Part shown: one piece after another, positions 1 to 64,000 of the stretch
Layout: each line of letters opens with the position of its first letter
Position numbering within the stretch: position 1 is the stretch's first letter
Assembly (NCBI GenBank): GCA_016710385.1
Contig: JADJVX010000011.1
Span: 136,054-200,053 of the forward strand
Length of the DNA stretch: 64,000 nt
Reading direction: 5' to 3'
Source: Actinomycetales bacterium
Lineage (GTDB): Bacteria > Actinomycetota > Actinomycetes > Actinomycetales > Dermatophilaceae
Program-made: the position numbers and the translations under genes
Notes under the pieces: model-generated
Seen by the model: only the letters and a program-made list of their open reading frames with translations
The model's database searches: none
Told to the model about the DNA's origin: nothing

Positions 1-189
1 GCCCGCGAGCAGCTCCGGCTTGCGGCCGACGCCGACCCGGCGACGTGGATCCGAGCCCGGGCCTGGGCCTTCGTCGGCCCAGGGCTGCTGACCCTCGCCG
101 ACTATCGCGGCAGTATGCCGGCCAGGACCGAACGGCTCACCCGGATGGTCGAAGCCGTCGCGTCCGACGTCGGGGTCAGGCTGCGCTGA
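1..189 (+). CDS. C-terminal end of an unidentified protein (partial; gene starts left of the window)
   Basis: Frame 1 is open from base 1 to TGA 187-189 (..AWAFVGPGLLTLADYRGSMPARTERLTRMVEAVASDVGVRLR*) with GC-rich third positions. No family recognised by eye. Confidence 0.3.
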   Translation, partial: AREQLRLAADADPATWIRARAWAFVGPGLLTLADYRGSMPARTERLTRMVEAVASDVGVRLR

Positions 190-205
190 GCACCCGACGG
201 ACGGC

Positions 206-1522
206 TCATGGCTTGACGATCGTCAGCCCCTTGGCGTTGGCTCCCAGCGCGAGGAGCGCCGTGACGGAGCGGTCATACAGGGCCTGGTATGCCGTGCGCC
301 GCGCTCCGGTCACGGCCTTGTCGGCCAGCAGGGTGGGCAGGTCCACCAGCCGGAGCCGTTCAGTGGTTTCGGCCATGGCGATCGGCCTGGCCTCGGCCGC
401 AGTCGCCCGGAAACGTCCGTCAGATCCCTCGGTGAAGGTGAAGGTAGCCAGGGACTCTGCCTGGGTGGCTTTCAGCTTGGGGATGGAGTGTTGCTTGTGC
501 ACGAAGTTGCCCATGCCGTAGGCAACCCAGACGTCACCGATCTTGTCGATCGGCTGGAGCACGTGGACGTGATGCCCGTAAATGAGGTCAACATCGCCGG
601 ATTCAGCCAATGCCTTCGCTGCGGAACGCTGTTGGGCGTTCGGGGCGGAGACGTATTCGTCGCCGCCATGGATCGCCACCGCGACGATCTGGGCACCGGC
701 GGCCCGTGCCGCCTTGGCGTCGGCGAGCATGGTGGGGATGTCGATGAGATTGACTGCCCACGGCTTGCCGGCGGGCATGGGCAGCCCGTTGAGGCCGTAG
801 CCGTAGGCCAACAACGCCACCTTGACCCCTCGCACATCCATCATCGCCGGGGTATTCCGTTCCTGCAGGCTCCGGTTGGAGCCGGCGTGCTTGAGCCCAT
901 TGGCGTCCAGGACGTCGAGGGTGTGCGACAGCCCGGCGAATCCCTTGTCGACCGTGTGATTAGAGGCGGTCGTGCACGCGTCGAACCCGGTGTCCTTGAG
1001 GGCGGGGACGACGTCCTGAGGCACCGAGAAGGTCGGGTATCCCGTGTAGGGGCCACCGGCCGGCGCCAAGGGTGTTTCGAGATTGCAGATCGCCACGTCA
1101 GCCTTGGCGATGGTGGACCTGACCTCGGCAAACATGGGTCGGAAGTTCAGCCCGTTCGAGGCACCTGCCGGCTGCGTCTTGGCGTCGGCCCGCGCCTGGT
1201 TGACGACACCCTCGTGCAGGAGGACGTCGCCCCCGACGGTGATGCTCACGGTGCGAGCGCCGGCCGGGCTGGTCTGGGTGGGGTTCGTCGGCGTGGGGTT
1301 CGTCGGCGCGGGGTTCGTCGGCGCGGGACTCGCCGCGGCCGCGCCTGTCTTCGACGCGACCGGCCCCGTGCTCACACCCCCCGTGCCGGTCAAGGGTGCC
1401 GACGGGGTGGCCACCGGACTCGATGTGCACGCCGCGACCGTGAGCAGCACGGCATACCCGATGGCGCCCACGCCGAGCCGGGCAGAGCGGGTGCGGCCAG
1501 ACGGCATGCCCAGATGTGACAT
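206..1522 (-). CDS. CapA-family (poly-gamma-glutamate synthesis-like) metallophosphoesterase, predicted lipoprotein
   Basis: ORF 206..1630(-). The internal ATG at 1522 gives a lipobox-like signal (MSHLGMPSGRTRSARLGVGAIGYAVLLTVAAC), then a Pro/Thr linker, then CapA/PGA_cap-like blocks (TVGGDVLLHEG, NLETPL, TTASNHTVDKG, VAIHGGDEY, IYGHHVHVLQP). Confidence 0.8.
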   Translation of the reverse strand: MSHLGMPSGRTRSARLGVGAIGYAVLLTVAACTSSPVATPSAPLTGTGGVSTGPVASKTGAAAASPAPTNPAPTNPTPTNPTQTSPAGARTVSITVGGDVLLHEGVVNQARADAKTQPAGASNGLNFRPMFAEVRSTIAKADVAICNLETPLAPAGGPYTGYPTFSVPQDVVPALKDTGFDACTTASNHTVDKGFAGLSHTLDVLDANGLKHAGSNRSLQERNTPAMMDVRGVKVALLAYGYGLNGLPMPAGKPWAVNLIDIPTMLADAKAARAAGAQIVAVAIHGGDEYVSAPNAQQRSAAKALAESGDVDLIYGHHVHVLQPIDKIGDVWVAYGMGNFVHKQHSIPKLKATQAESLATFTFTEGSDGRFRATAAEARPIAMAETTERLRLVDLPTLLADKAVTGARRTAYQALYDRSVTALLALGANAKGLTIVKP

Positions 1523-1578
1523 GCGCTCAAAGTTAGCGGGCCCCCTGTGCTGTCGGGGCGCTGGCCTAGGCTTCCCTC

Positions 1579-2244
1579 GTGACCCAACCGCCCGCCCCCA
1601 TCGCCACCGCGCGTGGGCTGTTCGTCGCATTCGAAGGCGGCGACGGCGCGGGCAAGTCCACCCAGGTGCGGCTACTCGTCGCGGCCCTGACTGCGGCCGG
1701 CCGCCGCGTGGTCGTCACCCGCCAACCGGGAGGCACCGAGCTGGGCAGTCAGATCCGCGAGCTGCTGCTGCACGGCGGCGAGGTCAGCCCCCGGGCGGAG
1801 GCGCTGCTGTTCGCCGCCGACAAGGCCCAGCACGTCGACCACCTCATCCGGCCGGCCCTCGAGCGTGGCGATGATGTGGTCACCGATCGTTACACCGACT
1901 CGTCGATCGCCTACCAGGGTGCCGGTCGCGACCTGGGCTCCGACGAAATCCACCGGCTGCTCGAGTGGGCCGTCGCCGGGCTGTTCCCCGAGCTCACCAT
2001 CGTCCTGGACGTGCCGGCCGAGGTCGGCCGACAGCGTCGCGGCAGCGTCCACGACCGGCTCGAACGCGAGCACGACGCCTTCCACGACCGGGTCCGACAG
2101 CACTTCCTCGACCTTGCCGCAGCTGCGCCCGAGCGCTACCTCGTGGTCGACGGCACCCAGCCGCCCGCCAGACTGCACGCCGAGATCGTCGCCCGGCTCC
2201 ACGGCATACCGGCTCTCGCGGGGCTGCGGGAGGCGACCTCGTGA
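1579..2244 (+). CDS. tmk: dTMP (thymidylate) kinase
   Basis: GTG start at 1579. P-loop FVAFEGGDGAGKSTQ, TRQPGGT, and DRYTDSSIAYQG family blocks. The stop overlaps the next start (GTGA at 2241-2244). Confidence 0.95.
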   Translation: MTQPPAPIATARGLFVAFEGGDGAGKSTQVRLLVAALTAAGRRVVVTRQPGGTELGSQIRELLLHGGEVSPRAEALLFAADKAQHVDHLIRPALERGDDVVTDRYTDSSIAYQGAGRDLGSDEIHRLLEWAVAGLFPELTIVLDVPAEVGRQRRGSVHDRLEREHDAFHDRVRQHFLDLAAAAPERYLVVDGTQPPARLHAEIVARLHGIPALAGLREATS

Positions 2245-3401
2245 CCGTCTGGGACGACGTCGTGGGGCAGTCGCAGACGGTCCGCACGCTCAGCCACGCC
2301 GCCGCCGACTCCGCCGCGATGACCCACGCGTGGTTGCTCACCGGGCCGCCCGGTTCCGGGCGCTCCACCGCAGCCCGCGCCTTCGCTGCCGCGTTGCAGT
2401 GTCCGGAGCACGGCTGCGGAGTATGCCGGGAGTGCCGCACCGCGCTCGATGGCACCCACGCCGACGTCTCCATCGTCGCGACCGAGGGACTGTCGATCAA
2501 GGTCGAAGACACCCGGGCGCTCGTGCAGGAAGCCGGGCTGCGGCCTTCGGTCGGTCGCTGGCGGGTCATCGTCATCGAGGACGCCGACCGGCTCACCGAG
2601 CGAGCCGCTGACGCCCTGCTCAAGGCGCTGGAGGAACCCACCCCGCGCACCGTCTGGGTGCTGTGCGCGCCGTCGCTCGAGGACGTCATCATCACCATCC
2701 GGTCGCGCTCGCGGCACGTGCGGTTGCGCACGCCTCCGGTCGCGGCGGTGGCCGAGTTGCTCACCCGGCGGGACGGCATACCGGAGACCATGGCCGTGTA
2801 TGCCGCGCGGGCGGCCCAGAGCCACGTGGGGATGGCGCGGCGGTTGGCCCGCGACGAAGCGGCGCGCAACCGCCGTCATGAGGTGATTTCGCTGCCGCTC
2901 AAGATCCGGTCGGTGGGCCTGGCCATCGGCGCGGCCGCCGACCTGGCCGGCATCGCCGACGAGGAGTCGGCGGCCTCGTCCACCGAGCGTGACCAGCGCG
3001 AACGCACTCGGCTGCTGGAGACCTTGGGGGCCGACCCGGCGGCGCGCACCCAGCCGCCGCATGTCCGGTCGCAACTGTCGGCACTGGAGCGCGAGCAGAA
3101 GGCGCGGGCCACCCGGCATGCCCGCGATGTCGTCGATCGAGCCTTGGTCGACCTGTTGTCGATGTATCGCGACGCGCTCGTCGTGCGCTCCGGCGCGTCC
3201 GTGGGTCTGGTCAACAGTGAGGCCATCGACCAGGTGCGGGCGTTGGCCGCCGCGCTCACCCCGGAGCGGCTGTTGTTGTGCATGGACGCCATCGGGGAGG
3301 CCCGCGAGCGGATCAACCTCAACGTGCCGCCGCTGCTCGCGCTCGAGGCAATGGCGGTGTCGCTGCAGTTGCCGACCGGTCCCGCTGCCGCGGCGGGATA
3401 A
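2241..3401 (+). CDS. holB: DNA polymerase III subunit delta-prime
   Basis: In-frame GTG at 2241 inside ORF 1965..3401. VWDDVVGQSQTV..HAWLLTGPPGSGRS..CGVCRECR zinc module, DEAD-like IIEDADRLTERAADALLKALEEP, SRSRHV sensor motif. Confidence 0.9.
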   Translation: MTVWDDVVGQSQTVRTLSHAAADSAAMTHAWLLTGPPGSGRSTAARAFAAALQCPEHGCGVCRECRTALDGTHADVSIVATEGLSIKVEDTRALVQEAGLRPSVGRWRVIVIEDADRLTERAADALLKALEEPTPRTVWVLCAPSLEDVIITIRSRSRHVRLRTPPVAAVAELLTRRDGIPETMAVYAARAAQSHVGMARRLARDEAARNRRHEVISLPLKIRSVGLAIGAAADLAGIADEESAASSTERDQRERTRLLETLGADPAARTQPPHVRSQLSALEREQKARATRHARDVVDRALVDLLSMYRDALVVRSGASVGLVNSEAIDQVRALAAALTPERLLLCMDAIGEARERINLNVPPLLALEAMAVSLQLPTGPAAAAG

Positions 3402-3494
3402 TCTCGACCGCATGAGTGGTCGTTCTCGGGGTGCCCGTCGGTCGTGGGGACCTGGTCGTTTCCTGGGTCTCGGTCGGCGGCGGGTGTGGGGTCC

Positions 3495-5050
3495 ATGGCC
3501 ACCGCTGCAGCCGCGGCGCTGACCCTGTCCTCGTGTCTGGTGCTGCCGTTCATGAGCGCCGACCCCAGCAGCACCGGCCCGGGGGGGCAGCGGGGGAGCC
3601 GGCGGGGCCGGCTCGGCGGCCGCAGTCGCGACCCCGCCTCCGGACCACCCGGAGCTGGCCGACTACTACAGCCAGACCCTGCAGTGGCGACCGTGCTCGG
3701 GCGGGGAGTGCGCGACCCTCAAGGTGCCGGTCGACTACGCCAAGGCCGGCGGCGACAGGATCGAGCTCAAACTCCTGCGCGCGCTCGCCAAGACACCCAG
3801 CGCGCGGATCGGGTCGCTCGTCGTCAACCCCGGCGGACCGGGTGGATCGGGCGTCGACTACGCCCGGTATGCCGACCAGATCGTCGGTGCCGAGGTGCGC
3901 AAACGGTTCGACGTCGTCGGCTTCGATCCGCGGGGCGTCGGCCAGTCGGCGCCGCTGGACTGCATCTCCGATGCCGAGCTCGACACCTTCCTCGGGATGG
4001 ACCCCACCCCGGACGACAAGGCCGAGCAGGAGGCCTTCGTGGCGGGATCCCGCAAGCTGGCCGCCGGGTGCGCCGCCAACGGCGGGGCCCTGCTCGGTCA
4101 CCTCTCGACGGTCGAGGCCGCCCGCGACATGGACATCCTGCGGGCCGCGCTGCGTGAGCCGAAACTCCACTACCTCGGGAAGTCCTACGGCACCTTCCTC
4201 GGGGCCACCTATGCCGACCTTTTTCCCGCTCAACGTCGGGCGTTTCGTCCTCGATGGGGTGGTCCCGCCCGATCTCACGTCCGCGGAGGTGTCCGAAGGT
4301 CAGGCGCGAGGTTTCGAAATGGCGACAAAGGCCTATCTGCAGAGCTGCATTTCCAAGGGCAACTGCCCCGCAGGCAACTCCGTCGAGGAGGGTATGCAGT
4401 GGATCAAGGACTTCCTGCTCAAGCTCGACGCCAACCCGCTGCCGGTCTCTGGTGACGCACGCATCACCGAACTCACCGAGGCCTGGGGGTCGATCGGTCT
4501 GGCCTACGCGATGTATTCCAAGAGTTCGTGGGTTTCGCTGACTGCCGCCTTGCGTTCTGCCCAGCAGGGCGACGGCACCGACCTCATGGACCTAGCCGAC
4601 CAGTATGCCGACCGCACCACTTCGGGCTCGTACACCGGCAACATCATGGAGGTCATCTACGCGGTCAACTGTCTGGACCGGCCCGACACCGCGGACCTGG
4701 CCGTCGTCGAAGCCAACGCCGAGAAGTTCTCCGCCAGCGCCCCGCTCTGGGGCCGCATGCTCGCGTGGGGTTCGGTGCCCTGCGGGGTGTGGCCGGTCAA
4801 GGCCACCGGGGCGCCGAAGAAGGTGACCGCAGCGGGCAGCGGCCCGATCGTCGTCGTCGGCACCACGCGCGACCCGGCGACGATCTACGAGTGGTCGGTG
4901 CGGTTGCGCCAGGAGTTGGCCAACGCGGTGCTCATCAGCTTCGACGGCGACGGCCACACGGCATACACGCGGTCCAATTCCTGCGTCGACCGCCCGATCG
5001 ACGCCTACTACGTCAACGGCACGGTGCCGCAGGACGGCCTCACGTGCTGA
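3495..5050 (+). pseudogene. Secreted alpha/beta hydrolase (tripeptidyl-aminopeptidase-like lipoprotein), reading frame broken twice
   Basis: Signal/lipobox MATAAAAALTLSSC starts at ATG 3495 in frame 0. The conserved mature N-terminus (LQWRPCSGGECATLKVPVDYAKAGGDRIEL..GKSYGTFLGATYADLFP) is only in frame 1, which has a stop at 3553-3555 and no upstream start. The C-terminal two thirds (NVGRFVLDGVVPP..TAYTRSNSCVDRPIDAYYVNGTVPQDGLTC*) are in frame 2. Deleting one G from G7 (3581-3587) and one T from T5 (4220-4224) restores a single ORF. Confidence 0.75.
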
Positions 5051-5180
5051 ACGACGCGGGCGGGTCCCGGGGCTGGCTCCAGTGCGGGTTCCAGGGCTGA
5101 TCATCGGTGACCGTCGCCGGTTTCGTCCTGGGGGAGGGCTGTCCGTATACTCGTCAGCCGTGCCCCTCGGCGGGGCACGC

Positions 5181-5253
5181 GCCGCCTTAGCTCAGTCGGC
5201 AGAGCGATTCACTCGTAATGAATAGGTCTGGGGTTCGATTCCCCAAGGCGGCT
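5181..5253 (+). tRNA. tRNA-Thr (anticodon CGT)
   Basis: Cloverleaf folded by hand: acceptor GCCGCCT/AGGCGGC, D arm GCTC/GAGC, anticodon arm ATTCA-CTCGTAA-TGAAT, T arm TGGGG-TTCGATT-CCCCA, discriminator T. CCA is not encoded. Confidence 0.95.
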
Positions 5254-5258
5254 CAGAC

Positions 5259-5305
5259 GAAACCCCGGCCCCACCTGCTGCGATGTCAGGAGGGGCCGGG
5301 GTTTC
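5259..5305. terminator. Long GC hairpin between tRNA-Thr and the convergent VOC gene
   Basis: GAAACCCCGGCCCC (5259-5272) pairs perfectly with GGGGCCGGGGTTTC (5292-5305), with a 19-nt loop. It sits directly after the tRNA and before a minus-strand gene end. Confidence 0.5.
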
Positions 5306-5388
5306 TGCACGCTAGGTGCACCTCAGGGGCTTGTCCCCATCGCCCGAGGGCGAGCATCCGGCGATGTCGAGGGCCGCTGCGAGGTCGC

Positions 5389-5793
5389 TCACTCGGCTGG
5401 GTCGGTGTTCGGTTTCATCCAGAACGGCGAGTAGTGGTAGCCGTCGAGGTCGTCGAACTGGCGCTGATACATGAAGGGGTAATCGTCGGTGTCGCCGATC
5501 CGTCCGCCCGCGGCAGCCGCGCGCTCGAGAAGGTCGTCGACTGCCGCGCGGCTGGCGAGGTCGAACGAGACGGTGACCTTCGAGGGGGTGTCCGGTCCGC
5601 CGACCAGTTCCTCGACGCCGCCGACGCCGGCATACATCTCGCGGCTGCCGAGCATGACGTATTGGTCGGGTGCAATCGCAAAGCACGACACGTTGTGGCC
5701 GGACATCTCGGCGTTGAGGGTCCAGCCGAGGGCGGTGTAGAAGGCGGTAGCGCGCTCGACGTTCTCGACGGGACACGTGATGAACAGGCTCAT
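5389..5793 (-). CDS. VOC (glyoxalase/bleomycin-resistance/dioxygenase) family protein
   Basis: Internal ATG at 5793 of ORF 5389..5937(-): MSLFITCPVENVERATAFYTALGW..YGYHYSPFW. Size about 134 aa, typical of the family. Confidence 0.75.
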   Translation of the reverse strand: MSLFITCPVENVERATAFYTALGWTLNAEMSGHNVSCFAIAPDQYVMLGSREMYAGVGGVEELVGGPDTPSKVTVSFDLASRAAVDDLLERAAAAGGRIGDTDDYPFMYQRQFDDLDGYHYSPFWMKPNTDPAE

Positions 5794-5952
5794 CCATCGA
5801 CACTTGCAAAATGCAGGAGGCAGGTCAAGCCACCGGCAGGTCACGCAGGCCGAAGAGGTCGCACGAGCAGACCGCGTCGGCGCAGGCGTGGTGCGCGGGG
5901 CCGTCTTCGGCCACGATGGGTACGCGTCGGGGTGCACCTACAGGAGGTCAGC

Positions 5953-6765
5953 ATGAGCGATGACATCGGCGCGGATGTCACCGAAGCCGCCCGCGACATC
6001 GGAGGTCACCCCATCGTCGAGAACGGCGCTCGAGTGGGGTATGCCGTCAACGGCATCGTCCATCTGCTGATCGCGTGGATCGCGATCCAGCTCGCGCTCC
6101 AGCCGAGCGCACCCCGCAAAGGCAATGGCCAGGAGGCGGTCGACCAGTCCGGCGCACTGGCCACCCTCGCCTCCAGTGGGCTGGGCAAGGTCACTCTGCT
6201 CGTCGCGGTCGGTGGATTCACCCTGCTCGCGCTCTGGCAGTTCACCGAGGCGATCGTCCGGCGCAAGACGAGCGTCCGGCTGAAGGCAGCGGCCAAAGGC
6301 ATCGTCTACCTGAGCCTGGCCTGGAGCGCGTTCGCGTTCGTCCGCGGGGCCGGTTCCTCGAGCACGGAGCAGACCGTCGACGTCACCGCACAGCTGATGA
6401 ACCGTCCGCTGGGTCAGATCTTCGTCGCGGTCGTGGGCGCGGCCGTGCTGGGCATCGGCGCCTACCACGTGCACAAGGGCGCGAAGAGCCGCTTCCTTCG
6501 CGACCTGCGCGAGCACCCGGGGCGTTGGGCCGAGTATGCCGGCCGCTACGGCTACATCGCCAAGGGCATCGCGCTCATCCTCGTCGCCGTGGTGTTCTTC
6601 GTCGCCGCCTGGCGCGGCCGCGCCGACGAGGCCACCGGTCTGGACGGCGGACTGCGGATTCTGCTCGACCTGCCCTTCGGTCACCTTCCGCTCGTGCTCA
6701 TCGCCCTCGGCTTCGCCGCGTATGCCGTGTACTCCGCCGCCCGCTCGAAATACGCCCGCGTGTAG
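5953..6765 (+). CDS. DUF1206 domain membrane protein
   Basis: ATG 5953 is preceded by AGGAGG (5943-5948). There are three repeated pairs of hydrophobic helices (..GYAVNGIVHLLIAWIAIQLA.., ..KGIVYLSLAWSAFAF.., ..GYIAKGIALILVAVVFFVAAW..). The upstream part of track ORF 5218..6765 spans the tRNA and is not coding. Confidence 0.8.
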   Translation: MSDDIGADVTEAARDIGGHPIVENGARVGYAVNGIVHLLIAWIAIQLALQPSAPRKGNGQEAVDQSGALATLASSGLGKVTLLVAVGGFTLLALWQFTEAIVRRKTSVRLKAAAKGIVYLSLAWSAFAFVRGAGSSSTEQTVDVTAQLMNRPLGQIFVAVVGAAVLGIGAYHVHKGAKSRFLRDLREHPGRWAEYAGRYGYIAKGIALILVAVVFFVAAWRGRADEATGLDGGLRILLDLPFGHLPLVLIALGFAAYAVYSAARSKYARV

Positions 6766-6856
6766 GCCTACCTGCGGGTTCAGCCTGACCGCGGGTTTGG
6801 CGGCGGGTCGGAAGGTTTCCGGATGTCTCTCGGGCGGCGGGCCAGCCGAGACGAGG

Positions 6857-7537
6857 CTAGGCGCGACGGCGCAGGTAGTTCCAGGCCAACAGCGCGCAGC
6901 ACACGCCGTTGATCATCCCGACGACGACGTCGAGCAGATGGTGCATTCCTCGGTAGACCCGGGCGTATGCCACGAGGAAGGGGATGATGACGCACGCCAC
7001 CGTGACGAGCCACCGCAGCCAGGGCGTGCGGATCCGTTGGGCCAGCAGGGCAAAGGTGAGGTAGAGCGCGAAGGCCGCGCCGGTGTGCCCACTGGGGTAG
7101 CTCGACGTCGGCGGCGCCGGGTCGAGGCGCTCCACCTCAGGGCGCGACCGGTCCACGAGGTTGGCCGCGATGACGAAGACCGTGGCCTGCAGCGAGATGG
7201 CCAGCGCGGGGACCAGGGCCAGCCACCATTGCCTGGTGCGCCACCACAGGATGGCGACGGTCACCACGCAGGTGCCGATGATGATTTCGGTGTTGCCGAT
7301 CGTCGACCACCAGTGGGTCAGCCCGTCCCAGCCTGCTCCGACGGCAGCGCGCGCGTCGCGGTTGATCTGATCCTCGCCGGGCAGATCGCCAAGCGGACCC
7401 TTGATGAGGAAGCCGCCCGCGACGATGAGACACCACAACCCGAACGCCGGCAGGACGGCCCGGCGCCCCATATCCGCGAGCGCTGCCTTGACCGTGGGCC
7501 GACTCTGGTCATCGAGGTAGCGGCTGACGAACGCCAT
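6857..7537 (-). CDS. PAP2-family phosphatase (membrane)
   Basis: ATG at 7537 ([10 protein letters not shown]..). PAP2 signature SYPSGHTGAAFA .. RVYRGMHHLLDVVVG. The start shares one base with the stop of the upstream PAP2 gene. Confidence 0.8.
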   Translation of the reverse strand: MAFVSRYLDDQSRPTVKAALADMGRRAVLPAFGLWCLIVAGGFLIKGPLGDLPGEDQINRDARAAVGAGWDGLTHWWSTIGNTEIIIGTCVVTVAILWWRTRQWWLALVPALAISLQATVFVIAANLVDRSRPEVERLDPAPPTSSYPSGHTGAAFALYLTFALLAQRIRTPWLRWLVTVACVIIPFLVAYARVYRGMHHLLDVVVGMINGVCCALLAWNYLRRRA

Positions 7538-8238
7538 CACTGCTCCTTGAGCTTGTTGGGACCCCAGTCGCGGTACCCGGCATACGAGGCGAGCGCGAGG
7601 CCGACCCCGAAGATGATTCCGGCAGTGACGTCTGAGGGATAGTGGACCCCGAGAAACACCCGGTCGAGGGCGGTGACGACCATGACGACCCCGGCCCCGA
7701 CGACCGCGGCGATGCGGCCCCTCCGGCCGAGCAGCGGCCAGCAGAGCACCACGAGGATCGTCGAGGCGGCCGCTGCATTGGCCGCATGCCCCGAGGGGAA
7801 GCTGTAGCCCGGTGCGTGGGTGATGGCGTCCTCGACCACCGGTCGGGCCCGCTGGACGAGGTATTTCACGTCGAGGGCGAGGTTCCAGCTGGCCATCATG
7901 GTGAGGAAGGCCCACAGCGCCCGAATCGGCAGGCGATGCTGTCGCCATACCCACACGCAGACGAGGGTGCCGGCGATGTAGACCCATATGGGTTGCAGCA
8001 TCTGCTCCCACACCAACAGCGCCTGGGTCAGCCCGGGGCGCTCCCGGGTGATATCGGTGGCAGCACGGATCATGCTTTCGTCGAAGTGGAGGATCGGCTC
8101 CCAGCGCGAGCGCACGAGATAGGCCAGGGCGGCTACCGGGACGGCGGTCGTGACGGCATACCCTGCGGCTTTGAGCAGCCGGTGCAGCACCCGACGGCGG
8201 AGCCGACCGCGGACCCACGGCCGCTCTGGCTCAGCCAA
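7537..8238 (-). CDS. PAP2-family phosphatase (membrane), second paralogue
   Basis: Signature KYLVQRARP .. [12 protein letters not shown] .. [15 protein letters not shown]. The start is uncertain: TTG 8238 overlaps the upstream stop, and GTG 8190 is an alternative. The upstream part of ORF 7537..8508 overlaps the lipid kinase gene. Confidence 0.7.
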
Positions 8239-9133
8239 CCCGCACCACGAGCGCGAGCGGCTTGATGCCGCACACCAGGCGGCGGCGGGGTCCGACGGCA
8301 TCACCGTCGAGCTCGGCCTCGACCGGCCGTGAGGCGAGGATCTCGACCCCCTGGGAGGTCCGCCGCTGGAGGCGGGCATGGCCGCGCCGATGGCGGGTGG
8401 CGATGTCGACCGCGACCGCGATCCAGCCCACGACACCCTTGGGCGACAGCACGATCGTGTCGAGCTTGCCGTCGTCGACCGCAGCGTCCGGCATGAGGTC
8501 GACGCCACCGGTGAGGGTGCCGCAGTTGCCGACGACGACGGTTTTCGCGTGCTGACGGATCGGGCGGCCCTCGCCCGCGGTGACCCGCACCCCGAAGCCG
8601 GGTCGGGTCAGCGCCTTCGCGCCGGAGATGAGGTATGCCGGCCAGCCGAGCAGCCCCTTGACCTTCTCGTTGGCGTTGGCCATCGTCTCGGCGTCCAGGC
8701 CCATTCCGGCCATGACGAGGAAGACTTGCTCCTCGTCGTTGTCGCAGCGGAGCGTGCCGACGTCGACGCGCCGGTCCTGGCCGGTGATGACGACCTCGAG
8801 TGCGGCGTCGAGGTCGTCCACCGGAAGTTCGAGATTGCGGGCCAAGAGGTTGCCCGTGCCGCCGGGGAGCAGGCCCAGGGGGGTGTCGGTGTCGACCAGC
8901 GCGCTCGCGACCGCCCGGACCGTGCCGTCGCCGCCGAGCGGACAGACGATGCCGGCACCCTCCTGGACCGCCTGGCGGGCCTGGCCGGTGCCGGGATCGT
9001 CTTCGGTCGTCTCATACCACCGGGCGTCCGGCCAGCCGTGCCGCTGACACGCGGCCGCCACCGTGGCCTTGACTTCGTCGAGTTCGTCGAACTTGGTGGG
9101 ATTGACGACGACCGCCAGCTGCAGGGGACTCAT
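8231..9133 (-). CDS. Diacylglycerol/lipid kinase family protein (YegS-like)
   Basis: ATG at 9133 ([14 protein letters not shown]). DAGK catalytic blocks GGDGTVR and [16 protein letters not shown]. Confidence 0.85.
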
Positions 9134-9292
9134 GCCCGGACGGTACCCCGTCGGCGGGTGTGTGAGCCCACCTGAGACCGGGCGCGGCGGCATCGAGTGG
9201 TCTGGCCGCACGGCATACCGGCCTGCCGCGGAGCAGCCGCGGGGGACCTAAGCCCATAGCGCGTGAGGTGAGGGGGTTCTTAGCCTGAGGAA

Positions 9293-10630
9293 ATGGCCGA
9301 CTACGACCAGCTTTGGCCGGAGCCGCTCCGGAGACAGCCTGACGGCACCGTCAAGCAGATCAACCCCTTCTCGGGGACCTCGGTCTGGACGGTGCCAGGG
9401 CGAGGAAACCGCCCGCTGCGCCCCGACGGGCCCCCACCCGCGCCCATCGACCACTCGCTGGCGGGACGGCATTGCGCCTTCTGTGAGGGGCGCTATCTCG
9501 ACACCCCGCCGGAGAAGGCTCGCCTGGTGCGCGACCCCGACGGTTGGCACCTGCTCAAGGGGCGCACCCTGGAGCGGCTGCACGAAACGGTGGCGGAGTT
9601 CCGGCGGATTCCGAATCTCTTCGAGATCGTCACCTACGACTACTGGCGACTCAACTACGGCTATGCGCCCGACCGGCATGCGTGGAAACGGCACGACCGC
9701 TACCTCGGCAGCGACGCGGGCCGCGACCACGTCGAGGCACTCGCGCGGATCCGGGCGCTCGCGTCGGGGATGAGCGACGGCGAGTGGTTCGGCATGTCGC
9801 CCGAACGCAAGGCCGAGGCCGTGATGGCCCTCTTCGCCGGCACCCACGACGTCATCGTCGCCCGTCGCCACTATGTCGACGGGGCCACCCAGACCGACCA
9901 TCTCGCCTCCTCCGGCACCCTCACCCCCGAGGAGCACGACCAGTACATCGGCTTCACCGTCGACGCGCTCAGCTCGCTCTACAGCAGCAATCGCTACGCG
10001 CGGTTCGTCGCCGTCTTCCAGAACTGGCTGCGGCCGGCCGGTGCGTCGTTCGACCATTTGCACAAGCAATTGGTGGCCGTCGACGAGCGCAGTGTGCACA
10101 CCGAACAGGAGTTACGCCGGCTGCGCGCCAACCTCAATCTCTACAACGAGTATGCCGTCGATTACGCCGCGCGGCAGAACCTCGTCTTCGCCGAAAATGA
10201 GTATGCCGTCGCATTCGCGGGATTCGGCCACCGTTATCCGTCCCTGGAGATCTACAGCAAGAGTCAGCGCTGCCGGCCCTGGGAGCACAGTCGGGATGAG
10301 CTGCGCGGGATGTCCGACCTGCTGCACGCCTGCCACGCTGCCACCGGTGCGGAGGTGGCCACCAACGAGGAGTGGCACTACCAGCCGCCGGACGTCGACC
10401 TCCCGATGCCGTGGCGGATCGTGCTCAAATGGCGGGTCTCCACCCTCGCGGGCTTTGAGGGCGGCACCAAGATCTACCTCAACACCATCGATCCCTGGTC
10501 CCTGCGTGACCGCGTGGTCCGCGCGCTCTACCCACTGCGGGAGCAGGGCCGGATCGCTGGTTCGATCCGGTTGGCCACCGAGTGCCAGTGCCGACCCAAC
10601 TCGTTGCGATACAACCCGATGGTGCGCTGA
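9293..10630 (+). CDS. DUF4921 / galactose-1-phosphate uridylyltransferase-like HIT-superfamily protein
   Basis: ATG 9293 follows GAGGA. Contains a CxxC (HCAFCEG) and a histidine-triad-like FDHLHKQL. 445 aa. Confidence 0.75.
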   Translation: MADYDQLWPEPLRRQPDGTVKQINPFSGTSVWTVPGRGNRPLRPDGPPPAPIDHSLAGRHCAFCEGRYLDTPPEKARLVRDPDGWHLLKGRTLERLHETVAEFRRIPNLFEIVTYDYWRLNYGYAPDRHAWKRHDRYLGSDAGRDHVEALARIRALASGMSDGEWFGMSPERKAEAVMALFAGTHDVIVARRHYVDGATQTDHLASSGTLTPEEHDQYIGFTVDALSSLYSSNRYARFVAVFQNWLRPAGASFDHLHKQLVAVDERSVHTEQELRRLRANLNLYNEYAVDYAARQNLVFAENEYAVAFAGFGHRYPSLEIYSKSQRCRPWEHSRDELRGMSDLLHACHAATGAEVATNEEWHYQPPDVDLPMPWRIVLKWRVSTLAGFEGGTKIYLNTIDPWSLRDRVVRALYPLREQGRIAGSIRLATECQCRPNSLRYNPMVR

Positions 10631-10888
10631 ACGGCGCCGGAGAGGTCGTTCGTTACCAAATTGTGACCTTGCCCGAACGAGTGATCGAGAGCCTGGCAGC
10701 GACCTGCTGAAAAACATCGGTGTCATTCTTCAAACAACAACGGTGTAATTAACGCTCATCTCGTCACGCAAGTGACCGCTGTTTCCAATGTGACGAAACA
10801 GTTCTAATGTCGTGCCGGACCCTGCGGGACGGGTCTGCCGGACGGCATCGTCGTTGCCGGCTGGGAGCTGGCGACGAAAGGGCATCGC

Positions 10889-12340
10889 GTGCGCACCGTG
10901 AGGACTCCGGGGTTCCGGGCTGCACGGCATACGCTGCCTCATCCCGCGCGGCGGGTGCTCGGAGCCGCCCTGGCTCTGGCCCTCCTGGGCACCGGGATTC
11001 CCGCGGCGATCGCCGAGCCGGACCCCACGACGATCCCCAGCGCGGAGCGGGTGGCGGGCGCCAAGGCTGCCGCCGGTGACGCGGCCGCAGCAGTCGCCGC
11101 GCTCGACGCTCAGCTGGCTGCCGCCCGCGCCTCGCTCGAAGATGCCCAGGACCGGGTCGGTGTGGCCGCCGAGGCCTACAGCGCCGCCCAGGATGCCGCC
11201 GATCTCACCGCCGCCGACAGCGCCGAGGCAGCCGCCAAGGCCAGCCGTGCGCAGCAGGAGTCCGAGGCCGCTGATCTTGCCCTGTCTCGGTATGCCGCCG
11301 AGGTCTTCCAGGGCGGGTCCGGGCTGGGGCAGCTCGATCTCTACTTCGGCGGTGGGCCGGGAGAGGCGCTTGATCGCGCCGCCGGCCTCCAGGTCGTCGG
11401 TGAGGAGCGGGCCCGGGTGCTGGCCGAGGCCAAGCGCGCCCGAGCCACCTTCGCCGTGCTGCAGGGAGAGGCTGAGGCGGCCGCAACGCTCGCGGCGGCG
11501 GCAGCCCAGCGGGCCCAGACGACGATGGCCGAGGCGCAACAAGCCGCATCCGACGCGGACTCTGCTGCGCGCGCGGTCGCGGCCCAGCAGGCGGCGGGTT
11601 TGGCCCAGCTCGCGGCCCTGCGCAACACCTCCATCGACCTGGAACGTCAGCGTCAGGAGGGCTTGGCCGCCATCGAGCGAGCCCGGATCGAGGCGGAGAA
11701 CCGTCGGAAAGCGCAGGAGCGGGCTCGGGCGGAGGCGGCCCGGCAAGCCGAGCTCGTCCGGCAGGAGGCCGCGCGGGTCGAGGCTGCGCGCCGGGAGGCC
11801 GCGCGCCTGGAGTTGGCGCGCCAGGAGGCCGCCAGGAAGGCGGCCCAGAACTCGGGCGCCACGTCGGGAACGACGTCTGGAACGTCCGGATCGACGAAGA
11901 CCGGCTCGACGGGCACGGGCAGCTCTAGCAGCGCGGGCAGCTCTAGCAGCACCGGCACTTCCGGTGCGACTGCGGGAACCTCCGCAGCGGCGGCGGCCGT
12001 CGCCTTCGCCAAGGACCAACTCGGCGAGCCCTACGTCTGGGCGGCCACCGGGCCCGGCTCATGGGACTGCTCGGGGCTGACGATGAAGTCGTGGCTCTCG
12101 GCAGGGGAACGTTTGCCCCGCACCGCGCAGTCGCAGTACGACGCGACGACCCACATTGCGATCGCCGACCTCCGGCCGGGTGACCTGGTCTTCTACGGCA
12201 CGACGAGCTCGAGCATTTACCACGTGGGCATGTATGTGGGGAACGGGACGATGATCCACGCCCCCCGCACCGGCGACGTCGTGAAATATTCCTCGATCTA
12301 CTACATGCGAGACTTGTTGCCCTACGGCGGCCGCGTCTAA
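10889..12340 (+). CDS. NlpC/P60 (C40) peptidoglycan endopeptidase with long coiled-coil region (RipA-like)
   Basis: GTG 10889. Signal peptide, then Ala/Glu/Arg-rich coiled-coil, then a Ser/Gly/Thr linker. The C-terminal catalytic domain reads GEPYVWAATGPGSWDCSGLT..IYHVGMYVGNGTMIHAP. Confidence 0.85.
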   Translation: MRTVRTPGFRAARHTLPHPARRVLGAALALALLGTGIPAAIAEPDPTTIPSAERVAGAKAAAGDAAAAVAALDAQLAAARASLEDAQDRVGVAAEAYSAAQDAADLTAADSAEAAAKASRAQQESEAADLALSRYAAEVFQGGSGLGQLDLYFGGGPGEALDRAAGLQVVGEERARVLAEAKRARATFAVLQGEAEAAATLAAAAAQRAQTTMAEAQQAASDADSAARAVAAQQAAGLAQLAALRNTSIDLERQRQEGLAAIERARIEAENRRKAQERARAEAARQAELVRQEAARVEAARREAARLELARQEAARKAAQNSGATSGTTSGTSGSTKTGSTGTGSSSSAGSSSSTGTSGATAGTSAAAAAVAFAKDQLGEPYVWAATGPGSWDCSGLTMKSWLSAGERLPRTAQSQYDATTHIAIADLRPGDLVFYGTTSSSIYHVGMYVGNGTMIHAPRTGDVVKYSSIYYMRDLLPYGGRV

Positions 12341-12395
12341 GCCGCACGACTCACGCCGCACGACTCACCGCGAGCAAGCCGTGCGGCCGGTGACC

Positions 12396-12914
12396 TCAGT
12401 GCTGGCCGGAGCTCCACCGCGCGGTGGTGTGGCCCTCGCGCTTGGCCCGCTCGATCGCCTCGATGATGACTCGCTCGGCGACGGCTCGGCCGAACCATCG
12501 CGAGCTGTCGACGCTCTTCTCGGGCTCGAGGTCCTTGTAGGTGTTGAAGAAGTGCCCGATCTCCGCGGTCTTGAACTTGTCGATCTGGTCGAACTCGGTG
12601 ATGTGCGCCTGGCGCGGGTCACCGGCAGGGATGCAGAGGATCTTGTCGTCGCCGCCGGCCTCGTCGGTCATCTGGAAGACACCGACCGGGCGGCAGCGCA
12701 CGACGCAGCCGGGGAAAGTGGGCTCGTCGAGGATGACGATGGCATCCAGCGGATCGCCGTCCTCACCCAGGGTGTCCTCGACATAGCCGTAGTCGCCGGG
12801 GTAGCTCATCGACGTGAAGAGCAAGCGGTCCAGCCGGATGCGTCCGGTGACGTGATCCACCTCGTACTTGTTGCGGTGTCCCTTGGGGATCTCGATGGTG
12901 ACGTCGAACTCCAC
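12396..12914 (-). CDS. ppa: Inorganic pyrophosphatase
   Basis: Full-length family I PPase: IEIPKGHRNKYEVD, YPGDYGYVEDTLGEDGDPLDA, GDDKIL. Confidence 0.95.
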   Translation of the reverse strand: MEFDVTIEIPKGHRNKYEVDHVTGRIRLDRLLFTSMSYPGDYGYVEDTLGEDGDPLDAIVILDEPTFPGCVVRCRPVGVFQMTDEAGGDDKILCIPAGDPRQAHITEFDQIDKFKTAEIGHFFNTYKDLEPEKSVDSSRWFGRAVAERVIIEAIERAKREGHTTARWSSGQH

Positions 12915-13009
12915 GTCTACCCCTCCGTCTGATCGGTCGAACCTGGCCGGACGAGCCGGTGACCTACGCTCTGTGACGAAGGTCCAGGTCCAACTTTAGG
13001 GGGTCGAGA

Positions 13010-14512
13010 GTGCGCCGTTCGGTCCGTGCCGCGCTCGGCGTGACCCTCATCGCATCGTCGCTGGTGGGCTATCTCGCGCTCGACGTCTTCGACCAGGTGC
13101 CCGGGGTGCTCACCTGGGTGCCCGAGCCCACCGCGCCGGTCGCGAAGCCATCCGCCACCCCCCACGTCTCGGTGCCGATCCCTACCCCCACGACCGGTAT
13201 GCCGTTGCGCCCGGCAGGTGCCGACGCCCCGGCCCCGACGGCCGCGGGGTTGAGCGCCGCCCTCAACCCGGTGCTGTCTGCCGGTGCTCTCGGCCCCGAC
13301 CCGGCCGTGATCGTCCGGGACGCGGTGAACGGCGCGCACCTCGTCGACCTCCGGGCCGACAGCCCGCGTGCCCCCGCGTCGACCCTCAAACTGCTCGCGG
13401 CGGTCGGTGTGCTGCGGGGGCTCGGCCCGGCAACGACGCTGCAGACCCGGGTGATCGCCGGAGTCACCCGCGACCGGATCCTCCTCGTGCCTGGCGGCGA
13501 CTCCCTGTTGGAACCCGGTGTGGGGCGGCCCGACGAGGTCGCCGGGCATGCCGGCCTGACCGATCTGGCCAGTCGCACCGCCACCGCGCTCAAGGCTGCG
13601 GGAGTCCCGGCCGTAACGCTGGCGGTGGACCGTTCGTATGCCGAGGGGCCCAGCAGCGCGCCGACCTGGCCCGCGAGCTTCCTGGCCACCGGGATCACCG
13701 GACCGGTCGCGATGGCGGGCCTGTCCACACAGCGGGCCATCCCCGGTCGCCCAGGCCCCGCCGATCCGGTCGGTGAGGTGCTGTCGGCCTTCGCCGCCAG
13801 GCTCCGTGAGCAGGGAGTGGCCGTCACCCTGGCGCCGCAGCCGCTGCCCGCCGAGACCGGGCTCGCCCCTCGACGACACCCGCGCGCCATCGCCGTCGAC
13901 CACGACCGGCGGACCGGCCGCGGGGACCACTCTGGCCTCGGTGAGCTCGGCGCCAGTTCTCGACCAGCTCGTCCTCGCGCTGCAAGAGAGCGACAACGGT
14001 CTCACCGAAACCCTGGCCCGCGTGGCGGCCTTCCGGGCCACGGGCGCGCGGGATTTCGCTGGCGTCGCGGCATACCTCATCTCGCAAGCCCAAGCGCTGG
14101 GACTGGACGTCACCGGCACGACCCTCTTCGACGCATCGGGACTGACCCGCGACAATCGGTTGCCGGCCCGACTGCTCGGTGACGTGCTCATGCTCGCCGG
14201 GTCGGGCTCCGTGCCGGGTCTGGCCGACGCGATCCGGCAACTGCCGGTGGCCGCGCTATCGGGCACCCTCGCCGATCGCTTCGGTGACCCGCGCACGCAG
14301 GCCGGCGTCGGGGTTGTCCGAGCCAAGACCGGCACCCTCACCGGAGTCGGAACACTGGCCGGCACGGTCGTGACCGCCGAGGGCCGTCCGTTGGTGTTCG
14401 TCGTGCTCGCGGGGCCCCGCAAGGAACGCCAGAGTCCCGGCTGGCGTTGGACCAACTCGCAGCAGTGCTCGCAACGTGCGGGTGCCGCCCAGCCGCAGGA
14501 GGCACCCCGTGA
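13010..14512 (+). pseudogene. dacB: D-alanyl-D-alanine carboxypeptidase/endopeptidase (PBP4, S13 family), two frameshifts
   Basis: The N-terminus, including the active-site block PASTLKLL, is in the frame of GTG 13010. The middle (TTLASVSSAPVLDQLVLALQESDNGLTETLAR..VRAKTGTLTGVGTLAGTVV..FVVLAG) is in the frame of track ORF 13638..15002. The C-terminus (APQGTPESRLALDQLAAVLATCGCRPAAGGTP*) returns to the first frame and stops at 14510-14512. The first shift lies around 13850-13925. The second is at G4C4 (14411-14418), and one extra G restores the frame. Confidence 0.75.
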
Positions 14513-15573
14513 CCGACCAGCCCTTCACCATCGATTGGGAGTTCGCGCAGGCGACCGCCGCGCGGCTGGCCGGTCCCGGTCCGAAGGTCACCGGCACCCA
14601 GGCCATGGACGCAGTGGCCGGACTGCGGGCCGCAGCCGCTGCCGCGCACGACCCGGTCGCCCAGACCTCCCGGCTGCACTCACCCCCGGGATCGGCCCCC
14701 GTCCTGGTCGTCGACCGGGCCGGTTGGAGCCAGGCCAACCTTGGCTCGATGCGCGCGCTGATGGACCCCGTCGTCGCCAAGATCCAGTCGAGCATCTCGG
14801 CCAAGATGACCACAGCGCCCTCACCCGGGGTCGCGGCCGTCGGCGGCAAGGTGGCGGGGGCCGAAGTCGGCGCATTGCTGGCCTTCCTGGCCGGCAAGGT
14901 GCTCGGGCAATACGACCTGGCTCCCGAGGGCACCCCGAGGCTTCTGCTCGTTGCCCCGAATATCGTTGCGGCAGAGCGGGAAATGGATGTCGACCCGCGT
15001 GACTTCCGGCTTTGGGTCGCCATGCACGAAGAGACCCACCGGGTGCAGTTCACCGCCGTGCCGTGGTTGCGCGACCACATGATCGAGACGACCCGCACGC
15101 TCGCCGTCGATCTCGCGCCGACCCCGCAAGAGCTCACCGAGCGGCTCACCCAACTGGCTACCAAGCTCCCGCAGGCCTTCCAGAGCGGCAGCAACGGCCT
15201 GGCCGAGATCTTCCTCACCGACGAGCAGCGCGCCCGGGTGGCCGAGATCACGGCGATCATGTCGCTGCTCGAGGGCCACGCCGACGTGGTCATGGACGAT
15301 GTCGGCCCCTCGATCATTCCGTCGGTCGCCCACATCCGCGCCAAGTTCACCGACCGGCGCGCGGGCTTGAGCCAGTTCGACCGATTGTTGCGGCGTCTGC
15401 TCGGCCTGGAGGCCAAGTTGCGGCAATACGCCGACGGGGCGGTCTTCGTGCGCGCCGTGACGGCCACGGTCGGCATCGATGGCTTCAACGCCGTGTGGAC
15501 CTCGCCCGAGACGCTGCCGACCGCTGCCGAGATGGCCGACCCCGCCGCGTGGGTCGCGCGCGTCCACGGCTGA
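14509..15573 (+). CDS. Zinc-dependent metalloprotease, DUF2342 family
   Basis: GTG 14509 overlaps the dacB stop (GTGA). HExxH motif in VAMHEETHRVQF. Its conserved position between dacB and tilS is recalled from mycobacterial synteny. Confidence 0.8.
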   Translation: MTDQPFTIDWEFAQATAARLAGPGPKVTGTQAMDAVAGLRAAAAAAHDPVAQTSRLHSPPGSAPVLVVDRAGWSQANLGSMRALMDPVVAKIQSSISAKMTTAPSPGVAAVGGKVAGAEVGALLAFLAGKVLGQYDLAPEGTPRLLLVAPNIVAAEREMDVDPRDFRLWVAMHEETHRVQFTAVPWLRDHMIETTRTLAVDLAPTPQELTERLTQLATKLPQAFQSGSNGLAEIFLTDEQRARVAEITAIMSLLEGHADVVMDDVGPSIIPSVAHIRAKFTDRRAGLSQFDRLLRRLLGLEAKLRQYADGAVFVRAVTATVGIDGFNAVWTSPETLPTAAEMADPAAWVARVHG

Positions 15574-15582
15574 GTCGCGCCT

Positions 15583-16581
15583 GTGGCCGGTCCGGACCCT
15601 GCCGTCGCAGCGGTCCGGTATGCCGTGCGCCAGGCCCTCCGGTCCCTGTCGGACTCGAGCCTGGGCTCTGGCCGGACGCCACTCGTGCTCGTCGCGTGCT
15701 CGGGGGGCGCCGACTCGCTGGCGCTCGCGGCCGGGCTCGCCTTCGAAGCCCCGCGCGCTGGGCTCCAGGCGGGTGCGGTGGTGGTCGACCACGGCCTGCA
15801 GCCCGGGTCGTCAGCGGTCGCCCACCAGGCGGCCGAGCAATGCCGTGGCCTCGGGCTCGATCCCGTGATTGTCGAGCGGGTGACGGTCAGCACCGACGGC
15901 GAGGGTCCCGAAGCCGCCGCCCGCAGGTCCCGGTTTGCCGCTCTCGACGCCGTGGCCGAGCGCCTCGGGGCAACGGCCGTGCTGCTGGCCCACACCCGCG
16001 ACGACCAGGCCGAGCAGGTGCTGCTGGGCTTGGCCCGCGGCTCCGGCGCCCGATCCCTGGCCGGTATGCCGTCCGCGCGCGGCCGATACCTGCGCCCGCT
16101 GATCGGGGTGAGGCGCGCCGAGACCGAGGCGACGTGCACGGCATACGGGCTGGCGCCCTGGCGCGATCCGCACAACGACGATCGCCGCTTCTCCCGGGTG
16201 CGCGCCCGGGCTGCCCTGCGCGAGCTTGAGGCCGATCTCGGGCCTGGGCTTCCCGCCGCGCTCGCGCGCTCCGCCGAGTTGCTACGCGAGGACGCCGACC
16301 TGCTGGATTCACTTGCTGGACAGGCTTATTCGATGCTCGACCCAACGGCCGCCGATGTGCGCCAGCTCGCCGAGCTGCCCCCTGCGCTGCGGCGCCGGGT
16401 GTGGCTGCGCTTGGCTGCCGCTGCGGGATGCGGTGCGCTGACCAAGGCGCACGTCGAAGCCCTCGATGCACTGGTCATGGGTTGGCGTGGTCAAGGGCCG
16501 GTCGATCTGCCGGGCGGAGTCGCTGCGCGCCGCGACGCCGGACGCATCCTCTGGGAGGCCCCGCGCACGCCGCACCGGTAG
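15583..16581 (+). CDS. tilS: tRNA(Ile)-lysidine synthetase
   Basis: PP-loop VACSGGADSLALA, HTRDDQAEQVLL and RPLIGVRR blocks. Confidence 0.9.
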   Translation: MAGPDPAVAAVRYAVRQALRSLSDSSLGSGRTPLVLVACSGGADSLALAAGLAFEAPRAGLQAGAVVVDHGLQPGSSAVAHQAAEQCRGLGLDPVIVERVTVSTDGEGPEAAARRSRFAALDAVAERLGATAVLLAHTRDDQAEQVLLGLARGSGARSLAGMPSARGRYLRPLIGVRRAETEATCTAYGLAPWRDPHNDDRRFSRVRARAALRELEADLGPGLPAALARSAELLREDADLLDSLAGQAYSMLDPTAADVRQLAELPPALRRRVWLRLAAAAGCGALTKAHVEALDALVMGWRGQGPVDLPGGVAARRDAGRILWEAPRTPHR

Positions 16582-16623
16582 GGTCGGGGTGGGCGCAGAG
16601 TCGGGGTCGGTCGAGGAAGGCAC

Positions 16624-17178
16624 GTGGTGGACGCAGCACATATGGAGGGCTCTCTCGAACGAGTCCTGTTGTCCGAAGAGCAGATTCACGCTCGGCTGGC
16701 CGAGATGGCGGCTCAGATCGCGCAGGACTACGCGGGCAAGGACCTCTTGCTCGTCGGGGTCCTCAAGGGCGCGGTGCTGGTCATGGCCGACCTCATGCGC
16801 GCGATGCCCTACTCCGTGCGGATGGACTGGATGGCGGTGTCGTCCTACGGGTCGGGCACCAAGTCCTCGGGTGTGGTGCGGATCATCAAGGACCTCGACA
16901 CCGACATCACCGACAAGCACGTGCTCGTCGTCGAAGACATCATCGACTCCGGGCTCACCCTGTCGTGGATCCGGGCCAACCTCAGCTCGCGCAAGCCGGC
17001 CTCGGTCGAGATCTGCGCGCTGCTGCGCAAGCCAGAGGTGGCCAAGGTGGCCATCGACGTGAAGTACATCGGCTTCGACATCCCCAACGAGTTCGTCGTG
17101 GGATACGGCCTGGACTATGCGGAGGACTACCGCAACCTGCGCTGCATCGGCACCTTGGCGCCGGCTGTTTACAGCTGA
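16624..17178 (+). CDS. hpt: Hypoxanthine phosphoribosyltransferase
   Basis: GTG 16624 follows GAGGAAGG (alternative ATG at 16642). PRPP-binding loop VLVVEDIIDSGLTL and the C-terminal VVGYGLDYAEDYRNL. Confidence 0.93.
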   Translation: MVDAAHMEGSLERVLLSEEQIHARLAEMAAQIAQDYAGKDLLLVGVLKGAVLVMADLMRAMPYSVRMDWMAVSSYGSGTKSSGVVRIIKDLDTDITDKHVLVVEDIIDSGLTLSWIRANLSSRKPASVEICALLRKPEVAKVAIDVKYIGFDIPNEFVVGYGLDYAEDYRNLRCIGTLAPAVYS

Positions 17179-17336
17179 CCTCGGCCCGACCTCGCCCGGA
17201 CCCTGACCCGGTGCCGTCCGCGGCGGAACACGCACGCGAGGCGGGGCGTTGACCTGCGAGAATCACCGGACCTAGCACGGCATACCCGTGCCTCGGACGA
17301 CCGACCAGGAGGCTGGGGCGCTCGCCCCGCACACGC

Positions 17337-19442
17337 ATGAAGACCAAGCGCACCATTCGACCTCAGCTGGCCTGGCTCCTGATCATCGTGCTCGGGCTGT
17401 TCGGGCTCACCTTCTTCCTGTCCGACACCAGCGGGATGCAGCGGATCGACACCTCCGCGAGCATCAAGCTCATCCAGGAAGACAAGGTCGACACCGCGAA
17501 GTTGCTCAACAACGAGCGGCTCGAGCTGGTCCTCAAGGACGGCGTGACCTATTCCGACGGCAGCCGGGTCAAGGACGCCACCAAGGTCTACTCCTACTAC
17601 GTCGACGCCCGTGGCCCGCAGCTGGTCGCCGCGCTGAACGAGCACCCGCCGGCCAAGGGCTTCACCGACCAGATCGACACTCAGAACTGGTTCACCTCGA
17701 TGCTCGGCCTGGTGCTGCCGATGCTGCTCGTGCTCGGCCTCTTCTGGTTCCTCATGGGTCAGATGCAGGGCGGCGGCAACCGGGTCATGCAGTTCGGCAA
17801 GTCCCGCGCCAAGCTCGCGACCAAGGACATGCCCAAGGTGACCTTCGCCGACGTGGCGGGTGCCGACGAGGCCGTCGAGGAGCTCCACGAGATCAAGGAG
17901 TTCCTCCAGGACCCGGCGCGATTCCTCGCGGTGGGGGCCAAGATCCCCAAGGGCGTGCTGCTCTACGGCCAGCCCGGCACGGGCAAGACGCTGCTGGCCC
18001 GGGCGGTCGCCGGCGAGGCGGGTGTGCCGTTCTACTCGATCTCCGGCTCGGACTTCGTCGAGATGTTCGTCGGTGTCGGTGCCTCTCGCGTGCGTGACCT
18101 CTTCGAGCAGGCCAAGGCCAACGCCCCGGCCATCGTCTTCGTCGACGAGATCGACGCCGTCGGCCGTCACCGCGGCGCGGGGCTTGGCGGAGGTCACGAC
18201 GAACGTGAGCAGACCCTCAACCAGCTCCTGGTCGAGATGGACGGATTCGACGTCAAGACCAACGTCATCCTCATCGCCGCGACCAACCGGCCCGACATCC
18301 TCGACCCGGCGCTGCTGCGTCCCGGTCGGTTCGACCGGCAGATCGCCGTCGAGGCCCCCGACATGATCGGCCGCCACCGCATCCTGCAGGTCCACTCGCA
18401 GGGCAAGCCGATGGGCCCCGATGTCGACCTGCTCGCCGTCGCCCGTCGCACGCCCGGTTTCACCGGTGCCGACCTGGCCAACGTCCTCAACGAGGCCGCC
18501 CTGCTCACCGCGCGCACCGGCAAGCAGCTCATCGACAATGCCGCCCTCGACGAGGCGATCGACCGCGTGGTCGCCGGCCCGCAGAAGCGCACCCGGATCA
18601 TGTCGGCCAAGGAACGCAAGATCACGGCATACCACGAGGGCGGGCATGCCATCGTCGCCGCGGCGATGAACCACACCGACCCCGTGACCAAGGTGACGAT
18701 CCTGCCGCGCGGGCGCGCGCTGGGCTACACGATGGTCATGCCCCAGGACGACAAGTACTCCACGACCCGCAACGAGATCCTCGACCAGTTGGCCTACGCG
18801 CTCGGCGGGCGGGTCGCCGAGGAGATGGTCTTCCACGACCCGACGACCGGTGCCGCCAACGACATCGAGAAGGCCACGGCGATGGCCCGCAAGATGGTCA
18901 TGGAATACGGCATGAGCGAGCGCGTCGGGGCGATCAAGCTCGGGCAGAGCCAGGGTGAGGTCTTCCTCGGCCGCGACTACGGCCACCAGCGCGACTACTC
19001 CGAGGACATCGCCGCGATCGTCGATGCAGAGATCCGCAAACTCATCGACGACGCCCATGACGAGGCCTGGCACGTCATCAACGACAACCGCGATCTGCTC
19101 GACCGGCTCGTCCTCGAGTTGCTCGAGAAGGAGACGCTCGGCACCAAGGAGCTCGCCGACCTCTTCGCCCCCATCGTCAAGCGGCCGCTGCGCCCGACCT
19201 GGCTGTCCAGCCAGACCCGCACGATCAGCGACCGACCGCCGGTGCTCACTCCCGCCGAGGCCGCCGCTGCCAACGGTCACGCGGGCGCGATGCCCCCGCC
19301 CGGCTCGGCAACCCAGATCCCCGCGGTGTCGGAGGCGGTCGACCAGGCAGCCGTCGCGGGCGCGTCGCCCTATGTCGACGATCCGGTCACCGAGATCGCC
19401 CAGGCGCCTCCCGGCCAGGGCGTCGACCCGCACGGCCACTGA
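17337..19442 (+). CDS. ftsH: ATP-dependent zinc metalloprotease FtsH
   Basis: Two N-terminal TM helices, Walker [12 protein letters not shown], Walker [32 protein letters not shown], and zinc site AYHEGGHA. Confidence 0.97.
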
Positions 19443-19447
19443 CGGGT

Positions 19448-20020
19448 ATGCCGGTCGATCACGCCCGCGCGGAGGCTGCGGTCCGCGAGTTGCTCATCGC
19501 CGTCGGCGAGGACCCGGATCGTGAGGGGTTGCGGGACACCCCCGCCCGGGTGGCGCGGGCCTATGCCGAGACCTTCGCCGGACTCGACCAGACCGCACGC
19601 GAGGTCCTGCGCACGACCTTCGACATCGACCACGACGAACTCATCCTCGTGCGCGACATCGAGGTCTACAGCACCTGCGAGCACCACCTCGTGCCATTTC
19701 ACGGGGTCGCCCACGTGGGCTATATCCCGGCCAAGGACGGCAAGGTCACCGGGTTGTCCAAGATCGCGCGGCTGGTCGATGTCTTCGCCCGCCGCCCGCA
19801 GGTGCAGGAACGGCTCACCACCCAGATCGCCGATGCCCTCGTCGAGCACCTCGGTGTGCAGGGCGTCATCGTCGTCGTCGAATGCGAGCACCTGTGCATG
19901 TCGATGCGCGGGGTGAAGAAGCCCGGTTCACGCACCATCACCTCGGCCGTGCGCGGACAGTTGCGCCACCCCGCCACCCGAGCCGAGGCGATGGCCTTGC
20001 TGCTCGGGGGTAAGCGGTGA
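19448..20020 (+). CDS. folE: GTP cyclohydrolase I
   Basis: [12 protein letters not shown] and [15 protein letters not shown] signature blocks. Confidence 0.95.
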
Positions 20021-21021
20021 CCGGCTCGGTGGCCAGACCACGCGAGGGCCGCACGCTCGTCATGGGCGTCGTCAACGTCACACCCGATTCGTTCAGCGAC
20101 GGCGGTCGCTTCCTGCCGACCGATGCCGCCGTCGCGCATGGGCTCCACCTGCTCGCCGAGGGTGCCGACCTGCTCGACATCGGTGGGGAATCCACCCGCC
20201 CCGGCGCGCACCGGCCCTCGCTCGATGAGGAACTCGACCGGGTGGTGCCTGTCGTCGCGGCCCTGGCGACGGCCGCCCCGGACGCCGTGATCTCGGTGGA
20301 CACCATGCGGGCAGCGGTCGCCGAGGCAGCGGTGGCCGCGGGGGCCCGGATCGTCAACGACGTCAGCGGTGGCCTGGCCGATGCCCAGATGCTGCCGCTG
20401 GTCGCCCGCCTGGGCGTGGGCTACATCGCGATGCACTGGCGCGGCCACAGCGCCGACATGCAGACCCGTGCGGTCTACGCCGAGGTCGTGCCAGAGGTAT
20501 GCCGTGAACTCGCCACTCGCCGCGACGCCGCTCTCGCGGCCGGGATCGCTCCCGAGCGACTCATCCTCGACCCTGGTCTGGGCTTTGCCAAGCTGCCCGA
20601 ACACAACTGGGCGCTGATCGCCCACCTCGACCAGGTGATCGCTTTGGGCCACCCCGTGCTCTTCGCGGCCTCCCGCAAGGGCTTTCTCGGTAAGGTCGGC
20701 CGCCCGGTCGGCGCCGACCCCCGTCCGGCCGATCACCGGGATGTCGCCACGGCTGCCACGAGTGTCCTGGCCGCTCTCGCCGGAGCGTGGGCGGTGCGCG
20801 TCCACGACGTGCGCGGCACTCGCGACGCTCTTGACGTGGTGCAGGCCTCGTGGGCGGCCACCGGCGGTCGTCCGTCGACAGCCACCCCGGACGGCACCCC
20901 GGACGGCGCACCGGGGGTCACGGCGGATGGCACCCCGGAAGGCCTCGCAGACGGCACCACGGACACCGACCGAGAGCGATTGTTCTTCCACCCCCGCTTC
21001 TTCCTCCACGGCCGAGACTGA
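20017..21021 (+). CDS. folP: Dihydropteroate synthase
   Basis: [32 protein letters not shown] and ASRKGFLG blocks. Carries a Pro/Asp/Gly/Thr-rich C-terminal tail. The start overlaps the folE stop. Confidence 0.9.
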
Positions 21022-21031
21022 GCGGGCGCAG

Positions 21032-21967
21032 ATGAGCGGCGACACGGCATACCCGATGGATCGGATCGAGATTTCCGGGGTGAGCGCCACCGGCTACCAC
21101 GGGGTGTTCGCGCACGAGAAGCGCGACGGACAGCTTTTCGTCGTCGACGTGGCGCTGACCCTCGACCTGCGGCCGGCCGGGTGCAGCGATGCGCTGTCGG
21201 ACACGGTCAACTACGCCGAGCTCGCGGCCGATGTCATGCGCCGGATCGAGGGCGAGCCTTTCGATCTCATCGAGCGGCTGGCCGAGGTCATCGCCGCCGA
21301 TGCCCTGGCCCGGCCGCTGGTGCAGGTCGTCGAGGTCGCTGTCCACAAGCCGCAAGCGCCGGTCGGGGTGCCCTTCGGCGATGTCGTCGTGCGGGTCACC
21401 CGGCACCGGCCGGTGCCCGTCGTCATCGCGTTGGGAGCCAATCTCGGCGACCCGCTCCAGACGCTCACCGACGTGGTTGCCGAGCTGCCCGGCATACCCG
21501 GGCTGGCGGTGACCGCCGTGTCGCCAGTCGTGCAGTCCGACCCGGTCGGGGGGCCTGCCCAACCGGCATACCTCAATGCGGTGCTGCTCGGCACCTGGGA
21601 CGGCACGGCCGCGGCCCTCCTGCGAGCTCTCCACGGGGTGGAGTCGGCGCACCACCGCACCCGTGAGATCCGTTGGGGAGCAAGGACATTGGATCTCGAC
21701 CTGATCCAGTTCGGCACTCCCGGGAGCGTGGCCGAGGTGCTCTCGAGCGACCCCGCGCTGCTGCTGCCGCATCCGCGGGCCCGTGAGCGGGCCTTCGTGC
21801 TCATGCCCTGGGCTGTGATCGACCCGACAGCGACCCTGCGGCTCGGGCCCGGCTTCAGTGACCCGGTGGCCAATGTCGGTGAGCTGGCAGCAGGTCTGTC
21901 CGACCCCACGCGGGCCGGCGTGCGGCCCGGCCCGGCCTGGCCCGTGGAAGGAGCGCCGACGTGGTGA
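21032..21967 (+). CDS. folB/folK: Fused dihydroneopterin aldolase / 6-hydroxymethyl-dihydropterin pyrophosphokinase ORF
   Basis: ATG 21032. The FolB part is MDRIEISGVSATGYHGVFAHEKRDGQ..VAVHKPQAP. It continues with no stop into the FolK part (VVIALGANLGDP .. RWGARTLDLDLI .. LLLPHPRARERAFVLMPW). Confidence 0.8.
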   Translation: MSGDTAYPMDRIEISGVSATGYHGVFAHEKRDGQLFVVDVALTLDLRPAGCSDALSDTVNYAELAADVMRRIEGEPFDLIERLAEVIAADALARPLVQVVEVAVHKPQAPVGVPFGDVVVRVTRHRPVPVVIALGANLGDPLQTLTDVVAELPGIPGLAVTAVSPVVQSDPVGGPAQPAYLNAVLLGTWDGTAAALLRALHGVESAHHRTREIRWGARTLDLDLIQFGTPGSVAEVLSSDPALLLPHPRARERAFVLMPWAVIDPTATLRLGPGFSDPVANVGELAAGLSDPTRAGVRPGPAWPVEGAPTW

Positions 21968-22464
21968 GCGCCAAGGGCGTGCGCCCGCAGACTCTCGTGA
22001 CGATCGCGCTCGGCGTCGGTGCCCTGGCCTGGGTGCTGTTGCGCCTCTCCGGCGGCGCGCAGGCGTTGCCGACGGTCGGCTGGTCGGGCGTGGTGCTGCT
22101 GGCGTTCATGGCTGCGGGGGTCTACTGGGCCGGCATCCCGGTGCAGAAGATGCGCGAGGGGTCAACCCACCGTCCGATCTCACCGCTGCGGGCGGCCCGC
22201 ACCCTCGTGCTCGCGCAAGCTGCGGCGCTCGCGGGGTCGGCGCTCGTCGGCTGGTATGCCGCGCAGGCCCTGCTGCTGCTGCCGGACGTCGACATCGAGT
22301 CTCAGCGGGGGCGGTTGTGGGTCATGCTCGGCCACCTGGCGGTGACGCTCCTGCTCGTGCTCGCCGGGATGCTCACTCAGCGCAAATGCCGCGTCGACCC
22401 CCCGACCGGTCCGCCCCCGACCACCTTGCCCGAGCCCAACGACGGGGCTGCCGCCGGCGCCTGA
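21961..22464 (+). CDS. DUF3180 membrane protein
   Basis: Four hydrophobic helices. The start overlaps the folK stop. A gene at this conserved position follows folK in mycobacteria (recalled). Confidence 0.7.
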   Translation: MVSAKGVRPQTLVTIALGVGALAWVLLRLSGGAQALPTVGWSGVVLLAFMAAGVYWAGIPVQKMREGSTHRPISPLRAARTLVLAQAAALAGSALVGWYAAQALLLLPDVDIESQRGRLWVMLGHLAVTLLLVLAGMLTQRKCRVDPPTGPPPTTLPEPNDGAAAGA

Positions 22465-22494
22465 CCTTGTCGGTCGGCGGCCTCCTGTCGGGGC

Positions 22495-23235
22495 CTACTG
22501 GTAGACGTCGCCGCCGATGCGGCCCATCGTCGGGGTGACCATGCCTCCGGCGACCCAGTTGGGCCCGGCATGCACGTGCTTGAGCTTGGCCATCGCGGCC
22601 GTGATCGCGCGGTAGCGCTCATCGGGCGTCCCGGCATACCAGAAGTAGAGGGTTTCGTCGTCGGCGAGCTTGCTGGCGCAGGCGATGGCCGCCGGGGCCG
22701 AGGCCGTCGCGGGGATGCTGATCGGTTCGACATTGTCGCGGCACTGCACGGCGCTGGGCAGGTCGGCGGCGGACCGGATGAGACGCCAGTCGATGGCCGA
22801 CGCCGAGGTGGACGTGACCGGGGGGAGGGTCCCCAGAGTGCTGGTCGCGGTGGTGGTCGGTGGCAGCGCGACCACGCTCGGGGCGACGGCAGGGGCTGCC
22901 GGTGCGGGTGAGGTCAGCCGGGCCACCGTGAACGCGAGAGTGGCCACGAGGACCAGCGCGCCGATGAACACGACCAGGCGGCGTCGACGGTATCGAGTCG
23001 AGATGGACGGGCCGCGACGCGCTGGCTCGGCCGGTGCTCGGGTGGCTTGCCGGCGGCGCGACGGGTATGCCGTGCCCGTCGCCGCCGGGCTGCGGGGTCG
23101 GGTGGGTTGGGCCGCCGCCGGTCGGCCGGTCGATCCGCCGGAGGTGCGCTTTGGTGTGCGAGGTGCCGATCGCGCAGCCCGAGGTGCGCCGCCGCCGGTG
23201 CGGGGCGCTCTCGCGGGCGGCTGACGGTCGGTCAC
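22495..23235 (-). CDS. Hypothetical Ala/Arg/Pro-rich membrane-anchored protein
   Basis: GTG 23235 overlaps the stop of the upstream gene (GTGA). The N-terminus is basic and Pro-rich. There is a single TM helix (LVVFIGALVLVATLAFTV), then a C-terminal domain ending ..GPNWVAGGMVTPTMGRIGGDVYQ. Confidence 0.6.
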   Translation of the reverse strand: MTDRQPPARAPRTGGGAPRAARSAPRTPKRTSGGSTGRPAAAQPTRPRSPAATGTAYPSRRRQATRAPAEPARRGPSISTRYRRRRLVVFIGALVLVATLAFTVARLTSPAPAAPAVAPSVVALPPTTTATSTLGTLPPVTSTSASAIDWRLIRSAADLPSAVQCRDNVEPISIPATASAPAAIACASKLADDETLYFWYAGTPDERYRAITAAMAKLKHVHAGPNWVAGGMVTPTMGRIGGDVYQ

Positions 23236-24374
23236 TTGTCGAGGTCCCCCATGACGAACGGCACGGACGCCACCACGGTGGCCAGGTCGGTCACCATTGT
23301 CCCCGGCAGCAGCGCCGACAGGGCTGCGACATTCCCGAAGGACGGGGTGCGCAACGCCAATCGCCACGGCTGCGGTCCGCCGCGAGAGACCAGCAGCGCC
23401 CCAGCCCGCCCGAGAGGGGACTCGGTCACGGCATACCACTGGCCTTCCGGGACTCGCACCACCTTGGGCAGCCGCACGTTGACCGGCCCGGGAGTCAACC
23501 GGTCGAGGCAGGCCAGGACGAGGTCGAGCGCGACGGCGACCTCCTCGAGCAACACGGCATACCGGGCCGCGACATCCCCAGTGCTGCGGTGGACGACCCG
23601 CCCCGGGCCGTGCTCACCCCACACCCGGCCGTAGCCGGCATACGCGTCGTCGCCGCGCACGTCGTGGGCCAGGCCGGCTGCGCGGGCCACCGGTCCGCTG
23701 GCCCCGAAGCCGGCGGCGCTCTCTCGGGTGAGCACACCGAGACCTCGGTGCTCCAGCGCCAGGTCGGCGAATGCGTTTGTGACAGAGGATAATTCCGATC
23801 GCACTACCGCGCAGGTATGCCGTGCGCTCGCCTCCCAGCCGACCGGTGCGTCCTCCCGCAACCCGCCCAGGCGGACCAGCATCGGATGCATCCGGGAGCC
23901 GGCGATGTCTTCGACGAGCTGCAGGACAGCCTCGCGAGCCAGGGCCGTGGACGGGCCCCCAGGAGCCGCGCCGAGAAAGGTCAGGTGACTGTGGATCCGG
24001 TCGAGCTCGCCGAGGATGGTGCGCAGCCACACCGCGCGCTCGGGGGCATCCAGGCCGAGGGCCTCCTCGACGACGCGGGCAATGGTGAGCTCCCCGGAGA
24101 AGCCGCCCAGCCAGTCGTGCCGGTTGGCCAAGGCAAGGATCTGGCGGTAGTCGCGCACCTCGAAGAGCTTCTCGGCGCCGCGATGCAGCAGCCCACCCAG
24201 GGGATCGGCGGCGCTGATGCGGCCGTCGGTGTCGACCTCGAGGGTGAGCCGCAACGATCCGTGACCCGCCGGATGACCCGGCGGCAGCACGATCGGATGG
24301 ACCTGCACGTCACCGGTCAGCGCGACCGGGCCAGTGGCGGCCAGGACACGGGCTGGGACGGGAGCGGACGGCAT
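23232..24374 (-). CDS. Orphan NuoD / [NiFe]-hydrogenase large-subunit-like protein (Complex I 49 kDa family)
   Basis: ATG 24374 (MPSAPVPARV). HRGAEKLFEVRDYRQILALANRHDWL and DRIHSHLTFLG resemble NuoD blocks. No other nuo genes are nearby. Confidence 0.65.
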   Translation of the reverse strand: MPSAPVPARVLAATGPVALTGDVQVHPIVLPPGHPAGHGSLRLTLEVDTDGRISAADPLGGLLHRGAEKLFEVRDYRQILALANRHDWLGGFSGELTIARVVEEALGLDAPERAVWLRTILGELDRIHSHLTFLGAAPGGPSTALAREAVLQLVEDIAGSRMHPMLVRLGGLREDAPVGWEASARHTCAVVRSELSSVTNAFADLALEHRGLGVLTRESAAGFGASGPVARAAGLAHDVRGDDAYAGYGRVWGEHGPGRVVHRSTGDVAARYAVLLEEVAVALDLVLACLDRLTPGPVNVRLPKVVRVPEGQWYAVTESPLGRAGALLVSRGGPQPWRLALRTPSFGNVAALSALLPGTMVTDLATVVASVPFVMGDLDK

Positions 24375-24422
24375 ACCGGTCAGTGTGCCCCAGCCGGCTG
24401 CCCGGCCCGTTACTGTGTCGCG

Positions 24423-25691
24423 ATGTCCACCACCCCCGCCGCAGCCGACCTCGCGTCCGTGCTGGATCTCAGCGCGCCTGCGGTCCTCGACGATCCCTAT
24501 CCGGCGCTCGCCGCAGCCCGCGAGCTGGCCCCCGTGGGCTGGCATTCGGGGCTGGGGTGCTATCTGATCACCAGCCATGCCGGGTGCAACGCCGTGCTGC
24601 GCGACCGCTCGCTCGGCCGGATCTTCCGCGACCGCGAGCCGGAGACGGAGTGGGACACCTTCAACTGGCTGCACGCCGACTCGATCCTTGACAGTGAGCC
24701 GCCCAAGCACACCCGGCTGCGACGGCTCATCGCCGGAGCTTTCGGGCGCGGGCACGTCGCTCGGCTCGGGCCGCGCATCGCTGCGCTCACCGAGACATTG
24801 CTCGATGACTGCGCGGCACGGATCGACGCCGATGGCGAGGTCGACCTCATCGAGCACCTCGCCGAGCCGCTGCCGGTGCTCGTCATCGCCGAGTTGCTCG
24901 GCTTTCCGGAGCAGGATGTCCACCTGCTGCGGCCGTGGTCGCAGGCCATCGTGCGGATGTACGAGATGACCCGCACCCGCGAGGACGACCTCGCGGCGCA
25001 GCAGGCCTGCGGCGAGTTCGCGGCATACGTGCAGGATTTGGCGACACACCGCGTCGCCCACCCGGGGGAGGACCTGCTGTCCGACCTCGTCGCGGCGCGC
25101 GACGGCTCGGATCGGCTGTCTCACCGCGAGCTGGTCGCGACGGCGGTGTTGCTGCTCAACGCGGGACACGAGGCGACCGTCAACGGGTTCGGCAACGGGA
25201 TGGGCTCGTGGCTGCCGAGCGCGGCCTATCACCGGTATGCCGGCTCCCGCCCGCCGGCCGGGGCGGATCTGGGGCTGGACATCGGCCTGCTCGTCGAGGA
25301 GATGCTGCGCCACGACTCGCCCTCGCAGCTGTTCGAGCGCACTGCCACCCAAGACTGTGTCGTCGAGGGAGTGCACGTGCGCGCGGGGGATCGGGTGGCG
25401 GTGCTGCTCGGGGCGGCCAACCGCGACCCGCTCGTCTTCGAGGCCCCCGACGAATTCCGGCCCGATCGCGACCCCAATCCGCAGCTGTCCTTCGGGGCCG
25501 GGATTCATTTCTGCGTCGGGGCACCGCTGGCCCGGCTGGAGCTGTCGACCTCGCTCACGGCCGTGATGCGGCGGTGGCCGCAGCTGCACGTGGTGCGGGC
25601 CACCCGACGGCCGACCTTCGTGTTGCGGGGGTATGAGCAGTTGATCGTCGCGTCCGGGCTGGCGACGGGGTCAGGGCCGACGTCCGACTGA
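24423..25691 (+). CDS. Cytochrome P450
   Basis: ATG 24423. I-helix LLLNAGHEATVN, ExxR EEMLRHDSP, and heme loop FGAGIHFCVGAPLAR. Confidence 0.85.
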   Translation: MSTTPAAADLASVLDLSAPAVLDDPYPALAAARELAPVGWHSGLGCYLITSHAGCNAVLRDRSLGRIFRDREPETEWDTFNWLHADSILDSEPPKHTRLRRLIAGAFGRGHVARLGPRIAALTETLLDDCAARIDADGEVDLIEHLAEPLPVLVIAELLGFPEQDVHLLRPWSQAIVRMYEMTRTREDDLAAQQACGEFAAYVQDLATHRVAHPGEDLLSDLVAARDGSDRLSHRELVATAVLLLNAGHEATVNGFGNGMGSWLPSAAYHRYAGSRPPAGADLGLDIGLLVEEMLRHDSPSQLFERTATQDCVVEGVHVRAGDRVAVLLGAANRDPLVFEAPDEFRPDRDPNPQLSFGAGIHFCVGAPLARLELSTSLTAVMRRWPQLHVVRATRRPTFVLRGYEQLIVASGLATGSGPTSD

Positions 25692-25736
25692 GCAGAGCGG
25701 ATCGCGGGTGGTGCTGCCGGGAGTAGGTTCGAGGTC

Positions 25737-26504
25737 ATGAGCGGCTCGTCGGACTCTGACCTCACCCCTCGCCTGCGCGTGGGTCTGGTCGGCGCGGGGC
25801 GCGCCGGAGTGGTGCTCGGTGCCGCCCTGGAACGGGCGGGCCATCGGGTCGTCGCCGTGTCCGCAGTGAGTGATCTCTCCCGTGAGCGGGTGGCAATGTC
25901 CTTGCCGCGCAGCGAGATTTGTGATGCCGTCGACGTCGTCAAGGATGTCGACCTGGTGCTGGTCGCGGTCCCCGACGACGAGTTGCCCGACCTGGTGAGC
26001 GGCTTGGCCGCGACCGGGTCGTTGCACCCGGGCCAAATCCTCGTGCACACCAGCCCCGGTGTCGGCATCTCGGTCCTCGAGCCGGCGGTCTCGGCCGATG
26101 TGCTGCCGTTGGCCATCCACCCGGCTGTCACGCTCGGCGGGCGTCCCTCCGACGTCGATCGGCTGCGCGGCGCCGTCTTTGCCGTGACCACGTTGCGCTC
26201 GTTGCGCCCGCTCGGAGAGGCGCTGGTCATCGAGATGGGCGGCGAGCCGGTCTGGGTCGAGGAGGAGGACCGCCCGGCCTATGCCGCGGCGCTGGCCGCC
26301 GTGCGCGAGGGGGTGCTCGGGGTGCTCGGCGCCGCCGGGCGGGTGCTGAGCGACTGCGGCATACCGAATCCTGCGCTGGTCCTGGCCCCGCTCGTTTCGG
26401 CGACCGCTGAGGAAGCCTGGTCTGGCAGTAGCGTTGCCCGCGGACTGTCGCCGCAACCCGATCCCCGCCAGCGCCCTGGCAGCACACCGGAGGAGCCCGA
26501 GTGA
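25737..26504 (+). CDS. Rossmann-fold plus DUF2520 domain protein
   Basis: N-terminal VGLVGAGRAGVVLG dinucleotide fold. The stop overlaps the nadB GTG. The C-terminus looks somewhat short for the family. Confidence 0.65.
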   Translation: MSGSSDSDLTPRLRVGLVGAGRAGVVLGAALERAGHRVVAVSAVSDLSRERVAMSLPRSEICDAVDVVKDVDLVLVAVPDDELPDLVSGLAATGSLHPGQILVHTSPGVGISVLEPAVSADVLPLAIHPAVTLGGRPSDVDRLRGAVFAVTTLRSLRPLGEALVIEMGGEPVWVEEEDRPAYAAALAAVREGVLGVLGAAGRVLSDCGIPNPALVLAPLVSATAEEAWSGSSVARGLSPQPDPRQRPGSTPEEPE

Positions 26505-28195
26505 GCACCCCATTGACCATCCCGCGTTGGCTCGCGGCCCCGCCACCGGGATGGACAACGACAGCCGATGTCGTCGTCGTGGGATCGGGCATCGCCGGTC
26601 TCACCGCCGCGCTGCGCCTGCGGGCCCAGGGGTCGACCGTGCTGCTGGTGACCAAGACCCTGCTCAACGAAGGGTCGACGGCCTGGGCGCAAGGCGGGAT
26701 CGCGGCCGCCATGGACGACGAGGACTCGCCCGACCAACACCTGCACGACACCCTCGTGGCCGGCGTCGGGTTGTGCGACGTCGCCGCCGTGACCGCGCTG
26801 GTCCACGAAGGCCCCACTCGAGTGCGCGAATTGGTCGCTCTCGGCGCGAATTTCGACCGCGGCAGCAACGGTGAGATCAGCCTGACCCGCGAGGGTGGCC
26901 ACCACCGGGACCGCATCCTGCATGCCGGTGGCGACGCGACCGGCAAGGAGATCAGCCGGGCGCTCATCGAGGCCCTGCACCTGGTCAAGGACGACCCGGG
27001 CATCGAGGTCATCGAGCATGCCCTCGTCGTCGACCTCCTGCAGGACGCCGAGGGGCGGGTCTGTGGCGCCACCATCCACGTCATCGGCGAGGGTCAGATC
27101 GACGGGGTCGGCGCGGTCCACTGTCGGGCGGTTGTCCTGGCGACCGGTGGGCTCGGCCAGATCTATGCGGCGACGACCAACCCCTCGGTCGCCACCGGTG
27201 ACGGCATGGCGATCGCGCTGCGGGCGGGTGCGGTGCTCGCCGACCTCGAGTTCGTCCAGTTCCACCCCACGGTGCTCTTCCTCGGGGACGACTCGACCGG
27301 CCAGCAGCCGCTCATCTCCGAGGCCGTTCGTGGGGAGGGTGCCGTCTTGGTCGACAAGGACGGCGTGCGCTTTATGCAGGGCCAGCACGAGTTGGCCGAT
27401 CTCGCTCCCCGCGATGTCGTGGCCCGCGCGATCGTCGCCCGGATGGCGCAGACCCATGCCGATCACGTCTTCCTCGACTGTCGTCACCTAGGCCGCGAGT
27501 TCTTGGAGAAGCGCTTCCCGTCGATCGTCGCCTCGTGCCGGGAGCACGGCTTCGACATGGCGACCGATCTGTTGCCCGTCGCCCCGGCGCAGCACTACGC
27601 CAGTGGGGGCGTGCGCACCGACCTGGACGGGCGCTCCTCGCTGCCCGGTCTCTACGCGTGCGGCGAGTGTTCGTGCACCGGAGTCCACGGCGCCAACCGG
27701 CTCGCCTCCAACTCACTGCTCGAGGGTCTGGTCTTCGCCCACCGGATCGCCGAGGACATCACCCGGCGCTTCGCTGCCGGCGAGTTGCCGTGGACCGATC
27801 CCTTGCCAGCGCAGTCCGCGCGTGGCTGCGGCGACTGCACGCTGCTCAAGTCGGGCAATCGCAAGACCGTGCAGCGCACCATGACCGCCGGCTCCGGCGT
27901 CGTCCGCTCGGCCGACTCGCTGGCGGCCGCGCGGGCTCGATTGGGCACGCTCGCTGCCTCGGCCGATGGGGTCGAGGGCGGTCCGAAGTCCTGGCAGACC
28001 ACCAACCTGCTCCAACTGGGCCAACTGCTCACCCACGTGGCCGCGCTACGCGAGGAGACTCGCGGCGGGCATGTCCGCAGCGATTTCCCCGCCCGCGACG
28101 ACGCACACTGGCTCGGTCACACGTATGCCGTGCGCGGCACCGACGGTGTGGTCACCACCTCCTTCCACCCCACCGCCCCTGCGGAGCTGTCATGA
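26501..28195 (+). CDS. nadB: L-aspartate oxidase
   Basis: FAD fold VVVVGSGIAGLTAA, TAWAQGGIAA, HPTVL, and GLYACGECSCTGVHGANRLASNSLLE. Confidence 0.95.
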   Translation: MSTPLTIPRWLAAPPPGWTTTADVVVVGSGIAGLTAALRLRAQGSTVLLVTKTLLNEGSTAWAQGGIAAAMDDEDSPDQHLHDTLVAGVGLCDVAAVTALVHEGPTRVRELVALGANFDRGSNGEISLTREGGHHRDRILHAGGDATGKEISRALIEALHLVKDDPGIEVIEHALVVDLLQDAEGRVCGATIHVIGEGQIDGVGAVHCRAVVLATGGLGQIYAATTNPSVATGDGMAIALRAGAVLADLEFVQFHPTVLFLGDDSTGQQPLISEAVRGEGAVLVDKDGVRFMQGQHELADLAPRDVVARAIVARMAQTHADHVFLDCRHLGREFLEKRFPSIVASCREHGFDMATDLLPVAPAQHYASGGVRTDLDGRSSLPGLYACGECSCTGVHGANRLASNSLLEGLVFAHRIAEDITRRFAAGELPWTDPLPAQSARGCGDCTLLKSGNRKTVQRTMTAGSGVVRSADSLAAARARLGTLAASADGVEGGPKSWQTTNLLQLGQLLTHVAALREETRGGHVRSDFPARDDAHWLGHTYAVRGTDGVVTTSFHPTAPAELS

Positions 28196-29067
28196 CCGAT
28201 CTGCGCTACCCCGCCGACGACGCCCGGGAGCTCGTCCGGGTCGCCCTTGCCGAGGACCTCGGGCCAGCCGGCCTCGATGTCACCACCCTGGCAACCATCC
28301 CCGCCGACCAGGAGGCCACGGCATACGTGCTCGCCCGGGCCGCGGGTGTCGTCGCGGGGCTGCCTGTCGTGGCCGAGGTCTTCGCCCAAGTGGCGGCCCT
28401 CGTCGGCAGCCCGGTGCCGTCGGTCGAGCTCGCCGTCGGCGATGGCACCCAGGTCGTGCGCGGGGATGTGCTCGCGCGGGTGACCGGACCGATCCGGGTC
28501 ATCCTCATCGGCGAGCGCACTCTGCTCAACATCGCCAGCCGGCTGTCCGGAGTGGCCACCCACACCCGGCGCTGGGCCGACCAGCTCGAGGGCACCGGCG
28601 CGATGGTGCTCGATACCCGCAAGACGACACCGGGGATGCGCCACCTGGAGAAGTACGCCGTGCGCGCCGGCGGCGGCACCAACAAGCGCATGGGGCTCTA
28701 CGACTGCGCGATGATCAAGGACAACCACAAGCTCGCTGCGGGCAGTGTGTCGGCGGCCTACCAGGCGATCCGGCGCACCTTCCCCGAGGTCGACATCCAG
28801 GTCGAGGTGACGACGGTCGCCGAGGCGCTGGAGGCGTATGCCGTGGGGGCCCGGTTCATCATGTGCGACAACATGTCGGTGCCGCTGCTGGCCGAGACCG
28901 TGGCCGCGCTGCGGGCCCAGGACGAGCCGGTGGAGATCGAGGCGACCGGTGGGCTGACCCTCGAGGTGGCCCGCGAGTATGCCCTGACCGGGGTGGACTA
29001 CCTCTCGGTCGGAGGCTTGACCCACTCCAGCCCGATCCTCGACATCGCCCTCGACCTGGCTGACTGA
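28192..29067 (+). CDS. nadC: Nicotinate-nucleotide diphosphorylase (carboxylating)
   Basis: ATGA overlap with nadB. LDTRKTTPGMR, KYAVRAGGG.NKRMGLYD and IKDNH blocks. Confidence 0.95.
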   Translation: MTDLRYPADDARELVRVALAEDLGPAGLDVTTLATIPADQEATAYVLARAAGVVAGLPVVAEVFAQVAALVGSPVPSVELAVGDGTQVVRGDVLARVTGPIRVILIGERTLLNIASRLSGVATHTRRWADQLEGTGAMVLDTRKTTPGMRHLEKYAVRAGGGTNKRMGLYDCAMIKDNHKLAAGSVSAAYQAIRRTFPEVDIQVEVTTVAEALEAYAVGARFIMCDNMSVPLLAETVAALRAQDEPVEIEATGGLTLEVAREYALTGVDYLSVGGLTHSSPILDIALDLAD

Positions 29068-29094
29068 CCCGGATGCCGTGCGGCAGCTCGGTCG

Positions 29095-29916
29095 GTGGTC
29101 GCAGCTAGCGTCTGGTGCGTGACACATCCGGGAGCGAGGTCGACACGCAGGGCCGCCACTGACCGCTTCGAGCCGCTCCCCATTCGGCGGGTGCAGCGCC
29201 GACGGCCGCTTGACCCGGACGACGAGGGGCTGACTGCGCTGACTCCGGGCAGGTGGCCGCTCACCCTCGCCCCGGTCGCCCAGCTCCTCCAGGAGGGCCT
29301 GGACCTCGGGCGAGCGACCGTGCTCGTCGGCGCCAATGGCAGCGGCAAGTCGACGATTGTCGAGGCGGTGGCCATGGCCTTCGGCTTGGCCCCGGAGGGT
29401 GGATCGACCGGTGCCCGCCATCGCACCATCGAGTCGGAGTCGCCACTGCACCATGACCTTGAGCTCGTCCGCGGTCCCGGGGGGAGCCGGTGGGGCTACT
29501 TCGTGCGTGCCGAGACGATGCACGGGTTGATGGGCTATCTCGACGAGACCGCCAAGGATTCATTCACCCGCGACCCGACCTTCTCTCGGCTCAGTCATGG
29601 CGAGTCGTTCCTGGCCTTGCTCTCGACCCGGCGGTTTCGCGGACCGGGGTTGTTCGTCATGGACGAGCCCGAGGCGGGTCTGGCCTTCGAGGCCCAGTTG
29701 GCGCTGCTGGGGCAGCTCATCGGTCTGGCCAGTCGGCGAGGGTGCCAGGTCCTGCTCGCCACCCACTCGCCGATCATCGCCGCGCTGCCGGGCGCGACCA
29801 TCCTGCAGCTCGACGCGACCGGTCTGCATCCCACGACCTGGGCGCAGCTGCAGGCCGTCGACCACTACCGCCGGTTCCTCGCCCACCCCGAGCAATACCT
29901 GCGCCACCTCGACTAG
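29095..29916 (+). CDS. AAA/ABC-like ATPase (stand-alone)
   Basis: Walker A VGANGSGKST, signature-like LSHGES, and Walker B LFVMDEPEAGL. The start is uncertain. Confidence 0.65.
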   Translation: MVAASVWCVTHPGARSTRRAATDRFEPLPIRRVQRRRPLDPDDEGLTALTPGRWPLTLAPVAQLLQEGLDLGRATVLVGANGSGKSTIVEAVAMAFGLAPEGGSTGARHRTIESESPLHHDLELVRGPGGSRWGYFVRAETMHGLMGYLDETAKDSFTRDPTFSRLSHGESFLALLSTRRFRGPGLFVMDEPEAGLAFEAQLALLGQLIGLASRRGCQVLLATHSPIIAALPGATILQLDATGLHPTTWAQLQAVDHYRRFLAHPEQYLRHLD

Positions 29917-29941
29917 CCTGCTGCGGTCGCGGTGGTGAGCG

Positions 29942-29971
29942 ACACGGCATACCCCTGCCTGTATGCCGTGT
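29942..29971. repeat. Hairpin formed by an inverted pair of the abundant motif, upstream of lysS
   Basis: ACACGGCATAC (29942-29952), loop CCCTGCCT, then GTATGCCGTGT (29961-29971). Perfect 11-bp arms, in the 94-bp spacer before lysS. Confidence 0.7.
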
Positions 29972-30010
29972 GCGTCGGGAACACTCGGCCGCCCTCGGTA
30001 CCCTTGCCCG

Positions 30011-31537
30011 GTGACCACCCTTTCCACCACCGAGCCCACGAGCGCGCCCGACGGCGCCGACGCTGCCGACGATCTGCCCGAGCAGGTGCGGATCCGGCGC
30101 GAGAAGCGGGCCCGGCTCATCGAGAGCGGTCACCAGGCATTCCCCGTGTGGATCGAGCGCACGCATACGCTGGCCGACATCCGCGAGCAGTGGGGCCACC
30201 TCGCCGCCGGTGACGAGACCGAAGCCCTCGTGCGGACTGCCGGGCGGGTCATGTACGTCCGCAACACCGGCAAGCTGTGCTTCGCGACCCTCCAGGAGGG
30301 CATCGGCACCCGGCTGCAGGTCATGCTCAGCCTCGCCGAGGTCGGGGAGGCGGCCCTCGCCGACTGGAAGGCGCTGGTCGACCTCGGTGACCACGTCGCC
30401 GTGGAGGGGAGGGTCATCTCGAGCAAACGCGGTGAGTTGTCGATCATGGTGAGCTCCTGGCAGATGGCGGCCAAGGCGCTGCGCCCGCTGCCGACATTGC
30501 ACAAAGAGCTCTCCGAGGAGACCAGGGTCCGGCAGCGCTACGCCGACCTGGTCGTGCGCCAAGAGGCCCGTGACATGGTGCGCACCCGGGCCCGAGCCAC
30601 CCGGGCGCTGCGTGAGGTGCTGCACGAGCAGGGCTATCTCGAGGTCGAGACCCCGGTGCTGCAGCTCATCCACGGTGGCGCGGCGGCTCGACCGTTCACG
30701 ACCCACCTCAACGCGTTCGACCAGAAGATGACGTTGCGCATCGCCCTGGAGCTCAATCTCAAGAAGGCCGTCGTCGGCGGCATCGATCGGGTCTACGAGC
30801 TGGGGCGGATCTTCCGCAACGAGGGCATCGACGCGACCCATTCGGCCGAGTTCACCATGCTCGAGGCCTACCAGGCCTACGGCGACCAGACGACCATCGC
30901 CCGGCTCATCCAGGACCTCTACGTCGGCGTCGCCGAGGCACTCGACCGGCGGGTGGTGCAGACCCCGCGCGGCGAGGTCGACCTCGGGGGGGAATGGCGC
31001 TGGCTGTCGGTGTATCCCGCGGTCAGTGACGCCGTTGGCGAAGAGGTCACGCCCGAAACGCCGGTGGAGACACTGCGCCGGTATGCCGTGGCCCGTGACG
31101 TCGAGCTCGACCCGGCCTGGGGCGCCGACAAGGTCGTCCTGGAACTACTCTCCGAACTCGTCGAGCCGCACCTGCTGCAGCCGACCTTCCTGTGTGACTA
31201 CCCGGCGATTGCCCAGCCGTTGGCCCGGCCGCACCGCGAGCGGCCGGGGCTCATCGAGGCATGGGACCTCATCATTGCCGGCGTGGAGCGTGGCACCGGC
31301 TTCTCGGAGTTGATCGACCCGATCATCCAGCGTGAGGTGCTCACCGCGCAGTCCTTGCTCGCCGCCGGCGGAGACCCCGAGGCGATGCAGCTGGACGAGG
31401 ACTTCCTGCGGGCGCTGGAATACGGCGCGCCGCCCATGGGCGGGTTGGGTCTGGGTATCGATCGCCTGGTCATGCTGTTCACCGGGGCCAATATCCGCGA
31501 GACGATCCTCTTCCCGTTGCTCAAACCCGAGGACTGA
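30011..31537 (+). CDS. lysS: Lysine--tRNA ligase (class II)
   Basis: GTG 30011 within ORF 29963..31537. OB-fold N-terminus. Class II motifs FRNEGID.THSAEFT and GLGLGIDRLVM. Confidence 0.95.
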   Translation: MTTLSTTEPTSAPDGADAADDLPEQVRIRREKRARLIESGHQAFPVWIERTHTLADIREQWGHLAAGDETEALVRTAGRVMYVRNTGKLCFATLQEGIGTRLQVMLSLAEVGEAALADWKALVDLGDHVAVEGRVISSKRGELSIMVSSWQMAAKALRPLPTLHKELSEETRVRQRYADLVVRQEARDMVRTRARATRALREVLHEQGYLEVETPVLQLIHGGAAARPFTTHLNAFDQKMTLRIALELNLKKAVVGGIDRVYELGRIFRNEGIDATHSAEFTMLEAYQAYGDQTTIARLIQDLYVGVAEALDRRVVQTPRGEVDLGGEWRWLSVYPAVSDAVGEEVTPETPVETLRRYAVARDVELDPAWGADKVVLELLSELVEPHLLQPTFLCDYPAIAQPLARPHRERPGLIEAWDLIIAGVERGTGFSELIDPIIQREVLTAQSLLAAGGDPEAMQLDEDFLRALEYGAPPMGGLGLGIDRLVMLFTGANIRETILFPLLKPED

Positions 31538-31540
31538 CCC

Positions 31541-31741
31541 ATGTGGGATGCCATCTATCCGTATGTCGCCGCGCTGGTCCCGACCATCGGGTTGCTGATC
31601 ATCGCTTACGTCGTCTTCAAGACGATCTTCGAAGCCGACCGCAAGGAGCGCATCGCGCAGGCGCAATGGGAACGGGATCAGGACCGGGAGCGGGCGCGCG
31701 AGCGAGCGGCCTCGCCGGACTCGGACCCGATGTCGGACTGA
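31541..31741 (+). CDS. Small membrane protein (hypothetical)
   Basis: 66-aa ORF starting 4 nt after lysS. One TM helix (YVAALVPTIGLLIIAYVVF), then a charged tail. Confidence 0.45.
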   Translation: MWDAIYPYVAALVPTIGLLIIAYVVFKTIFEADRKERIAQAQWERDQDRERARERAASPDSDPMSD

Positions 31742-32029
31742 CCGCCGGGTGATCATCGCGGCCGGCCGCGCATTTGAAGACCGGGGGCAGGATCGAGCAG
31801 CGGTGGAATGTCCGAAGTGCCCCACCCTCGCAGGTTAAGTTCTTTTAACGTCGACCATCCGACGTGATCTCTGGATGTGTTTACCCGGATCAACTGACCG
31901 TGTTATGGTAAGCATCGGCCTAGGGCAGTTTGATCGATTCGGTCACGCAGTCCGACCATGGTGTGCGGGTCATATAGCACACATCAGCAGTGCCATCCAC
32001 AGTTACACACACGAATGGAGTCCACTTCA

Positions 32030-32359
32030 GTGGCAAAACGCACAGTGGTCGTTCTTGAGGACGACCTCGACGGCGGCCCCGCCGACGAGACCGTGACCTT
32101 CTCCCTTGACGGGGCGACCTACGAGATTGACCTCTCCAAGGCCAATGCAGACCGGTTGCGCGATTCGCTCTCGGCCTGGATCGGTGCAGCGGAGAAGGTG
32201 AGTGGTCGGCGCTCGACCAAGCGTCGCGCTTCTGCCGCGCCGCGTCGCGGCAACGGTGCTGTGGTCCGTGAGTGGGCCCGCGCCAACGGTTTCGAGGTGA
32301 GCGACCGGGGACGCGTCTCCGCCGCGATCCAGGAGGCCTACGACAAGGCTCACAGCTGA
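32030..32359 (+). CDS. lsr2: Nucleoid-associated protein Lsr2
   Basis: (M)AKRTVVVLEDDLDGGPADETVTFSLDGATYEIDLS N-terminal dimerisation domain. C-terminal AT-hook-like VREWARANGFEVSDRGRVS. GTG 32030 lies 9 nt after GGAG, and an in-frame ATG at 32015 is the alternative start. Confidence 0.9.
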   Translation: MAKRTVVVLEDDLDGGPADETVTFSLDGATYEIDLSKANADRLRDSLSAWIGAAEKVSGRRSTKRRASAAPRRGNGAVVREWARANGFEVSDRGRVSAAIQEAYDKAHS

Positions 32360-32439
32360 TCGAGTCAGCGACCGGCAGCTGCCGGACACTTCAGCGGCCG
32401 TCGTCCCCAACCGGGACGGCGGCCGCTTGGTATGCCGTG

Positions 32440-33333
32440 TCACTCCAAGAGTGCGGCCGCGAGGTCGCCGTGCCGTTGGACGCGGTCGAGGACATCGTCG
32501 GCGAGCACCTGGGTCAGGCCCTCGGGTGCCGCAGCGCCGCGTTCGAGTTCCTCCCACGTGCGCGGAGTCGCCGCAAATGGGGCGCCCTTGCCGCGCAAGG
32601 AATACGGACTGATCGTCGTCTTTGCCGCGGCGTTCTGGCTCCAGTCGACGAAGACTTTGCCCGGCCGTAGCGCTGTCGCCATCTTCCAGACAACCACGTC
32701 GGGAAACTCTTCGGTCAATTCCTGGGCCAGTTGTTGGGCCAGCGCGCTGAGTTCGTCGCTGCTCTGCGTACGTGGCACGACGGCATACACCTGGAGGCCT
32801 TTCGAACCACTGGTGACCGGCACGGGTGATAGCCCGATCCCGGTGAGCCGTTCGCGCACCCGCAGTGCGACGAGCGAGCATTGCTGCAAACCCGCGCCAG
32901 GTCCCGGATCGAGGTCGATGACCAGCCGATCGGGCGGCAGCGGCCGATCGTCGTCATCGACCTTCCATTGCGGGACGTGGAGTTCCAGAGACGCGAGATT
33001 CGCCAGATAGGTGAGGGTGTCGACGCCGGTGATGAGCGGATAGGTGATCGTGTCGCTGCTGTGGGTGAGCGTCACCCGAGGCAGCCATGATGGTGCTCCG
33101 GACGGCAGGTTCTTCTCGAAAAAGCTCATTCCGCCGGTCCCATGGGGGAATCTCACCCGAGTCACCGGCCGTAGCGCGACGTGCGGCAACAGCACCGGTG
33201 CGATCCGCGCGTAGTAGTTCAAGACCTCGCCCTTGGTCGTCTCCGTGTCGGGATAGAGGACCTTGTCGAGATTGCTCACGACCAGACGCCGGCCGGCTAC
33301 CTCCACGGTGACCTTGGCTGCGGACTCAGCCAT
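32440..33333 (-). CDS. ligD: NHEJ DNA polymerase/primase (LigD polymerase domain as a separate gene)
   Basis: ATG 33333 (MAESAAKVTVEVAGRRLVVSNLDKVLYP). LVIDLDP, SGSKGLQVY and KVFVDWSQN blocks of the LigD-Pol/AEP family. Confidence 0.85.
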   Translation of the reverse strand: MAESAAKVTVEVAGRRLVVSNLDKVLYPDTETTKGEVLNYYARIAPVLLPHVALRPVTRVRFPHGTGGMSFFEKNLPSGAPSWLPRVTLTHSSDTITYPLITGVDTLTYLANLASLELHVPQWKVDDDDRPLPPDRLVIDLDPGPGAGLQQCSLVALRVRERLTGIGLSPVPVTSGSKGLQVYAVVPRTQSSDELSALAQQLAQELTEEFPDVVVWKMATALRPGKVFVDWSQNAAAKTTISPYSLRGKGAPFAATPRTWEELERGAAAPEGLTQVLADDVLDRVQRHGDLAAALLE

Positions 33334-34315
33334 CGTCGTCCTGCGCATCGTGGGGCTGGTCCGCGCCCGGGAGGTCCGCCGCGGTGAGGTCCGGTCGCAA
33401 CCGCTGGTATGCCGGCTGGCGCAGTCGCCCGGAGGTGGTGAGTCCCAGCGACTGGACATCGCAGACCAGGGCCGGCTGCACCCAGCGGGCGCCGGTGGCG
33501 TCCTCGGCAGGCACCTCCGGCCCGGCCGGTGGCCCGACGAAGGGAGAACTGCTGCGTGCCAGCGGTCGCAATGTGGCCAGCAGTGTCGTGGCTGACGACC
33601 CGGCAATTCCTGACCCGACTCGCCCCCGGTAGTGCAGACCCCCGGCGCCAGGCACGCCGACGAGCACAGCCCCGACCCGATCGGTGCGGTCGGTTTCGGG
33701 ACGCCAGCCGCCGATGATGACCGACCGGGTGGCCCGGTGCGGCAGTTTGCGCCAGTCATCACTGCGCTGACCCACGGCATACCGGCTGGTGCGTCGCTTG
33801 CTGACGATGCCCTCGAGGCCCTGCTCCAGGGTGGCCGACCATAATGCCGCGCCGTCGTCGAAGGTGCGGGGCACCTGCCAATGCGGGTCGGGGACACCGT
33901 CGGGCAGATCGAGGCGCTCGAGGGTCTGGCGCCGCTCGGTCCAGGTGCGGCCGGTGAGGTCGACGCCGAACAGCCGCACGATGTCGAACACCATGAAGGT
34001 CACCGGAGCGACGGCGGCGAGCGCGGCCGCACGAGCGGGCTGGGTGACGTGGATGCGTTCGGCCAGCGCGCCGAAGGACGGGCGCCCGTCGACGAGCAGG
34101 ACGATCTCGCCATCCAGGAGCAGGTCAGGATAGAGCGTGGCCAGGCCGGAGAGTTCGGGGAAGGCGACCGTGACATCGCGCTCGGTGCGGCTGGTCAGCC
34201 GCAGTCGACCCTCGCATACATCGGCGAGAACCCGCATGCCGTCCCACTTGACCTCGTGCACCCACTCGGGTCCGCGGGGGACCTGGCGGGTGGCCGTGGC
34301 GAGCATCGGGCGCAT
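33326..34315 (-). CDS. ATP-dependent DNA ligase (LigD ligase-domain-like)
   Basis: Adenylation motif I EVKWDGMR, DGEIV, EGIVSKR, and OB domain. The stop overlaps the polymerase-gene start by 8 nt. Confidence 0.85.
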   Translation of the reverse strand: MRPMLATATRQVPRGPEWVHEVKWDGMRVLADVCEGRLRLTSRTERDVTVAFPELSGLATLYPDLLLDGEIVLLVDGRPSFGALAERIHVTQPARAAALAAVAPVTFMVFDIVRLFGVDLTGRTWTERRQTLERLDLPDGVPDPHWQVPRTFDDGAALWSATLEQGLEGIVSKRRTSRYAVGQRSDDWRKLPHRATRSVIIGGWRPETDRTDRVGAVLVGVPGAGGLHYRGRVGSGIAGSSATTLLATLRPLARSSSPFVGPPAGPEVPAEDATGARWVQPALVCDVQSLGLTTSGRLRQPAYQRLRPDLTAADLPGADQPHDAQDDDG

Positions 34316-34353
34316 GGGGGTGGGGGCGGGCTCGGCGGTCGGCGGGTTGACGG

Positions 34354-34839
34354 CTAGAGGATCGCGGTGAGGATGGCCCGGCCGTTCTTCGCGGCCCGGC
34401 GATAGAATTTGCGCAGTTCGCGATAGCGCGGCCGGAGGAACTCCTCGAAGACTGCGTGGTCGAGCCAGAACCCGGGATAGATGTCGGCGGCGAGCATGGA
34501 GTCCGGGTCGTAGCGAGCGGCCAGGTCGTCGGCGCTCAGGTTGCGCAATGCGTCGGCGATCCGCTTGACCGTGCGTCCGTCCAGCAGATGGGCCGGGCCG
34601 TTGCCCAGATTGTGCCCGATCGGTTCACCACCGAAGATCGCTTGCCCCGCAGGGCTTTCGGCGTCGTATGCCGTGCCGGTCAGCAGCCAGTGGATGCCAT
34701 GCCAGGCCGTGTCGAGATCCACGGCCAGCTTGGGACTGGGAGGTTCGTCCTCCAGGAGGTCGACCACCACCTTGGAGTTCGCGCTCACCGCGGCCAGTTC
34801 CTCGGGCTCGAGGGCACGGGCCGTCCAGGTCATCACCAT
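34354..34839 (-). CDS. DUF1877 (YfbM-like) family protein
   Basis: ATG 34839 (MVMTWTARALEPEEL..). WHGIHWLLTG motif. The rest of track ORF 34354..36027 is antisense to ku. Confidence 0.6.
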   Translation of the reverse strand: MVMTWTARALEPEELAAVSANSKVVVDLLEDEPPSPKLAVDLDTAWHGIHWLLTGTAYDAESPAGQAIFGGEPIGHNLGNGPAHLLDGRTVKRIADALRNLSADDLAARYDPDSMLAADIYPGFWLDHAVFEEFLRPRYRELRKFYRRAAKNGRAILTAIL

Positions 34840-34950
34840 GGCAGTGAGTATGCCGTGCGCGCCCCGGATATTCCTGGGCGTGTTGTGTCGCGCTGTGCCG
34901 TGGGTCATGCTGGACGGGTTTGGTGACCAGTGCGACGGATGGGGCCGAGG

Positions 34951-35889
34951 ATGCGAGCCATGTGGAAGGGTGCGGTGTCCTTCGGGCTGGTCAACGTGCC
35001 GGTCAAGCTGTATTCCGCGACCGAGAACCACGACATCTCCTTCCGGCAGGTGCATCGGGTCGATGCCGGGCAGATCCGCTACAAGCGCACCTGCAGTGTG
35101 TGCGGTGAGGTAGTGCCATACGAGGATGTCGCCAAGGGGTATGAAACGGAGGACGGCCGGATGGTCGTGCTCACCGATGAGGACCTGGCCAGCCTGCCCA
35201 ATCAGTCGAGCAAGGAAGTGTCGGTCACCAAGTTCGTGCCGGCCGACCAGGTCGATCCGATGCTCTTCGACAAGGCCTACTACCTCGAGCCGGAGAAGGC
35301 CGCAGTCAAGGCCTATGCGTTGCTGCGCGACGCCCTGCAGAGCGCCGAGCGGGTCGCGTTGGTCACCGTGTCGATCCGCACCCGCATGACGATGGCATTG
35401 CTGCGCGTGCACGACGGGGTCATCGTGCTGCAGACCTTGATGTGGCCGGACGAGATCCGCAGCGCCTCCCTGGTCGACGTCGGCGGCGACGTCCACGCGA
35501 CCGAGCGTGAGTTGGCCATGGCCAACATGCTCGTCGATTCGCTCTCCGGGGACTACGACCCGAGCGAGCTCGAGGACGACTACGCCGCTGCGGTGCAGGC
35601 GCTCGTCGCGTCCAAGCTCGAGGGGGGTGACGTGGCTGCGGCCCCGGCCGAGGTCGAGGGCGGCGGCGAGGTCGTCGACCTGCTGGAGGCGCTGGCCCGT
35701 TCGGTCGACCGGGCCAAGGCGGCTCGCGGCGAGCCGGTAGCCCCCGCCTCTGATGGCGGCGCCACGACGACCGGTGCCGCTGCCAAGGCGACAACCAAGG
35801 CGACAACCAAGCCGACAACCAAGGCGACGACCAAGGCGACGACCAAGTCCGCCGCCAAGCCGGCCGAACCGAAACGTCAGGCCGGCTGA
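34951..35889 (+). CDS. ku: NHEJ protein Ku
   Basis: ATG 34951 follows GAGG. MRAMWKGAVSFGLVNVPVKLYSAT is the canonical Ku start. Lys-rich tail (KATT/KPTT x5, encoded by a 12-bp repeat at 35785-35844). Confidence 0.9.
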   Translation: MRAMWKGAVSFGLVNVPVKLYSATENHDISFRQVHRVDAGQIRYKRTCSVCGEVVPYEDVAKGYETEDGRMVVLTDEDLASLPNQSSKEVSVTKFVPADQVDPMLFDKAYYLEPEKAAVKAYALLRDALQSAERVALVTVSIRTRMTMALLRVHDGVIVLQTLMWPDEIRSASLVDVGGDVHATERELAMANMLVDSLSGDYDPSELEDDYAAAVQALVASKLEGGDVAAAPAEVEGGGEVVDLLEALARSVDRAKAARGEPVAPASDGGATTTGAAAKATTKATTKPTTKATTKATTKSAAKPAEPKRQAG

Positions 35890-35893
35890 GCCG

Positions 35894-36799
35894 ATGCCCG
35901 AGGGCCACACCCTGCACCGGCTGGCAGGGTCGCTCAACGGTGCGTTCGCCGGCACCCGACCCGCGGTGAGCAGTCCGCAGGGTCGTTTCGTCGAGGGGGC
36001 CGCCTGGCTGGACGGGCACACCTTCATCGAGGCCGCGGCATGGGGGAAGCATCTCTTCGCGGAGTTTTCCGGGGACCGTTACCTACACGTCCACCTCGGG
36101 CTCATCGGGTCCTTCGACGTCACGGCATACGCGCCCGAGGCGGCGCTCGACGGCAGCGACGACACGGCATACCCGATCCCACCCGCGGTCGGTGCGGTGC
36201 GTCTGCGGCTGCTCACCGCGCGTCATGTCGCCGACTTGCGCGGCGCCACGCTGTGTCGCACTGCGACCCCCGAGGAGGTCGACGCGGTCATCGCGCGGCT
36301 CGGGCCTGACCCGCTGCGACCGGACGCCGATCCGGAACGCGCGTGGCGCCGGATCAGCACGAGCAACCGCACCATCGCCGACCTGCTCATGGACCAGTCG
36401 ATCCTCGCGGGGGTCGGCAACGTCTATCGCGCGGAGGTGCTCTTTCGGCACCGGATCGACCCCTTCCGGCCGGGGCGAGAGCTGCGCCGGCGCAGCTTCG
36501 AGAGCATCTGGGCCGACCTGGTCCAGCTGCTGCCCATCGGGGTGGCCTTGGGCCAAATCATCACGATGGCCGATCAGGTCGCTGACGCGCTCGCCGGCGA
36601 CTACGACCCCGCCCTGGTGCCGACCTCACCGACGGGGGTGTCGGCCTGGCGGCCCAACCCGCACGGCACGCTGGAACGGCGTTACTACGTCTACAAGCGC
36701 GACGGTATGCCGTGTCGCCAGTGCGGCTCTCGGGTGCGGACTGCTGTGGTGGCCGGCCGCAACCTCTTCTGGTGCGGACGGTGCCAGCGCCGTCGTTGA
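35894..36799 (+). CDS. nei: Fpg/Nei-family DNA glycosylase (endonuclease VIII-like)
   Basis: MPEGHTLHR N-terminal catalytic Pro. H2TH GVGNVYRAEVLF. C-terminal zinc finger CRQCG..FWCGRCQ. Confidence 0.85.
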   Translation: MPEGHTLHRLAGSLNGAFAGTRPAVSSPQGRFVEGAAWLDGHTFIEAAAWGKHLFAEFSGDRYLHVHLGLIGSFDVTAYAPEAALDGSDDTAYPIPPAVGAVRLRLLTARHVADLRGATLCRTATPEEVDAVIARLGPDPLRPDADPERAWRRISTSNRTIADLLMDQSILAGVGNVYRAEVLFRHRIDPFRPGRELRRRSFESIWADLVQLLPIGVALGQIITMADQVADALAGDYDPALVPTSPTGVSAWRPNPHGTLERRYYVYKRDGMPCRQCGSRVRTAVVAGRNLFWCGRCQRRR

Positions 36800-37032
36800 C
36801 GCGAAGGTTATGCAGATCAGATGTCATGAATCTGGGTCTACTCCGTCATACACCTGTCAGCATGCCCATCCCCCTGGCAGGAGCTCCGATGCGCGCCGAC
36901 CGCTCACCACGATCTAAGGGTGACCGGACAGCCGACCATGCCAGGACAAAACGCCTGTACTATGACAACGAGGCTGGGGGGCCAGCCGGGCACCACATTT
37001 CCCTCCATGTGCTGCGCAACAAAGGACATCTC

Positions 37033-40000
37033 ATGACGTTGACCCCGCATTTCGCCATGGCTGCCGGGGCGCGTGCGTCCAGCGCCGAGTCGCGTCCATC
37101 CCCACAGCGACGGCTGACCTCCCTGGTCATCGCATGCGTGCTGGCGTTCATGTCCATCGGTCTGCCGGTGGTACTACCGCCATCGACAGGCTTGCTGCCC
37201 GAGGCCGCGGCGGCGCTCACGACCGCGAACTGCAACATGGGCAGCATGGGTATCAACGGGGCCACCCCGTCGACGGTGTGCTGGCTGCAGACCGGAGGAT
37301 GGACCAAGCCGGCCAAGGGCGCCACGGCGACGACGACGAACCTCACGGCGACGGTCGGGGACTTCAAGTTCACCTACGACGTTGCCGTCTTCTACCACGC
37401 CAATTCATCGACACAGGCAGGGTCGGCAGCGGGCCCGACCTGGGCGTCGGCGGCCTTCGGCAGTGCCAGCTACGGCCCAAGTGCCACCACTCCTACGAGC
37501 TACATCTACGTGACCAACACCGCCCTCGGCATCGTCGAAGCGATGACGATGCGCGTCTCCAACGTCCGGGTCATCAACACGGCGACGAACGCTGTCGTGC
37601 CCTACGGCACCTGGAAGCTGGTCTTCGCGGACGCCGAATCCACCAACAGCAACAGCGCAACCACCCCGAACGAAAGCATCAAGTTCACTGCGAGCAATGC
37701 GATCTCCAACTTCGCGGCAGGCCTGACCACGGACTACATGAAGGGCGGCGGCACGACGGGCACGACTCTCGCCTGCCCCATGCCCACCTGGGGTGGAACG
37801 ACCGTGACCTGCACCGCCACGAGCAACAACAACGGCGTCATCATCGGTTCGACCACCCCGACCAGCGCCGCCGACTGGGGCCAAATCGGTGTCAACACCC
37901 TGAACTCCAAGCAGGCCGCTGCCTTCGGTTTCTCCATCTCCAGCGTTCAGCTGAAGAAGTCTGTCGCCTCTCGGGTGCTGCCGACGGACGACTTCAAGGT
38001 CACGATTGCCGACTCCGCCGGCACGACGGTCGGCAGCGCGAGCACCGGCACGACGACCTCGGCCGATACCACCGCCTATGCCGTGGTCCCTGGCACCTAC
38101 ACCCTGAGTGAGACGGCCAACTCGGGCTCGCTCTCTGAATACACCCAGGCCTGGAGCTGCGTGGACAACGCAGGCTTCGCGGCCCCGGCGGCGCCCTCGG
38201 GCACGTCAGGCACCGTGACGGTGCAACAGGGTTCGGCCATCGTCTGCACCGTGACCAACACCCGCAAGCCAGTCGACCTGCGTTTGACGAAGTCATCGCC
38301 AGCACCGGCGCTGTCGCCGGGGGTGGCGTCCGCCTACACGCTGAATGTCACGAACAACGGCGGTTCGACCGCGACGAACGCGGTCATCGTCGACCAACTG
38401 CCGGCCAATATCGCCTACACCTCCTCGTCGGGCACGGACTGGAGCTGTTCGGCCAGTGGCACGGTCGCAGCTGGGCAGCTCGTCACGTGCACCTACACCG
38501 GGTTGATCGCGCCCTCCGCGGCGGCTCCCGCGCTCACCATCACTGTCACTCCTGCGGACGCTGCCGGAGGCACGACCGTGACCAACAAGGCGGCGGTCAC
38601 CCCGACTGGGGGAACGACTGCCCCGACGGCGGCCGTCGTGCAGGCCTGCACCGGCTCGGCCACTCCCACGACGGGGTGTGCCACGTCGACGTCGACTGTC
38701 GCCACCAAGGCTGACATCGCCGTCACCAAGTCCGACTCCACGGGTTCCGTGGACGCCGGTGGGACGACTACGTATACCGTCACCGTCACCAACAACGGCC
38801 CCAACGCGGTGAGCAATGTGGTTGTCACCGACCCCGCAGTGAGTGGGCTGACCAAGACCACCATCGCCTGCGGGGCGGGATGCACGACGGCTCCGACGAA
38901 GACCCAACTCGAGGGAGCGGGCTACACGATTTCCTCGTTGGCCTCCGGTGCGAGCTTCACATTCACCGTGGGCGTAACGGTGACCGCGACGTCGGGAACC
39001 GTCGCCAACGCGGCGACGGCGACCCCGCCGGCCGGGACGATCGACGCAGCCGGCAACAACGCGGCCACCGACACCAACACGGTGACACCTGTCTCCGACT
39101 TGGCGGTCACCAAGACCGACAACGCGACCACGGTCGACGCGGGCGCCACGACCACCTACACCGTCCAGGTGACCAACAACGGCCCCTCGGCGGTCACCGG
39201 CGCGATCCTCACCGACCCGGCCGCGACGGGTCTGACCAAGACCGCGGTTGCGTGCGGGACGGGCTGCGCCACTGCTCCCTCGATCGCTGACCTCGAGACG
39301 GGTTACGCCCTGCCGACACTCGCCTCGGGTGCTTCGTATGCCGTGCAGGTGACGGTGCACGTTGACGCCACGAGCGGCTCGGTCACGAACGTCGCCACTG
39401 TGGCCCCGCCCGCCGGGACTCTGGACAAGGTTGTCACGAACGATTCCGCGGCCGACACGGACACGGTCGCCCCGGTTGCCGACGTGTCGGTGACCAAGGA
39501 CGACGGCGTGACCCAGGTCAACAAGAACGAATCACACACCTACACGATCACGGTCCACAACGCGGGCCCGTCGACGGCCACCGGCTTCGTGCTCACCGAC
39601 CCGGCGGCAACCGGTCTGACCAAGACGGCTGTGGCCTGCGTGACGGGGTGCGCGACGGCTCCGACGATCGCGCAGCTCGAAGGTGCAGGTTACGTGATAC
39701 CGGATCTAGCATCCGGCAGCGACTTCGTCATCACAGTCACCGCGACGGTCACCCAGTCGCAGGGTTCGGTGACAAACACCGCCGTCGCCACGGCTCCGGC
39801 CGGGGTCAAGGACCCTGACACCGCCAACAACACCGGCAGTGACACCGACAATCTGGTTCCGCTGGCCGACCTGACGGTGACCAAGACCGACGGCGTCGCA
39901 GGGGCCAAGCCGGGCGACACCGTGACGTACACGGTCACGGTCAGCAATCCGTCGGGTCTGTCGACCGCCGCCAACGTCGTCATCACGGACCCGGCCGTGG

Positions 40001-43000
40001 CCGGCTTGACCGTGACGGCCGTGGCGTGCACGTCCCTCGCGGGCAATCTCTGCACGACCAACCCGACCATCAGCGCTTTGCAGGGCGCCGGTGTTGCGAT
40101 CGGCACCATGAGCTCGGGGTCCACCTACGAGTTCACCGTGACCGCAACCGTGGACGCGACGTCGGGGACGGTAACGAACACCGCGACGGCGACCACGTCG
40201 ACCCAGGACCCCAACCTGGCCAACAACAGTGCCAGTGACACCGACACGGTGGTCGGCCCGCCGGTCATCAGTGGTCCGGCAGAGGGATCGTTGATCAACG
40301 ACAACACCCCGCTGATCACGGGGACGGGCATCCCGGGTGCCACCGTGACCGTCACCGAGGGTGGGGTCACCCTGTGCACTGCCGTGGCCGCGCCCGATGG
40401 CACGTGGTCGTGCACGTCATCGCAGCTGACCGACGGCCCGCACACCATCTCCGCGACGCAGACGACTGCGGGCGTGACCTCCACCGCCGACACTCAGACT
40501 TTCACGGTGGACACGACCGCTCCGGTGGTGACGGCGACGTCGCCGGCGGTGACGAATGACACGACGCCGACGATTTCGGGGACGACGGATTTGCCGGCGG
40601 GTTCGACGATCACGGTGACTGAGGGTGGTGTGGCGGTGTGTACGGCCACGGTTGCTGCTGATGGGTCGTGGACGTGTGACCCGGTGACGGCGTTGCCGGA
40701 GGGGTCGCACACGTTTACTGCGTCGGGGACGGATGCGGCGGGGAATACGACGACCGCGACGACGACGACGGTGATTGATGTGACGGCTCCGGTGGTGACG
40801 GCGACGTCGCCGGCGGTGACGAATGACACGACGCCGACGATTTCGGGGACGACGGATTTGCCGGCGGGTTCGACGATCACGGTGACTGAGGGTGGTGTGG
40901 CGGTGTGTACGGCCACGGTTGCTGCTGATGGGTCGTGGACGTGTGACCCGGTGACGGCGTTGCCGGAGGGGTCGCACACGTTTACTGCGTCGGGGACGGA
41001 TGCGGCGGGGAATACGACGACCGCGACGACGACGACGGTGATTGATGTGACGGCTCCGGTGGTGACGGCGACGTCGCCGGCGGTGACGAATGACACGACG
41101 CCGACGATTTCGGGGACGACGGATTTGCCGGCGGGTTCGACGATCACGGTGACTGAGGGTGGTGTGGCGGTGTGTACGGCCACGGTTGCTGCTGATGGGT
41201 CGTGGACGTGTGACCCGGTGACGGCGTTGCCGGAGGGGTCGCACACGTTTACTGCGTCGGGGACGGATGCGGCGGGGAATACGACGACCGCGACGACGAC
41301 GACGGTGATTGATGTGACGGCTCCGGTGGTGACGGCGACGTCGCCGGCGGTGACGAATGACACGACGCCGACGATTTCGGGGACGACGGATTTGCCGGCG
41401 GGTTCGACGATCACGGTGACTGAGGGTGGTGTGGCGGTGTGTACGGCCACGGTTGCTGCTGATGGGTCGTGGACGTGTGACCCGGTGACGGCGTTGCCGG
41501 AGGGGTCGCACACGTTTACTGCGTCGGGGACGGATGCGGCGGGGAATACGACGACCGCGACGACGACGACGGTGATTGATGTGACGGCTCCGGTGGTGAC
41601 GGCGACGTCGCCGGCGGTGACGAATGACACGACGCCGACGATTTCGGGGACGACGGATTTGCCGGCGGGTTCGACGATCACGGTGACTGAGGGTGGTGTG
41701 GCGGTGTGTACGGCCACGGTTGCTGCTGATGGGTCGTGGACGTGTGACCCGGTGACGGCGTTGCCGGAGGGGTCGCACACGTTTACTGCGTCGGGGACGG
41801 ATGCGGCGGGGAATACGACGACCGCGACGACGACGACGGTGATTGATGTGACGGCTCCGGTGGTGACGGCGACGTCGCCGGCGGTGACGAATGACACGAC
41901 GCCGACGATTTCGGGGACGACGGATTTGCCGGCGGGTTCGACGATCACGGTGACTGAGGGTGGTGTGGCGGTGTGTACGGCCACGGTTGCTGCTGATGGG
42001 TCGTGGACGTGTGACCCGGTGACGGCGTTGCCGGAGGGGTCGCACACGTTTACTGCGTCGGGGACGGATGCGGCGGGGAATACGACGACCGCGACGACGA
42101 CGACGGTGATTGATGTGACGGCTCCGGTGGTGACGGCGACGTCGCCGGCGGTGACGAATGACACGACGCCGACGATTTCGGGGACGACGGATTTGCCGGC
42201 GGGTTCGACGATCACGGTGACTGAGGGTGGTGTGGCGGTGTGTACGGCCACGGTTGCTGCTGATGGGTCGTGGACGTGTGACCCGGTGACGGCGTTGCCG
42301 GAGGGGTCGCACACGTTTACTGCGTCGGGGACGGATGCGGCGGGGAATACGACGACCGCGACGACGACGACGGTGATTGATGTGACGGCTCCGGTGGTGA
42401 CGGCGACGTCGCCGGCGGTGACGAATGACACGACGCCGACGATTTCGGGGACGACGGATTTGCCGGCGGGTTCGACGATCACGGTGACTGAGGGTGGTGT
42501 GGCGGTGTGTACGGCCACGGTTGCTGCTGATGGGTCGTGGACGTGTGACCCGGTGACGGCGTTGCCGGAGGGGTCGCACACGTTTACTGCGTCGGGGACG
42601 GATGCGGCGGGGAATACGACGACCGCGACGACGACGACGGTGATTGATGTGACGGCTCCGGTGGTGACGGCGACGTCGCCGGCGGTGACGAATGACACGA
42701 CGCCGACGATTTCGGGGACGACGGATTTGCCGGCGGGTTCGACGATCACGGTGACTGAGGGTGGTGTGGCGGTGTGTACGGCCACGGTTGCTGCTGATGG
42801 GTCGTGGACGTGTGACCCGGTGACGGCGTTGCCGGAGGGGTCGCACACGTTTACTGCGTCGGGGACGGATGCGGCGGGGAATACGACGACCGCGACGACG
42901 ACGACGGTGATTGATGTGACGGCTCCGGTGGTGACGGCGACGTCGCCGGCGGTGACGAATGACACGACGCCGACGATTTCGGGGACGACGGATTTGCCGG

Positions 43001-45177
43001 CGGGTTCGACGATCACGGTGACTGAGGGTGGTGTGGCGGTGTGTACGGCCACGGTTGCTGCTGATGGGTCGTGGACGTGTGACCCGGTGACGGCGTTGCC
43101 GGAGGGGTCGCACACGTTTACTGCGTCGGGGACGGATGCGGCGGGGAATACGACGACCGCGACGACGACGACGGTGATTGATGTGACGGCTCCGGTGGTG
43201 ACGGCGACGTCGCCGGCGGTGACGAATGACACGACGCCGACGATTTCGGGGACGACGGATTTGCCGGCGGGTTCGACGATCACGGTGACTGAGGGTGGTG
43301 TGGCGGTGTGTACGGCCACGGTTGCTGCTGATGGGTCGTGGACGTGTGACCCGGTGACGGCGTTGCCGGAGGGGTCGCACACGTTTACTGCGTCGGGGAC
43401 GGATGCGGCGGGGAATACGACGACCGCGACGACGACGACGGTGATTGATGTGACGGCTCCGGTGGTGACGGCGACGTCGCCGGCGGTGACGAATGACACG
43501 ACGCCGACGATTTCGGGGACGACGGATTTGCCGGCGGGTTCGACGATCACGGTGACTGAGGGTGGTGTGGCGGTGTGTACGGCCACGGTTGCTGCTGATG
43601 GGTCGTGGACGTGTGACCCGGTGACGGCGTTGCCGGAGGGGTCGCACACGTTTACTGCGTCGGGGACGGATGCGGCGGGGAATACGACGACCGCGACGAC
43701 GACGACGGTGATTGATGTGACGGCTCCGGTGGTGACGGCGACGTCGCCGGCGGTGACGAATGACACGACGCCGACGATTTCGGGGACGACGGATTTGCCG
43801 GCGGGTTCGACGATCACGGTGACTGAGGGTGGTGTGGCGGTGTGTACGGCCACGGTTGCTGCTGATGGGTCGTGGACGTGTGACCCGGTGACGGCGTTGC
43901 CGGAGGGGTCGCACACGTTTACTGCGTCGGGGACGGATGCGGCGGGGAATACGACGACCGCGACGACGACGACGGTGATTGATGTGACGGCTCCGGTGGT
44001 GACGGCGACGTCGCCGGCGGTGACGAATGACACGACGCCGACGATTTCGGGGACGACGGATTTGCCGGCGGGTTCGACGATCACGGTGACTGAGGGTGGT
44101 GTGGCGGTGTGTACGGCCACGGTTGCTGCTGATGGGTCGTGGACGTGTGACCCGGTGACGGCGTTGCCGGAGGGGTCGCACACGTTTACTGCGTCGGGGA
44201 CGGATGCGGCGGGGAATACGACGACCGCGACGACGACGACGGTGATTGATGTGACGGCTCCGGTGGTGACGGCGACGTCGCCGGCGGTGACGAATGACAC
44301 GACGCCGACGATTTCGGGGACGACGGATTTGCCGGCGGGTTCGACGATCACGGTGACTGAGGGTGGTGTGGCGGTGTGTACGGCCACGGTTGCTGCTGAT
44401 GGGTCGTGGACGTGTGACCCGGTGACGGCGTTGCCGGAGGGGTCGCACACGTTTACTGCGTCGGGGACGGATGCGGCGGGGAATACGACGACCGCGACGA
44501 CGACGACGGTGATTGATGTGACGGCTCCGGTGGTGACGGCGACGTCGCCGGCGGTGACGAATGACACGACGCCGACGATTTCGGGGACGACGGATTTGCC
44601 GGCGGGTTCGACGATCACGGTGACTGAGGGTGGTGTGGCGGTGTGTACGGCCACGGTTGCTGCTGATGGGTCGTGGACGTGTGACCCGGTGACGGCGTTG
44701 CCGGAGGGGTCGCACACGTTTACTGCGTCGGGGACGGATGCGGCGGGGAATACGACGACCGCGACGACGACGACGGTGATTGATGTGACGGCTCCGGTGG
44801 TGTCGTTGGTGATTGATCCGGTGACGGCTGACAACGTGGTGAACGCGGTGGAGGCTGGTGGGCCGGTGTCGGTTACGGGCACGGTCAGTGGTGAGTTCGT
44901 TGCTGGTGACACGGTGACGTTGACGGTGAACGGGACCACGTATACGGGCGTGGTTGATGCGGCTGGGAAGTTCTCGATTCCGGTGCCGGGTGCGGAGTTG
45001 GTGGCTGACCCGGATGTGACGGTGGATGGTTCGGTGTCCACGGTTGATGCGGCGGGTAACCCTGGGTCGGCGTCGGATTCTCAGCTGTATGCGGTGGATG
45101 TGACGGCTCCGGTGGTGCGTGGGGGGGGGGGGGCGGGGGGGGGGGGCGATGGAGCCCGTGGTGTCGTTGGTGATTGA
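37033..45177 (+). CDS. Giant LPXTG surface protein, N-terminal fragment (signal peptide, unknown tip domain, Cna-B/SpaA-like domain, 5 DUF11 repeats, Ig-like repeats)
   Basis: ATG 37033 lies 7 nt after AAAGGA (track ORF 36712.. reads through from nei). TM/signal LTSLVIACVLAFMSIGLPVV. DUF11-type units (DLxVTKTD..TYTVxVTNNGPS..). Then come one Ig-like unit and 16 identical 89-aa units. The last roughly 60 nt (45118-45177) are read-through of a poly-G tract. Confidence 0.8.
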   Translation: MTLTPHFAMAAGARASSAESRPSPQRRLTSLVIACVLAFMSIGLPVVLPPSTGLLPEAAAALTTANCNMGSMGINGATPSTVCWLQTGGWTKPAKGATATTTNLTATVGDFKFTYDVAVFYHANSSTQAGSAAGPTWASAAFGSASYGPSATTPTSYIYVTNTALGIVEAMTMRVSNVRVINTATNAVVPYGTWKLVFADAESTNSNSATTPNESIKFTASNAISNFAAGLTTDYMKGGGTTGTTLACPMPTWGGTTVTCTATSNNNGVIIGSTTPTSAADWGQIGVNTLNSKQAAAFGFSISSVQLKKSVASRVLPTDDFKVTIADSAGTTVGSASTGTTTSADTTAYAVVPGTYTLSETANSGSLSEYTQAWSCVDNAGFAAPAAPSGTSGTVTVQQGSAIVCTVTNTRKPVDLRLTKSSPAPALSPGVASAYTLNVTNNGGSTATNAVIVDQLPANIAYTSSSGTDWSCSASGTVAAGQLVTCTYTGLIAPSAAAPALTITVTPADAAGGTTVTNKAAVTPTGGTTAPTAAVVQACTGSATPTTGCATSTSTVATKADIAVTKSDSTGSVDAGGTTTYTVTVTNNGPNAVSNVVVTDPAVSGLTKTTIACGAGCTTAPTKTQLEGAGYTISSLASGASFTFTVGVTVTATSGTVANAATATPPAGTIDAAGNNAATDTNTVTPVSDLAVTKTDNATTVDAGATTTYTVQVTNNGPSAVTGAILTDPAATGLTKTAVACGTGCATAPSIADLETGYALPTLASGASYAVQVTVHVDATSGSVTNVATVAPPAGTLDKVVTNDSAADTDTVAPVADVSVTKDDGVTQVNKNESHTYTITVHNAGPSTATGFVLTDPAATGLTKTAVACVTGCATAPTIAQLEGAGYVIPDLASGSDFVITVTATVTQSQGSVTNTAVATAPAGVKDPDTANNTGSDTDNLVPLADLTVTKTDGVAGAKPGDTVTYTVTVSNPSGLSTAANVVITDPAVAGLTVTAVACTSLAGNLCTTNPTISALQGAGVAIGTMSSGSTYEFTVTATVDATSGTVTNTATATTSTQDPNLANNSASDTDTVVGPPVISGPAEGSLINDNTPLITGTGIPGATVTVTEGGVTLCTAVAAPDGTWSCTSSQLTDGPHTISATQTTAGVTSTADTQTFTVDTTAPVVTATSPAVTNDTTPTISGTTDLPAGSTITVTEGGVAVCTATVAADGSWTCDPVTALPEGSHTFTASGTDAAGNTTTATTTTVIDVTAPVVTATSPAVTNDTTPTISGTTDLPAGSTITVTEGGVAVCTATVAADGSWTCDPVTALPEGSHTFTASGTDAAGNTTTATTTTVIDVTAPVVTATSPAVTNDTTPTISGTTDLPAGSTITVTEGGVAVCTATVAADGSWTCDPVTALPEGSHTFTASGTDAAGNTTTATTTTVIDVTAPVVTATSPAVTNDTTPTISGTTDLPAGSTITVTEGGVAVCTATVAADGSWTCDPVTALPEGSHTFTASGTDAAGNTTTATTTTVIDVTAPVVTATSPAVTNDTTPTISGTTDLPAGSTITVTEGGVAVCTATVAADGSWTCDPVTALPEGSHTFTASGTDAAGNTTTATTTTVIDVTAPVVTATSPAVTNDTTPTISGTTDLPAGSTITVTEGGVAVCTATVAADGSWTCDPVTALPEGSHTFTASGTDAAGNTTTATTTTVIDVTAPVVTATSPAVTNDTTPTISGTTDLPAGSTITVTEGGVAVCTATVAADGSWTCDPVTALPEGSHTFTASGTDAAGNTTTATTTTVIDVTAPVVTATSPAVTNDTTPTISGTTDLPAGSTITVTEGGVAVCTATVAADGSWTCDPVTALPEGSHTFTASGTDAAGNTTTATTTTVIDVTAPVVTATSPAVTNDTTPTISGTTDLPAGSTITVTEGGVAVCTATVAADGSWTCDPVTALPEGSHTFTASGTDAAGNTTTATTTTVIDVTAPVVTATSPAVTNDTTPTISGTTDLPAGSTITVTEGGVAVCTATVAADGSWTCDPVTALPEGSHTFTASGTDAAGNTTTATTTTVIDVTAPVVTATSPAVTNDTTPTISGTTDLPAGSTITVTEGGVAVCTATVAADGSWTCDPVTALPEGSHTFTASGTDAAGNTTTATTTTVIDVTAPVVTATSPAVTNDTTPTISGTTDLPAGSTITVTEGGVAVCTATVAADGSWTCDPVTALPEGSHTFTASGTDAAGNTTTATTTTVIDVTAPVVTATSPAVTNDTTPTISGTTDLPAGSTITVTEGGVAVCTATVAADGSWTCDPVTALPEGSHTFTASGTDAAGNTTTATTTTVIDVTAPVVTATSPAVTNDTTPTISGTTDLPAGSTITVTEGGVAVCTATVAADGSWTCDPVTALPEGSHTFTASGTDAAGNTTTATTTTVIDVTAPVVTATSPAVTNDTTPTISGTTDLPAGSTITVTEGGVAVCTATVAADGSWTCDPVTALPEGSHTFTASGTDAAGNTTTATTTTVIDVTAPVVTATSPAVTNDTTPTISGTTDLPAGSTITVTEGGVAVCTATVAADGSWTCDPVTALPEGSHTFTASGTDAAGNTTTATTTTVIDVTAPVVSLVIDPVTADNVVNAVEAGGPVSVTGTVSGEFVAGDTVTLTVNGTTYTGVVDAAGKFSIPVPGAELVADPDVTVDGSVSTVDAAGNPGSASDSQLYAVDVTAPVVRGGGGAGGGGDGARGVVGD
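40519..44790 (+). repeat. Tandem array: 16 x 267 bp (89 aa Ig-like unit), apparently 100% identical
   Basis: The period was measured between GCTCCGGTGGTG anchors (40519, 40786 ... 44791). (44791-40519)/267 = 16.0. Copy-to-copy translations are identical in three different frames of the supplied track. Confidence 0.9.
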
Positions 45178-47322
45178 TCCGGTGACGGCTGACAACGTGG
45201 TGAACGCGGTGAGGCTGGTGGGCCGGTGTCGGTTACGGGCACGGTCAGTGGTGAGTTTCGTTGCTGGTGACACGGTGACGTTGACGGTGAACGGGACCAC
45301 GTATACGGGCGTGGTTGATGCGGCTGGGAAGTTCTCGATTCCGGTGCGGGTGCGGGTTGGTGGCTGAGATGTGCGGTGGCGGGGAACCCTGGGTCGGCGT
45401 CGGATTCTCAGCTGTATGCGGTGGATGTGACGGCTCCGGTGGTGTCGTTGGTGATTGATCCGGTGACGGCTGACAACGTGGTGAACGCGGTGGAGGCTGG
45501 TGGGCCGGTGTCGGTTACGGGCACGGTCAGTGGTGAGTTCGTTGCTGGTGACACGGTGACGTTGACGGTGAACGGGAACACGTATACGGGCGTGGTTGAT
45601 GCGGCTGGGAAGTTCTCGATTCCGGTGCCGGGTGCGGAGTTGGTGGCTGACCCGGATGTGACGGTGGATGGTTCGGTGTCCACGGTTGATGCGGCGGGTA
45701 ACCCTGGGTCGGCGTCGGATTCTCAGCTGTATGCGGTGGATGTGACGGCTCCGGTGGTGTCGTTGGTGATTGATCCGGTGACGGCTGACAACGTGGTGAA
45801 CGCGGTGGAGGCTGGTGGGCCGGTGTCGGTTACGGGCACGGTCAGTGGTGAGTTTGTTGCTGGTGACACGGTGACGTTGACGGTGAACGGGAACACGTAT
45901 ACGGGCGTGGTTGATGCGGCTGGGAAGTTCTCGATTCCGGTGCCGGGTGCGGAGTTGGTGGCTGACCCGGATGTGACGGTGGATGGTTCGGTGTCCACGG
46001 TTGATGCGGCGGGTAACCCTGGGTCGGCGTCGGATTCTCAGCTGTATGCGGTGGATGTGACGGCTCCGGTGGTGTCGTTGGTGATTGATCCGGTGACGGC
46101 TGACAACGTGGTGAACGCGGTGGAGGCTGGTGGGCCGGTGTCGGTTACGGGCACGGTCAGTGGTGAGTTCGTTGCTGGTGACACGGTGACGTTGACGGTG
46201 AACGGGACCACGTATACGGGCGTGGTTGATGCGGCTGGGAAGTTCTCGATTCCGGTGCCGGGTGCGGAGTTGGTGGCTGACCCGGATGTGACGGTGGATG
46301 GTTCGGTGTCCACGGTTGATGCGGCGGGTAACCCTGGGTCGGCGTCGGATTCTCAGCCGTACACGGTGGATGTGACGGCTCCGGTGGTGTCGTTGGTGAT
46401 TGATCCGGTGACGGCTGACAACGTGGTGAACGCGGTGGAGGCTGGTGGGCCGGTGTTGGTTACGGGCACGGTCAGTGGTGAGTTTGTTGCTGGTGACACG
46501 GTGACGTTGACGGTGAACGGGACCACGTATACGGGCGTGGTTGATGCGGCTGGGAAGTTCTCGATTCCGGTGCCGGGTGCGGAGTTGGTGGCTGACCCGG
46601 ATGTGACGGTGGATGGTTCGGTGTCCACGGTTGATGCGGCGGGTAACCCTGGGTCGGCGTCGGATTCTCAGCCGTATGCGGTGGATGTGACGGCTCCGGT
46701 GGTGTCGTTGGTGATTGATCCGGTGACGGCTGACAACGTGGTGAACGCGGTGGAGGCTGGTGGGCCGGTGTCGGTTACGGGCACGGTCAGTGGTGAGTTC
46801 GTTGCTGGTGACACGGTGACGTTGACGGTGAACGGGACCACGTATACGGGCGTGGTTGATGCGGCTGGGAAGTTCTCGATTCCGGTGCCGGGTGCGGAGT
46901 TGGTGGCTGACCCGGATGTGACGGTGGATGGTTCGGTGTCCACGGTTGATGCGGCGGGTAACCCTGGGTCGGCGTCGGATTCTCAGCCGTACACGGTGGA
47001 TGTGACGGCTCCGGTGGTGTCGTTGGTGATTGATCCGGTGACGGCTGACAACGTGGTGAACGCGGTGGAGGCTGGTGGGCCGGTGTCGGTTACGGGCACG
47101 GTCAGTGGTGAGTTCGTTGCTGGTGACACGGTGACGTTGACGGTGAACGGGACCACGTATACGGGCGTGGTTGATGCGGCTGGGAAGTTCTCGATTCCGG
47201 TGCCGGGTGCGGAGTTGGTGGCTGACCCGGATGTGACGGTGGATGGTTCGGTGTCCACGGTTGATGCGGCGGGTAACCCTGGGTCGGCGTCGGATTCTCA
47301 GCCGTACACGGTGGACGCGGGC
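44791..47322 (+). repeat. Tandem array: 8 x 315 bp (105 aa Ig-like unit), near-identical, second copy degraded
   Basis: Unit starts are 44791, 45106 (degraded, 327 bp), 45433, 45748, 46063, 46378, 46693 and 47008. A few substitutions separate copies (N/T, L/P, A/T, S/L, and synonymous TTC/TTT). Confidence 0.85.
45121..45146. other. G13-C-G12 low-complexity tract at a degraded repeat junction (probable assembly/basecalling artefact)
   Basis: Read directly: 13 G, one C, 12 G. It is followed by a repeat copy carrying several 1-nt indels and a truncated 3-prime end (to about 45432). Confidence 0.7.
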
Positions 47323-48048
47323 GTCACGCCCCCGGTGATCACGGGGCCAGTGGACGGGTCGTCGACGACGAACACCACGCCGCCGATCAGCGGCACCGGT
47401 GAGCCCGGCGCCACGGTCACGGTCACCGAGAATGGGCAGCCGATCTGCACCGCCATGGTCGCGCAGGACGGCACCTGGTCCTGCACCCCGACGGCCCCCT
47501 TGGCCGGTGGGACGCACACCTTCCAGGCGACGCAGACCGATCTAGCGGGCAACGTCTCCGCGAGGTCGAATGTTGTCTCGGTGTCGATCATCACCGCCGT
47601 CATCGAAGGTCACGTGTTCCTTGACGGCAACGCGAACACCACCCTGGACGGGGGTGAGGCGGACATCGCGAAGGTCACCGTCGAGTTGGTTAAAGACGGC
47701 GTCGTCGTCGCCACCCAGGTGACGGCCAGCCCGTACCGGTTCACCGGGGTCGCTGACGGCACCTACACGATCCGCGTCGTGAACGGCCCGGCCCTGGCTG
47801 GCCTGACCGCGACGACCGAGCCTGACGCCCTCAAGACGGTGACCATGGTCAACCAGGTGTCGATCTACGAGCAGAACTTCGGCTATGTCCCCGCGGCACT
47901 GCCGAAAACGGGGTCTGACGTGGCCCCGGTGCTGTTCAGTGGGCTCGGCCTGGTGACCCTTGGGTTCGTGGCCCTGCTGGCGGTCCGCCGCCGTCACGAG
48001 GATGACGAAGAGGTCGTGGCCCGTGTCGGCGCTGACGAGATGAACTGA
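45376..48048 (+). CDS. Giant LPXTG surface protein, C-terminal fragment (Ig-like repeats, SdrD-B/Cna-B-like domain, sortase signal)
   Basis: The open frame resumes inside the degraded copy. It ends with LPKTGSDVAPVLFSGLGLVTLGFVALLAVRRRHEDD (LPXTG, TM helix, basic tail). It is very probably one gene with 37033..45177. Confidence 0.8.
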   Translation: MAGNPGSASDSQLYAVDVTAPVVSLVIDPVTADNVVNAVEAGGPVSVTGTVSGEFVAGDTVTLTVNGNTYTGVVDAAGKFSIPVPGAELVADPDVTVDGSVSTVDAAGNPGSASDSQLYAVDVTAPVVSLVIDPVTADNVVNAVEAGGPVSVTGTVSGEFVAGDTVTLTVNGNTYTGVVDAAGKFSIPVPGAELVADPDVTVDGSVSTVDAAGNPGSASDSQLYAVDVTAPVVSLVIDPVTADNVVNAVEAGGPVSVTGTVSGEFVAGDTVTLTVNGTTYTGVVDAAGKFSIPVPGAELVADPDVTVDGSVSTVDAAGNPGSASDSQPYTVDVTAPVVSLVIDPVTADNVVNAVEAGGPVLVTGTVSGEFVAGDTVTLTVNGTTYTGVVDAAGKFSIPVPGAELVADPDVTVDGSVSTVDAAGNPGSASDSQPYAVDVTAPVVSLVIDPVTADNVVNAVEAGGPVSVTGTVSGEFVAGDTVTLTVNGTTYTGVVDAAGKFSIPVPGAELVADPDVTVDGSVSTVDAAGNPGSASDSQPYTVDVTAPVVSLVIDPVTADNVVNAVEAGGPVSVTGTVSGEFVAGDTVTLTVNGTTYTGVVDAAGKFSIPVPGAELVADPDVTVDGSVSTVDAAGNPGSASDSQPYTVDAGVTPPVITGPVDGSSTTNTTPPISGTGEPGATVTVTENGQPICTAMVAQDGTWSCTPTAPLAGGTHTFQATQTDLAGNVSARSNVVSVSIITAVIEGHVFLDGNANTTLDGGEADIAKVTVELVKDGVVVATQVTASPYRFTGVADGTYTIRVVNGPALAGLTATTEPDALKTVTMVNQVSIYEQNFGYVPAALPKTGSDVAPVLFSGLGLVTLGFVALLAVRRRHEDDEEVVARVGADEMN

Positions 48049-48063
48049 CGGCGCAAGGCACGT

Positions 48064-48103
48064 CGAGGGCGTGGAACCACCCGGTTCCGCGCCCTCGGCG
48101 TTT
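48064..48103 (+). terminator. Rho-independent-type terminator after the surface protein gene
   Basis: CGAGGGCGTGGAACC (48064-48078), loop ACCC, then GGTTCCGCGCCCTCG (48083-48097). There is one mismatch, and GCGTTTCC follows. Confidence 0.6.
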
Positions 48104-48128
48104 CCGTGCCCGGCAGACAAGATCCGAT

Positions 48129-48160
48129 ACAGGTATGCCGTGCGGGCACGGCATACCTGT
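48129..48160. repeat. Perfect palindrome built from an inverted pair of the abundant motif, in the clpC1 upstream region
   Basis: ACAGGTATGCCGTGC GG GCACGGCATACCTGT, with 15-bp perfect arms. Confidence 0.8.
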
Positions 48161-48306
48161 GTGCTCAGGGCGAACACGCGGGGAGGGTGCTGCCTGGGGG
48201 AACACCCACTGCGGGGGTCGCGTTGGGCATAAGACTGGTATGCCGCGCGGCCCGGATACGATCGTGGCGCTGATGCAGGCGAGGCCTGGAAGGTAGGAGT
48301 GGAGAA

Positions 48307-50880
48307 ATGTTCGAACGGTTTACCGACCGCGCTCGGCGCGTCGTCGTGCTCGCCCAAGAAGAGGCGCGCATGCTCAACCACAACTACATCGGCACCGAGC
48401 ACATCTTGCTTGGCCTCATCCACGAGGGCGAGGGCCTGGCCGCCAAGGCGTTGGAAAACCTCGGGATCAAGCTGGCCGACGTTCGCCAGCAGGTGCAGGA
48501 GATCATCGGCCAAGGCCAGCAGGCGCCCACGGGGCACATTCCCTTCACGCCGCGAGCCAAGAAGGTGCTCGAGTATTCGCTGCGGGAGGGCCTACAGCTC
48601 GGGCACACCTACATCGGCACCGAGCACATCTTGCTCGGTCTGATCCGCGAGGGTGAGGGGGTCGCAGCCCAGGTGCTCGTCAAGCTCGGGGCCGACCTCA
48701 ACAAGGTGCGTCAGCAGGTCATCCAGCTGTTGGCGGGCTACCAGTCCGGGCAGGGGGAGAAGGCCGGTGCCGGCGTGGGAGCCGCCCAGGGCGGGCCCTC
48801 CGAGGGCACGCCGGCGGGTTCGCTGGTGCTGGACCAGTTCGGTCGCAACCTGACCCAGGCTGCTCGCGAGGGGAAGCTCGACCCGGTCATCGGGCGCGAG
48901 AAGGAGATCGAGCGGGTCATGCAGGTGCTGTCTCGCCGCACCAAGAACAACCCGGTCCTCATCGGTGAGCCCGGCGTGGGGAAGACCGCGGTCGTCGAGG
49001 GCCTCGCCCAGGACATCGTCCGCGGCACAGTGCCCGAGACGCTCAAGGACAAGCAGCTCTACACCCTCGATCTGGGCGCACTGGTCGCCGGGTCGCGCTA
49101 TCGCGGTGATTTCGAAGAGCGACTCAAGAAGGTGCTCAAGGAGATCCGCACCCGCGGCGACATCATCATCTTCATCGACGAGATCCATACCCTGGTCGGA
49201 GCCGGTGCCGCCGAGGGCGCCATCGACGCGGCATCGATCCTCAAGCCGATGCTGGCGCGCGGCGAGTTGCAGACCATCGGGGCCACGACCCTCGACGAAT
49301 ACCGCAAGCACATCGAGAAGGACTCGGCGCTGGAGCGGCGCTTCCAGCCCATCCAGGTCGCCGAGCCGACCCTCGCGCACACCATCGAGATCCTCAAGGG
49401 CCTGCGCGACCGTTACGAAGCCCACCACCGGGTGTCCATCACCGACGGCGCCCTGGTTGCCGCCGCGACAATGGCCGACCGCTATGTCAACGACCGTTTT
49501 CTGCCCGACAAGGCGATCGACCTCATCGACGAGGCGGGCGCGCGACTGCGGATCCGCCGAATGACGGCTCCGCCGGACCTGCGCGAATACGACGAGAAGA
49601 TCGCCGAAGTGCGTCGCCAAAAGGAAGCGGCCATCGACGGCCAGGATTTCGAGAAGGCCGCGCGCCTGCGCGACGACGAGAAGCAACTGTCCAACGCCCG
49701 CGCCGAGCGCGAGGCGCAGTGGAAAGCCGGCGACATGGATGTCGTCGCGGAGGTCGACGAGGAGCTCATCGCGGAGGTGCTGGCCGCGTCGACCGGCATA
49801 CCGGTCTTCAAGCTCACCGAGGAGGAGTCCGCCCGCCTGCTCAACATGGAGGCCGAGCTGCACAAGCGGATCGTCGGGATGAACGACGCCATCCACGCGC
49901 TGTCTCAGGCCATCCGGCGCACCCGCGCCGGGCTGAAGGACCCCCGTCGCCCGGGCGGGTCGTTCATTTTCGCTGGGCCGACCGGTGTCGGCAAGACCGA
50001 GCTGGCCAAGACTCTCGCGGAATTCCTCTTCGGCGATGAGGATGCGCTCATCCAGCTCGACATGAGCGAATACTCCGAAAAGCACACGGTTTCAAGGCTT
50101 TTCGGTTCACCCCCCGGTTACGTGGGCTACGAAGAGGGCGGCCAGCTCACCGAAAAGGTGCGCCGCCGGCCGTTCTCGGTGGTGCTCTTCGATGAGGTCG
50201 AAAAGGCTCACCCGGACATCTTCAACTCGTTGCTGCAGGTGTTGGAGGACGGTCGACTCACCGACTCGCAGGGCCGGATGGTCGACTTCAAGAACACCGT
50301 CATCATCATGACGACCAACCTCGGCACCCGTGACATCACCAAGGGCAGCCTAGGCTTCTCGGCCGGACCGGACACCCGTAGCGAATACGAGCGGATGAAG
50401 AACAAGGTCCAGGACGAGCTGAAGAACCACTTCCGTCCGGAGTTCCTCAACCGCGTGGACGACATCATCGTCTTCCCCCAGCTCACCCAGGAAGAGATCG
50501 TCGCGATCGTCGACCTGGAGATCGCCAAGCTGGACAAGCGGCTCAAGGACAAGGACATGGGTCTCGAACTCACCCTCACGGCCAAGAACCTGCTGGCCAA
50601 GAAGGGCTACGACCCCGTGCTCGGTGCTCGCCCGCTGCGGCGCACCATCCAGCGCGAGATCGAGGACATGCTGTCCGAGAAGATCCTCTACGGCGAGTTG
50701 AAGGCGGGCGAGTTCGTCCTCGTCGACGCGACCGGCGAGGAACGCGACTCGACGTTCACGTTCCAAGGATCGCTGCGGCGCGACACTATTCCCGATATTC
50801 CCGATATTCCGGATATGCCGCCAATCGACTCGGTGGGTGGACCGCGGGATGCCGCCGGTGGAACGGCGAGTGCGTCATAG
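48307..50880 (+). CDS. clpC1: ATP-dependent Clp protease ATP-binding subunit ClpC1
   Basis: [21 protein letters not shown], duplicated Clp-N repeats, two AAA modules (GEPGVGKTA; [12 protein letters not shown]), and a UVR-like motif between them. Confidence 0.97.
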
Positions 50881-50964
50881 CAATGCCCGGTCATCGGAGA
50901 GGGGACGTGCGGTCCGTGCGCGCCAGAAGGGGCAGTCGGGTCGCTCGTCGTATACCATCGGGGC

Positions 50965-51387
50965 ATGCCTGACGTGATGGTCGAGCCCACGATCCGCGAG
51001 GAGGAGGACTGTTTCGTCCTCCCCCTCACCGGTCGTGAGGTCGACCAGATCTGCATCGACTACGCGGTGACGCTGGTCATCGACGGCACTGATACCGTCC
51101 GGCTGGACAGTCCGTTCACCGTGTCCTTCTCCGATCGCACCCTGCTCGTCGACCCGCAGCGTCTCGACACCGTCGCGCCGGTGCTCGACCTGTTCCGCGC
51201 GGTCATCCTGCGGGCGGCGGCCGGCCGAGACGGTTCTTTGCTGCTGTCGTTCGACGACGACCGCTCCCTGCGCATCGAGGCCGACCCCGACGGTGAGGCC
51301 TGGGAGATCGGTGGCGGTCTTCCGCCGATCTCCCCGTCCTATCGCATCGTTTCGCTGCCCGCCGGTTCGGGGATCGAGTTCTCCTGA
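50965..51387 (+). CDS. Hypothetical protein
   Basis: 140-aa ORF with ATG start and normal GC3 bias. No family recognised. Confidence 0.5.
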   Translation: MPDVMVEPTIREEEDCFVLPLTGREVDQICIDYAVTLVIDGTDTVRLDSPFTVSFSDRTLLVDPQRLDTVAPVLDLFRAVILRAAAGRDGSLLLSFDDDRSLRIEADPDGEAWEIGGGLPPISPSYRIVSLPAGSGIEFS

Positions 51388-51409
51388 GGTCCTGGAACCG
51401 TGTGCCGCG

Positions 51410-51943
51410 CTAACCCAGGTCCTTGACCGATCCCGGATTGCACGCGGCGGCGACGGTCGCGGCATACCCCACGTCGGGCCGGGCCGGCTCGAGGTACCAC
51501 GCGCCCTTGGTTGACGCGAACTCCACGTGACATACCAATTGGTCGTGCATGCCCGGGGTGTCCGCATCAGGCCGCACCCGCAGGACCGCCTGCCAGACCG
51601 CCTCTGCGTCGACGCCAGCCGTGCGGCCAGCAGTGGTCGGCACAACCTTCAGGCCGCGAACGCCGGATCGAGTCACCCACGACGCCGATGACACGAGGCG
51701 GGGTGCGGTCGTGGCAGGGCTGGTGGATGAGGCGCCTGGCCGCGCGCTGACCGCGGTGCCTGTCGATGAGTTTCCGGGGGAGGCGGCTGGGGGCTGCCCT
51801 GTGGCGGAAGCCGTGATCCTGATCGGCGGGGGAGGCGGCGGCACCGGCGGTTGACTGTCCGAGGCCGCTGGGGACCGGCAGCCACTCAGCGGGCCGAACC
51901 CGACAGCCACAAGAGCCAGGACGAGGGTCACGCGCCGGGTCAC
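51410..51943 (-). CDS. DUF2599-like secreted lipoprotein
   Basis: GTG 51943 gives VTRRVTLVLALVAVGFGPLSGC (lipobox). Then a Pro/Ser linker. The C-terminus is MHDQLVCHVEFAS.KG.WYLEP. Confidence 0.6.
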   Translation of the reverse strand: MTRRVTLVLALVAVGFGPLSGCRSPAASDSQPPVPPPPPPIRITASATGQPPAASPGNSSTGTAVSARPGASSTSPATTAPRLVSSASWVTRSGVRGLKVVPTTAGRTAGVDAEAVWQAVLRVRPDADTPGMHDQLVCHVEFASTKGAWYLEPARPDVGYAATVAAACNPGSVKDLG

Positions 51944-52086
51944 GATGTGAGCCCAGCCAGGCGCGGCGGGAGCGCCCGTGAACGCAGCCTGGGGTCCTGG
52001 GCACAGCCAGCCGAACGGCATACCGGCTGGTGCGTGCAAAGATGGCCCCCGGCCCCTGCCCATAGCACCGAGGATCGACCCCTTCC

Positions 52087-52623
52087 GTGACCGACTACAG
52101 CACGCGTCCCGCGCGGACCTGCGACGTGCGCGCCATCCGTGACATCGTCGCACCTCTGGTCGCCGAGGGCAGGCTGGTTGCCAAAGCTGCCGTCGAGTAC
52201 TACGAGGGCCTGCAACAGTTCCGGGTGGTCGAGCACGCGGGGGTCGTCGTGGGGTGCGGTGCCGTGCACGTCATCTGGGACGACCTCGCAGAGGTGCGCA
52301 CTATCGCGGTCGCGCCCGAGCATCTGGGCCGTGGCGCCGGGCATGCGCTCATCACCGACCTGCTAGCCGATGCGGCCGCGATCGGTGTCAAGCGGGTGTT
52401 CTGCCTCACCTTCGAGACGACGTTCTTCGGGCGGCACGGGTTCGTGCCGATCGAGGGGCAGGCGGTGACCCGTGAGGTGTATGCCGAGTTGTTGCGGTCC
52501 TATGACGAGGGCGTGGCTGAGTTCCTCGACTTGGAGCGGGTGAAGCCCAACACCTTGGGCAACACCCGGATGCTGTGCGTGCTGGCCGACCGGGCGGCTC
52601 AGGTGCCACCGACCGTGGGCTGA
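52087..52623 (+). CDS. argA: Amino-acid N-acetyltransferase (GNAT; ArgA-like)
   Basis: Collinear by eye with my recollection of M. tuberculosis Rv2747: VVGCGA.HV.W.DL.E.RT.AV, RVF.LTFET.FF.RHGF, VAEFLDL..VKPN.LGN.RML.VL. Confidence 0.75.
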   Translation: MTDYSTRPARTCDVRAIRDIVAPLVAEGRLVAKAAVEYYEGLQQFRVVEHAGVVVGCGAVHVIWDDLAEVRTIAVAPEHLGRGAGHALITDLLADAAAIGVKRVFCLTFETTFFGRHGFVPIEGQAVTREVYAELLRSYDEGVAEFLDLERVKPNTLGNTRMLCVLADRAAQVPPTVG

Positions 52624-52661
52624 GCCCGCCCTCGCAAGGGTCCGGGCGGCGACTGGGCAGT

Positions 52662-53414
52662 TTACGCAGTGGCCGCGGGGCGGATCACGATGACGGTGTC
52701 GCCTGTGCGGATGCGGCCCGGCACGACAACCCGGGCGTTGAGGCCCCGCAGCCGCCGCGGCCGGCCGTGTGGACCGTTGACGAAACGCATCGCCGCCTCG
52801 CCGAAGCGAGCGATGAACTTCGCACAACCGGTGTGCGGCTGCTCGGTCACGACGATCATCGGGCGCGGGGCGTCGTCGGATGCGTTGCGCTCGCCGGCCG
52901 TTGACGGGCCGAAGACCAGCAGCGTGCCGACCGGCAGGTTGGCCTCGGACAGGTCGAGGTCGACATGCAGCTGATCTCCGGCCAGGGCCTGCCGGTCGAT
53001 ATCTCCGAAGGCCAGGAAGCCGGCCAGCCGGGTGTTGATCACGTTGAGCTGCATGTCTGGGTGGGGGCTGCGGTCGGGGGTGCGCGAGCTGGACCGTTGG
53101 CCCCAGCTGTCGCCGACGAGCCCTTCGGCCAGGGTGAGCTCGCCTTCGGGGAGCATCTCCCGCAGGTCGACGTCGGGGCGGCGCACGATGAGGGTCAGTG
53201 TTCCCGCATCGCGCGGTGAGGCGTCGAGTGTCGGCAGCGCGCCGATGAGTTCGTCAGGAGTCCGAGTCGGCAGGGTCACGCCGCTGATGCTCCCACGGTA
53301 TGCCGGCCACCCGGCATACCGTCGCGGGTTCTCCGCAGAGCCTGGCGCGCCGGACAGCGGTCCGGGAGGCTCGTCGGGGGGTGCCGGAGCACGCCCGGAC
53401 GTCATGCTCGACAC
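52662..53414 (-). CDS. MOSC domain-containing protein
   Basis: The C-terminal MOSC beta-barrel block reads QPHTGCAKF..GLNARVVVPGRIRTGDTV. The start is uncertain: GTG 53279 would remove the low-complexity N-terminus and would place the 53295-53322 palindrome in the leader. Confidence 0.7.
   Translation of the reverse strand: MSSMTSGRAPAPPDEPPGPLSGAPGSAENPRRYAGWPAYRGSISGVTLPTRTPDELIGALPTLDASPRDAGTLTLIVRRPDVDLREMLPEGELTLAEGLVGDSWGQRSSSRTPDRSPHPDMQLNVINTRLAGFLAFGDIDRQALAGDQLHVDLDLSEANLPVGTLLVFGPSTAGERNASDDAPRPMIVVTEQPHTGCAKFIARFGEAAMRFVNGPHGRPRRLRGLNARVVVPGRIRTGDTVIVIRPAATA
53295..53322. repeat. Palindrome from an inverted pair of the abundant motif
   Basis: ACGGTATGCCGG CCAC CCGGCATACCGT, with 12-bp perfect arms. 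Confidence 0.75.
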
Positions 53415-53503
53415 ACTTTGTGCTCCTAGGACGAACAGCCACTAGCGCAACGGGCGCGGATACAGCACAGTTGGCCTCGGAATTACCGAACGAAAGGTCA
53501 CCC

Positions 53504-54358
53504 ATGATTCTCGTTGCCCACTCTGGACCCGACTCGGCGAACGCCCTCGACTGGGCCGCCCGCGAGGCGGTACGCCAAGGCGACTCGCTGACGATCATGC
53601 ACGTGATTGCGGTCTCCGGGATCACCGGCGACTTCCCCGAGCTTCCTGAGGAGATCACCCAGGCCGCGGACGAGCTGCTGGCCGCAGCCTCCGAGCGCGC
53701 CCGCGAACTCGGCGTGACCGAGGTCGAGACAGCCAAGGGCTACCGGAGCATCACCGCTGCCCTGGTCGAGATGTCCCGTGAAGCCGAGCTCGTCGTGGTC
53801 GGCAACCGTGGTCACGGCGAAGCCTCCTCCGCGGTCCTCGGCTCGGTCGCGTATGCCGTCACGTCACACGCCGCCTGCCCCGTCGTCGTTGTGCGCGGCG
53901 ACGGTCACACCGACATCGCCCCGGGCAAACGGGTCGTCGTCGGTATCGACGGCTCGCGATCCGGCGTTCACGCCGGCTTCTTCGCGGCCGAATTCGCTCA
54001 GCGCGCCGGCGCTGACCTCGAGGTCGTCGGGGTCTGGGACACCGCCACCCTCGGGTCGGTCAGCTCGGAGTTCGCGGCCCGGGTGGGCATCGTCGGCCTC
54101 AAGGACAAGCACGAGGCCCAGATGCACAAGTGGGTCGACCTCGCCGTCGCCAAGCTCGCCGAGCGCTTCCCAGGCCTCAACGTCACGGGCTCGGTCGAGC
54201 AAGGCTCCCCGGTTGTCGTGCTTCGCGAGAAGTCGGCCGACGCCGGCCTGCTCGTCGTAGGCACCCGTGGGCGAGGCGGATTCGCCGGTCTGTTGCTCGG
54301 ATCGGTGAGCCACCGCTTGATCCACGACATCGGTTGCCCGATCGCAGTCGTTCGCTGA
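53504..54358 (+). CDS. Universal stress protein (tandem USP domains)
   Basis: ATG 53504 follows GAAAGG. There are two UspA-like halves, each ending G.RG.G......GSV...V..H..CPV.VV. Confidence 0.85.
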   Translation: MILVAHSGPDSANALDWAAREAVRQGDSLTIMHVIAVSGITGDFPELPEEITQAADELLAAASERARELGVTEVETAKGYRSITAALVEMSREAELVVVGNRGHGEASSAVLGSVAYAVTSHAACPVVVVRGDGHTDIAPGKRVVVGIDGSRSGVHAGFFAAEFAQRAGADLEVVGVWDTATLGSVSSEFAARVGIVGLKDKHEAQMHKWVDLAVAKLAERFPGLNVTGSVEQGSPVVVLREKSADAGLLVVGTRGRGGFAGLLLGSVSHRLIHDIGCPIAVVR

Positions 54359-54407
54359 GTCCTCCCCCTCGCGACAGCTGCACCGAGTCTCCGGCGCCGG
54401 CCCACCA

Positions 54408-54428
54408 CCGCACCCCCTGGCGGTGCGG
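54408..54428. terminator. Short hairpin between the convergent USP and mutY genes
   Basis: CCGCACC (54408-54414), loop CCCTGGC, then GGTGCGG (54422-54428). Weak: only a 7-bp stem. Confidence 0.3.
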
Positions 54429-54505
54429 GCCGGCGTCGGGCCGTTTCACGCGTACTGCCCCATTGGGCTGGTCCCCAGGTGTTTGACTCACGCGGATCGG
54501 GCGAT

Positions 54506-55426
54506 CTAGGTGGGGTGCGTGCCCGGCAGTGCGTAGCGTCCGCCGGGCAGCGGTTCGATCAACCCATCGCTCACCAAGGCATCGAGGCAGCGCATCCGCT
54601 GGGCCGGCACCGGCCAGGCCCGGGCGAGGTCGACGGCCGTCACCGGCCCGGGCGCGTCCCGCAGCGCTTGCACCAAGGTGCCACGTGCCTGTCGGTCGGT
54701 GCCGGCCCAGGCCTGGCCGCGCCGGGGCGGACCCTGGTATGCCGGTCGGCCGGCTCCCAGCCACCGGCACGCGTCGCGCACCGGGCAGTCGGCACAGCGT
54801 GGTGAGCGTGCGGTGCAGATCAACGCTCCGAGTTCCATGACGGCGACATTCCACCGCACGGCATCGTCGGCGTCCACAGGGAGGGCCGCGACCGCGAGGG
54901 CACGTTCGGCCGCGGTGAGCGAGGGGGCGGCATATTCCCGGCCCTCCAGCAGGCGGGTGAGAACTCGTCTCACGTTGGTGTCGACCACGGTCGTGGGAAC
55001 GCCGAAGGCGAAGCAGGCAACCGCAGCGGCCGTGTAGTCGCCGACCCCCGGCAAGGCGAGGAGCTGCCCCACCTCGGCAGGGACCTGGCCGCCGTGTCGA
55101 TCGGTCATGGCGCGCGCGGCCTCGTGCAATCGCAGGGCTCTGCGGGGGTAGCCCAGCCGGCCCCAGGCACGCACCGCGTCGCCGGGCGCGGCAGCCGCCA
55201 GGTCGGCGGGGGTGGGCCACCGCTGCATCCACTCGCGCCAGGTGGGTTCGACGCGCGCGACCGGTGTCTGCTGGGCCATGACCTCCGAGACGAAGACTCC
55301 CCAGGGTGTCGTGCCAGGCGTTCGCCAGGGCAGCGGGCGGGCGGCCACGGCATACCAGGAGAGGATCGCCGAGTGGAGCCGGGCCAGGGTGTCCGACCCG
55401 GGCAGCGCGCGTGGGGAGGTGCCCAC
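54506..55426 (-). CDS. mutY: A/G-specific adenine DNA glycosylase
   Basis: GTG 55426 lies just downstream of the disA stop. HhH-GPD LPGVGDYTAAAV. Four-Cys cluster C..RSPRCADCPVRDAC. Confidence 0.88.
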   Translation of the reverse strand: MGTSPRALPGSDTLARLHSAILSWYAVAARPLPWRTPGTTPWGVFVSEVMAQQTPVARVEPTWREWMQRWPTPADLAAAAPGDAVRAWGRLGYPRRALRLHEAARAMTDRHGGQVPAEVGQLLALPGVGDYTAAAVACFAFGVPTTVVDTNVRRVLTRLLEGREYAAPSLTAAERALAVAALPVDADDAVRWNVAVMELGALICTARSPRCADCPVRDACRWLGAGRPAYQGPPRRGQAWAGTDRQARGTLVQALRDAPGPVTAVDLARAWPVPAQRMRCLDALVSDGLIEPLPGGRYALPGTHPT

Positions 55427-55430
55427 GCGC

Positions 55431-56507
55431 TCAGACGTAGCGCTCGAGGATGCTCGTCTCGGCCATCCGCGACAGGCCCTCGCGCACGGCACGGGCCCGG
55501 CTCTCGCCGACCCCCTCGACGGCCATGAGGTCTTCGATGTTGGCGGCCAGCAGCCGCTGCAGCGACTCGAAGTGATCGACCAGCCGATCGATGATGGCTC
55601 GTGGCAGCCGGGGGATCTTGGTGAGCAGCCGGTAGCCGCGCGGGGAGACCGACGAGTCGAGGCTGTCGGTGGCACTGGCGAAACCCACCGCACGGGCACT
55701 GGCGGCGAGGTCGAGCAACTCGGTGGAGGTCAGCGCGACGAGGTCGTCCATTGCGGCGCTCACCGTCTTGCCGGACTTGCTGGCCAGCAGGTAGTCGCCG
55801 ATGACCAGTTCGCGATCGTTGCCCAGGCCCCCGACGAGTTCGGCCAGTTGCAGGCTAAGCAGGCGTCCGTCGGTGCCGAGCTCGACGGCATACCCGTGGA
55901 TCTCGTCACTGATCCGCCGCACCATCTCCAGGCGTTGGAGCACTGCGGCGACGTCACGCACGGTGACGAGGTCTTCGATTTCTAGGGCGGAGAGCGTCGC
56001 GCTCACCTCGTCGAGGCGGGCCTTGTAGCGCTCGAGGGTCTGCAATGCCTGGTTGGCCCGCGAGAGGATCGCGGCGGAGTTCTCGACGACGTGGCGGCGT
56101 CCGCCGACGTAGAGCGCGATGGTCTGCATCGACTTGCTCACCGAGATGACCGGGGCCCCAGTCTGCAGGTGCACCCGCTCGGCAGTGCGGTGGCGCGTGC
56201 CTGATTCGGAGGTGTCGATCCGGGCATCGGGGACCAACTGAGTGTTGGCCCGCACGATGCGTGTGATGTCCTTGTCGACGACGATCGCGCCGTCCATCTT
56301 GGACAGCTCGCGCAGCCGGGTCGCCGAGAACTCGATGTCGATCTTGAAACCGCCCGAGCACAACGCCTCGACCGACTTGTCGTTGCCGAGAACGATGAGA
56401 GCGCCGGTGCCGCCACGCAAGATCCGCTCCAGTCCGTCGCGCAGCTCGGTGCCCGGGGCGACGGCGCCGAGGATCGCGATGAGCTGTTCGTCGTCGGCGC
56501 GTTCCAC
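55431..56507 (-). CDS. disA: DNA integrity scanning protein DisA (diadenylate cyclase)
   Basis: DAC domain GALIVLG, DGAIVV and RHRTAERV blocks, and a C-terminal HhH (EDLMAVEGVGESRARAVREGL). Confidence 0.95.
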   Translation of the reverse strand: MERADDEQLIAILGAVAPGTELRDGLERILRGGTGALIVLGNDKSVEALCSGGFKIDIEFSATRLRELSKMDGAIVVDKDITRIVRANTQLVPDARIDTSESGTRHRTAERVHLQTGAPVISVSKSMQTIALYVGGRRHVVENSAAILSRANQALQTLERYKARLDEVSATLSALEIEDLVTVRDVAAVLQRLEMVRRISDEIHGYAVELGTDGRLLSLQLAELVGGLGNDRELVIGDYLLASKSGKTVSAAMDDLVALTSTELLDLAASARAVGFASATDSLDSSVSPRGYRLLTKIPRLPRAIIDRLVDHFESLQRLLAANIEDLMAVEGVGESRARAVREGLSRMAETSILERYV

Positions 56508-56555
56508 GGTGGCGAGTCTAATGCGGCTGGTTGCCCGCCCTTTGGTCGTCTTCGC

Positions 56556-57986
56556 TCACAGTTCGGACACGTCGCGATCGGGGCCCGCTTGCAGGGCGAC
56601 GGCGACCGCCTGGGCGAGGTGGGACACCTCGACCATGGCCAGACCGGGAACGGGCGTGGCCGACCCGAGGGTGCCGGGCGGGACGAGGGCGCGCCGGAAG
56701 CCCAGCCGGGCGGCCTCGGCGAGCCGGCGCGGCATACCGGTGACCGGACGGATCTCACCGGCCAGCCCGACTTCACCGATGGCGATCGAGTCGCAGGGGA
56801 AGGCGCGGTCGAGGGCGGCCGAGGCCAGCGCCAGGGCGATCGCGAGGTCGGCAGCCGGCTCGGTGACCTTGGCGCCGCCGACGGTCGCGGTATAGGTGTC
56901 GGCCGCAGCGACCGGGATCCGCGCCCGCCGATCGAGCACCGCCACGGACATCGCTACCCGAGCCGAGTCGAGCCCGCTCGTGGCTCGACGCGGCGAGGGC
57001 GTGGTGCACCGTGCGACGAGCGCCTGGACCTCGGCCACCAAGGGGCGTCGACCCTCGAGCGTGATCGTCACGCAGGTGCCCGGCACCGTGACATCACGGG
57101 TCGAGAGAAACAGCCCGCTGGGGTCAGGCAGCCCGACGATGCCCACATCGGACAGGTCGAAACAGCCGACCTCGTCGGTGGGTCCGTAACGGTTCTTGAC
57201 CGCTCGGACCAGGCGCAGCCTGGAGTGCCGCTCACCCTCGAAGGCGACGACGACGTCGACGAGGTGCTCCAAGACGCGGGGGCCGGCAATCGACCCGTCC
57301 TTGGTGACGTGACCGACGAGCAGGACGCAGATGTCGTGGGTCTTGGCCACCGCGATCAGGGCGGCGGCCACCTCACGGACCTGTGCGACATTGCCGGCCG
57401 AACCGCCGATCTCGGCGCTGGCGATCGTCTGCACCGAGTCGACGACGACCAATTGGGGCGCAAGCATCTCGATCTGGCCCAGGATGGTGCCGAGGTCGGT
57501 CTCGGCGGCCAGGTGCAGGTGCGCTGCCATCGCCTCGATGCGCTCGGCCCGCATCCGCACCTGGGCGGCGGACTCTTCGCCGCTGACGTAGAGGACCCGG
57601 CGTCCGCTGCGCGCTGCCCGCGCCGCGACGTCGAGCAACAGCGTCGACTTCCCGATGCCGGGTTCGCCCGCCACGAGCACCACGGCACCCGGGACAAGGC
57701 CGCCGCCGAGCACTCGGTCGAACTCGCCCACGCCGGTGGGGGCCGCTTCCGCCCGGGTCAGGTCGACCTCACCGATGCGCGGGACCGCTCGGGTGGGCGT
57801 CACCGCCATCGTCATGCGCCCTCGGCCGGCGCCCACCTCGCCGACGGTGCCCCACGCCTGACACTCCCCGCAGCGGCCGACCCATTTCAGCGCAGTCCAG
57901 CCGCACTCGCTGCAGCGATAGGTCGGCCCCTTGGCCGCCCCCCGCGCGGGTGCCTTGCGCCCCTGCATGCCCGGGTAAGCCGTCAC
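56556..57986 (-). CDS. radA: DNA repair protein RadA
   Basis: Zinc finger YRCSECGWTALKWVGRCGEC, Walker A GEPGIGKST, KNRYG motif, and a Lon-like C-terminus. The alternative start is ATG 57968. Confidence 0.93.
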   Translation of the reverse strand: MTAYPGMQGRKAPARGAAKGPTYRCSECGWTALKWVGRCGECQAWGTVGEVGAGRGRMTMAVTPTRAVPRIGEVDLTRAEAAPTGVGEFDRVLGGGLVPGAVVLVAGEPGIGKSTLLLDVAARAARSGRRVLYVSGEESAAQVRMRAERIEAMAAHLHLAAETDLGTILGQIEMLAPQLVVVDSVQTIASAEIGGSAGNVAQVREVAAALIAVAKTHDICVLLVGHVTKDGSIAGPRVLEHLVDVVVAFEGERHSRLRLVRAVKNRYGPTDEVGCFDLSDVGIVGLPDPSGLFLSTRDVTVPGTCVTITLEGRRPLVAEVQALVARCTTPSPRRATSGLDSARVAMSVAVLDRRARIPVAAADTYTATVGGAKVTEPAADLAIALALASAALDRAFPCDSIAIGEVGLAGEIRPVTGMPRRLAEAARLGFRRALVPPGTLGSATPVPGLAMVEVSHLAQAVAVALQAGPDRDVSEL

Positions 57987-58122
57987 CGTCGCCCTCGCAT
58001 CCTCATGGCCGCGACCCTAGACGCGGCCACCGACACCCCGTCATCCAAGAGCTCGGCACCCTCGGCATGACCTAGAGACAGCCGTGCGCGGCGCCGCGAC
58101 GGCATACCGGGGTGGCAGTGCT

Positions 58123-58920
58123 TCAGTAACGCCGCCAGCGCAGCGTGACGGCGTAGTCCACGGATGTCCGGGTCGGTTCGCGGGTGAAGATCCGCTGACA
58201 CATCGACGGCGGGAACTCCCAGCTCAGGACCGCCTCGAAATCCGCCCGCGAGTCGAACTCCCAACTCACGTCGAGGGATTCGCGCGCCCACCCCTGCCGC
58301 GTCCAAAACCGCTCCACCGCTGCGGCGTCGTAGTCGGGCCAGGCCGCGCTGAACCACGACCCGAACGTCGACCGGGTCGCGTCGTTGTCGACGACGAAGG
58401 CGCTCCCGCCGGGCCGCACGATCCGGCCCAGCTCCGCCAAACCCGGCTCACACCCCGGCCCGAAGAAGTAGGCCCACCGGGCGATCGCCGCGTCGACGCT
58501 CGCGGGGAACAGGCCGGTGGCCTGAGCCCCAGCCACGACGACGGTGACCGGCGCTCCCAGGCCGTCGGGACCGGACGGCATACCGTCGACGCGCTGCTGC
58601 GCGAGGGCTGCCAGCGGCCGGTGCGGCTCCACGCCGATCACCGTGCGCGCGGTCTCGGCCAGCCGCGGCAGGTGGAACCCTGTGCCGCAACCGAGTTCGA
58701 CCACGGTCGCGCCCCGCCAATCCGGTCGCCCGGAGATGCGCAGCAGCGCCCGGTCGATGACCCCCGCCCGATCGAGCGCGAGATTGTGGGTTTCGTAGGT
58801 CTGCGGGGACCCCCAGATATTGGGGCTGCGCACCGCTCCCGCGGGGTCAGAGGCGTCGTCAGGGGTGTCGGAGACCTCAGGATTGTCGGAGACCTCAGGG
58901 TTGTCGAATCCCGCACTCAC
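58123..58920 (-). CDS. Class I SAM-dependent methyltransferase
   Basis: GTG 58920 overlaps the upstream stop (GTGA). SAM motif I VVELGCGTGFH. The N-terminus contains an 18-bp tandem duplication (DNPEVS x2). Confidence 0.75.
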   Translation of the reverse strand: MSAGFDNPEVSDNPEVSDTPDDASDPAGAVRSPNIWGSPQTYETHNLALDRAGVIDRALLRISGRPDWRGATVVELGCGTGFHLPRLAETARTVIGVEPHRPLAALAQQRVDGMPSGPDGLGAPVTVVVAGAQATGLFPASVDAAIARWAYFFGPGCEPGLAELGRIVRPGGSAFVVDNDATRSTFGSWFSAAWPDYDAAAVERFWTRQGWARESLDVSWEFDSRADFEAVLSWEFPPSMCQRIFTREPTRTSVDYAVTLRWRRY

Positions 58921-59993
58921 AGGCGGCGTTTGCTGCGCGGGGTCGCCTCGGCCGCCAAGGTCGCGGGGTGCACGAGCAGCGGCAGCATCGCGCGTCCGCT
59001 GCCGCGGTGGGCGGCCTTCACCGACCGCAGGTATGCCGTGCACCTCACCACCAGCTCGTCATAGGCCGCCTCGCCCATGAGTTCGACCAACTCGCTTCGG
59101 CAGGAACGGAACACTGGCTCGCGGCCGATGTGGGCTTCGCTGTTGCCCGAGCAATACCAGGCGAGGTCATGGCCGCCCGGACCCCAGGCCCGCCGGTCGT
59201 ACTCCGTGATCGTCGTCTCGAGATAGGTGGACCCGTCGTGCTCTTCGACGGTGCGATAGGTGCGCCGGATCGGCAACTGCCAGCACACCTCCGGCTTGGC
59301 CTGATGGGTGGGAATGCCTTGGCGGATGGCGTACTGGTGCAGCGCGCAGCCTGCCCCGCCCTCGAAACCGGGCCGGTTGAGGAAGATGCACGCCCCTTTG
59401 ACGACGCGGGTCTTGCGCACGCCGTCCTCGAGCTCGGTCCAGTCGCTGCGCCGCAGTCGGGTCGTCGGCGCGGCCGAGATCCCGGTGGACGATTCCGCCA
59501 CATCGTCGGCCTCCTCGACGGCAGACACATCGCCGGCGGCCTCCGCGACAACACCGGCAGCGGTAGACCGGGCTGGCAGGTCATAGGCCTCGCTCAGCCC
59601 GCCGAGAACGACGTGATGGATGGGGGGTTCGGCTGCCGGTGCGTGCATCGTGGGTGAGGCTGGTGGCGCCGGTTCGACAGGTGGCGCCGGCTCGACAGGT
59701 GGCGCAGGGTGGGCTCGTTCGTGGGCCAGGGCGTGGAACTGCCAGTCCTGCGGCCTGAGCTTCTCGGCGACGTCGCGGATCGTGCGGTAATCCGCCTTCT
59801 CCGTGAAATGCGCTCCCAGAGAGCAGCAGCCGTCATTCGGCCGGCCGGGAAGGATGCCCTTGCAGCCGTTGCCGAAGACGCACGTCCACCGCGAGGTGAG
59901 CCAGGTGAGGTCACAGCGGAACCGTTGCTCAGGGTTGCCGGGGTCGGTGAACTCGACCCAGACGCGCGCCAGGTCCAGGGGTGATTCGGGCAC
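58917..59993 (-). CDS. Conserved Cys-rich hypothetical protein
   Basis: GTG 59993. Cys clusters (CVFGNGCKG..GCCSLGAHF; GACIFLN..GCALH; CWQLP) are interrupted by a low-complexity PAPPVEPAPPVEPAPP insert. Confidence 0.65.
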   Translation of the reverse strand: MPESPLDLARVWVEFTDPGNPEQRFRCDLTWLTSRWTCVFGNGCKGILPGRPNDGCCSLGAHFTEKADYRTIRDVAEKLRPQDWQFHALAHERAHPAPPVEPAPPVEPAPPASPTMHAPAAEPPIHHVVLGGLSEAYDLPARSTAAGVVAEAAGDVSAVEEADDVAESSTGISAAPTTRLRRSDWTELEDGVRKTRVVKGACIFLNRPGFEGGAGCALHQYAIRQGIPTHQAKPEVCWQLPIRRTYRTVEEHDGSTYLETTITEYDRRAWGPGGHDLAWYCSGNSEAHIGREPVFRSCRSELVELMGEAAYDELVVRCTAYLRSVKAAHRGSGRAMLPLLVHPATLAAEATPRSKRRL

Positions 59994-60053
59994 GGCGCCA
60001 CTCTAGATCGTCACGGAGTCGGCGACTCCCACGCGTGTGACGGCGGGGGTAGC

Positions 60054-60881
60054 GTGCAGTCCATGGGGACACCAGCCGACCGACCGGTGGCACCCGCCCG
60101 CGCTCGGGTCGGCCTGTCGACGGCTTCGGTCTATCCGGCGACCTGTGCGACGGCCTTCGATCTCGCGGCCCGGCTCGGCTATGACGGCATCGAGGTCATG
60201 GTGTGGACCGACCCGGTCTCCCAGGACGCCGGTGCGCTCGCGGCGCTGTCCGAGCACTACGGCATACCCGTGCTGTCCGTGCACGCTCCGACGCTGCTGC
60301 TCACCCAGCGGGTCTGGGGCCCCGACCCGTGGACGAAGATCGACCGGTCGGTCGACCTCGCACGCGACCTCGGGGCGGACACCGTGGTGCTGCACCCACC
60401 CTTCCGGTGGCAGCGCGAGTATGCCGTGGAGTTCGAGGACGGGGTAGCCACCCGCGAGGACCACAGCGGGATTCGGCTGGCCGTCGAAAACATGTTCCCC
60501 TGGCGAGCCCGGGGGCGGGAGATGCAGGCCTATCTGCCGCACTGGGACCCCGTGCCGATGGCTTATGACAACGTCACGCTGGATCTCTCGCATACGGCCA
60601 CGGCGGGGTCGGACGCCCTGGCGATGGTCGAAGCGTTGGGCGCTCGGCTGCGGCACATCCACCTGGCCGACGGCTCGGGCGGGGTGCGCGACGAGCACCT
60701 CGTGCCGGGCCGTGGCGGACAGCCGTGTGATGCCGTGCTGAGCCGTCTGGCGGCTGCCGATTTCGACGGTCACATCGTCGTAGAGATCGGCACTCGCAAG
60801 CTGACCGACGACGACCGGGAGCGCGATCTGCGCGCCTCACTGGACTTCGCTCGCACCCACCTGGCCCGTCGCGGCGAGTGA
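60054..60881 (+). CDS. Sugar phosphate isomerase/epimerase (xylose-isomerase-like TIM barrel)
   Basis: Family-like blocks GYDGIEV, VLSVHAP, VVLHPP, LAVENM and HIHLADG. The alternative start is ATG 60063. Confidence 0.75.
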   Translation: MQSMGTPADRPVAPARARVGLSTASVYPATCATAFDLAARLGYDGIEVMVWTDPVSQDAGALAALSEHYGIPVLSVHAPTLLLTQRVWGPDPWTKIDRSVDLARDLGADTVVLHPPFRWQREYAVEFEDGVATREDHSGIRLAVENMFPWRARGREMQAYLPHWDPVPMAYDNVTLDLSHTATAGSDALAMVEALGARLRHIHLADGSGGVRDEHLVPGRGGQPCDAVLSRLAAADFDGHIVVEIGTRKLTDDDRERDLRASLDFARTHLARRGE

Positions 60882-60935
60882 CCCATTCGGGCGCTGCCAG
60901 TCGACCCCAGATCAGCGGATCCCTAGAGTGGGACC

Positions 60936-61883
60936 GTGGACCCTCGCGACCTTCTGCGCACCTCCTTGCTCGGCCTGTCCCGGGCCAACGCCGTCCGTGA
61001 CGTCATCGAACGCGCCCCCGTCAGCCGCGCGGTCGTCAAGCGCTTTGTGCCCGGGACGACCTCCGACGACGCGCTCCGGGCGACCGGTGCGTTGCAGGCC
61101 GTCGGGCGGATGGTGACCATCGATTACCTCGGCGAAGACACCACCACTCGCGAGCAGGCCGACGCGACCCGGGACGCCTATCTCGGCCTCCTCGCCGCGC
61201 TCGCCGAGCGTCACTACTCACTCGCCGGCAAGGCCGAGGTCTCGCTCAAGCTCACCGCCCTCGGTCTGCTGCTGCCCGACGGCCACCGGATCGCCCTCGA
61301 TCACGCCCGCGCGATCAGCCAGGCCGCCACCAATGCCGGCACGACGGTCACGGTCGACATGGAGGATCACACGACCACCGACGCGACGCTCGCGGCCGTC
61401 CAGGAGTTGCGCGAGGACTTCCCGACGACCGGGGCGGTGTTGCAGGCCTATCTGCGGCGCACCGAGGGCGACTGCCGCGATCTCGCGTATGCCGGGTCGC
61501 GGGTTCGCTTGTGCAAGGGCGCCTACGCCGAGCCCGAGTCGGTCGCCTTCCAGGACGGAGACGAGGTCGACCGCTCCTACGTGCGCTGCCTCAAGGTGCT
61601 CATGAAGGGCGAGGGCTATCCCATGGTGGCCAGCCACGACCCACGGATCATCGAGATCGCCGCCGCACTGGCCGGCCGTGAGCGGCGCGAGCCGCGATCC
61701 TTCGAATACCAGATGCTCTACGGCATCCGACCCGACGAGCAGCAACGCATCGCCGACCGCGGCGACCAGATGCGGGTCTACATCCCCTATGGCACGGAGT
61801 GGTACGGCTATTTGATGCGACGGCTGGCCGAGCGACCCGCTAACGTCACCTTCTTCCTGCGCGGCCTGGCGACGAAGGGTTGA
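60936..61883 (+). CDS. Proline dehydrogenase
   Basis: TIDYLGE, SLKLTALG, VDMEDH, RLCKGAY, SHD, and the YGYLMRRLAERPAN C-terminus. Confidence 0.88.
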   Translation: MDPRDLLRTSLLGLSRANAVRDVIERAPVSRAVVKRFVPGTTSDDALRATGALQAVGRMVTIDYLGEDTTTREQADATRDAYLGLLAALAERHYSLAGKAEVSLKLTALGLLLPDGHRIALDHARAISQAATNAGTTVTVDMEDHTTTDATLAAVQELREDFPTTGAVLQAYLRRTEGDCRDLAYAGSRVRLCKGAYAEPESVAFQDGDEVDRSYVRCLKVLMKGEGYPMVASHDPRIIEIAAALAGRERREPRSFEYQMLYGIRPDEQQRIADRGDQMRVYIPYGTEWYGYLMRRLAERPANVTFFLRGLATKG

Positions 61884-61891
61884 GTCTGACG

Positions 61892-62698
61892 ATGAGCACC
61901 ACTGCGATTTTCGGCGCAGGCGTCATGGGCGAGACCCTGCTGTCTGGGTTGCTGCGCTCGGGCCGACCGACCGAGCAGATCGTCATCACCGAGAAGCGGC
62001 CCGAGCACGCGGCGTTGCTGCGCGACAAGTACGGCGTCCGGGTGCTCGACAACGTCGCGGCCGCCGCGCTCGCCGACACCCTCGTCCTGGTCGTCAAGCC
62101 GCAGGATATGGATGGGCTGCTCGCCGAGATCCGCGACCACATCGTGCCCGGCAATCTTGTGGTGTCGATGGCTGCGGGCATTCCCACCGCCTGGCTGGAG
62201 CAGCGGCTGCCGGCCCGGTCCTCAGTGGTGCGGGTCATGCCCAACACCCCAGCCCTGGTCGATCAGGGCATGGCGGCCATCTCGGCCGGCAGCAATTGCA
62301 CAGCCGAGCACCTCGCCGAAGCGGAGGCGCTGCTCGCCTCGTGCGGCAAGGTGGTCCAGGTCCCCGAGAAGCACCAAGACGCCGTCACGGCGATCTCCGG
62401 GAGCGGACCGGCATACATCTTCTACGTCGTCGAGGCGATGATCGAAGCGGGAGTGCTCCTCGGGATGCCACGCGCGACCTCGACCGAGCTCGTCGTGCAG
62501 ACCCTCTACGGCGCCGCGACCATGCTGCGCGAGACCGGCGAGCACCCCACCGTGCTGCGGGAGCGGGTCTCCTCCCCGGGTGGCACGACCATCGCGGCGA
62601 TCCGCCAACTCGACGACAACAAGGTGCGGGCCGCCTTCATGACGGCAATGGAAGCCGCCGCAGCCCGCTCCAAGGAGTTGGCCGACGGCCTTGGCTGA
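61892..62698 (+). CDS. proC: Pyrroline-5-carboxylate reductase
   Basis: ATG 61892 (TTG 61880 also possible). IFGAGVMGETL NADP fold, RVMPNTPALV, and SPGGTTIAA. Confidence 0.92.
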   Translation: MSTTAIFGAGVMGETLLSGLLRSGRPTEQIVITEKRPEHAALLRDKYGVRVLDNVAAAALADTLVLVVKPQDMDGLLAEIRDHIVPGNLVVSMAAGIPTAWLEQRLPARSSVVRVMPNTPALVDQGMAAISAGSNCTAEHLAEAEALLASCGKVVQVPEKHQDAVTAISGSGPAYIFYVVEAMIEAGVLLGMPRATSTELVVQTLYGAATMLRETGEHPTVLRERVSSPGGTTIAAIRQLDDNKVRAAFMTAMEAAAARSKELADGLG

Positions 62699-63227
62699 CT
62701 CCACGTCTGGCGGATTGCGGGAGTTGGTGCGGATCTCCGAGGACGACTGGGAAAGCCAGCGCGACATTCGCACAGCGGCCCTGGCCGACGCTCCCGACAT
62801 GTTTGGCTCGACCCTCGCCGATGCCCTCACCTTCGACGAGGCGGACTGGCGGTACGGCATCCGGTCCACCACGTGCTGGCAACTGCGTGCGGCCGGTATG
62901 CCGGTCGGCATGGTCCGACTCTCGGTGCGGGATGCCGGTGGAGCCTGGGCGCAGGTGCTGCCGGCGGCACCGGGCCGGACGGCATACCTCATCTCGATGT
63001 ACGTGGCACCGCAGGTGCGGGGGACGGGTGCGGGGGAGCAACTCGTGGCGGTGGCGGCCGCGGAGGCCAAGAGACTCGGTTACCGCCAGCTGTGGCTGGA
63101 TGTCGCCACGCACAACACCGCTGCTGCCCGGTTGTACGAACGGGTCGGCTTCCGCTGGGCCGAGCCACCGCCGGACCAGGCGCCGGACGACCGGCATTGT
63201 GAACTCTCCATGGTGCTCGACCTGTGA
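62691..63227 (+). CDS. GNAT family N-acetyltransferase
   Basis: Acetyl-CoA motif A VAPQVRGTGAGEQL and the NTAAARLYERVGF block. The start is uncertain: TTG 62691 overlaps the proC end. Confidence 0.7.
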   Translation: MADSTSGGLRELVRISEDDWESQRDIRTAALADAPDMFGSTLADALTFDEADWRYGIRSTTCWQLRAAGMPVGMVRLSVRDAGGAWAQVLPAAPGRTAYLISMYVAPQVRGTGAGEQLVAVAAAEAKRLGYRQLWLDVATHNTAAARLYERVGFRWAEPPPDQAPDDRHCELSMVLDL

Positions 63228-63312
63228 CCGGTCGTGGCCGCCGGATGACGTCGACCTGAGTTCGGTCGGGGTTGACTGGCCCCACCGGCACGCGGCATGG
63301 CAGGGTGTCGCC

Positions 63313-63873
63313 ATGAGCGAGATCACCGTGACGACCGTGACCCCCCAGGACTGGGCAGCCTTCAAGGCTGTGCGCCTGGACGCCCTGCGGGACTCGCCAG
63401 CAGCCTTCTCCGCGACCTTGGCCGAAGAAGCGGCGTTCAGCGACCAGGAGTGGATCGCTCGCGTCGAGCGGGCCCCTCGGTTCATTGCGCACCGCGACGG
63501 TGCCGTCGTCGGCACCGCGAGCCTCGGGGTCCACGAGGCCGACGACTCGACCGACGACCGGCTCGCCGAAGGGTTCAACTCCGGACTGAGTGAGATCTTC
63601 GGCCTCTGGGTGACGCCACTGGCTCGGGGGACGGGCGTGGCCACCGCGCTGGCCCGCGCTGGCGCCAAGCGGGCCCAGCAGGACGGTCACTCGCACGTCG
63701 TCTACTGGGTGAGCACCGACAACGGGCGTGCGGTGGCCTTCGCCTCGGGTCTGGGCTTCCGGCCCACCGATTCGCGCCGACCGATGCGCGGCTCCAACCG
63801 CGATGGCGAGGAGGAGATCGCGATGATCCTTCCCCTCGGTGCCGATCGCGGCACACTCCCTGACTTGGGCTGA
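63313..63873 (+). CDS. GNAT family N-acetyltransferase
   Basis: ATG 63313 inside track ORF 62296..63873. WVTPLARGTGVATAL motif A and NGRAVAFASGLGF. Confidence 0.75.
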   Translation: MSEITVTTVTPQDWAAFKAVRLDALRDSPAAFSATLAEEAAFSDQEWIARVERAPRFIAHRDGAVVGTASLGVHEADDSTDDRLAEGFNSGLSEIFGLWVTPLARGTGVATALARAGAKRAQQDGHSHVVYWVSTDNGRAVAFASGLGFRPTDSRRPMRGSNRDGEEEIAMILPLGADRGTLPDLG

Positions 63874-63925
63874 GCTGCGACGGCATACTGGCTCCAGGGG
63901 CTCTCGGGAAAGGTAACGTCGGAGC

Positions 63926-64000
63926 ATGCGCAGCCAGGCGCGGGTGATTTGGGACCCGGAATTCACGAAGTACAACTTCGGCCCGCATCACCCGATGTCT
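63926..64000 (+). CDS. Histone deacetylase/acetoin-utilisation (AcuC-like) family protein, N-terminal fragment (runs off the right edge)
   Basis: ATG 63926. MRSQARVIWDPEFTKYNFGPHHPMS matches the usual start of the family (Y.FG..HPM). Confidence 0.55.
   Translation, partial: MRSQARVIWDPEFTKYNFGPHHPMS

Follow-up and report, generated by a model that had tools for sequence, protein, structure and literature searches.

GRINS-type silent recoding of a tandem repeat block in a giant actinobacterial adhesin gene

A 2021 study described GRINS, or repeats with intense nucleotide skews, chiefly from polyketide synthase genes (PMC8256042). By the published definition, a GRINS is a duplicated region of >500 bp with >80% DNA identity, in which the mean absolute GC and TA skews each exceed 0.15 in 150-nt windows taken at a step of 30; the two skews are correlated, usually positively (PMC8256042). 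Endonucleases occur in 15% of actinobacterial GRINS (PMC8256042).

We analyzed a repeat block in a 64,000-nucleotide stretch of DNA (the window) from an actinobacterium of the order Actinomycetales. We identify the block as a further, clear-cut case of GRINS, a phenomenon already known. It is likely, in our judgment, that resident modules were duplicated here and that strand-biased silent recoding arose as a by-product of repeat evolution.

The adhesin gene and its repeat arrays

The block lies within a gene whose start is likely near 37033 and which extends over ~3,670 codons, represented in the assembly by two ORFs (36712–45177 and 45376–48048). The features of the gene are as follows.

36712–48048, + strand: giant LPXTG-anchored surface adhesin gene, assigned from ORFs and Pfam
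40260–40518, + strand: left flanking Big_13 Ig-like unit with normal C-ending codons (third-position C, or C3, 0.45; 44% protein identity to the inner unit)
40519–44790, + strand: 267-bp array of 16 tandem units that are 100% identical, with one Big_13 Ig-like domain per unit (C3 0.067, A3 0, GC skew +0.28; Big_13 E = 1e-43)
44782–44802, + strand: 21-nt joint GATGTGACGGCTCCGGTGGTG, which encodes D-V-T-A-P-V-V and forms the 267/315 junction
44791–47315, + strand: 315-bp array of eight tandem units of 105 amino acids (C3 0.13, A3 0, GC skew +0.37, TA skew +0.29)
45106–45432, + strand: corrupted second 315-bp copy, which breaks the reading frame (G13-C-G12 at 45119–45145, a shortened 3′ end, and several 1-nt indels)
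47316–47580, + strand: right flanking Big_13 Ig-like unit with normal codons (C3 0.455; Big_13 E = 3e-17; 45% identity to the inner unit)
47581–48048, + strand: SdrD_B-like domain and LPXTG (LPKTG) cell-wall anchor, with normal codons
40417–47517 and 40494–45041, − strand: antisense open frames of 2366 and 1515 codons, respectively

Pfam matches in the protein are to DUF11 (five matches, E 4e-69), DUF7507, Big_13, SdrD_B, and Gram_pos_anchor, the last containing the LPKTG motif and scoring 20.9 bits against a cut-off of 20. At the C-terminus, LPKTG is followed by a hydrophobic stretch and then by RRRH, and a candidate signal peptide is recognizable by eye at the N-terminus. With its LPXTG motif, hydrophobic segment, basic tail, and repetitive Ig-like stalk, the protein is predicted to be an LPXTG-anchored surface adhesin. 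A Pfam search with the 105-amino acid unit of the 315-bp array returned no significant family. Seven copies of this unit are clean and differ at 1–7 sites. The 21-nt joint recurs in 23 identical copies, one at each unit boundary of both arrays. Inner and flanking units are 39–53% identical in every pair, and are thus too diverged, as well as too short, for a useful tree.

The corrupted 315-bp copy is probably an assembly artifact. Elsewhere the assembly has dozens of poly-G/C runs, the longest being 637 nt, along with ~600 kb of redundant contigs of normal composition. Polishing of long reads could account in part for the 100% identity of the 16 units.

Codon usage and nucleotide skew of the repeat block

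The GC skew of the + strand rises from about −0.07 to between +0.27 and +0.42 at 40500 and comes back down at 47500. The AT skew of this strand flips sign in the repeat block, and GC content is the same inside it, at 0.66. Third positions, read in the frame of the gene, are C.51, G.36, T.09, and A.05 in the 5′ nonrepeat part; C.067, G.708, T.225, and A 0 in the 267-bp block; and C.133, G.584, T.283, and A 0 in the 315-bp block. Codon positions 1 and 2 are almost unchanged across the block borders, and the shift is therefore synonymous. Typical coding ORFs of this genome have a C3 of 0.49 (sd 0.05, n = 1635), which puts the blocks 7–8 sd off.

A preliminary description of this DNA had proposed two codon dialects in one gene, and this is borne out: C3 is 0.45–0.51 in the flanks and 5′ part, as compared with 0.07 and 0.13 in the arrays. 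Its estimate of about six C-ending codons in each 267-bp unit agrees exactly with our count of 6 in 89 (binomial p = 7e-17 versus the flank frequency of 0.476); for the 315-bp unit the count is 13 in 105 (p = 3e-14). These p values were computed on single units rather than on whole arrays, and the difference between block and flanks is significant for both units. The codons it had listed for the block hold for the 267-bp unit, in which Thr is ACG (23/26), Val GTG (9/10), Leu TTG (2/2), Asn AAT (2/2), and Asp GAT (4/6), but the list fails for Asn in the 315-bp unit, where all five are AAC.

The dialect borders are sharp to the codon and coincide with the end of repeat identity. At the left border, gaC acG acC upstream of 40519 gives way to gaT gtG acG in the repeats, and at the right, taT and gaT of the last unit become taC and gaC from ~47305. 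Both borders sit at domain boundaries inside one ORF, and no mobility genes occur at them. The long open antisense frames that had been noticed over the C-poor block are likewise present, as listed above. These frames arise as a side effect of the lack of C in the sense strand and are not genes; domain homology sits in the sense frame. The frame at 40494–45041 is written in codons ending in C, and a gene finder could be misled by it; in general, GRINS-type blocks open long antisense ORFs with normal-looking codons, which gene finders may call.

Sequencing or assembly error might be thought to produce an odd composition in so noisy an assembly, given its long poly-G/C runs, redundant contigs, and the corrupted copy within the array itself. 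Such errors are blind to codon position, yet positions 1 and 2 are unchanged. The frame stays open for 6.8 kb save for the one corrupted copy, the array translation matches Big_13 at the E value given above, the redundant contigs have normal composition, and finished genomes also hold GRINS (PMC8256042). We regard error as an exceedingly improbable source of the dialect.

Measured against the GRINS definition, the block is duplicated DNA (16 × 267 bp at 100% identity and seven clean 315-bp copies), and the duplication is also recovered by window mapping. The mean absolute GC skew is 0.278 in the 267-bp block and 0.374 in the 315-bp block, versus 0.095 in the nonrepeat part of the gene. The mean absolute TA skew is 0.291 in the 315-bp block, above the threshold of 0.15, and 0.132 in the 267-bp block, below it. 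The 267-bp block falls under this threshold because its 29% Thr content (ACN) places A at first codon positions; its TA skew at third positions is maximal (T3.225, A3 0). Windowed GC and TA skews are correlated in the 267-bp block (r = +0.91), while r is −0.08 to −0.40 in the 315-bp block, though both means are strongly positive there. On duplication and on both skew thresholds, the 315-bp array falls within the published definition outright. Base composition and codon tables place the skew predominantly at third positions, and the Big_13 match indicates a preserved protein. The skew is also specific to the lineage: related arrays in a congener (G009) have absolute GC skews of only.05–.13, and orthologs of a second recoded gene, MoxR, have normal C3 in 19 relatives.

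Origin of the recoding

The dialect is found elsewhere in the genome. Our re-implementation of the GRINS definition yielded ~40 GRINS-like regions (~62 kb), the 315-bp block among them, and almost every dialect segment of ≥400 bp consists of multi-copy DNA. Among the carriers are a MoxR pair, RHS pieces, a DUF222-HNH family, and surface proteins of 4517 and 1825 amino acids. For MoxR, the dialect region and a 990-bp duplicate have the same extent; the flanks are syntenic with a congener (G002), whose ortholog is 91% identical in amino acid sequence but has a C3 of.51, compared with.10 here. In this comparison, C went to G at 56 sites and to T at 51 and was kept at 26; A went to G at 22 of 24, and Leu CTC became TTG 15 times. 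The notion that all repeats are recoded was rejected, as the redundant contigs and some multi-copy elements are normal and two arrays are skewed on the noncoding strand.

The preliminary description had raised the idea of a cassette from another genome, that is, a block from a lineage using G- and T-ending codons that recombined into a resident adhesin. The sharp change in composition at the borders would fit such an event, as would the low identity between inner and flanking Big_13 units (44–45%) and the fact that the top matches outside the genus are proteobacterial adhesins. When the unit proteins were searched against 185,579 species genomes, however, those matches reached just 49–53% protein identity, and the dialect was absent from all 78 homologous loci examined. 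The donor search that had been suggested led no further than a congener: within the genus, only G009 has related arrays, with ~55% protein identity and only a weak shift towards the dialect. Metagenomes, scanned twice for exact words of the units, gave no match. GC content holds steady at 0.66, the borders lack mobility genes and lie at domain boundaries within one ORF, and the dialect is not restricted to an acquired segment, being present in the syntenic, vertically inherited MoxR and in many unrelated repeat families. Neither a donor nor a close homolog with matching composition was found in these searches. The foreign-cassette reading is not supported, and we consider it very unlikely. GRINS-type blocks mimic horizontal transfer in codon-usage screens.

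Amplification of one oddly composed founder unit could also give a uniform block, and the 4.3-kb 267-bp array does hold just 89 independent codons in its 16 identical copies. But a single unit already departs from flank usage at p = 7e-17, the unrelated second unit type does so at 3e-14, and at least eight other repeat families of the genome share the bias, which makes a founder effect highly improbable.

We also considered selection on the transcript, in which a C-poor, G-rich mRNA would be favored, for example because it evades Rho-dependent termination in a very long gene for a secreted protein, or because non-preferred codons slow translation and let the domains fold or be secreted correctly. 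In the adhesin gene the C-poor strand is the coding strand, YC dinucleotides (determinants of Rho binding) drop from 16.4 to 6.4–8.2 per 100 nt in the arrays, and purine content rises from.49 to.56–.58; a model of purine bias and Rho has been published (PMC13323073). Judging from its composition, the array transcript should be a poor Rho substrate. Against such selection, the transcript stays C-rich in its 5′ part (3.5 kb) and in its 3′ part, and the dialect borders match the ends of repeat identity codon for codon. The change runs along the keto/amino axis and not the purine/pyrimidine one: G+T goes from.45 to.60–.67 in the arrays, with T up and A down, and purine content in other parts of the gene is.49–.51, so that purine enrichment does not run along the gene. 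MoxR, a cytoplasmic ATPase of 322 codons, carries the recoding only in duplicated sequence, and other arrays of the genome are skewed on the noncoding strand. Nor is RNA folding consistently weakened relative to recodings with typical codons (z = −1.2 for the 267-bp unit and +3.8 for the 315-bp unit); weakly folded mRNA was rejected as the selected trait since folding energies disagree between the two arrays. Selection on the transcript therefore appears unlikely to us. In a G-quadruplex scan of the arrays, (G3+N1-7)x4 motifs were absent, and there were only more runs of the G2 type.

The strand that becomes rich in G and T is not always the coding strand. Polarity is opposite relative to the coding strand in the GRINS at C11:42–47 kb and in the C12 TPR repeats, and where repeats of both coding orientations occur on one contig, the G/T-rich strand is the same DNA strand. 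Polarity equals that of the background skew in 7 of the 7 in-situ GRINS with a readable background. Around the adhesin the background skew is ~0 (−0.005), so that the polarity of the adhesin block relative to replication is not callable.

We favor as the cause a DNA-level, strand-asymmetric bias coupled to the homogenization of repeats. Two resident adhesin modules, the Big_13 Ig-like domain and the 105-amino acid module, would have been amplified in tandem, and concerted evolution by unequal recombination or gene conversion, aided by the shared 21-nt joint, would keep the units nearly identical. A strand-asymmetric process at the DNA level, acting on repeats only, may then have removed C from the + strand at synonymous sites, with C going to G at four-fold sites and to T at two-fold sites, and with CTN going to TTG for Leu. 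The usual GC pressure of the genome would have removed A, and purifying selection would have held the protein constant. If the recoding arises in this way from repeat evolution, the codon dialect is a by-product and not the signature of a donor. A strand-specific regime on the array had been offered earlier as the other option to a cassette, and that part agrees with the data; the regime is, however, not peculiar to the array but general to duplicated DNA, as in GRINS. The homogeneity of the copies, the lower diversity in the skewed part of DUF222 copies, and the match between the MoxR duplicate and the recoded tract are consistent with spread by gene conversion. Across 13 DUF222-HNH copies, rare variants in the skewed part added no G or T on balance, as an ongoing mutational push would; they erode the skew and do not build it.

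The version of this bias that we prefer involves mismatch processing. NucS/EndoMS is present in the genome and MutS is absent; the mismatches that NucS cleaves are keto-keto ones only, namely G/T, G/G, and T/T (PMC6159521). Heteroduplexes between repeat copies might undergo biased processing, and asymmetric strand transfer, set by replication direction, might drive one strand towards G+T; the G-rich nontemplate strand may then favor R-loops and more recombination. GRINS would on these terms be an extreme, repeat-specific amplification of replication-strand skew, a proposal that we regard as unlikely. GRINS occur also in phyla with MutS/L, and NucS is therefore not a general explanation. If true, the reading based on NucS and the replication strand would provide GRINS with a first mechanism open to test, and the two polarity observations above make it testable in this genome.

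Compact natural experiments are available in this genome: a perfect 16-copy array with codon-sharp borders in one ORF, a housekeeping-type gene (MoxR) recoded only where duplicated and normal in its orthologs, and a contig with repeat arrays of both coding polarities. Such cases separate DNA-level from transcript-level explanations and make replication-linked strand polarity a testable lead. A strongly G-rich nontemplate strand could also affect transcription and the stability of arrays in surface-protein genes.

Comparison with known systems

Like the Sdr-, Bap-, and Esp-type adhesins, the protein is predicted to be wall-anchored and has near-identical tandem Ig-like modules, and the copy number of the array is probably variable through unequal recombination. 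To our knowledge, ordinary adhesin arrays keep the codon usage of their host; the C3 depletion seen here occurs in 0 of the 78 homologous arrays examined.

Immunoglobulin class-switch regions are kilobase tandem repeats with a G-rich nontemplate strand that are prone to recombination and are associated with R-loops and with cytosine deamination of the displaced strand; they are eukaryotic, noncoding, and dependent on AID. The adhesin block shares with them, by analogy only and as read from DNA sequence, the kilobase scale of its tandem repeats and the G-rich nontemplate strand. As in fungal RIP, the change in composition is restricted to duplicated DNA. RIP, however, is a C-to-T change on both strands that lowers GC content and destroys genes, whereas here GC content is kept at.66 and ORFs are intact, and the change differs between the strands, with C to G and C to T equally common; the block does not fit RIP as so defined.

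Purine bias through Rho avoidance under runaway transcription (Nat Microbiol 2026, PMC13323073) has in common with the block a coding strand poor in C and YC. That model predicts an A+G bias along the whole gene, whereas in this genome T rises, A vanishes, only repeats are affected, and other repeats are skewed on the template strand.

The closest described system is GRINS (PMC8256042). Published examples are dispersed repeats in polyketide synthase modules, transposases, and endonucleases, whereas the repeats here are head-to-tail Ig-like arrays in an LPXTG adhesin gene of a small (3.8 Mb), non-Streptomyces actinobacterium. Copies are 99–100% identical here, versus 75–95% in the published set; the 267-bp array is just under the TA threshold, and the skew has no sign flip within the element. 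The block and GRINS nevertheless have in common duplicated DNA of >500 bp and >80% identity, intense GC and TA skews that agree in sign and stop abruptly at the borders, a skew that peaks at third codon positions while the protein is preserved, and copies that are nearly identical within the genome while the homologs of relatives are diverged and unskewed. GRINS are, in addition, frequent in Actinobacteria, and HNH-type endonuclease genes are affected in this same genome.

The adhesin gene and its codon switch

Features, in window coordinates
About 37033 (likely start) to 48048 (stop), + strand: gene for a wall-anchored giant surface protein, ~3,670 codons, from ORFs and Pfam; domain order from the N-terminus: five DUF11, a Big_13 unit, 16 units of 267 bp, eight units of 315 bp, a Big_13 unit, an SdrD_B-like domain, an LPKTG anchor
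40260–40518 and 47316–47580: left and right Big_13 units
40519–44790: array of 267-bp units (267 block)
44791–47315: array of 315-bp units (315 block)
45106–45432, + strand: damaged second 315-bp copy, with G13-C-G12 (45119–45145) and several 1-nt indels; the adhesin ORF is split there
40494–45041, − strand: 1515-codon antisense ORF, about.70 of codons ending in C, with a plausible-looking Val/Thr/Ala-rich product

Each 267-bp unit is one Big_13 domain by Pfam, and the 315-bp unit (105 amino acids) has no significant Pfam family match. All 16 of the 267-bp units are identical base for base; the seven clean 315-bp copies differ at 1–7 sites. A 21-nt joint, GATGTGACGGCTCCGGTGGTG (encoding DVTAPVV), is identical at all unit boundaries in both arrays (23 sites, 40777–47019). 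The two arrays meet in this same joint, and unequal recombination is likely to use it as a substrate.

The switch in codon usage and strand composition claimed for 40519–47315 in the preliminary description is confirmed and large, as sliding GC skew and codon positions both show. The + strand GC skew rises from about −0.07 outside to between +0.27 and +0.42 within 40500–47500 and AT skew flips sign, with no change in overall GC content across the block borders. In the gene frame, the fraction of codons ending in C (C3; likewise G3, T3, and A3) is just.067 for the 267 block and.133 for the 315 block, against.51 for the 5' part of the gene and.45 and.455 for the left and right units; typical coding ORFs of the genome have.49 (sd.05). 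A3 is 0 in both blocks, and codon positions 1 and 2 are almost unmoved. Because the 267 block, 4.3 kb long, holds just 89 independent codons, single units were tested against the flank frequency of.476. Exactly 6 of 89 codons end in C in the 267-bp unit (p = 7e-17), the number first estimated by eye, and 13 of 105 in the 315-bp unit (p = 3e-14). Four-fold sites carry G at 58 of 69 and 53 of 75 positions, and two-fold pyrimidine sites T at 9 of 12 and 11 of 20, respectively. The borders of this dialect are codon-sharp and coincide with the end of repeat identity: just before 40519 the codons are gaC-acG-acC, as against gaT-gtG-acG in the repeat, and from about 47305 taT/gaT return to taC/gaC.

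The antisense frames previously seen as open for kilobases indeed run for 2366 and 1515 codons. The shorter is rich in C-ending codons because its third positions are shared with the sense frame, and the domain homology belongs to the sense strand; automatic gene finders may call this ORF instead of, or beside, the real gene.

The ORF break at G13-C-G12 is probably assembly noise, since poly-G/poly-C runs and redundant contigs occur elsewhere in the assembly. Dozens of such runs, of 10–637 nt and typical of sequencing or assembly noise, were found (e.g., C11:216657–217061, C11:269387–270501, C21:132873–133429, C2:14243 onward, C15:14408–14684, C17:230227–230473; C numbers are contigs). About 600 kb of the 3.83 Mb is duplicated at ≥85% identity, with normal composition, between large contigs and small ones (C1, C2, C4–C10, C13, C19, C20, C24, C25, and others). 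This redundancy looks like uncollapsed assembly copies or a strain mixture, and may be the source of the 4.4% contamination estimate.

Further occurrences of the dialect in this genome

A published class, GRINS (repeats with intense nucleotide skews), is defined as DNA duplicated over >500 bp at >80% identity with mean absolute GC and TA skews >.15 in 150-nt windows (PMC8256042). The 315 block exceeds both thresholds (|GC|.37, |TA|.29). The 267 block exceeds that for GC (.28) and falls just below that for TA (.13), owing to a Thr content of 29% in the unit; at third positions the TA skew of this block is maximal. Re-implemented genome-wide, the definition yielded about 40 regions (about 62 kb, one poly-G artefact discounted), among them the 315 block, a MoxR pair, RHS pieces, DUF222-HNH copies, and other surface-protein arrays.

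A six-frame scan of the assembly for the dialect itself (C3 ≤.18, G3 ≥.5, T3 ≥.12, A3 ≤.06) returned about 33 kb, the adhesin block being the largest piece. Nearly all segments of at least 400 bp are multi-copy DNA: two MoxR ATPase genes, RHS-type pieces, a DUF222-HNH endonuclease in 13–18 copies, repeats in surface proteins of 4517 and 1825 amino acids, and a duplicated secreted-protein gene. Two arrays beyond the GRINS thresholds have the opposite polarity, with the G/T-rich strand opposite the coding strand (C3.73–.74, G3.17–.18): SpaA-like surface modules (C11:42031–47100) and TPR repeats (C12:18541–21000).

The MoxR pair (C22:150560–151549 and 155439–156428, 4.9 kb apart) is the most informative case. 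The copies are 99.2–99.4% identical over ~990 bp, and the duplicated tract extends some twelve bases beyond the ORF at either end. The surrounding genes have normal codons and are syntenic with the congener G002, where the second copy is missing. The recoded tract matches the 990-bp duplicated tract, with nothing outside it recoded. C3 is.10, versus.51 in the G002 orthologue, whose protein is 91% identical, and codons were normal in 19 of 19 relatives examined. Of 133 conserved codons ending in C in G002, 56 end in G, 51 in T, and 26 are unchanged; 22 of 24 A-ending codons became G-ending, and Leu CTC became TTG 15 times. Synteny, tract match, and codon comparison together show that recoding strips coding-strand C at every synonymous chance in a vertically inherited gene, only within duplicated DNA. 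Flanking DNA is ~70% identical between the two genomes, leaving ample time for recoding, and the pair provides no evidence on the speed of the process.

In the DUF222-HNH genes (e.g., C26:43350–45142, C11:132742–134383, C11:30257–31905; 87–97% identical between copies), GC and TA skews are positive in the first ~450 nt and negative in the last ~300 nt. Homogenisation of already skewed sequence fits better than per-copy mutation, because the skewed 5' part has fewer variants per site than the middle (about 0.12 versus 0.22) and its rare variants weaken the skew rather than strengthen it.

Origin and possible cause of the skew

The suggestion that a cassette from another genome had entered the adhesin is not supported. 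Unit protein from both arrays, searched against 185,579 species (one genome each), matched 78 loci, mostly proteobacterial Bap-like adhesins, at 34–54% identity (best full-length matches, 49–53%); none of the 78 has C3 depletion in its homologous repeats. Two exact-word scans of metagenome contigs gave no match, and GC content is unchanged across the block. Within the genus, related arrays (~55% identity) occur in G009 alone. The adhesin there (G009:C50:40000–58000) has both module types in reverse order, ~12 units of 105 and then three of 89 amino acids, and additionally thrombospondin-type-3-like Asp-rich repeats. Its arrays have A3 near 0, raised T3 (.15–.19), and C3 of.25 in the 89-amino acid units, with skews under the GRINS thresholds.

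The skew is repeat-confined, synonymous, present in many families, and in conserved synteny in one case, and no donor was found among the genomes and metagenome contigs searched. YC dinucleotides are 2–2.6-fold lower in the array, so its transcript is likely, by prediction, a poor Rho substrate (cf. PMC13323073). Transcript-level selection as the general cause is argued against by normal codons in the rest of the same transcript, by the absence of any consistent weakening of RNA folding, and by the polarity of the SpaA-like and TPR arrays. Furthermore, the shift lies on the keto/amino axis (G+T from.45 to.60–.67) and not the purine/pyrimidine axis (purines just from.49 to.56–.58).

For 11 GRINS loci in situ (contigs C11, C12, C17, C18, C22, and C23), polarity was compared with the GC skew of the surrounding ±60 kb (readable if |skew| ≥.017). 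The signs agree in 7 of 7 readable loci, which hints that the leading strand is the G/T-rich one; we treat this only as a lead because these loci, on five contigs, are not independent. Background skew around the adhesin (−0.005) is uninformative.

NucS/EndoMS is present in the genome and MutS, which was looked for, is absent; NucS cuts G/T, G/G, and T/T mismatches only (PMC6159521). On these grounds we infer, as a hypothesis only, that biased conversion of this kind is a possible source of the skew: if strand transfer between repeats were asymmetric, keto-mismatch-specific processing joined to it would bias conversion to G+T on one strand. Against this as the general mechanism, GRINS also occur in phyla with MutS/L (PMC8256042).

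Relation to published GRINS

The idea of an unusual strand-specific regime acting on the array holds in spirit, though the regime is not specific to the array. Applying the published definition to the blocks and the genome, we class the repeat block as a new GRINS case, with the TA caveat for the 267-bp array. The describing paper left the origin of GRINS unexplained, and a search of the literature turned up no subsequent study of the mechanism. GRINS are most frequent in Actinobacteria, their skews peak at third codon positions, and the proteins remain functional; copies are near-identical inside one genome and diverged between relatives, and they also lie outside PKS genes, with endonucleases accounting for 15% of those in Actinobacteria (PMC8256042). 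The adhesin block and the other GRINS of this genome add some features useful for working out the mechanism of the class.
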